Below are positions 1-32,000 of a stretch of DNA of 32,000 nt, piece by piece. The stretch is taken from contig JASBSB010000001.1 in NCBI GenBank assembly GCA_030149205.1, forward strand, positions 510,001 to 542,000. Direction: 5' to 3'. The position numbers and the translations under genes are program-made. Each line of letters starts with the position of its first letter. Position 1 is the first letter of the stretch. Below the pieces are notes generated by a model. That model made no database searches. It worked only from the letters and a program-made list of their open reading frames with translations, and was not told where the DNA came from. The stretch is from Candidatus Heimdallarchaeota archaeon. Lineage in GTDB: Archaea > Asgardarchaeota > Heimdallarchaeia > Heimdallarchaeales > Kariarchaeaceae.

Positions 1-166
1 CTGTCATAACTGTCCATGCTTCAAGATACGATTCAAACCCTTCATCCGCAAATCCTATAACATGATCATTAATGAATACACCATAATAGCCAAGCTCTTC
101 AGCCAACTTTGATTGATCAATCATTTCACTAAATGTGGGTTTTCTTATGTATGCTCCAAAATCCAT
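1..166 (-). CDS. LLM-class (luciferase-like) flavin/F420-dependent oxidoreductase, 5' part only (runs off the window start; not in the ORF track)
   Basis: Manual translation from ATG at 166: MDFGAYIRKPTFSEMIDQSKLAEELGYYGVFINDHVIGFADEGFESYLEAWTVMT. AEELG.....DH and EAWT match the N-terminus of the bacterial-luciferase-like family. Confidence 0.8.
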   Translation of the reverse strand, partial: MDFGAYIRKPTFSEMIDQSKLAEELGYYGVFINDHVIGFADEGFESYLEAWTVMT

Positions 167-240
167 TTGTTTTAATTTTGTGAGACTTTAGATACTTTAT
201 GATTACGGAGACATTAACAAATATAGTTTATACGTCAATT

Positions 241-1476
241 TCAATCAGCAAATACTTTATCTTGCAATATCTGTTCAGCCATTGAAAGTGCTTGTTCAAG
301 GTCATCAATAATGTCCTCAATATTCTCTATCCCTACAGATAGTCTGATGTAAGTGTCGGTAATATGAGCTTTTAATCTATCTTCTGGATCTACTATAGCA
401 TGTGTTGTCGATGCAGGATGAGTAATGAGGCTTTCAACTCCACCAAGAGAGACAGCCCTTGTGATCAATTTTAATGAATCTACGAATTTTGTTGCAACTT
501 CGAATCCTCCCTTAATTTCGAAACCAATCATTGCACCGTAACCTTGTGCTTGTTTGCTTGCTAATTGATGTTGAGGGTGGGAAGGTAAACCAGGATAATA
601 CACCTTTTCAATCATACCGTGCTTATTCAGAAAGTTCGCAACCTGTCTTCCATTTTCTTCATGTACCTTCATGCGAAGTTCTAATGTTTTCAGTCCTCGA
701 GAAATAAGAAAAGCTTCAAATGGGCTTGACATCCCACCGTTATGAACAGCTTTCATTCTACACTCTGCAATGCCTTCTGTCTTACCACAGATTACTCCAG
801 CTATAAGGTCTGATTGCCCGTTAAGATATTTTGTTGCTGAATGAACCACAAAATCGACCCCTAAATTTAATGGTTTCAGAAGACTAGGGGACATGAATGT
901 AGAATCAACAGCTGTGATTATGTGATGCCCATCATATGAATTGGCAATATCAACAACAGCTTTAATGTCGATGACTTTTAAAGTCGGATTTGAGGGGATT
1001 TCAAAGTAAAGCATCCTTGTGTTTTCTTGAATACTTTCTTTAATTTGACTGTGATCGGTAAAATCTACAAGCGTAACCTCTATTCCATATTTTTCAAGTT
1101 CATGGGTTAACAAACTCAATGTTCCCCCATACAAGGTGTTATCCGCTAATATATGGTCTCCAGATTTTAAAATTGTATAAAACAATGTGGAGATGGCAGC
1201 CATTCCACTGGCAAGAAGAAGAGCAGCTTCTGCATTTTCTAAGGCCGCTATCCTATACTCAGTGTCTCTGATCGTGGGGTTTGCAAGTCTACCATAGGTG
1301 TAACCATTGGGGTCTTCTCCAGCAAATATCTTTCGGCCATGCTCAACACTTGTAAATGCAAAAGTTGAGGAAGCGTAAATTGGAGGATTCACTGAATGTG
1401 GGTACATATCTGTCCAATCCAAGCCCCCATGTATTGCTTTGGTTCTTTCTCCAAAGGCTTTTTGTTTGTTATCCAT
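241..1476 (-). CDS. PLP-dependent trans-sulfuration enzyme (methionine gamma-lyase / cystathionine gamma-lyase or synthase family)
   Basis: YGRLANPT, ASGMAAI, LYGGT, EIPSNPTL, VDSTF, HSATKY (PLP lysine), SLGGVESLI.HPA, IRLSVGIE. SD-like GAGGT upstream. Exact specificity is not assignable. Confidence 0.92.
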   Translation of the reverse strand: MDNKQKAFGERTKAIHGGLDWTDMYPHSVNPPIYASSTFAFTSVEHGRKIFAGEDPNGYTYGRLANPTIRDTEYRIAALENAEAALLLASGMAAISTLFYTILKSGDHILADNTLYGGTLSLLTHELEKYGIEVTLVDFTDHSQIKESIQENTRMLYFEIPSNPTLKVIDIKAVVDIANSYDGHHIITAVDSTFMSPSLLKPLNLGVDFVVHSATKYLNGQSDLIAGVICGKTEGIAECRMKAVHNGGMSSPFEAFLISRGLKTLELRMKVHEENGRQVANFLNKHGMIEKVYYPGLPSHPQHQLASKQAQGYGAMIGFEIKGGFEVATKFVDSLKLITRAVSLGGVESLITHPASTTHAIVDPEDRLKAHITDTYIRLSVGIENIEDIIDDLEQALSMAEQILQDKVFAD

Positions 1477-1517
1477 TTAATTCAACCTCAGTTTGATAGT
1501 AAATTAACAATTTGTCA

Positions 1518-1537
1518 AACTTACAATCAACTTACAA
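1518..1537. promoter_or_regulatory. Tandem direct repeat AACTTACAA x2 (11-bp period) between the putative TATA box and the start of the PLP lyase gene
   Basis: AACTTACAA at 1518-1526 and 1529-1537. TATA-like ATATATAA on the minus strand at about 1541-1548. Confidence 0.35.
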
Positions 1538-1633
1538 ATATTATATATCTTCGTATGTTAATAATATGGTTGTTTAATAGGATTCACAATGTAAAATTCA
1601 TAATTTGAGTATATTAAGTATATTGAATATTGG

Positions 1634-1679
1634 TTACATAATGTAAATAATTCATCAGAATAACTATTCAATTTGAATA
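1634..1679. promoter_or_regulatory. Two perfect palindromes, candidate Lrp/AsnC operator boxes
   Basis: TTACAT-A-ATGTAA (1634-1646) and TATTCAA-T-TTGAATA (1665-1679); centres 32 bp apart in the divergent intergenic region. Confidence 0.45.
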
Positions 1680-1709
1680 CATTTTTTTGTATCCAATTTT
1701 TGAAAACTT

Positions 1710-2240
1710 ATGAATTCTAAAAATCGATTTTATGTAGAAGATCACTCAACTTGGTTAATTGATCATCTTCTTGAAGAAAATTCGATTGATCAAATTGATA
1801 CCAAGATTCTAAAAGAATTATTTCAAGACAGTCGAACGTCTATTCAAGAATTAGCAAACAAATGTAAAATATCTCGTCCAACCGTGTATGAAAGAATCAA
1901 AAAATTAAAACAAAGAGGCCTCATTCGAAAATTTCAAATTGAATTTGACTTTGAAGCAGCGGGAATGCAGTTAAACGCGTTTATTTTAGTTAGCTATAAT
2001 GCGAATAAAGCTCCAGATAGTATTAAACAGGCACAAGTTGCAAAATTGCTGTCAAGATTAAAATTTGTAGAACGTGTTTTTATTATAACTGGAGAATACG
2101 ATTTCATGGTAGAGGTCAGAATCACAGATATGAATACCCTTAGTGATTTGATTATTGAAGGAATGAGGGAGATTCCAGGGGTTGGCAATACAATCACTAT
2201 GATATCGTTTGATGAATATCGAGGGGGGTTAAAACAGTAA
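1710..2240 (+). CDS. Lrp/AsnC family transcriptional regulator
   Basis: IDQIDTKILKELFQDSRTSIQELANKCKISRPTVYERIKKLKQRGLIRKF HTH, followed by a RAM domain (ITGEYDFMVEV ... GVGNTIT). Confidence 0.93.
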   Translation: MNSKNRFYVEDHSTWLIDHLLEENSIDQIDTKILKELFQDSRTSIQELANKCKISRPTVYERIKKLKQRGLIRKFQIEFDFEAAGMQLNAFILVSYNANKAPDSIKQAQVAKLLSRLKFVERVFIITGEYDFMVEVRITDMNTLSDLIIEGMREIPGVGNTITMISFDEYRGGLKQ

Positions 2241-2305
2241 TTGATTGTTAAAGTAAGGCTCAATGATTCGTTAAACTTTAATTTATCCAGTATTCTATTC
2301 AAAAT

Positions 2306-2701
2306 ATGAAATATGTTTTCTTTAAATCAATTGCATTTTTATCATCATTAATCACACTGGTGCTAATAGTGGGAAGCTCATCCACAATTTTCTTCATTTT
2401 ATTTGTTCCATTTATTTTTGTGGGTGAGATTTTTCCAAGAAGCAAGATAGAGTTAAAAAATAAGAATTTTAACCTCTCATTTTTTTTAGTCCAAGGAAAT
2501 CTTGTGACTCAATCTTTAATTTTAATTGCAACTGTCTTTATTCTCATTAAACTCTACCTCAATACTATTAATACTAATTTTTTGTTGTTCAATGCATTGG
2601 TCAGTCTACTTATCATACCGACATTAATGAAATCATATTCAGAATTTAAGCAATACGTAAACATCAAGAGAGCTGGTCTATTTTCTTCTTATTCGAGTTG
2701 A
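2306..2701 (+). CDS. Small hypothetical membrane protein (about 4 hydrophobic segments)
   Basis: 131-aa ORF with ATG filling the gap between Lrp and the convergent gene; very hydrophobic; no family recognised. Confidence 0.5.
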   Translation: MKYVFFKSIAFLSSLITLVLIVGSSSTIFFILFVPFIFVGEIFPRSKIELKNKNFNLSFFLVQGNLVTQSLILIATVFILIKLYLNTINTNFLLFNALVSLLIIPTLMKSYSEFKQYVNIKRAGLFSSYSS

Positions 2702-2702
2702 G

Positions 2703-4481
2703 TTATTCCTCATAATATTTTTTATAAAGTGCATCAATTATATTGATAGGGTACCAATTATACCTAGACTTTAACATTGGGATATCAAAAGAGTGTTTGA
2801 TTACTTGAGGAACTATAAACATTTCTTTGACTCGAAATTGTTTAGTTTTATCTTTGTCAAAATGGTTTTCACTATTAATAATGGTGTAATCATCATCATC
2901 ATCATCAGTTTCATTTTCAAGAATTTGTCTACCAATAATGTGAAAATTCTTTTGGAGTGCAAAAAGGTAAGCCTCCTCAAGAACATCCTTTTCCTCATCG
3001 ATGAGCTGTATATCAACTTTTTTCATCCAATTATCCAAAGTCTCTTCCTCATCAATTTTATTCAAGAGTCTTTTTGAGGCATAATAGTATCTCTTCGTAA
3101 TTTTTGCTTTATCTAAAAGTTCAATCAACTGTCTAATCCTGCTAAATTTCCATTGACTTCGTTCTCTTTGTCTAAACTGAAGTACAAAATCTAGATCAAT
3201 GACAATCTGTTTAATGTTCAACTCCTCTCGTTTAATTGATTTGTATTCAAGGAGGATCTTAAGGATTTTTTGAAAGTGCTTTTTATTGCTCTTTATTTTT
3301 AATTCATCTGAAATGACCTTGTATTGATTATAAGCTATATCTTCTGTAAACCCTTTTTTGTCAAGCCTTGCATGAAGTCGTGCAGAAATAAGAGCGTCTT
3401 CATCAAGCTTATCCATAGGTTTCAAAACAACAGGGAGTAGCAGAACCCAATTTGTAAGGCAAGGAACCTCAATTTCTGACTGTAGATTGTGAATAGGGGC
3501 AGATTCAATTTCGTAGATTAGTTTAATCATCTCTAGATCAACTGTTAATATCCAGATATGTTGTGATTCATCGTAGAGCAATCCCTCTTGTATAACCTCC
3601 TCGACCATTTGAAATTTATCTGAAAATGCTTTAACAATTAATTCTATTAGGCTTTTATCAGTATCTAATAGTTTGTCCAATGAAATGTTAATCTCAGGTT
3701 TAGACCACCTAAGAAATGAAACAGAAGTCAAGAAGAGTGAGTAATCTCTTACATCACTAAGTCGCTTGGTAAGTGGGCTTTTAAGCTCCATCATTATCCA
3801 ATAATCAACACTTGCAACTTCCTTACCAGAAACAACTGTGTTTCCGGTTACTCCAATCGGAATAATTTTCTCTTTTAGAGTTTTCCCCTCCTCTTTTGCA
3901 AGGTGAAGTACTCTATTTGCAAGGTCAGTATCCACATTAATTTCGTCAAAGCTTTGGTGTTTTAAGTGATATTCCTCTAAATAAAGTTTAAACGGATCTT
4001 CTGTAATGATAAAATCTAGGTTTTTAACCTGATTTACTTGTTTCTTTTTCTGTTTCAAGCTTTTTTTTCCTTCTGAGGTGAGTTGATATTGCAGGAGAGA
4101 AGGTCGTTCTAGAAGCTGTGATAACGTGTTATCAACCCAAACTTCTTCCAAATCTGTTTTAATCATTTCAACATTATGTTCTGCTGTTGATTTATCGTAA
4201 TCAACAAGTTGAACTAATCCTTGGTTCAGTAATTTCTCTAGTTCATCCTCAGCATCCGACAATGTAATATTGGATAATAAGGAGATTTCAAGCCTTGTGA
4301 TTTTATCAAATTGATCTAAACTGGTAAGAATCAACCATTCCAGAGGTTCAAGATCAGAAATCATGTTGACTTGAAGATCAGTAAATGAGAAAAAGGCAGC
4401 TTGGGTGTTATGTTTCAGTATTATGTTCGGTATAACATTGAATCTCTCTTTTAACCAGGTTTTTAGATTATCTCCTAACAT
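2703..4481 (-). CDS. Hypothetical protein: N-terminal winged-helix, C-terminal degenerate PIN/NYN (Zc3h12a/Regnase-like) domain; partner of the upstream helicase
   Basis: wHTH-like LEPLEWLILTSL...ELEKLLNQGLVQ...YQLTSEGKK. C-terminal IVIDLDFVL ... ASKRLLNKIDE ... AYLFALQKNFHIIG resembles the PIN-like strand/helix order. Likely start is ATG 4481, with AGGTGA (4487-4492) 5 nt upstream overlapping the helicase stop (the ORF track uses GTG 4490). Confidence 0.75.
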   Translation of the reverse strand: MLGDNLKTWLKERFNVIPNIILKHNTQAAFFSFTDLQVNMISDLEPLEWLILTSLDQFDKITRLEISLLSNITLSDAEDELEKLLNQGLVQLVDYDKSTAEHNVEMIKTDLEEVWVDNTLSQLLERPSLLQYQLTSEGKKSLKQKKKQVNQVKNLDFIITEDPFKLYLEEYHLKHQSFDEINVDTDLANRVLHLAKEEGKTLKEKIIPIGVTGNTVVSGKEVASVDYWIMMELKSPLTKRLSDVRDYSLFLTSVSFLRWSKPEINISLDKLLDTDKSLIELIVKAFSDKFQMVEEVIQEGLLYDESQHIWILTVDLEMIKLIYEIESAPIHNLQSEIEVPCLTNWVLLLPVVLKPMDKLDEDALISARLHARLDKKGFTEDIAYNQYKVISDELKIKSNKKHFQKILKILLEYKSIKREELNIKQIVIDLDFVLQFRQRERSQWKFSRIRQLIELLDKAKITKRYYYASKRLLNKIDEEETLDNWMKKVDIQLIDEEKDVLEEAYLFALQKNFHIIGRQILENETDDDDDDYTIINSENHFDKDKTKQFRVKEMFIVPQVIKHSFDIPMLKSRYNWYPINIIDALYKKYYEE

Positions 4482-4486
4482 TATAT

Positions 4487-7165
4487 TCACCTGAATTGAA
4501 TTTTTTTAACGAGCTTATGTTTAGCTGTATATTTTGCAAGCTCATGAAGAATAACAGTTGATTTCTTCTTCTTAAGGGATTTATAGAACTGATGATTTCC
4601 AATTACTAAGAGGTTATGCTTTGCTCTTGATAAACTTACATTCACACGTTGTAGATTGGTTAAGAATCCTATATTTCCTTGAGGGTTACTTCTGGTTAGA
4701 CTAAGTAATACAATATCCTGTTCTTGACCTTGGAATCTATCAACAATGCTGACTCTGACTTTAATTGGTTTCTTTGGAACAGAATATCTCCAGCCTCTTT
4801 CTGGGATAAGTTCATCAAGTAACCTTAATTGTTGGTTTATTGCTCTCGATTGATCCGCATAATAGGTTATGACTCCAATTGTCATTGGATTTTCTTTCGT
4901 GTATCCTAATTTTTCAACATCAAGTTTTGTAACTAATGATACAATGATCTCAGCAATAGCATCAGCTTCAGCTTGATTTCGATACCCCTTCCATTTTCCA
5001 GAACTATCATTTGGGTTTGGATAGTTTTCTGTTGAAACAAAGGTGATAGGAGATTTGAGCTTGGGAAGCCCAAGTGAACGTATGCTTGGTAATTCATATC
5101 CATGTCTCGCAGCTGTATCCGAGGTTTTCAGGTCTCCTAGATAGATAGATTGATCAAGGAAATTAGCCAGAATTTCTGGCATTCTATGTTGAACGTCAAG
5201 TTTTGCATTTCTACTTTCGTCAATATTCTTCAAAAAGTAATGGAAACAGCTGCCGAGTGCTAAGTTAACCATTTCTTCAATTGACGTGATTGTAGGTTTG
5301 TTGTAATCAAGTAACTCAATGATTTTCTTCCAATAAAATTGTGTTTCACCCTCACCCAAAGCATGAAGTTCTTCATGGAATCTGCGGAGGTATCCTATCA
5401 ACAGGTCTGTATTCTCATGAAACTCTGAACGATTGGATAATTTATCTGATGATTTTGCTTCTGAATCCTCATTGTTTACTCCTTCAAAATATCTTTGTAC
5501 ATAGATTCTCAACTCTTGATCATTTACATACGGAGGCAATTGTCTGTGGTCTCCAACTAGCACCCATTTACGAGCCCTTACTGCAGGAACTAAAAACTCC
5601 ATAACTGTTGCTTTACTAGCTTCATCTATGATGAGCATATCAAAATTGATTGGATCCTTCGTGGATTTTTCATAATATCTCGCAATTCCTATTGTTGTTC
5701 CACAAACAAGATTTGACTTTCCAAGCACTAAATTCTCAAAATATTTTCTATCTTTTTTCTGCATCTGGTTCAAAAACTCTTTTCGAAGTTTCTGAGCCTT
5801 GGAATCCTTCGATCCTAAGTTGGAGAAGTACGTATTATAAAGTTCTTCAACCCTATCATTGAGTCGATATTTCTTGAGTTCATCACTCATGTATTTTCTT
5901 CCACCAACTCGTACAGCATAAATTCCTCTTTCATCAGCAATACGTTCAAGGACATTATCAACCGCAACATGTGTTGGTGCAACCATCACCACCCTTTTAC
6001 CGTTTGCCACCATATGTCTGATGATTTCAACGATTACTGTGGTTTTACCCGTTCCTGGAGGCCCATGTATCAATGAGATGTCATCACTACTCAGAGCAAG
6101 ATCCACTGCTTTAGCCTGACCATTTGAAATAGGTGATGTATGAGAGATATTTGGGTGGAAATAAGACCTAGGCAAAGCATCAACTTTTGCCAGACCCCAT
6201 GGCCTGATTAATAAATCTGCAAGTTTCGCATAAACTAAGTTTGTTCTTGTTCGGAGTAAATTTACTGCCTGGGTCTTACGCCTGTTACTCGCCATATCAC
6301 CCTCCAAGAAGATTATTCCTTTTTCAGGCCATAACTTTACTCTCTCAGTTTCTTCAATAATTATAAGCTGTTCTGACTCATCGAAATCACTGACCCTTGA
6401 TGATAAGTAAGAATTTCCTGAATCATCCTTAGCTGTGATTGAGTTTCCTCCTTCGGTTAACTGTCGAGGTGGATCTGAGACCTCAAGATAAACTCTCCCA
6501 TCTTCTTGGGGTAATTTAGTGTATCTGCAACTAGGTCTAAATTTTGGATCTTTGATTGATACTCTCTCATAATAGAGGAACTCTACATAGGGTTTGAATG
6601 ACTTGTCAAGAAATCTTTTGTAATCAATATCCAGCTTTTCTCGTTCATTGTCTTTTAACCACCTAACTGCAGAGAATAAGATTCTACCTATATTGAGTTT
6701 AACACCTTCATCTGATTTAGTTGCTGTGATTTTGAGCTTAATTGGGTAATCAGTACTGGGTAAGGCAGAATGTTTGTTTCGTACTGGGTTTACACCATAA
6801 ACAAAAACAAGTAATAGATTTTCTTTATCTGGGAACCATTTAAAGATCCCTCCATAGGAACTAGTTTCTAGCTTTATAGTCAGGTCTTGATTTTTAAGTA
6901 ATCCCTGAACAAATTCCTCCATATCTTCATTTGTTTCAATGTGATCTGGAACATTTAGCTGTTCCCTATCTAACTGAATAAGAACCTTGGGGACACCATT
7001 AAACTCAGAGATTTCAATCTGTCGCTCCGTTAACTGATCTCTAGCCTTATTTGTGATACTACAAGAGATATCTAATACAGGTTTTTGGAGATTGATCAGA
7101 CGTTTGATCCTATTTATATTCACATGCTCGACAATTATTGAATTCATATGTTTTGATTTGGACAT
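4487..7165 (-). CDS. Superfamily 1B helicase, Upf1/DNA2/NAM7-like (AAA_11 + AAA_12)
   Basis: Motif I GPPGTGKT, Ia VAPTHVAVDN, II IIDEAS, III LVGDHRQLPP, IV QHRM, V GVITYY and VDRFQGQE, VI RVNVSLSRAK. About 300-aa N-terminal extension. Confidence 0.93.
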   Translation of the reverse strand: MSKSKHMNSIIVEHVNINRIKRLINLQKPVLDISCSITNKARDQLTERQIEISEFNGVPKVLIQLDREQLNVPDHIETNEDMEEFVQGLLKNQDLTIKLETSSYGGIFKWFPDKENLLLVFVYGVNPVRNKHSALPSTDYPIKLKITATKSDEGVKLNIGRILFSAVRWLKDNEREKLDIDYKRFLDKSFKPYVEFLYYERVSIKDPKFRPSCRYTKLPQEDGRVYLEVSDPPRQLTEGGNSITAKDDSGNSYLSSRVSDFDESEQLIIIEETERVKLWPEKGIIFLEGDMASNRRKTQAVNLLRTRTNLVYAKLADLLIRPWGLAKVDALPRSYFHPNISHTSPISNGQAKAVDLALSSDDISLIHGPPGTGKTTVIVEIIRHMVANGKRVVMVAPTHVAVDNVLERIADERGIYAVRVGGRKYMSDELKKYRLNDRVEELYNTYFSNLGSKDSKAQKLRKEFLNQMQKKDRKYFENLVLGKSNLVCGTTIGIARYYEKSTKDPINFDMLIIDEASKATVMEFLVPAVRARKWVLVGDHRQLPPYVNDQELRIYVQRYFEGVNNEDSEAKSSDKLSNRSEFHENTDLLIGYLRRFHEELHALGEGETQFYWKKIIELLDYNKPTITSIEEMVNLALGSCFHYFLKNIDESRNAKLDVQHRMPEILANFLDQSIYLGDLKTSDTAARHGYELPSIRSLGLPKLKSPITFVSTENYPNPNDSSGKWKGYRNQAEADAIAEIIVSLVTKLDVEKLGYTKENPMTIGVITYYADQSRAINQQLRLLDELIPERGWRYSVPKKPIKVRVSIVDRFQGQEQDIVLLSLTRSNPQGNIGFLTNLQRVNVSLSRAKHNLLVIGNHQFYKSLKKKKSTVILHELAKYTAKHKLVKKIQFR

Positions 7166-7283
7166 TCAGACCCATCCTTATTAATTTGTTGCAGACTTTG
7201 AGTCTATAAAAAAAAACAATTTATTTTTAAACTAACTTCTCAACTCTCTATTTCAACTTTTGGGTAAAATACTTGAATATTCT

Positions 7284-8567
7284 TCAAAACCCTGTTATAT
7301 CAGGGTTTACTATGTTCCTTCCAATTGTTGAAAGGGGTCGTAATTGCAGATACGCAACCCCCAGCAAAAGACCAAAAAAGATTATCCCCATTGTAAAAGG
7401 TAGCCTGTTATCAACTGTAAATAGATAAGCCCCAAAAATAGGCCCTAATACCCTTCCAAGAGAACCTAAACCAGAGTTTAGCCCTAGTCCCTCACCTAGG
7501 TCATTTTCTGGTAAACGGTCAGCGATCAAACTTGAAAGCGCTGGTGTTAGTAAAGCTTGTCCTATTGCTAAGGGCACCAGACCGATACTAATTGTTAAGA
7601 TAGAATTAGAAAATGCAAGTATTGCAAAACCTAGCATTGTTAATGCTAATCCAAACTGGACTGTTTTCTCATCTGTTAATCTTTTAACTATTACTCTAAT
7701 TAATCCACCCTGCACTATGATTACGATTACTCCAACAAATCCGAACAGAAACCCAATTGTTTGGGGTGTGACCGTATTGTCAATGGTTATAACAAATGGA
7801 GTGAACATGGATTCAAATTCACTAAAGAACAAAGTTGATGAGAAAAACAGAAGCATAATCAAAATTATTTGTTCATAGGAAACAATTTTTTTGTATCTAC
7901 TGAAAACTGTGTTCCTCTCAGAAGAAGTAGGATAAAGCTCTTTTGACACCATTATCCGCTTTGCCCCTAATGTTTCTGGAAGGTCAAAGTAACCCAAAAG
8001 GAAGTTTACCAACGAGAGACCAACAGCAAAAAATGATGGGGCTGCGTACTTGTATTGAGTAAATCCCGGTACTGTGAAGGGGGAAAGTAACCCACCTATC
8101 ACTGGACCTAAAGTAAAACCTAATCCGAAAGCTACCCCAATTAAAGCCATTCTAACTGTTCGTTTTTCACCAGTTGATATGTCTGCGATGTAAGCTCTTG
8201 CCGTTGGTAAACTGGCAGCTGTAAAGAATCCTGCAAGTCCCCTTGCTAAATACAATTCCCATAACTGAACCGAGATCCCGAAGAGAAAGAAAGAGATTGA
8301 AGAGCCAAATATCCCTATTAAAAGAACTGGTCTCCTGCCTATTTTGTCAGAAATCCTACCCCAAAGTGGTGAGAAAATGAATTGAACAAGGGAATAAATC
8401 GCTAAAATATATCCTAACTGTTCTGGGGTGCTTTTCAGGTCTTCTAGTACCAAAAAGGGTAGAATCGGAATGATAATTCCAAATCCCAACAAATCAATGA
8501 AAATCGCTAGAAAGAGGGAGAATAGGGCCCGATTTTCATTCATCTCAAGTGGTGGAGAATTTTCCAT
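7284..8567 (-). CDS. MFS transporter, TetA/DHA1-like drug:H+ antiporter family
   Basis: IFIDLLGFGIIIPILP, motif A WGRISDKIGRRPVLL, ARGLAG, motif C GFTLGPVIGG; about 12 hydrophobic segments. Confidence 0.92.
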   Translation of the reverse strand: MENSPPLEMNENRALFSLFLAIFIDLLGFGIIIPILPFLVLEDLKSTPEQLGYILAIYSLVQFIFSPLWGRISDKIGRRPVLLIGIFGSSISFFLFGISVQLWELYLARGLAGFFTAASLPTARAYIADISTGEKRTVRMALIGVAFGLGFTLGPVIGGLLSPFTVPGFTQYKYAAPSFFAVGLSLVNFLLGYFDLPETLGAKRIMVSKELYPTSSERNTVFSRYKKIVSYEQIILIMLLFFSSTLFFSEFESMFTPFVITIDNTVTPQTIGFLFGFVGVIVIIVQGGLIRVIVKRLTDEKTVQFGLALTMLGFAILAFSNSILTISIGLVPLAIGQALLTPALSSLIADRLPENDLGEGLGLNSGLGSLGRVLGPIFGAYLFTVDNRLPFTMGIIFFGLLLGVAYLQLRPLSTIGRNIVNPDITGF

Positions 8568-8669
8568 ACCTCAGAATTATTAGAAACTTTATAAAAAATT
8601 GTTTCATGCCTCTTTGTACTGATTTATTAGAATTTAATTGAGATATTATGTATTTTTCAATTTATTAAT

Positions 8670-10646
8670 TTAGAATTTGTTAAGTATGAATTTTGATTCT
8701 TGATAGGCAATTTTCAATGAGTTCACGGTAAAAGTGTTTGAAAGTGTCTGTATCCTTGTATTAACTTGTTTTATGTGAACTGAATTCATTGATGATTGGG
8801 ACTGAGACTTTGGATTCTGTGTAAAGTCAGAAGACTTACTTGTTGGCCAGATATTTGCAAGCTTTGTGAGGTCATTTTTTGCACCTGTGTCCTTGATAAG
8901 CACATTGACATTCCAGTCTCCTCCGGTGTTGAGTGATTTGATGAGGAAGTAGTTAAGCCCAGGAGTTAATGTCACATTGTTAAGTTTACCCCATTTGTTC
9001 CATCCTTTTCTTACATGGTTCTCAACATTGTTTCCATTAACCCAGAGTCTGAAGTGATCAGCACTTTGTACTGAGATTCCTATGGTTACGTCAGACTTTC
9101 CAGGGTTGTTCAAATAGAATCCAACATAAACTATACCTTTGCTATTCCATCCGAGTTGATCCTTACTATCAAATCGTGAATCCTCACCAGTAAAGTCAAT
9201 GTTTCCGATGGTGTTTCCACTGTCCTTATACTTAACAAAGTGGTGGTCTGTTGATCCATCTGTACCATAACCTGTAAATTTATCGTTTGATCCAATTGAA
9301 GGCCTATATGTTGCTTCACTACCATGACCCATTAATTTGATATAATCTTTGTAGATGCTATTGACTGATTTTTTACCATGGTTTATTCTTCCCAACAAGA
9401 AGAATTTGCTTGGGGAATAACCAGGTCCAGGAAAAGTACCAGATGTTGTTCCTGAAGAGTCAGCTGAATTCCTGTAAACCATTGCATTAGGATTGGATGT
9501 TGTCTGAGCGGTTTTAGGTGGACTAACTACCCATCTTGATTGAAGTTGAGATAGATTACCTGAATTTCCAACATCTGTGAAAAGCATTTGGGCATCCCAC
9601 TTATGTTCTTCGGTAACAGATTTTAGCAATAAATAGGTGTATCCTGGATTAAAAGTGTATTTAATGGGAGTGTGCGTCCATTCATTATGATCTGGAACAC
9701 CAGATTTGAGTAAAACACCATTTGCCCAAAGTTTTGCGTTCGATGAAGATTGATAATAAATTCCAACATTTATTGAGGTTTTTGTAGGATTGTAAATGTA
9801 AACTCCAACATAAGCTGTTCCTTCATTATGCCAATTTAAAGGATCTTTATTATCAAAGGATTTCCCTGTAAAATCAATCAGACCAGGATATTTACCTGTG
9901 TCATTGTACGGAACAAATTTATTATTTGTCTCCTCATGATCCTCAACTTTAAATTTGTAGGTGTCATTAACATATGGTCTATAATTTTGTTCGGGAGTAG
10001 TTTTGGTGTTTTTTAAGATGTAATCCTTGTTTAACTTATGCCCGTCAAAAGCTCCAAGAAGGAACACTAATGTGGGGGAATAACCAGGTCCAGGAAAACT
10101 GTCCCTAAATTTAGATGCATCATTGTGTGACGTTCTGTAAACTAAAGGGGCAAATTTATCAACGGGTGTTTTTACAATTTGTGGCAGATACTTTGACTGT
10201 TGCACGGGTACAGTCTTTAGGGGTTGCAACACCGCAGAGCCAGAACCAGAGCTGGTTCCAGTTCCTTTGTATTGAACACTAAGATCTACATTTGTGTTTG
10301 AGGGAACCTCGCTTGAAGAATTACTGGCTTTTGCCACATAGACTGCATTCCCCGTTACAGGGATTGCAGAGTTTGATGTAAAACTCCATGTATATGTTGT
10401 ATTCTTTGTTTTCATCGAAATCGCCGTTGGGGCTACTGGGTTTGTACCTGCATTAAATAAAGTGATCATGGCTTGGTCATATTTCCCATTATGATTTGTA
10501 TCAGAAAATATTGGGTTGGTAGCAGTAAGAGCATTTGAACCCTGTAGTGAGGGGATCACAAGTGACCAAACCAGAGCACCAGCAGCCACAGTTAAACCAA
10601 CAATCATTATCGTTGCAACAATTGGACTGACACTCTTTGTTCTCAT
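8670..10646 (-). CDS. Archaeal type IV pilin-like surface protein with class III signal peptide and two tandem ~220-aa beta-sandwich (PA14/jelly-roll-like) repeats
   Basis: N-terminus MRTKS|VSPIVATIMIVGLTVAAGALVWSLV fits the archaeal pilin N-terminal pattern. Repeat units share VYR.S, FPGPGYSP, FLLG, IDFTG, LW.NG and PG..Y.L.KS. Six N-x-S/T sequons counted. Confidence 0.8.
   Translation of the reverse strand: MRTKSVSPIVATIMIVGLTVAAGALVWSLVIPSLQGSNALTATNPIFSDTNHNGKYDQAMITLFNAGTNPVAPTAISMKTKNTTYTWSFTSNSAIPVTGNAVYVAKASNSSSEVPSNTNVDLSVQYKGTGTSSGSGSAVLQPLKTVPVQQSKYLPQIVKTPVDKFAPLVYRTSHNDASKFRDSFPGPGYSPTLVFLLGAFDGHKLNKDYILKNTKTTPEQNYRPYVNDTYKFKVEDHEETNNKFVPYNDTGKYPGLIDFTGKSFDNKDPLNWHNEGTAYVGVYIYNPTKTSINVGIYYQSSSNAKLWANGVLLKSGVPDHNEWTHTPIKYTFNPGYTYLLLKSVTEEHKWDAQMLFTDVGNSGNLSQLQSRWVVSPPKTAQTTSNPNAMVYRNSADSSGTTSGTFPGPGYSPSKFFLLGRINHGKKSVNSIYKDYIKLMGHGSEATYRPSIGSNDKFTGYGTDGSTDHHFVKYKDSGNTIGNIDFTGEDSRFDSKDQLGWNSKGIVYVGFYLNNPGKSDVTIGISVQSADHFRLWVNGNNVENHVRKGWNKWGKLNNVTLTPGLNYFLIKSLNTGGDWNVNVLIKDTGAKNDLTKLANIWPTSKSSDFTQNPKSQSQSSMNSVHIKQVNTRIQTLSNTFTVNSLKIAYQESKFILNKF
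9412..10098. repeat. Perfect 24-nt direct repeat GGGGAATAACCAGGTCCAGGAAAA at 9412-9435 and 10075-10098
   Basis: Read directly; copies are 663 bp (221 codons) apart and both encode FPGPGYSP. Confidence 0.9.
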
Positions 10647-10792
10647 GTGAATCTATGTATAATCTATGATTATGATATATAAGCTTTATGAATTTTATGC
10701 CCCTAAGTCATTACCCAATTAATATTACCTACGAATTAGACACATTAATTTCATTTTCCCTAAATTTGTTTAAAGAACATAGATAAAGAACC

Positions 10793-11998
10793 TTATAGCA
10801 AGGTTGGTATAAAATTAGGGTGTGTGTAATAAAGGACATTTACCACTGTCTGGATTGCAAAAGCTATCGTATAGAGTAGAAAAGACAAGATGAAAATCTT
10901 ACGGTTACCTGTTGGAACACAAAGAATCATTGGGTAAAGAAAGTATTGAGGGGTGATTTGTTTATTAATTAAAATGAGAAGAAGCACCTGAATTGTAATG
11001 AGATGAATGAGTTTAGGAACAGTTATGGTAGTTCGAGAAAAGGATTTAGACTTCGTATTCAAACCCAATATAAGAGGAGGCACAATTATAACCAATATTT
11101 GAATTACTACAAAAATCCTACTAGGATCGAAATTTATAATTTGGCTTATCCAGTATGCGATACTGTTGTTTAAGGTTGGTTTTAGCAAGAAATATTCAAT
11201 TGAATCCTTGAATCCTATTAGATTAAACATTAACAGCCTAAAAGGATCATATGTTCTAAGTATCAATGAGGAAAAAATTACTAGACTGACGAAAGTAAAA
11301 ATGCATCCAATCAAAGAATCGAATAAGATTCTTACTTTGGCTCTATTAGTTTTTGAATAAATCAATAAATAAACAATAAGCAAAGCTAACACCAGACCAG
11401 TGACATATTTTATGGAGAACCCTAGAGTCAAAAAGTATGTAATACGAACAAGGCGACGATTTGACAATAATTCACTCAGGGATTTAACGAGTAAAAACAA
11501 AAGTAGAACATCAATCCGCGATAGTATTTGAAAAACAATTGGAGGGTAAAAACCTAAGCTAAGTATCATACTGTTAATTAAATTCTGATTATAGAACTTC
11601 ATTTTTCCAGGTTGCAATTGTTTCTTGAGATGTTGTAATTCTCTTATGGTTAAAATATTCCAAGTCAGAGACCCAAGAGAGACCCAAAGTGAGAATTCAA
11701 ACCCGAAAGTCCTCCACAAAATAGTTGGTATGAGTAAATAGATCAAAAATCCTGGTGGCAGGTCTACATTAAATTGGAGGTATGGAAGAAGGCCATGCAA
11801 CATCCAGATTGCATATTGTTTCCAAACTACATTTATATCTGAATAATCCAAAAGTCCATTGAAATTAGAATTTGCAAATATCGTTAAACTCGGTTTAAAA
11901 TTAGATAAGAGTATAACAAATCCTTGAACCAACACCACCAAAACCAAAAAAAGGTTGGAATCAATGAGTCTTTTTAGGGTTAACTTTAGCAACCTCAT
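10793..11998 (-). CDS. Polytopic GT-C fold glycosyltransferase (GT87/DUF2029, PimE-like); start uncertain
   Basis: N-terminal TM, loop with DINV...LPY...DLPPG, RID motif, FSIKY, late TPQY motif, about 10 hydrophobic segments. Start is ATG 11998 or TTG 12025, overlapping the upstream GT4 stop. Confidence 0.65.
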   Translation of the reverse strand: MRLLKLTLKRLIDSNLFLVLVVLVQGFVILLSNFKPSLTIFANSNFNGLLDYSDINVVWKQYAIWMLHGLLPYLQFNVDLPPGFLIYLLIPTILWRTFGFEFSLWVSLGSLTWNILTIRELQHLKKQLQPGKMKFYNQNLINSMILSLGFYPPIVFQILSRIDVLLLFLLVKSLSELLSNRRLVRITYFLTLGFSIKYVTGLVLALLIVYLLIYSKTNRAKVRILFDSLIGCIFTFVSLVIFSSLILRTYDPFRLLMFNLIGFKDSIEYFLLKPTLNNSIAYWISQIINFDPSRIFVVIQILVIIVPPLILGLNTKSKSFSRTTITVPKLIHLITIQVLLLILINKQITPQYFLYPMILCVPTGNRKIFILSFLLYTIAFAIQTVVNVLYYTHPNFIPTLL

Positions 11999-13118
11999 CA
12001 GCCCATATTCTTTTGAATTTTTCAAAATTGTGATATTCAGAGATCTTGAGTGCTTCGTTTTTCATTTTTGTGAGTTGCTCAGGTTTCTCAAGTATCTCTT
12101 CAATTTTTCCCGTAATTTCTGCCACGTCGGTTATATTAGTGATAGGTATTGTATTGTGTTCAGACAGACCTGGTTCTTTGAATCTCCCATTAACTACGGG
12201 TACAACGCCATAATGCATAGCTTCTACAACCGTGAAACATAAAGTTTCATGAAATGTCGGAGTAACCATTATATCCGCAACTTTGTAAGCATAAGGTAAC
12301 ATTTCATCTGGGAGTCTTCCTGTCAGTTTAATCTTTAATTTTTCCCTTTGCACTCGCTTTTGAACAGATTTAAATCTGTAACCGGTTCCAACCATCACGC
12401 ATGTGATTCCAGGTTTAGATTGAAAATAGGCCATAACATCAATTATTGTTAATATGTTTTTTTCATTCGTAAATCGCCCTAAGTACAATAAAACTTTATC
12501 AGATTTTGAAATCTCTAATTCGTTTTTAAAATTCTGCAAAACTTGAGAATTAATATCTTGTACCTTATAAGCGAAAGGAACAACAAAAATTTGATCTGGT
12601 TTCACATGAAACCTTAGAGTTTTAGCGTAAAATTTTCTTGTGGCGATTCCAAACCTTTGCATATTCATTGTCATCCTAGTGAAGGACCTCATAAAGAACG
12701 CGGTGACTAGTCTTGGTAACTTAAAAACGAGCTCTGCTAATTCAAATTCATCATGGTGAATAAATTGATACATAGGCTTGTGGAATACCTTATTAATTAA
12801 TTGTGCATAAACAGTGGTAAAGCTTAGTGAGTTTACAATTAACAGGTCACTCATATACATGGTTTTTACAAGTTCAAAGGAGGGGTAAGTCGGAAAGTAA
12901 TCTTTGATGACAACGGGAAAATAAGGTAATCGAACCAATCGAACTCCAACTGGCGCTTTAGCCTTTCCTGGATACAATTTTTTTGGAGCTTTAGGAGCCA
13001 CAATTGTCACTTCGTGTCCTGTCTGAGCCAAAGCCCTTGCAAGTAAATCAACAAATCTAACTACTCCATCCACAATCGGAAAGTATGTGTCAGTGATCAA
13101 GACTATATTCACAGTCAT
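11961..13118 (-). CDS. GT4 (GT-B) glycosyltransferase resembling 1,2-diacylglycerol 3-alpha-glucosyltransferase (MGS/LafA/BgsB type)
   Basis: N-terminal ITDTYFPIVDGV...LAQTGHEVTIVAP; LYLGRFTNEKN; ETLCFTVVEAM (E-x7-E). Confidence 0.8.
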   Translation of the reverse strand: MTVNIVLITDTYFPIVDGVVRFVDLLARALAQTGHEVTIVAPKAPKKLYPGKAKAPVGVRLVRLPYFPVVIKDYFPTYPSFELVKTMYMSDLLIVNSLSFTTVYAQLINKVFHKPMYQFIHHDEFELAELVFKLPRLVTAFFMRSFTRMTMNMQRFGIATRKFYAKTLRFHVKPDQIFVVPFAYKVQDINSQVLQNFKNELEISKSDKVLLYLGRFTNEKNILTIIDVMAYFQSKPGITCVMVGTGYRFKSVQKRVQREKLKIKLTGRLPDEMLPYAYKVADIMVTPTFHETLCFTVVEAMHYGVVPVVNGRFKEPGLSEHNTIPITNITDVAEITGKIEEILEKPEQLTKMKNEALKISEYHNFEKFKRIWADEVAKVNPKKTH

Positions 13119-13269
13119 TCATAGATTTGAGCAGAGAATAAAGATTTTAGTGTGTAAAACATTAGTTTACCTTAAATTCGATTTAAAATTGAGAAACAGA
13201 ATATAATTTTTCACATAAATTTTGATGACTTGAGATTAACTAATTAACTTATCAAATAACGACAAGTCA

Positions 13270-14304
13270 TTGAAAATCAATATAGTTGGTGCTGGAGAAG
13301 AGGGGAAAAAATCTCACTACGGAGGAATTGAAGTAGCCCCAAAAAGGTTGGCTCAAACTTTAAGGGAGTTGGGACATGAAGTTGACTATAATGGAAAACG
13401 TAAATTGAGCTATTATGATATAATTGATATACATTTTGGCTTTAACCTTAGATTTCTTAACCGAGCCAAAAAAGAGGCAGCCGTAGTTGTTCATGTACAT
13501 AGCATTCCTGAGGATATGGTTGGGGGAATTATAGGTTTTAGAATTATCTCTCCCATTGTCTCATGGTATCTGAAAAAATTTTACCAGTCAGCACCATTTC
13601 TAATTCCAGTATCTAAATTTTGTAATGACAAAGTCAAGGAGAGAGGGATTTTAACACCAAGTGAACCGATTAGTAATGGGGTGCCTTTAAACAAATTCCA
13701 CCCAGCACTCCCTTCAGATAAAATCAAAGCAAGAAAAGCTCTCTGTCAGAAATATAATCTAGATACAGACAAGCCTATAATTGGAGGTATTGGCTCTCTT
13801 ATGCCAAGAAAGGGAGTGAAAGATTTTAAGCGCTTAGCACAAAAATTTCCAGAGTACCAGTTCTTATGGGTGGGGAAAACCCAGCCAGTATATCCTAGGT
13901 TCATGTTTAATTTACATCTAGGTAAAGTCCCTAAAAACATGATACTAACTGGATTCATAGAGGATATACATCACTTTTATCATGGTATAGATCTTCTCTT
14001 AGTTCCAACCTTTGTAGAAACACAAGGAATTCCACCAATAGAGGGAGCTGCGACAAAAACCCCTCTACTTATAAGAAACATTCCAGTCTTTGACTGGCTA
14101 GAGGATCGTGAGAACTGTTATAAAGCGAATGACTTGCAGGGCTTCGTTGAACTCCTTCCTCAGGCAGTCAATGCTTATCCAGAGGCTTATCTACTTTCCG
14201 CATTAGAAGATGTTAAGCAACATGACATCACCTTAACAACCCAAGAACACTTAAAGATTTATCAACAGGTTATCAACAACTTTAAAGAGCATCAAACAGC
14301 TTGA
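13270..14304 (+). CDS. GT4 glycosyltransferase resembling the second-step glycolipid synthases (DGS/CpoA/LafB/BgsA type); TTG start
   Basis: HVHSIPEDM.G, YLKKFY, ISNGV, PRKGVKDF..LA..FP...F.WVG, ETQGIPPIEGAA, LIRNIPVFDWLEDRENCYKA. Confidence 0.78.
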   Translation: MKINIVGAGEEGKKSHYGGIEVAPKRLAQTLRELGHEVDYNGKRKLSYYDIIDIHFGFNLRFLNRAKKEAAVVVHVHSIPEDMVGGIIGFRIISPIVSWYLKKFYQSAPFLIPVSKFCNDKVKERGILTPSEPISNGVPLNKFHPALPSDKIKARKALCQKYNLDTDKPIIGGIGSLMPRKGVKDFKRLAQKFPEYQFLWVGKTQPVYPRFMFNLHLGKVPKNMILTGFIEDIHHFYHGIDLLLVPTFVETQGIPPIEGAATKTPLLIRNIPVFDWLEDRENCYKANDLQGFVELLPQAVNAYPEAYLLSALEDVKQHDITLTTQEHLKIYQQVINNFKEHQTA

Positions 14305-14317
14305 AATTGTTCAGCCT

Positions 14318-15142
14318 ATGGTAGATGAAATAGATGATGTCAGATCACAATTTGAATTGCGAATCCAGCAATGGCCCCCAAAATACAAAAACGGTGTGGT
14401 TGGTACCCGGGCAAATCTATTTTACTTTAACACAAAGAAATTTTTACAATCGATTGGAAGGTTAATTTATAGAACAAAATACGAAAACGAACTTGTATTA
14501 AAGAGAATGGAAGAAAGAAAGAAAGGATTCATTTTTATAGCAAATCATACTTCTGGGTTTGACCCTGTTTTTGTGATCGGTAAGTTTGAGGGAAAAATGT
14601 ATATTTTAGCTTTAGATAACCCTATGTTTGATTATAGCTTAATTCGTAATTTTATGACATCAGTAGGTATCATCCCAGTGGCTTGGAGAGGTAATAATCA
14701 AACCCTATCTGTTTCATACAATATATTACAGAAAGATTATGCTTTAATTGTACTTCCTGAGGCCAATTTCGTTCATTCAAGACGAAGAATTTTTGGAAAG
14801 ACTGGGTTTGCAGTACTTGCTGCAATGACAGGGAAAGCTGTTTTACCAGTTGGAATTAAAGGTGTTGATTATAGAATCTTTAATGAACTTGGTCCTCACT
14901 TAAACAAAAAAGTCAATGTTAATTATGCTCTTCCCCGTATTGTGAAAGATGAATTTAGAATTAAGAGGGGGGAAAAATTATCCGAAGAGGTTGCTAAAGG
15001 CATTACAGATGAATTAATGCTCGAGATGAGAAAAGCTTCTAACTACGCGGGATTACGATGGGAGGATGCTAAGACAGTCTTTAAACATTACAATTCCATT
15101 GAAAAGAACAAATATACGGAAATCCTACCAGAATTTCAATAA
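14318..15142 (+). CDS. PlsC-like lysophospholipid acyltransferase (LPLAT superfamily)
   Basis: Block I IANHTSGFD (NHx4D), GIIPV, block III LPEA (FPEG-like), KTGFAVLA, block IV VLPVGIKG. Starts 13 nt after the GT4 stop. Confidence 0.85.
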   Translation: MVDEIDDVRSQFELRIQQWPPKYKNGVVGTRANLFYFNTKKFLQSIGRLIYRTKYENELVLKRMEERKKGFIFIANHTSGFDPVFVIGKFEGKMYILALDNPMFDYSLIRNFMTSVGIIPVAWRGNNQTLSVSYNILQKDYALIVLPEANFVHSRRRIFGKTGFAVLAAMTGKAVLPVGIKGVDYRIFNELGPHLNKKVNVNYALPRIVKDEFRIKRGEKLSEEVAKGITDELMLEMRKASNYAGLRWEDAKTVFKHYNSIEKNKYTEILPEFQ

Positions 15143-15222
15143 GGCCAATTTAACAGTCATAATGAGAAAATTTCATTATAATTTATGATAGACTTCTTAT
15201 TGAATTCTATTTATTATGTTTC

Positions 15223-15999
15223 ATGGAATTAGTAGAGCTTAAAATTGATAAGGATGTTGCACTGATTACAATAAATCGAGAGAAGGCTCTTAACGCTTTA
15301 AACTCTGAGGTTTTAAACCAGTTAGAACGAGTTATTGCTCAAATTGAACAAACTACATCTATTAGGGTGGTAATCCTAACAGGAGCAGGTTCTAAAGCCT
15401 TTGTTGCAGGTGCAGATATTTCAGAGATGGTCAAATTTACACCAATTCAAGCAAGAAGATTCTTAAAAACGGGTCAGAAGGTTCTGCAAAGGTTAAGTAA
15501 ATTAACCCCCGTCACAATCGCGAAAATTAACGGATTTGCACTTGGTGGTGGTTTAGAATTGGCTCTTGCATGCGACCTGAGGTTTGCTGCAACCACAGCG
15601 AAGTTAGGATTACCCGAGGTCACTTTAGGATTAATCCCCAGTTTTGGAGGCACTCAAAGGATCACAAAAATATTGGGCCCTTCACTTGCAAAGCAAATTG
15701 TATTATTTGGAGAAATGGTCAGCGCCCAGAGAGCAAAAGATCTGGGAATAGTAATGGATATAGGAGAAAGTGCAAATTTAGATCTTTTAGTTGAGAAATA
15801 CGTGCAAAAATTACTTAAATTACCACCAGTTGCGATAGATGCTGCTAAAATATCGATTGACGCTGCATCTTACCTAGATTTGGAAACTGGTCAGGAACTT
15901 GAGGTAAACCTGGCTGCAAATTGCTTTTCAACAGAGGATCTTAAAGAAGGGATGAATGCTTTTCTTGAGAAAAGAGCTGCAACCTTTAAAGGAAATTAG
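15223..15999 (+). CDS. Enoyl-CoA hydratase / crotonase
   Basis: INREKALNALN, AFVAGADISEM, GFALGGGLELALACD (first catalytic Glu), GLPEVTLGLIP.FGGTQR (second catalytic Glu), EGMNAFLEKR. Confidence 0.95.
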   Translation: MELVELKIDKDVALITINREKALNALNSEVLNQLERVIAQIEQTTSIRVVILTGAGSKAFVAGADISEMVKFTPIQARRFLKTGQKVLQRLSKLTPVTIAKINGFALGGGLELALACDLRFAATTAKLGLPEVTLGLIPSFGGTQRITKILGPSLAKQIVLFGEMVSAQRAKDLGIVMDIGESANLDLLVEKYVQKLLKLPPVAIDAAKISIDAASYLDLETGQELEVNLAANCFSTEDLKEGMNAFLEKRAATFKGN

Positions 16000-16639
16000 G
16001 ATTCTCTAATGAAAGATTAATTTGTTTTAACATATTTTCAATTTTTAATTTTAAAGGATTGGAAGCTTGAAAATCTTGTGTTGTTAAGAGATATTCAATT
16101 TGCTCTCCTAAAGAAAGTATCACATCTCTTGGTGTATATTTAATGTCTGAAAAATTATAGTCACGAAATATGTCTTGACCTAAATTTGATATAACAGAAG
16201 AGAGAAACACATTCATCTCATCTAACAACGATTCTAAAGTTGTTGAAACAATAATAGGGATATCTATGACCCCCTGTTTTCTATTATCAAATGCCATCAG
16301 AGTTAGCTCGATTGATTGTTTCATTTTAGAAATTTTAAACCCACGAAAAATGATCGTGTTTAAAGATTCGGGACAGTCACAATCACTTTTCAGGTGAGAG
16401 CGAGCTAGATCGAGTAATGAGTTCACTTGTCTATCAAATTGGTTTTGGTTGGAGAGTTCAAATTCAAGTTCTAAATTTTCTAGATATTCCTGCCATAATC
16501 CAAATTGAACACATTTGCTACTCGAAATCTTTACTGGCACCAGTTGTACAATTTGTTCACCCTCGGGTGATGAAAGTAGCAAGTAAAGTGACTTTCTTTC
16601 CTCAAATATCTCTCCATTTATTTCAGACCTCTCATTCAC
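15986..16639 (-). CDS. Hypothetical soluble protein
   Basis: 217-aa ORF with GTG start directly downstream of EamA on the same strand; protein-like composition; no family recognised. Confidence 0.6.
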   Translation of the reverse strand: MNERSEINGEIFEERKSLYLLLSSPEGEQIVQLVPVKISSSKCVQFGLWQEYLENLELEFELSNQNQFDRQVNSLLDLARSHLKSDCDCPESLNTIIFRGFKISKMKQSIELTLMAFDNRKQGVIDIPIIVSTTLESLLDEMNVFLSSVISNLGQDIFRDYNFSDIKYTPRDVILSLGEQIEYLLTTQDFQASNPLKLKIENMLKQINLSLENPNFL

Positions 16640-16679
16640 CTTAAATATGAGTATTCAACTATCTTTTTCAATATTCGTA

Positions 16680-25020: not shown

Positions 25021-26244
25021 TTAATGTAATTCTGGGATCTCAGGAACTTTGACCTCTAAATCTTGGTTTGTAAGTTCAGAAACTGTTTCCAAATCTTTTA
25101 TAGTTGATTCTCGAATATTTTCTGCTTCTCTCAACTCTCGTTCTACAATTCTAATTTTGTCTCTTTTGATCCCCTCGATATGTTCCTTGATCTTTGTAAT
25201 TTTCATATCTAGATTAAGGTCCTTTAGCTCCTCCTCTAGTTCTCCTCTTCTGACATACATTTTGTGAAGTGAATCATAGATTTCATCTAGTTTTGAACCT
25301 AACATCTCGTCTATTTGTTTTAAGGTTGATTCTTTTTTATCTTTTTTAATATGAATTTCTTGAGAAGTAATTTCATCTTTAATTGTTGTTAACAGGCCCT
25401 TTATTGAGTTAACAGATGAATTCTTTGCTATTGAAGTGGCTGGATCACTAATGAATTCTTTTGGAACGGTCAAATCACCCCTATCTTTAGATTTTGATTG
25501 TTTGTTCACATATTTCTTAATTGCCTTTTTTATGTCAGAAAACTCTATATCTAGGTCTGTTTGTAGTTTCTTATATTTTTCCCTTAATTCAGTAAATTCC
25601 TTCTGTAAAGGGTGGTTTTCTAGCTCCTCTAATTCTTTCTCCTCATTTTCAATATCCTGGTCTTTCTCTTTGAGTGAACCTGTTTTTTCTTGAAGCTCGG
25701 AGATTAAATCATTGAGACGGTCTATATTACTTATAATATCATCAATTAACCATAAACCTTGTTCAATGTTTGACTTTGGTTTATATTTTTCGTCCAGATA
25801 TTTTTTTAGATTCTCTAGTTGCTTGTATACATCCCCATAAGCTTTATCAAGACTCTTTACACGTTTTTGATACTTCTTGTCTAAAAGTTTGATATACTTG
25901 CTCAGTGTTGAATCCGTTAGAGCATCTAATTTAGATTTTAAGTTTTCGTAAAATCTTGAAGTTGATTGAAGATTGATGTTTTCAGGAAATTCAACGTTAT
26001 TAAGTAATTCTGAGACTCCCTCATAGATCCTATGACTATATTTTTCTGTTGATGCAACATTTTCTAGATCATCAAGAACCTTAAAGTCATTAACAATTTT
26101 AGTGAGTGATTCCAAACTCCTATTGATCTTCTTAAAATATTTATCCTTAACAGTTTTCTTCTCTTTTGAGAGTACAGATTCCGATTGATTTTCGATATCT
26201 TCTCGAATTTTGTAAAGTTTTGAGTTGGTGGGAGCTTGTTCCAT
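25021..26244 (-). CDS. Long coiled-coil protein of unknown function
   Basis: 407 aa, K/E/L-rich heptad stretches interrupted by a short globular segment (around FSDIKKAIKKY...FISDP); 48 nt downstream of the roadblock gene on the same strand. Confidence 0.75.
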   Translation of the reverse strand: MEQAPTNSKLYKIREDIENQSESVLSKEKKTVKDKYFKKINRSLESLTKIVNDFKVLDDLENVASTEKYSHRIYEGVSELLNNVEFPENINLQSTSRFYENLKSKLDALTDSTLSKYIKLLDKKYQKRVKSLDKAYGDVYKQLENLKKYLDEKYKPKSNIEQGLWLIDDIISNIDRLNDLISELQEKTGSLKEKDQDIENEEKELEELENHPLQKEFTELREKYKKLQTDLDIEFSDIKKAIKKYVNKQSKSKDRGDLTVPKEFISDPATSIAKNSSVNSIKGLLTTIKDEITSQEIHIKKDKKESTLKQIDEMLGSKLDEIYDSLHKMYVRRGELEEELKDLNLDMKITKIKEHIEGIKRDKIRIVERELREAENIRESTIKDLETVSELTNQDLEVKVPEIPELH

Positions 26245-26292
26245 AAATTATGCAGAACTTTAACATTTTTTAAGATTTCAATTAATCCGGAG

Positions 26293-26613
26293 TTAGACAG
26301 CCACAGTTTTTTTATCTCTAATCGCTATCACAATATATTCATCTTCCAATGCAACCAAAATTTCTCCCTTGGTTACATCAATTGTAAAAAAGTTCACAGA
26401 TCCTCGCCCAATTTGTTCAACAGAGTTTTTTGCTCTACCAACTAAAGCTGAGAATAGTGCAGCCGTCTTTTCAGCATCCTCTGCTGTAAAACTGCTATCT
26501 TTCCCGCGATAGGTAAGAGGAAAACCTTCAATGCTCGCAATTACTACAGCATACACTCCTTTATGTTCCATTAGAGAGTTTAATATTTGTGTAAAATTTC
26601 CTTGTGACAACAT
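26293..26613 (-). CDS. Roadblock/LC7 domain protein
   Basis: GVYAVVIASIEGFPL, TAALFSAL, QIGRGSVNFFTIDVTKGEILV: roadblock alpha-beta-beta-alpha-beta-beta-beta pattern. Confidence 0.85.
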   Translation of the reverse strand: MLSQGNFTQILNSLMEHKGVYAVVIASIEGFPLTYRGKDSSFTAEDAEKTAALFSALVGRAKNSVEQIGRGSVNFFTIDVTKGEILVALEDEYIVIAIRDKKTVAV

Positions 26614-26791
26614 TCTAAATTTATGAAATTTTTCTTTTTATTTTAGTTTTTATATGACTCAGCATAATAAAAGTAAGTTAATTCTTCTTTTCAAATCAGG
26701 GTCAACTTTACTAGAAACGTTATTAAATTTGACAATAATAAAGTTTTAAGAGATTACTCAGGGTTTTTTAAGAACAAATTTTAATCTCTTG

Positions 26792-26834
26792 CTAGGAACT
26801 ATGACAATCATTTTTTTATATGATTGTTTCCTAG
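26792..26834. other. Imperfect inverted repeat / RNA hairpin in the divergent intergenic region
   Basis: CTAGGAA(26792-98)/TTCCTAG(26828-34) and ACAATCAT(26804-11)/ATGATTGT(26820-27), with a 5-nt bulge and an 8-nt loop. Confidence 0.5.
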
Positions 26835-26872
26835 GTCTATTAGTTATTTCTGGATAACGCCCGGTGAATAGT

Positions 26873-27448
26873 ATGAGGAAAGACGCAAAGGGTAGAACCC
26901 ATTTTAAAATTATCTTCGTTGGCTCAAGTCTTGCAGGCAAAACAACGCTATTAAAATATCTTCATGACCAAGTTGATGGACTTGTAAAAGGTGGGCTTAC
27001 CTCAATTGCAGATCCCTCAGGTAGAACTGTATATTTTGACTATTCACCCTTTTCAGCTACAAACAATGTTTTATTTGATGTTTACACTGTTGCTGGTCAA
27101 AGAAGACACAGGGATCAGAGAAAAATGATGTTAAGAGCTGTAGACGGAATTGTTTTTGTGGCTGATTCAAACCCTGAAATGAAACAGGATAATATAGAAG
27201 CTGCTCAAGAGCTTAAGGAATTTATGGGCACAAAATTAGGAACCGAAATACCAATGGTAATTGTTTTAAATAAACGTGACTTGGAAAACAAGATGGATCG
27301 TGAAGAAATGTTAAGGGATCTTGGTTTCATTAAAGATACTTTAGCGATCAACACAATTGCAACCAAGGGTGTCGGTGTAAAACAAGCTTTTCAAGCAGTC
27401 TCGCGAGAAATCATCATGAGAACCATTTATAGTAAACAAGCAGCTTAA
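26873..27448 (+). CDS. MglA-like small GTPase (Ras superfamily)
   Basis: G1 GSSLAGKTT, G2 region GRTVYFDY (MglA RTLFFDF-like, Arg retained), G3 YTVAGQ, DGIVFVADS, G4 NKRD. SD GGTGA 5 nt before ATG 26873. Confidence 0.9.
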   Translation: MRKDAKGRTHFKIIFVGSSLAGKTTLLKYLHDQVDGLVKGGLTSIADPSGRTVYFDYSPFSATNNVLFDVYTVAGQRRHRDQRKMMLRAVDGIVFVADSNPEMKQDNIEAAQELKEFMGTKLGTEIPMVIVLNKRDLENKMDREEMLRDLGFIKDTLAINTIATKGVGVKQAFQAVSREIIMRTIYSKQAA

Positions 27449-28053
27449 TCCTCAGGTTGATATTCTAACTCTTCAGAGATTGGTCCGAACACACTATCCT
27501 CAAAAAATTCATCTTCATGAGTTACTTGACCCCTTAATTCTTCTGGCTCAGGTTTTACAATTTCATCAGACAAGTACTCAGGTTCTAATGTATCAAGTAA
27601 AGTAAACTCATCTACCTTGTTGAGGTTAATTATTCGATCAAAATAGTTTAACATTTTCGAGTTAATTGGATCCCAAACAAGACCAATTGATTCGATTAAA
27701 TCCTTTTTAGATTCCAAGAATAAAACTCTCAGTTCATCTTTATTAGAACCAAATATCATGTAGTTAACTTTATTTTCAAGAACTAAATCATATGCCTCGA
27801 GTAAGAAAGTAATTGCAAATGTGTTTTTTGGGGCTATAATGACTCCAAATCCCATCTGATTTAATTTATAAGTATCAGACTCACTTAACTTTTTCCTAGA
27901 TATAATCTGAGAATATTTTATCATCCCATATTGCTGTATTGTTTGAATCAACATTTTGAGTGGTTCTAATGAGCTTTTTTCAAAAAGATCAAAGTCAATA
28001 ATTATACCAAATCTTGGCTTCCTTCTGATTAAAGAGTTAATATAATATGACAT
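27445..28053 (-). CDS. NYN (LabA/DUF88, TIGR00288-like) domain protein with degenerate catalytic motifs and an acidic tail
   Basis: RRKPRFGIIIDFDL, QYGMIK, GFGVII, LEAYDLVLENKVNYMIF, FDRIINL follow the archaeal NYN pattern. The DGxN, KxxD and S/TxDxDF motifs are altered. Confidence 0.6.
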   Translation of the reverse strand: MSYYINSLIRRKPRFGIIIDFDLFEKSSLEPLKMLIQTIQQYGMIKYSQIISRKKLSESDTYKLNQMGFGVIIAPKNTFAITFLLEAYDLVLENKVNYMIFGSNKDELRVLFLESKKDLIESIGLVWDPINSKMLNYFDRIINLNKVDEFTLLDTLEPEYLSDEIVKPEPEELRGQVTHEDEFFEDSVFGPISEELEYQPED

Positions 28054-28135
28054 TATTCTATGTTTCCTATGAATTTCAAGGACTTAACCTTTATGAAAGT
28101 AAAAAATTCTTATGTGTTATATGATTAAATATGAG

Positions 28136-28918
28136 TTATTTTCCAAATCTACGGCTTCTTTGTTGATAACTTCTGATAGCTCTTAAAAAGTCAATCTCTC
28201 TGAATAATGGCCAATAAATATCTGTAAAATAAAGTTCTGCATAAAATGCTTGCCACAAAAGAAATCCCCCTATTCGGATCTCTCCTGAGGTTCTGATTAT
28301 GAGATCTGCATCAGGTAGACCTGAAGTATAAAGATATGAGGAAATCATCTCTTCTGAAATTTCATCTGGATCTAGATTTCCATCTTTAACTTGTCTGGCA
28401 ATTTTCTTGGTTGCATGAACTAACTCTTCTCTACCTCCATAGGCAAAACACACATTGATAACATGATTTTCATACTTCTCTGTAACTTTTTCAGCAATGG
28501 TGATTTCTTTCTGAATATCTTCATCTAGTAGGTAAAGCTCTCCAGAGAACCTGATTTGAACCCCTCGTTTATGAATCCTTGGATCTTCCCTTAACTTGAT
28601 TATGTAATCTTTTGCTAAACTGAAGATATTTTCCTTGTCCTCCTCATTTCTGTCTAAATTATGAGTTGACATTACCCACAATGATACCACCTCTATTCCC
28701 AGATCCCAGGACCATTCAAGGACATTTTCCAAAACCTGAGCACCTATTGAGTATCCAGTTTTTAAAGGAACACCTATTTTTTGCGACCCCCGTCTATTCC
28801 CGTCAAGTATTAAACCAATGTGGCGAGGCATGTTATTAGTTTTTTTAACCCGTTTTTTTAAGCGTGACTCATAGATTTTGTAGACAAAGTTCATCGGATT
28901 AAATGTGTGAATGCTCAA
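28136..28918 (-). CDS. uppS: cis-prenyltransferase (undecaprenyl/polyprenyl diphosphate synthase)
   Basis: HIGLILDGNRR, STHNLDR, YGGREEL, DLIIRTSGEIRIGGFLLWQ, YAELYF, FLRAIRSYQQRSRRFGK. Start is TTG 28918 or ATG 28894. Confidence 0.96.
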   Translation of the reverse strand: MSIHTFNPMNFVYKIYESRLKKRVKKTNNMPRHIGLILDGNRRGSQKIGVPLKTGYSIGAQVLENVLEWSWDLGIEVVSLWVMSTHNLDRNEEDKENIFSLAKDYIIKLREDPRIHKRGVQIRFSGELYLLDEDIQKEITIAEKVTEKYENHVINVCFAYGGREELVHATKKIARQVKDGNLDPDEISEEMISSYLYTSGLPDADLIIRTSGEIRIGGFLLWQAFYAELYFTDIYWPLFREIDFLRAIRSYQQRSRRFGK

Positions 28919-28989
28919 TCAAATTCAATAGCGACACACCCTTATTTAACTTTAGAGAAATAGATATGGAGGAGAAACAGCTCTAAATC

Positions 28990-29748
28990 TTAGAGAATAT
29001 CTTCTGAACCCCAAATACGCTGGAGTTCAGCAAAAGCTAAATCAATATTTTCATTAGTTTCACTTGAAAAAATTGGAAAGTCATTAACACCTAACTCATC
29101 CAAAAGTATACGAGCCATTTTTGTGCTTAAATTAGCATTTAGTAAAAATGATTCCTGGCGTAAATCCTCCATTAAGAATTCTTCATTTTCTGTCCATTCT
29201 TGTATTCTCCAGGATCTATCTTCAGAAACAGTATCTCCTTTAGAAATCAGAAAATTAAATGCTGTTTTCAATCTATAACCAATAGAGACACCAAAAAGCA
29301 TTGTAGAAATGAAGCTTGAGGCAGTGTTGCACAAAACCGGGTCAAGGAGAAACAAACCTCCAATTTGACCAGTTTTTGATAGCTCACTAATAATCAGTGG
29401 CCCACTTCCACGAAAGGCAAAGGTCTCCATTTGTCCTGGAAGATCGACGATTGCATATTCAGGATTAAACTCATTAATCTCATCGATCACCTCATCAAAA
29501 TTTAAAGCGACGTGATCCATAGCAGTAATAATTCCCCCATTTGGCCCTAATTCAAATTTGTCCACTATTTCCTCATATGAAACGAAGTTTCGTACATCGA
29601 TCGAGGGAGAATAAGGGAGTCTAAGGACTGCCGGATCAAGGTTGATGCTGATGACATCATACTCAGATTGGTTCATCCACTCATAGAGTGCTGCTGTAGC
29701 ATGAGATTTACCAGAACCAGCTGGTCCTAAAAAGTAACCTAAGTTCAT
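28990..29748 (-). CDS. GPN-loop GTPase
   Basis: GPAGSGKS, INLDPA, IDVR, LGPNGG (GPN loop), DLPGQME. True start is probably ATG 29748 rather than the ORF-track 29856. Confidence 0.93.
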   Translation of the reverse strand: MNLGYFLGPAGSGKSHATAALYEWMNQSEYDVISINLDPAVLRLPYSPSIDVRNFVSYEEIVDKFELGPNGGIITAMDHVALNFDEVIDEINEFNPEYAIVDLPGQMETFAFRGSGPLIISELSKTGQIGGLFLLDPVLCNTASSFISTMLFGVSIGYRLKTAFNFLISKGDTVSEDRSWRIQEWTENEEFLMEDLRQESFLLNANLSTKMARILLDELGVNDFPIFSSETNENIDLAFAELQRIWGSEDIL

Positions 29749-29940
29749 GAATGAATTCCAATTATTCAGGATAAAAAAATATAGATGTTTATTTTTGGTG
29801 CACATTCTCTGATTGAATCTATGCTCATTGCAAATCATGTAGAAAAAACTCACCATAGTTCCAATATCTTTTTATTAAATAAAGCTCAAGTAAAGTTAAA
29901 CAGTGAGAGGTTAATCTATAACCTAGGGTTGTGGTAAATT

Positions 29941-30327
29941 ATGTTTGATTTTACATTTGACGACAAAGCAAAAGACCTAGACGAAATCTTAAAAGAACTA
30001 GATTTAAATGTTAAAGAGATCGAAGCAGCGGCGATCGTCTCAATTGAGGGATTACCTATTGCTGCTCGTATGCCTCCAGAGTATGAGGACGCACTAGTAG
30101 CGCCTATGACCGCTGCAATGCTATCATTAGGAGAAAAAATTAGTAATAATTTGCATAGGGGATTGTTACAGAAAATCTTTGTCGAAGGGGTAGAAGGCCA
30201 TGTAATTTTTGTAGCCGCAGGTTCAAATGCAGTTTTAACAGTATCAACAACAAAAGATGCAAAATTAGGGTTGATTTTTCTAGAGATGGATGAAGCAGCA
30301 AAGAAAATAGCAGAGGTTCTCGGATAG
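29941..30327 (+). CDS. Roadblock/LC7 domain protein (MglB-like)
   Basis: IEAAAIVSIEGLPIA, MTAAMLSLGEKI..L.RG.L, AGSNAVLTV, AKLGLIFLEM..AAKKI. Confidence 0.92.
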   Translation: MFDFTFDDKAKDLDEILKELDLNVKEIEAAAIVSIEGLPIAARMPPEYEDALVAPMTAAMLSLGEKISNNLHRGLLQKIFVEGVEGHVIFVAAGSNAVLTVSTTKDAKLGLIFLEMDEAAKKIAEVLG

Positions 30328-30475
30328 ACAATTTCTATCATTCTTTATATCTTATCAGATAATTTCCAAAACATTTCCGCATTTTGTGAAAATAATACGG
30401 AGGCTACCTCAAATTCTTACAATTTGAATTGAACAAAGGGATAATTTTATATTTGAAAATATATTCAATGGGATA

Positions 30476-32000
30476 TTGGAAATCAGAGAAACTAGTCCCA
30501 AACAAACCAACTTGCACAAGGTTCTCAAAAACAAAAACATACATCCAGATGGGAAATTAAGTGGGTACCATCGATTTTCTATAGATACTGTCTATACTCC
30601 ACCTCGAATTCCGAAACCATTTTCCTTTCTACCAACTGTTAATAAAATTGGATTAACTAAACTTCTTGTGAAGGAGGTATTTCATTATAATTTCAAATTG
30701 ATAAAATCAGATTACAGGCAAGCCTTAATGAGTAGACCATGTATTTATGGAGTATTTAGTGGACCGATCGGAGGATTTAATCCAATCAAAGAAAAATGTA
30801 CAGGCTGTCTTAGGTGCGTACAAGAGTACCCTGATGTATGCAACGTAGAAATCAATCCTGAGTTTGACCAGTACACAGATTCTTTCTGGAGAAGAAAAGA
30901 TCCAATTTACTCCTCTACAAGCCCTTATTCTTTGATTATAAATGAAGCAGAAACTGGAAAAATTCCAGTTAAAGGGATGGGCTATAAGGGTTCATTTGCC
31001 GATGAAGGCTGGGATTCAATATGGACTGACATGTCTGAAATCGTGAGACCTACAAGAGATGGTATATATGGTAGAGAATTCATATCCACAAAAGTTACAA
31101 TCGGCTCTAAGCTTGGCACATATAGGGAGTTATCTGACCCAATCGAGTCATCTCTTCCAATTTTATTTGACCTAACACCAGTTAAAAACAACAAGATACT
31201 GATAGAGACTTTAGCAAAGGCATCTGAAAAAAATGGTACGTATTTTTTAATCAGACCATCTGAGATTTCTGCAATTCCCAGAAAATTTCATAAGAACCTA
31301 ATTTACTCTATCGAGGACATGAAATACACTAATCATAAATCATACCAAGACATTAGAATTATTGAGATTAACATTGTTAAAGCGATTGGGATAGAACAAT
31401 CTATGAATTATAATGATATTTGGAAAAGGCTTAATAGTGAAAGAATAGCAGAAATTGAAAATTTGATAAATAAACTCAAATCTAATGGAAAAAAGATAAT
31501 CCTAAGAATTCCCTTTACTGATGGAATCTTAGAGGGTATAGAAAAACTATCCAAGGCAGATATTGATGGTTTTCATCTTTTTGCGAACTATCATGGTCAA
31601 ACATACGAACATTCTCCAAGATTTATTTCTCGGGTCTTACGTGAGGTTCATGAATTTATGTTGAAGAAAAACATTCGAGATAAATTTACACTTGTGACAA
31701 GTGGAGGAATCATCTTAGCGGAGCATGTGCCAAAAGCAATAATTTTTGGGGCAGATTTAGTTGGAATAGATACAACACCATTAGTTGCTTTACAAATGAG
31801 GTTCAAGGGGGAATGTGTTGACGCAGATTCTGCAGAATTTTACAGAGACAGTTTTGATGTGGAGTGGGGAGTTAACAGGTTAACAAATTTGTTTGGTGCT
31901 TGGCATAACCAAATTCTTGAAATCTTAAGTGCGATGGGGATGAGAGATATAAGAAGGTTAAGAGGAGATATAGGAAGGGCAATAATCAAAGAGGAGATGG
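30476..32000 (+). CDS. Glutamate-synthase-related FMN-binding protein with N-terminal ferredoxin-like motif (3' truncated; not in the ORF track; start uncertain, TTG 30476 or 30512)
   Basis: Manual translation is open from 30428 to the window end: RPCIYGVF...KCTGCLRCVQEYP, WTDMSEIVRPTRDGIYGREFIST, SGGIILAEHVPKAIIFGAD, AWHNQILEILSAMGMRDIRRLRGDIGRA. Confidence 0.85.
   Translation, partial: MEIRETSPKQTNLHKVLKNKNIHPDGKLSGYHRFSIDTVYTPPRIPKPFSFLPTVNKIGLTKLLVKEVFHYNFKLIKSDYRQALMSRPCIYGVFSGPIGGFNPIKEKCTGCLRCVQEYPDVCNVEINPEFDQYTDSFWRRKDPIYSSTSPYSLIINEAETGKIPVKGMGYKGSFADEGWDSIWTDMSEIVRPTRDGIYGREFISTKVTIGSKLGTYRELSDPIESSLPILFDLTPVKNNKILIETLAKASEKNGTYFLIRPSEISAIPRKFHKNLIYSIEDMKYTNHKSYQDIRIIEINIVKAIGIEQSMNYNDIWKRLNSERIAEIENLINKLKSNGKKIILRIPFTDGILEGIEKLSKADIDGFHLFANYHGQTYEHSPRFISRVLREVHEFMLKKNIRDKFTLVTSGGIILAEHVPKAIIFGADLVGIDTTPLVALQMRFKGECVDADSAEFYRDSFDVEWGVNRLTNLFGAWHNQILEILSAMGMRDIRRLRGDIGRAIIKEEM

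What the first reader, a model, noticed from the sequence alone, without database searches (positions are those of the whole stretch)
10793..15999. Bacterial-type glycolipid synthesis cluster (MGS-like + DGS-like GT4, PlsC-like acyltransferase, crotonase, GT-C) in an archaeon
Seen: two divergently transcribed arms, GT4(MGS-like)-GT87-like and GT4(DGS-like)-PlsC-like-enoyl-CoA hydratase, embedded among unmistakably archaeal housekeeping genes. Known: in Firmicutes and Mollicutes an MGS/DGS pair (LafA/LafB, BgsB/BgsA) makes mono- and diglycosyl-diacylglycerol; PlsC forms ester-linked acyl glycerolipids; archaeal membranes are normally isoprenoid ethers; isolated PlsC-like genes have been noted in some uncultured archaea. 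Inference: a dedicated pathway that makes fatty-acylated and sequentially glycosylated lipids, either true ester glycoglycerolipids or hybrid acylated archaeol glycolipids. This bears directly on the archaeal-to-bacterial membrane transition in eukaryogenesis.
Basis: partly seen in the sequence, partly recalled or inferred. Interest (0 to 1): 0.85.

Follow-up and report, generated by a model that had tools for sequence, protein, structure and literature searches.

The report
Asgard glycolipid glycosyltransferase–acyltransferase gene cluster
A Heimdall-group Asgard archaeon carries a compact cluster of two sugar-adding enzymes, an unusual lipid-type acyltransferase and a crotonase. The cluster most likely builds an acylated membrane glycolipid, but its parts are archaeal lineages of these enzyme families and nothing here shows bacterial-type ester membranes.

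Summary
The five genes are real and lie at the stated coordinates, in a homogeneous 995-kb Heimdallarchaeota contig among archaeal housekeeping genes.

- **GT4b (13270-14304):** it aligns full length with the lipid glycosyltransferase family IagA/BgsA/Dgs (188 and 157 bits), below the equivalog cut-offs. It belongs to a family found in 81 of 400 Asgard genomes, 36 of which show no PlsY.
- **GT4a:** a generic retaining GT4. Its "MGS-like" label is not specific.
- **"PlsC":** it has the AGPAT fold and the HX4D motif, but lacks the EGTR and DR motifs. Only three clusters among 1.84 billion representative proteins match it below E 1e-30. The genome also holds PlsY and two more conventional paralogs.
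- **GT-C:** an orphan that looks GT87-like only by language-model features and a loop motif.

In relatives the genes recur as neighbouring pairs in different combinations: GT4a with PlsC-like, GT4a with GT4b, and PlsC-like with crotonase. One relative also has a lipid kinase and a bona fide GT87 beside the GT4 genes. This argues for one pathway.

My best reading (0.5) is cytoplasmic-face assembly and O-acylation of a glycosyl glycerolipid, probably ether-based, possibly a lipoglycan anchor. True DAG glycolipids remain possible but are less likely. PlsC and PlsY homologs in Asgard archaea are already published. My literature searches found no report of a link to glycolipid genes.

The parts
10793..12025 (-). 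Orphan polytopic membrane protein, GT-C/GT87-like. The start is probably the ATG at 11998, giving 401 aa. Its membership of the module is tentative.
   Evidence: No Pfam or NCBIfam hit. About 9 hydrophobic helices, pI 10. Atlas features 0.98 to GT87/MptA-type clusters. A first-loop motif (LDxxD ... G..PY..FN...PP) is conserved with the only homologs, which are in the same genus at about 30% identity. The AF2 model is unusable, pLDDT 38. In G001 the homolog sits in an unrelated neighbourhood. In G013 a bona fide PF09594 GT87 lies beside the GT4a/GT4b genes.
11961..13118 (-). GT4a: a retaining GT-B glycosyltransferase of family GT4 with an unassigned acceptor. It is the partner of GT4b and the PlsC-like gene.
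   Evidence: Pfam Glycos_transf_1 and Glyco_transf_4. The EX7E motif is present in the sequence. Best NCBIfam hit is Mgs at 64 bits, not specific. The ortholog profile matches BshA, PimA and others in the PDB at similar scores. pI 9.5, no TM helix. Orthologs sit next to PlsC-like in G002/G003 and next to GT4b in G007/G013.
13119..13269 (.). 151-bp AT-rich divergent intergenic region, the presumed shared promoter region of the two arms.
   Evidence: Read directly from the sequence. Promoter function was not tested.
13270..14304 (+). GT4b: a short (344 aa) GT4 of the DGS/BgsA/IagA lipid-glycosyltransferase lineage, Asgard clade.
   Evidence: NCBIfam IagA/BgsA 187.6 bits and Dgs 157 bits, both full length and below cut-offs. 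EX7E and the R-K-G motif are invariant in orthologs. It forms a clade with a protein that passes the IagA/BgsA cut-off. Relatives occur in 81 of 400 Asgard genomes. They stand alone among housekeeping genes in Loki-like genomes. pI 9.1.
14318..15142 (+). Divergent AGPAT/LPLAT-fold O-acyltransferase ("PlsC-like"). HX4D is intact; the EGTR and DR motifs are lost.
   Evidence: PF01553 47 bits; TIGR00530 38 bits against a cut-off of 103. AF2 pLDDT 92. Foldseek matches GPAT1, PatA, PlsC and LpxM in the PDB, and tafazzin, NAPE synthase and AGPATs in Swiss-Prot models. Block III reads PEANF or PEGNF in all 4 clade members, whereas 52 of 70 aligned homologs have an Arg at the fourth position after the conserved Pro. 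Only 3 representative clusters match below 1e-30 in 1.84 billion proteins.
15223..15999 (+). Crotonase-type enoyl-CoA hydratase, a conserved downstream partner of the acyltransferase.
   Evidence: ECH_1 212 bits; short-chain enoyl-CoA hydratase 276 bits. Both catalytic Glu contexts are visible in the sequence. It is one of 8 ECH paralogs. The ortholog (58% identity, against 42% for the next paralog) lies 43-55 bp downstream of the PlsC-like ortholog in a second genus and on two metagenome contigs.

Best explanation
The locus encodes a membrane-surface pathway that builds and acylates a glycosyl glycerolipid. The product may serve as the anchor of a larger lipoglycan.

- **Shown:** gene content, family assignments, intact catalytic motifs and recurrent genomic linkage.
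- **Inferred, glycosylation:** GT4b is the Asgard counterpart of the DGS/BgsA/CpoA enzymes. It adds a sugar from a nucleotide sugar to a glycosylated or bare glycerolipid at the cytoplasmic face. GT4a adds the preceding or following sugar.
- **Inferred, acylation:** the AGPAT-fold enzyme keeps the HX4D catalytic dyad but has lost the motifs associated with glycerol-phosphate binding. It would O-acylate a phosphate-free acceptor, either a sugar hydroxyl or the free glycerol hydroxyl of a mono-ether or glycolipid. The donor would be an acyl-CoA.
- **Inferred, donor supply:** the co-transcribed crotonase supplies or shapes that donor, for example by turning enoyl-CoA into 3-hydroxyacyl-CoA.
- **Inferred, lipid core:** the core is more likely the archaeal isoprenoid ether lipid than diacylglycerol.
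- **Inferred, extension:** the adjacent GT-C may extend the flipped glycolipid outside the cell from a polyprenyl-phosphate sugar. This is the least secure part.
For: 1. **GT4b identity.** It gives full-length matches to IagA/BgsA (187.6 bits) and Dgs (157 bits), while the next unrelated family scores 36 bits. It shares a 100% SH-aLRT clade with a protein that passes the IagA/BgsA equivalog cut-off (521 bits against 460).
2. **Catalytic motifs.** EX7E is intact in both GT4s, HX4D in the acyltransferase and both Glu contexts in the crotonase.
3. **Linkage in different arrangements.** G002/G003 have GT4a, then a 150-aa TM ORF, then PlsC-like in one direction. G007 has divergent GT4a and GT4b. 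G013 has GT4b, GT4a, a third GT4, a DAGK/YegS-type lipid kinase and a Pfam-verified GT87. PlsC-like followed by ECH in tandem occurs in a second genus and on two metagenome contigs.
4. **Co-occurrence.** All five genomes with a PlsC-like ortholog also have GT4a and GT4b orthologs.
5. **Membrane-surface character.** GT4a, GT4b and PlsC-like have no TM helix and pI 9.1-9.7. The median for long ORFs nearby is 6.3, and about 20% reach 9.1 or more. This fits monotopic binding to an anionic membrane face, as established for alMGS, alDGS, PimA and PlsC (my own knowledge).
6. **No polysaccharide machinery.** No NDP-sugar synthesis, Wzx/Wzy, initiating phosphoglycosyltransferase or AglB gene was seen among the window ORFs I scanned.
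7. **Ether core favoured.** GT4b relatives occur in 36 Asgard genomes without a PlsY hit, including genomes 98-100% complete. This genome has a G1P dehydrogenase (395 bits) but no GpsA or PlsX was found.
Against: - No enzyme was assayed. At 25-30% identity to bacterial relatives, the acceptor specificity of a GT4 can differ.
- GT4b scores far below the equivalog cut-offs, and GT4a has no specific affinity to any glycolipid synthase.
- The EGTR-loss argument rests on my recollection of mutagenesis of bacterial and eukaryotic GPAT/AGPAT enzymes, not on data for this clade.
- The nearest fold neighbours include tafazzin-type transacylases that do not use acyl-CoA.
- Gene order is not conserved as a whole. 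In G001/G003 GT4b is on a different contig from GT4a and PlsC-like. In the second genus and on the metagenome contigs, PlsC-like and ECH have no GT4 within 8-10 kb.
- The linkage evidence comes from a handful of related lineages, so it represents few independent events.
- The GT-C homolog in G001 is in an unrelated neighbourhood.
- This genome also has PlsY above its equivalog cut-off and two more PF01553 paralogs, so an ester-lipid acceptor cannot be excluded.
Confidence: 0.5

Rival explanations
1. This is a true bacterial-style pathway. PlsY and a PlsC paralog make acyl-glycerol-phosphate and then diacylglycerol. GT4a and GT4b act like MGS and DGS to make mono- and diglycosyl-diacylglycerol. 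The locus acyltransferase makes or remodels the ester core.
For: - The genome encodes PlsY above the TIGR00023 cut-off (142 bits against 137) and three PF01553 proteins.
- In sister species G001 and G003, plsY lies about 4 kb from GT4b.
- Characterised members of the DGS/BgsA family use DAG-based acceptors (family descriptions, plus my own knowledge).
- Bacterial PlsY and PlsC accept G1P-based substrates (PMC13400652).
- Five AMP-binding ligases and 8 crotonases indicate active acyl-CoA metabolism.
Against: - No PlsX, GpsA or fatty-acid synthesis route was found with the searches run.
- GT4b relatives are present in 36 Asgard genomes with no PlsY hit.
- The locus acyltransferase lacks the EGTR/DR motifs and is the least PlsC-like of the three paralogs.
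- The only lipid analysis of a cultured Asgard archaeon reported isoprenoid lipids (as cited in PMC9385802 and PMC13400652).
Confidence: 0.15
2. This is a cell-surface or protein glycosylation cluster. The GT4s build an oligosaccharide on a polyprenyl carrier or directly on a protein. The GT-C transfers sugar to the neighbouring pilin-like surface protein. The acyltransferase O-acylates the glycan.
For: - GT4 enzymes are common in N-glycan, S-layer and EPS pathways, and GT4a matches PglH/WlaC-type and capsule enzymes about as well as lipid enzymes.
- GT-C enzymes encoded beside pilin genes are known to glycosylate pilins in bacteria (my own knowledge; not tested here).
Against: - No initiating phosphoglycosyltransferase, flippase of the Wzx type, oligosaccharyltransferase or nucleotide-sugar gene is in the cluster.
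- GT4b is specifically DGS/BgsA-like, and in other Asgard genomes it stands alone among housekeeping genes rather than in glycan clusters.
- The pilin-like gene and the GT-C are not conserved next to the GT4 genes in sister species.
- PF01553 acyltransferases act on lipids, not glycans (family definition).
Confidence: 0.12
3. Two or three unrelated units are juxtaposed by chance. These are a housekeeping GT4b, a separate acyltransferase-crotonase pair working in acyl-CoA or lipid remodelling (tafazzin-like transacylation), and an orphan membrane protein.
For: - PlsC-like followed by ECH is the most conserved pair, and it occurs without GT4 neighbours in a second genus and on metagenome contigs.
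- GT4b stands alone in most Asgard genomes.
- The complete five-gene arrangement is unique to this genome.
Against: - GT4a-PlsC-like adjacency in G002/G003, GT4a-GT4b adjacency in G007/G013, and the 13-bp GT4b-PlsC-like junction here are three different pairings of the same gene set.
- PlsC-like orthologs were found only in genomes that also have both GT4 orthologs.
Confidence: 0.13

Closest known systems
Firmicute and Mollicute glycolipid GT4 pairs: alMGS/alDGS of Acholeplasma, BgsB/BgsA of Enterococcus, IagB/IagA of Streptococcus agalactiae, Spr0982/CpoA of S. pneumoniae
   Same: - GT4b aligns end to end with the IagA/BgsA and Dgs profiles and shares their short, roughly 335-aa architecture.
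- It groups with a cut-off-passing family member.
- It is genomically paired with a second GT4, as in the bacterial operons.
- Both proteins are basic with no TM helix.
   Different: - Scores are 188 and 157 bits against cut-offs of 460 and 500.
- Identity to the nearest bona fide member is about 29%.
- The partner GT4a is not specifically MGS-like.
- The host is an archaeon whose default lipids are isoprenoid ethers.
- The cluster adds an acyltransferase, a crotonase and a GT-C.
- No LtaS-type polymerase was looked for.
Mycobacterial phosphatidylinositol mannoside pathway (PimA, PimB', PatA, PimE)
   Same: The logic is the same: two cytoplasmic GT4 steps, an AGPAT-fold acyltransferase that acylates the glycolipid head group, then a GT87 GT-C acting outside. 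PatA is among the best structural matches of the acyltransferase. PimA and PimB' are among the PDB hits of both GT4 profiles.
   Different: - The acyltransferase matches PF01553; no other acyltransferase family scored at E<=0.01 in the Pfam scan.
- Similarity to PimA and PimB' is generic GT4 similarity.
- GT87 membership of the GT-C is unproven.
- No inositol-lipid genes are in the locus.
Asgard PlsC/PlsY homologs described in the literature (Villanueva 2017, Coleman 2019 and Manoharan 2019, as cited in PMC9385802 and PMC13400652; also PMC9723677)
   Same: The superfamily is the same (PF01553). The genome also holds PlsY and two further PF01553 genes of the kind previously reported.
   Different: - The locus gene is a separate, very small clade (3 representative clusters below 1e-30).
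- It has PEANF in place of EGTR.
- It is physically tied to glycosyltransferases and a crotonase.
- My literature searches found no paper connecting Asgard acyltransferases with glycolipid GT4 genes.
Tafazzin and plant NAPE-synthase-type LPLATs
   Same: These are the best predicted-structure matches over nearly the full length (TM 0.56-0.63, E about 1e-10). As I recall, they also lack a canonical EGTR motif and act on whole lipids rather than glycerol phosphate.
   Different: Sequence identity is 14-17%. The scores are barely better than for ordinary AGPATs. Tafazzin is a CoA-independent transacylase, whereas the conserved crotonase partner here suggests an acyl-CoA donor.

Membership tests
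IagA/BgsA/Dgs diglycosyl-diacylglycerol synthases (GT4) | Whole-protein score above the NCBIfam equivalog cut-off (NF053513 460 bits; NF049987 500 bits) | tested here: not met
   187.6 and 157 bits. Both alignments are full length.
IagA/BgsA/Dgs diglycosyl-diacylglycerol synthases (GT4) | Groups with bona fide members rather than with other GT4 lineages | tested here: met
   A 100% SH-aLRT clade joins the Asgard sequences with P0012, which scores 521 bits on NF053513. Sampling is limited, branches are long, and the tree used the quick method.
IagA/BgsA/Dgs diglycosyl-diacylglycerol synthases (GT4) | Retaining GT-B catalytic core (EX7E, Arg/Lys phosphate-binding loop) | tested here: met
   E250-x7-E258 and R180-K181-G182 are invariant in orthologs.
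IagA/BgsA/Dgs diglycosyl-diacylglycerol synthases (GT4) | Acceptor is monoglycosyl-diacylglycerol | not testable with these tools
   This needs an enzyme assay. The family occurs in 36 Asgard genomes without a PlsY hit, which argues for another lipid core.
alMGS/BgsB-type monoglycosyl-DAG synthase (GT4a) | Specific profile match (NF049988 cut-off 400 bits) | tested here: not met
   63.8 bits. TIGR04157 (62.9) and BshA (60.3) score about the same. The ortholog profile hits BshA best in the PDB.
PlsC / AGPAT (1-acyl-glycerol-3-phosphate acyltransferase) | Block I HX4D catalytic dyad and the AGPAT fold | tested here: met
   The NHTSGFD motif is present. The AF2 model has pLDDT 92 and matches GPAT1, PatA and PlsC at E of about 1e-6 or better.
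PlsC / AGPAT (1-acyl-glycerol-3-phosphate acyltransferase) | Block III EGTR and the block II Arg, associated with glycerol-phosphate binding | tested here: not met
   The motif reads PEANF or PEGNF in all four clade members, whereas 52 of 70 homologs have Arg at the corresponding position. Block II ends AWR, AWK, AAR or PPS instead of DR.
PlsC / AGPAT (1-acyl-glycerol-3-phosphate acyltransferase) | TIGR00530 domain score above the cut-off (103 bits) | tested here: not met
   38 bits. The two other paralogs score 73 and 61 bits.
GT87 / GT-C polyprenyl-phosphate-sugar glycosyltransferases | Pfam PF09594 or a related GT-C profile match | tested here: not met
   No family is reported at E<=10. hhalign against a verified GT87 from G013 gives probability 2.5%.
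GT87 / GT-C polyprenyl-phosphate-sugar glycosyltransferases | Polytopic membrane protein with an acidic motif in the first extracytoplasmic loop; GT-C fold | tested here: inconclusive
   About 9 helices and a conserved LDxxD...PY..FN..PP motif are present. Atlas features score 0.98 to GT87 clusters. The fold could not be modelled, pLDDT 38.
Crotonase (enoyl-CoA hydratase/isomerase) | ECH_1 profile above the cut-off and both catalytic glutamates | tested here: met
   212 bits against a cut-off of 27. The GGGLELA and LPEVTLG contexts are present.

The most novel reading that the evidence does not exclude
A subset of Heimdallarchaeia makes hybrid lipids: a glycerol ether or mixed ether/ester core carrying two sugars and an ester-linked (hydroxy)acyl group. 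A dedicated Asgard DGS-type GT4 family and a lineage-specific AGPAT-fold acyltransferase would build this lipid. A GT-C would then extend it into a lipoglycan that forms the cell surface. This would be an archaeal counterpart of LTA and PIM anchors, and a concrete case of ester-acyl chemistry on archaeal membrane lipids in the closest relatives of eukaryotes.
Probability: 0.25. Interest if true: 0.85.

Novelty: new variant of a known kind. Interest (0 to 1): 0.6.

Why it matters
How an archaeal host with ether lipids gave rise to eukaryotes with ester lipids is an open problem. PlsC and PlsY homologs in Asgard genomes are the main genomic hint, and their function is unknown.

This locus gives one of those acyltransferase lineages a testable context. 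It is tied to a DGS/BgsA-type glycosyltransferase family that is widespread in Asgard archaea, and to an acyl-CoA enzyme. It has also lost the motifs expected for a phosphatidic-acid-forming enzyme.

If the reading holds, some "ester-lipid genes" of Asgard archaea decorate glycolipids rather than build bacterial-type phospholipids. That would temper the mixed-membrane hypothesis. It would also reveal a new class of archaeal surface glycolipid. Finally, the locus nominates candidate genes for archaeal glycolipid synthesis, which to my knowledge are largely unidentified.

Tried and rejected
- **Recent bacterial transfer of GT4b: rejected.** The word-seeded profile search found no non-archaeal relative above about 31% identity. 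The family spans 81 of 400 Asgard genomes with taxonomy-like clustering.
- **Contig chimera: rejected**.
- **GT-C fold:** AF2 with a 2-sequence alignment gave pLDDT 38, so no fold search was run. Pfam at E<=10 and hhalign against a real GT87 gave nothing.
- **PDB sequence searches:** the GT4b single sequence gave no hit. The PlsC-like single sequence gave only spurious primase hits.
- **Bacterial relatives:** the related-loci scan of GTDB genomes reached only the three sister species plus one weak Bacteroidaceae hit. It could not sample bacterial relatives. The first attempt failed for lack of conserved stretches.
- **Neighbouring ORFs not followed:** the 150-aa TM ORF between GT4a and PlsC-like in G002/G003 has its homolog 120 kb away in this genome, and I did not pursue it. 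The 556-aa ORF after GT4b in G007 stayed unexplained. The 217-aa ORF at 15986-16639 has no family and no conserved position.
- **PIG-A/GPI-type reading of GT4a:** considered and dropped, because no PIGA domain hit appeared.
- **Complex prediction:** not run, because no physical binding is claimed.

Full report
**Observation.** The window is G000:C4:510001-542000, part of a 995-kb contig of a 3.3-Mb genome that is 93.5% complete.

- On the minus strand lie a GT4 gene (11961-13118, "GT4a") and an overlapping 401-410-aa membrane protein (10793-12025).
- On the plus strand lie a second GT4 (13270-14304, "GT4b"), a PF01553 acyltransferase (14318-15142) after a 13-bp gap, and a crotonase (15223-15999) after an 80-bp gap.

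The Pfam and NCBIfam hits are strong. Ribosomal proteins L18e, L13 and S9, an Rpb3-type RNA polymerase subunit and RNA 3'-phosphate cyclase lie within 5 kb. Contigs of three sister species are titled Candidatus Heimdallarchaeota. GC content is even across the window. The helicase-MFS left flank is syntenic with sister species G003.

**GT4b.** This is the most informative gene.

- It aligns end to end with the NCBIfam models for the LTA glycolipid-anchor glycosyltransferase IagA/BgsA (187.6 bits) and the processive diacylglycerol glucosyltransferase Dgs (157 bits). The best unrelated GT4 family scores 36 bits. Both scores are far below the equivalog cut-offs, so GT4b is a relative and not a member.
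- A phylum-wide search found relatives at E<=1e-20 in 81 of 400 Asgard genomes. Close orthologs (55-57% identity) are in the three congeners. More distant ones are in two further Heimdall genera (36-39%). Relatives at 27-36% identity are in a large Loki-like family (49 of 135 genomes), in family f21 (4 of 4) and in a second Heimdall-class genus (19 of 22).
- In a quick maximum-likelihood tree, all Asgard sequences form one clade (100% SH-aLRT) with P0012, a protein that passes the IagA/BgsA cut-off (521 bits). A group of Bacillota-like paralogs lies outside this clade, and the internal structure of the clade broadly follows taxonomy. Branches are long and bacterial sampling is thin, so origin and direction of transfer remain open. 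A recent bacterial import is not supported.
- In Loki-like genomes the gene stands alone among housekeeping genes such as LeuRS, lipoate and F420 enzymes. This suits a housekeeping membrane-lipid enzyme better than a variable surface-glycan cluster.

**GT4a.** It is a standard retaining GT4 with an intact EX7E motif. Its best NCBIfam hit is the monoglucosyl-DAG synthase Mgs, but at 64 bits. TIGR04157 and BshA score almost the same. A profile of ten orthologs hits BshA, PimA, WlaC and others at similar levels in the PDB. The "MGS-like" label is therefore not supported, and its role has to be inferred from linkage. Orthologs at E<=1e-25 occur in 23 of 400 Asgard genomes, most of them in the same class as this genome (Heimdallarchaeia).

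**The acyltransferase.**
- PF01553 scores 47 bits, but TIGR00530 scores only 38 bits against a cut-off of 103.
- An exhaustive HMMER search of 1.84 billion representative proteins found only three clusters below 1e-30 (54, 39 and 38% identity). The next hit drops to 69 bits. This is a tiny lineage-specific clade.
- The AF2 model is confident (pLDDT 92) and has the AGPAT fold. PDB matches are GPAT1, PatA, PlsC and LpxM. Among Swiss-Prot models the best matches are Arabidopsis NAPE synthase and tafazzin, followed by AGPATs and Aas.
- HX4D and the block IV proline are present. Block III reads PEANF or PEGNF in all four clade members, whereas 52 of 70 aligned homologs carry Arg at that position. 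The Asp-Arg that ends block II is also absent.
- As I recall from the GPAT/AGPAT mutagenesis literature, blocks II and III bind the glycerol phosphate. Their loss points to a phosphate-free acceptor.
- The genome has better candidates for phosphatidate synthesis. PlsY passes its equivalog cut-off and lies 8 kb upstream of the window. Two further PF01553 paralogs exist, one with PEGQR.
- I found a G1P dehydrogenase (395 bits) and a divergent GGGPS-family protein. I found no PlsX and no GpsA.

**Linkage.** The whole five-gene layout is unique to this genome, but its parts recur as neighbours in different combinations.
- In congeners G002 and G003, GT4a is followed by a 150-aa membrane ORF and then the acyltransferase. 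An ADP-forming acyl-CoA synthetase lies upstream.
- In a second genus (G007), GT4a and GT4b are divergent neighbours. The acyltransferase is followed after 43 bp by the orthologous crotonase on another contig, seen on four assemblies.
- The acyltransferase-crotonase tandem is also present on two metagenome contigs.
- In a third lineage (G013), GT4b lies with a GT4a-like gene, a third GT4, a DAG-kinase/YegS-type lipid kinase and a Pfam-verified GT87.
- Every genome with an ortholog of the acyltransferase also has both GT4 orthologs.

These lineages are related, so the number of independent events is small. Even so, three different pairings of the same genes are hard to explain by chance. The lipid kinase and the verified GT87 in G013 point to a lipid-linked product that is extended outside the cell.

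**The GT-C.** It has homologs only within the genus, at about 30% identity. No profile hit was obtained and the model failed. Language-model features place it among GT87/MptA-type clusters at 0.98. The first loop carries a conserved acidic motif followed by PY and PP motifs. In G001 its homolog is in an unrelated neighbourhood. Here it sits next to a pilin-like surface protein, so a role in protein glycosylation is a live alternative. I treat its membership of the module as about even odds.

**Which lipid?** PlsY was found in 158 of 400 Asgard genomes, including all genomes of this order that were searched. GT4b relatives occur in 36 genomes with no PlsY hit, several of them 98-100% complete. 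The GT4b family therefore does not depend on the PlsY route. An isoprenoid ether or mono-ether core is the more economical acceptor. In this genus, however, plsY lies 4 kb from GT4b in two species, and three LPLATs are present, so an ester or hybrid core cannot be excluded.

GT4a, GT4b and the acyltransferase all have pI 9.1-9.7 and no TM helix. The median for long ORFs of the region is 6.3. This is consistent with peripheral binding to the cytoplasmic membrane face.

**Comparison with what is known.** PlsC and PlsY homologs in Asgard archaea, and the mixed ether/ester hypothesis, are published. Their function is stated to be unknown (PMC9385802, PMC13400652, PMC9723677). My literature searches found nothing linking Asgard acyltransferases to DGS/BgsA-type glycosyltransferases, or describing this GT4 family in Asgard archaea. 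The library does not cover subscription journals.

The closest functional analogies are the Firmicute MGS/DGS glycolipid-anchor operons and the mycobacterial PIM pathway. The PIM pathway combines two GT4 enzymes, an AGPAT-fold head-group acyltransferase and a GT87. The locus fails the membership tests for each of these families at the level of curated cut-offs, so I file it as a new variant of a known kind of system.

**Verdict.** The best reading (0.5) is an acylated glycosyl-glycerolipid or lipoglycan-anchor pathway of archaeal lineage, probably on an ether core. Interest is moderate to high (0.6). The locus turns the unexplained Asgard "PlsC" question into specific enzyme assays, but all functional steps remain inferred.

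Noticed in passing
G000:C4:501776-502468 (about 8 kb before the window start): An intact PlsY homolog passes the TIGR00023 equivalog cut-off (142 bits against 137) and has canonical motifs. In sister species G001 and G003, plsY lies about 4 kb from GT4b on the same contig.
   Followed up: partly
G000:C12:32155-32898 and G000:C4:247593-248381: Two further PF01553 acyltransferase paralogs (87 and 82 bits). The second has a near-canonical PEGQR block III and is a better candidate for a true lysophosphatidate acyltransferase than the gene in the window.
   Followed up: partly
Asgard genomes of families f20 and f7, e.g. G270:C6:56828-62954: In the Loki-like family, the PlsY domain occupies only the first 150 or so residues of roughly 400-aa ORFs and occurs in tandem arrays of up to four copies. 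Genomes of family f7 carry 6-8 PlsY copies. This is unexpected for a housekeeping acyltransferase.
   Followed up: no
L017 (G013:C182:1-9000): A Heimdall relative has GT4b, an AsnC-type regulator, a GT4a-like gene, a third GT4, a DAGK_cat+YegS_C lipid kinase and a Pfam-verified GT87 within 7 kb.
   Followed up: partly
L034:3053-8765 (G003) and L037:8477-13159 (G002): An ADP-forming acyl-CoA synthetase (697 aa), with a luciferase-like oxidoreductase in G003, precedes GT4a, a 150-aa membrane ORF and PlsC-like in the same orientation. The small ORF's homolog in this genome is 120 kb away, at C4:401153-401596.
   Followed up: partly
window 15986-16639 (-): A 217-aa ORF convergent with the crotonase. 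It has no family hit at E<=10, no TM helix and no homolog in the related loci examined.
   Followed up: partly
window 7284-8567 (-) and 8670-10646 (-): An MFS transporter and a 658-aa pilin-like secreted protein lie downstream of the GT-C on the same strand. The MFS is also near the GT4a operon in G003, apparently through retained synteny. A glycolipid-flippase role like that of LtaA, or GT-C glycosylation of the pilin-like protein, is conceivable but untested.
   Followed up: no
G000 whole genome: No PlsX (PF02504) and no convincing GpsA were found; the best PF01210 hit is a PanE-like reductase. A G1P dehydrogenase (395 bits), 8 crotonase paralogs and 5 AMP-binding ligases are present.
   Followed up: partly
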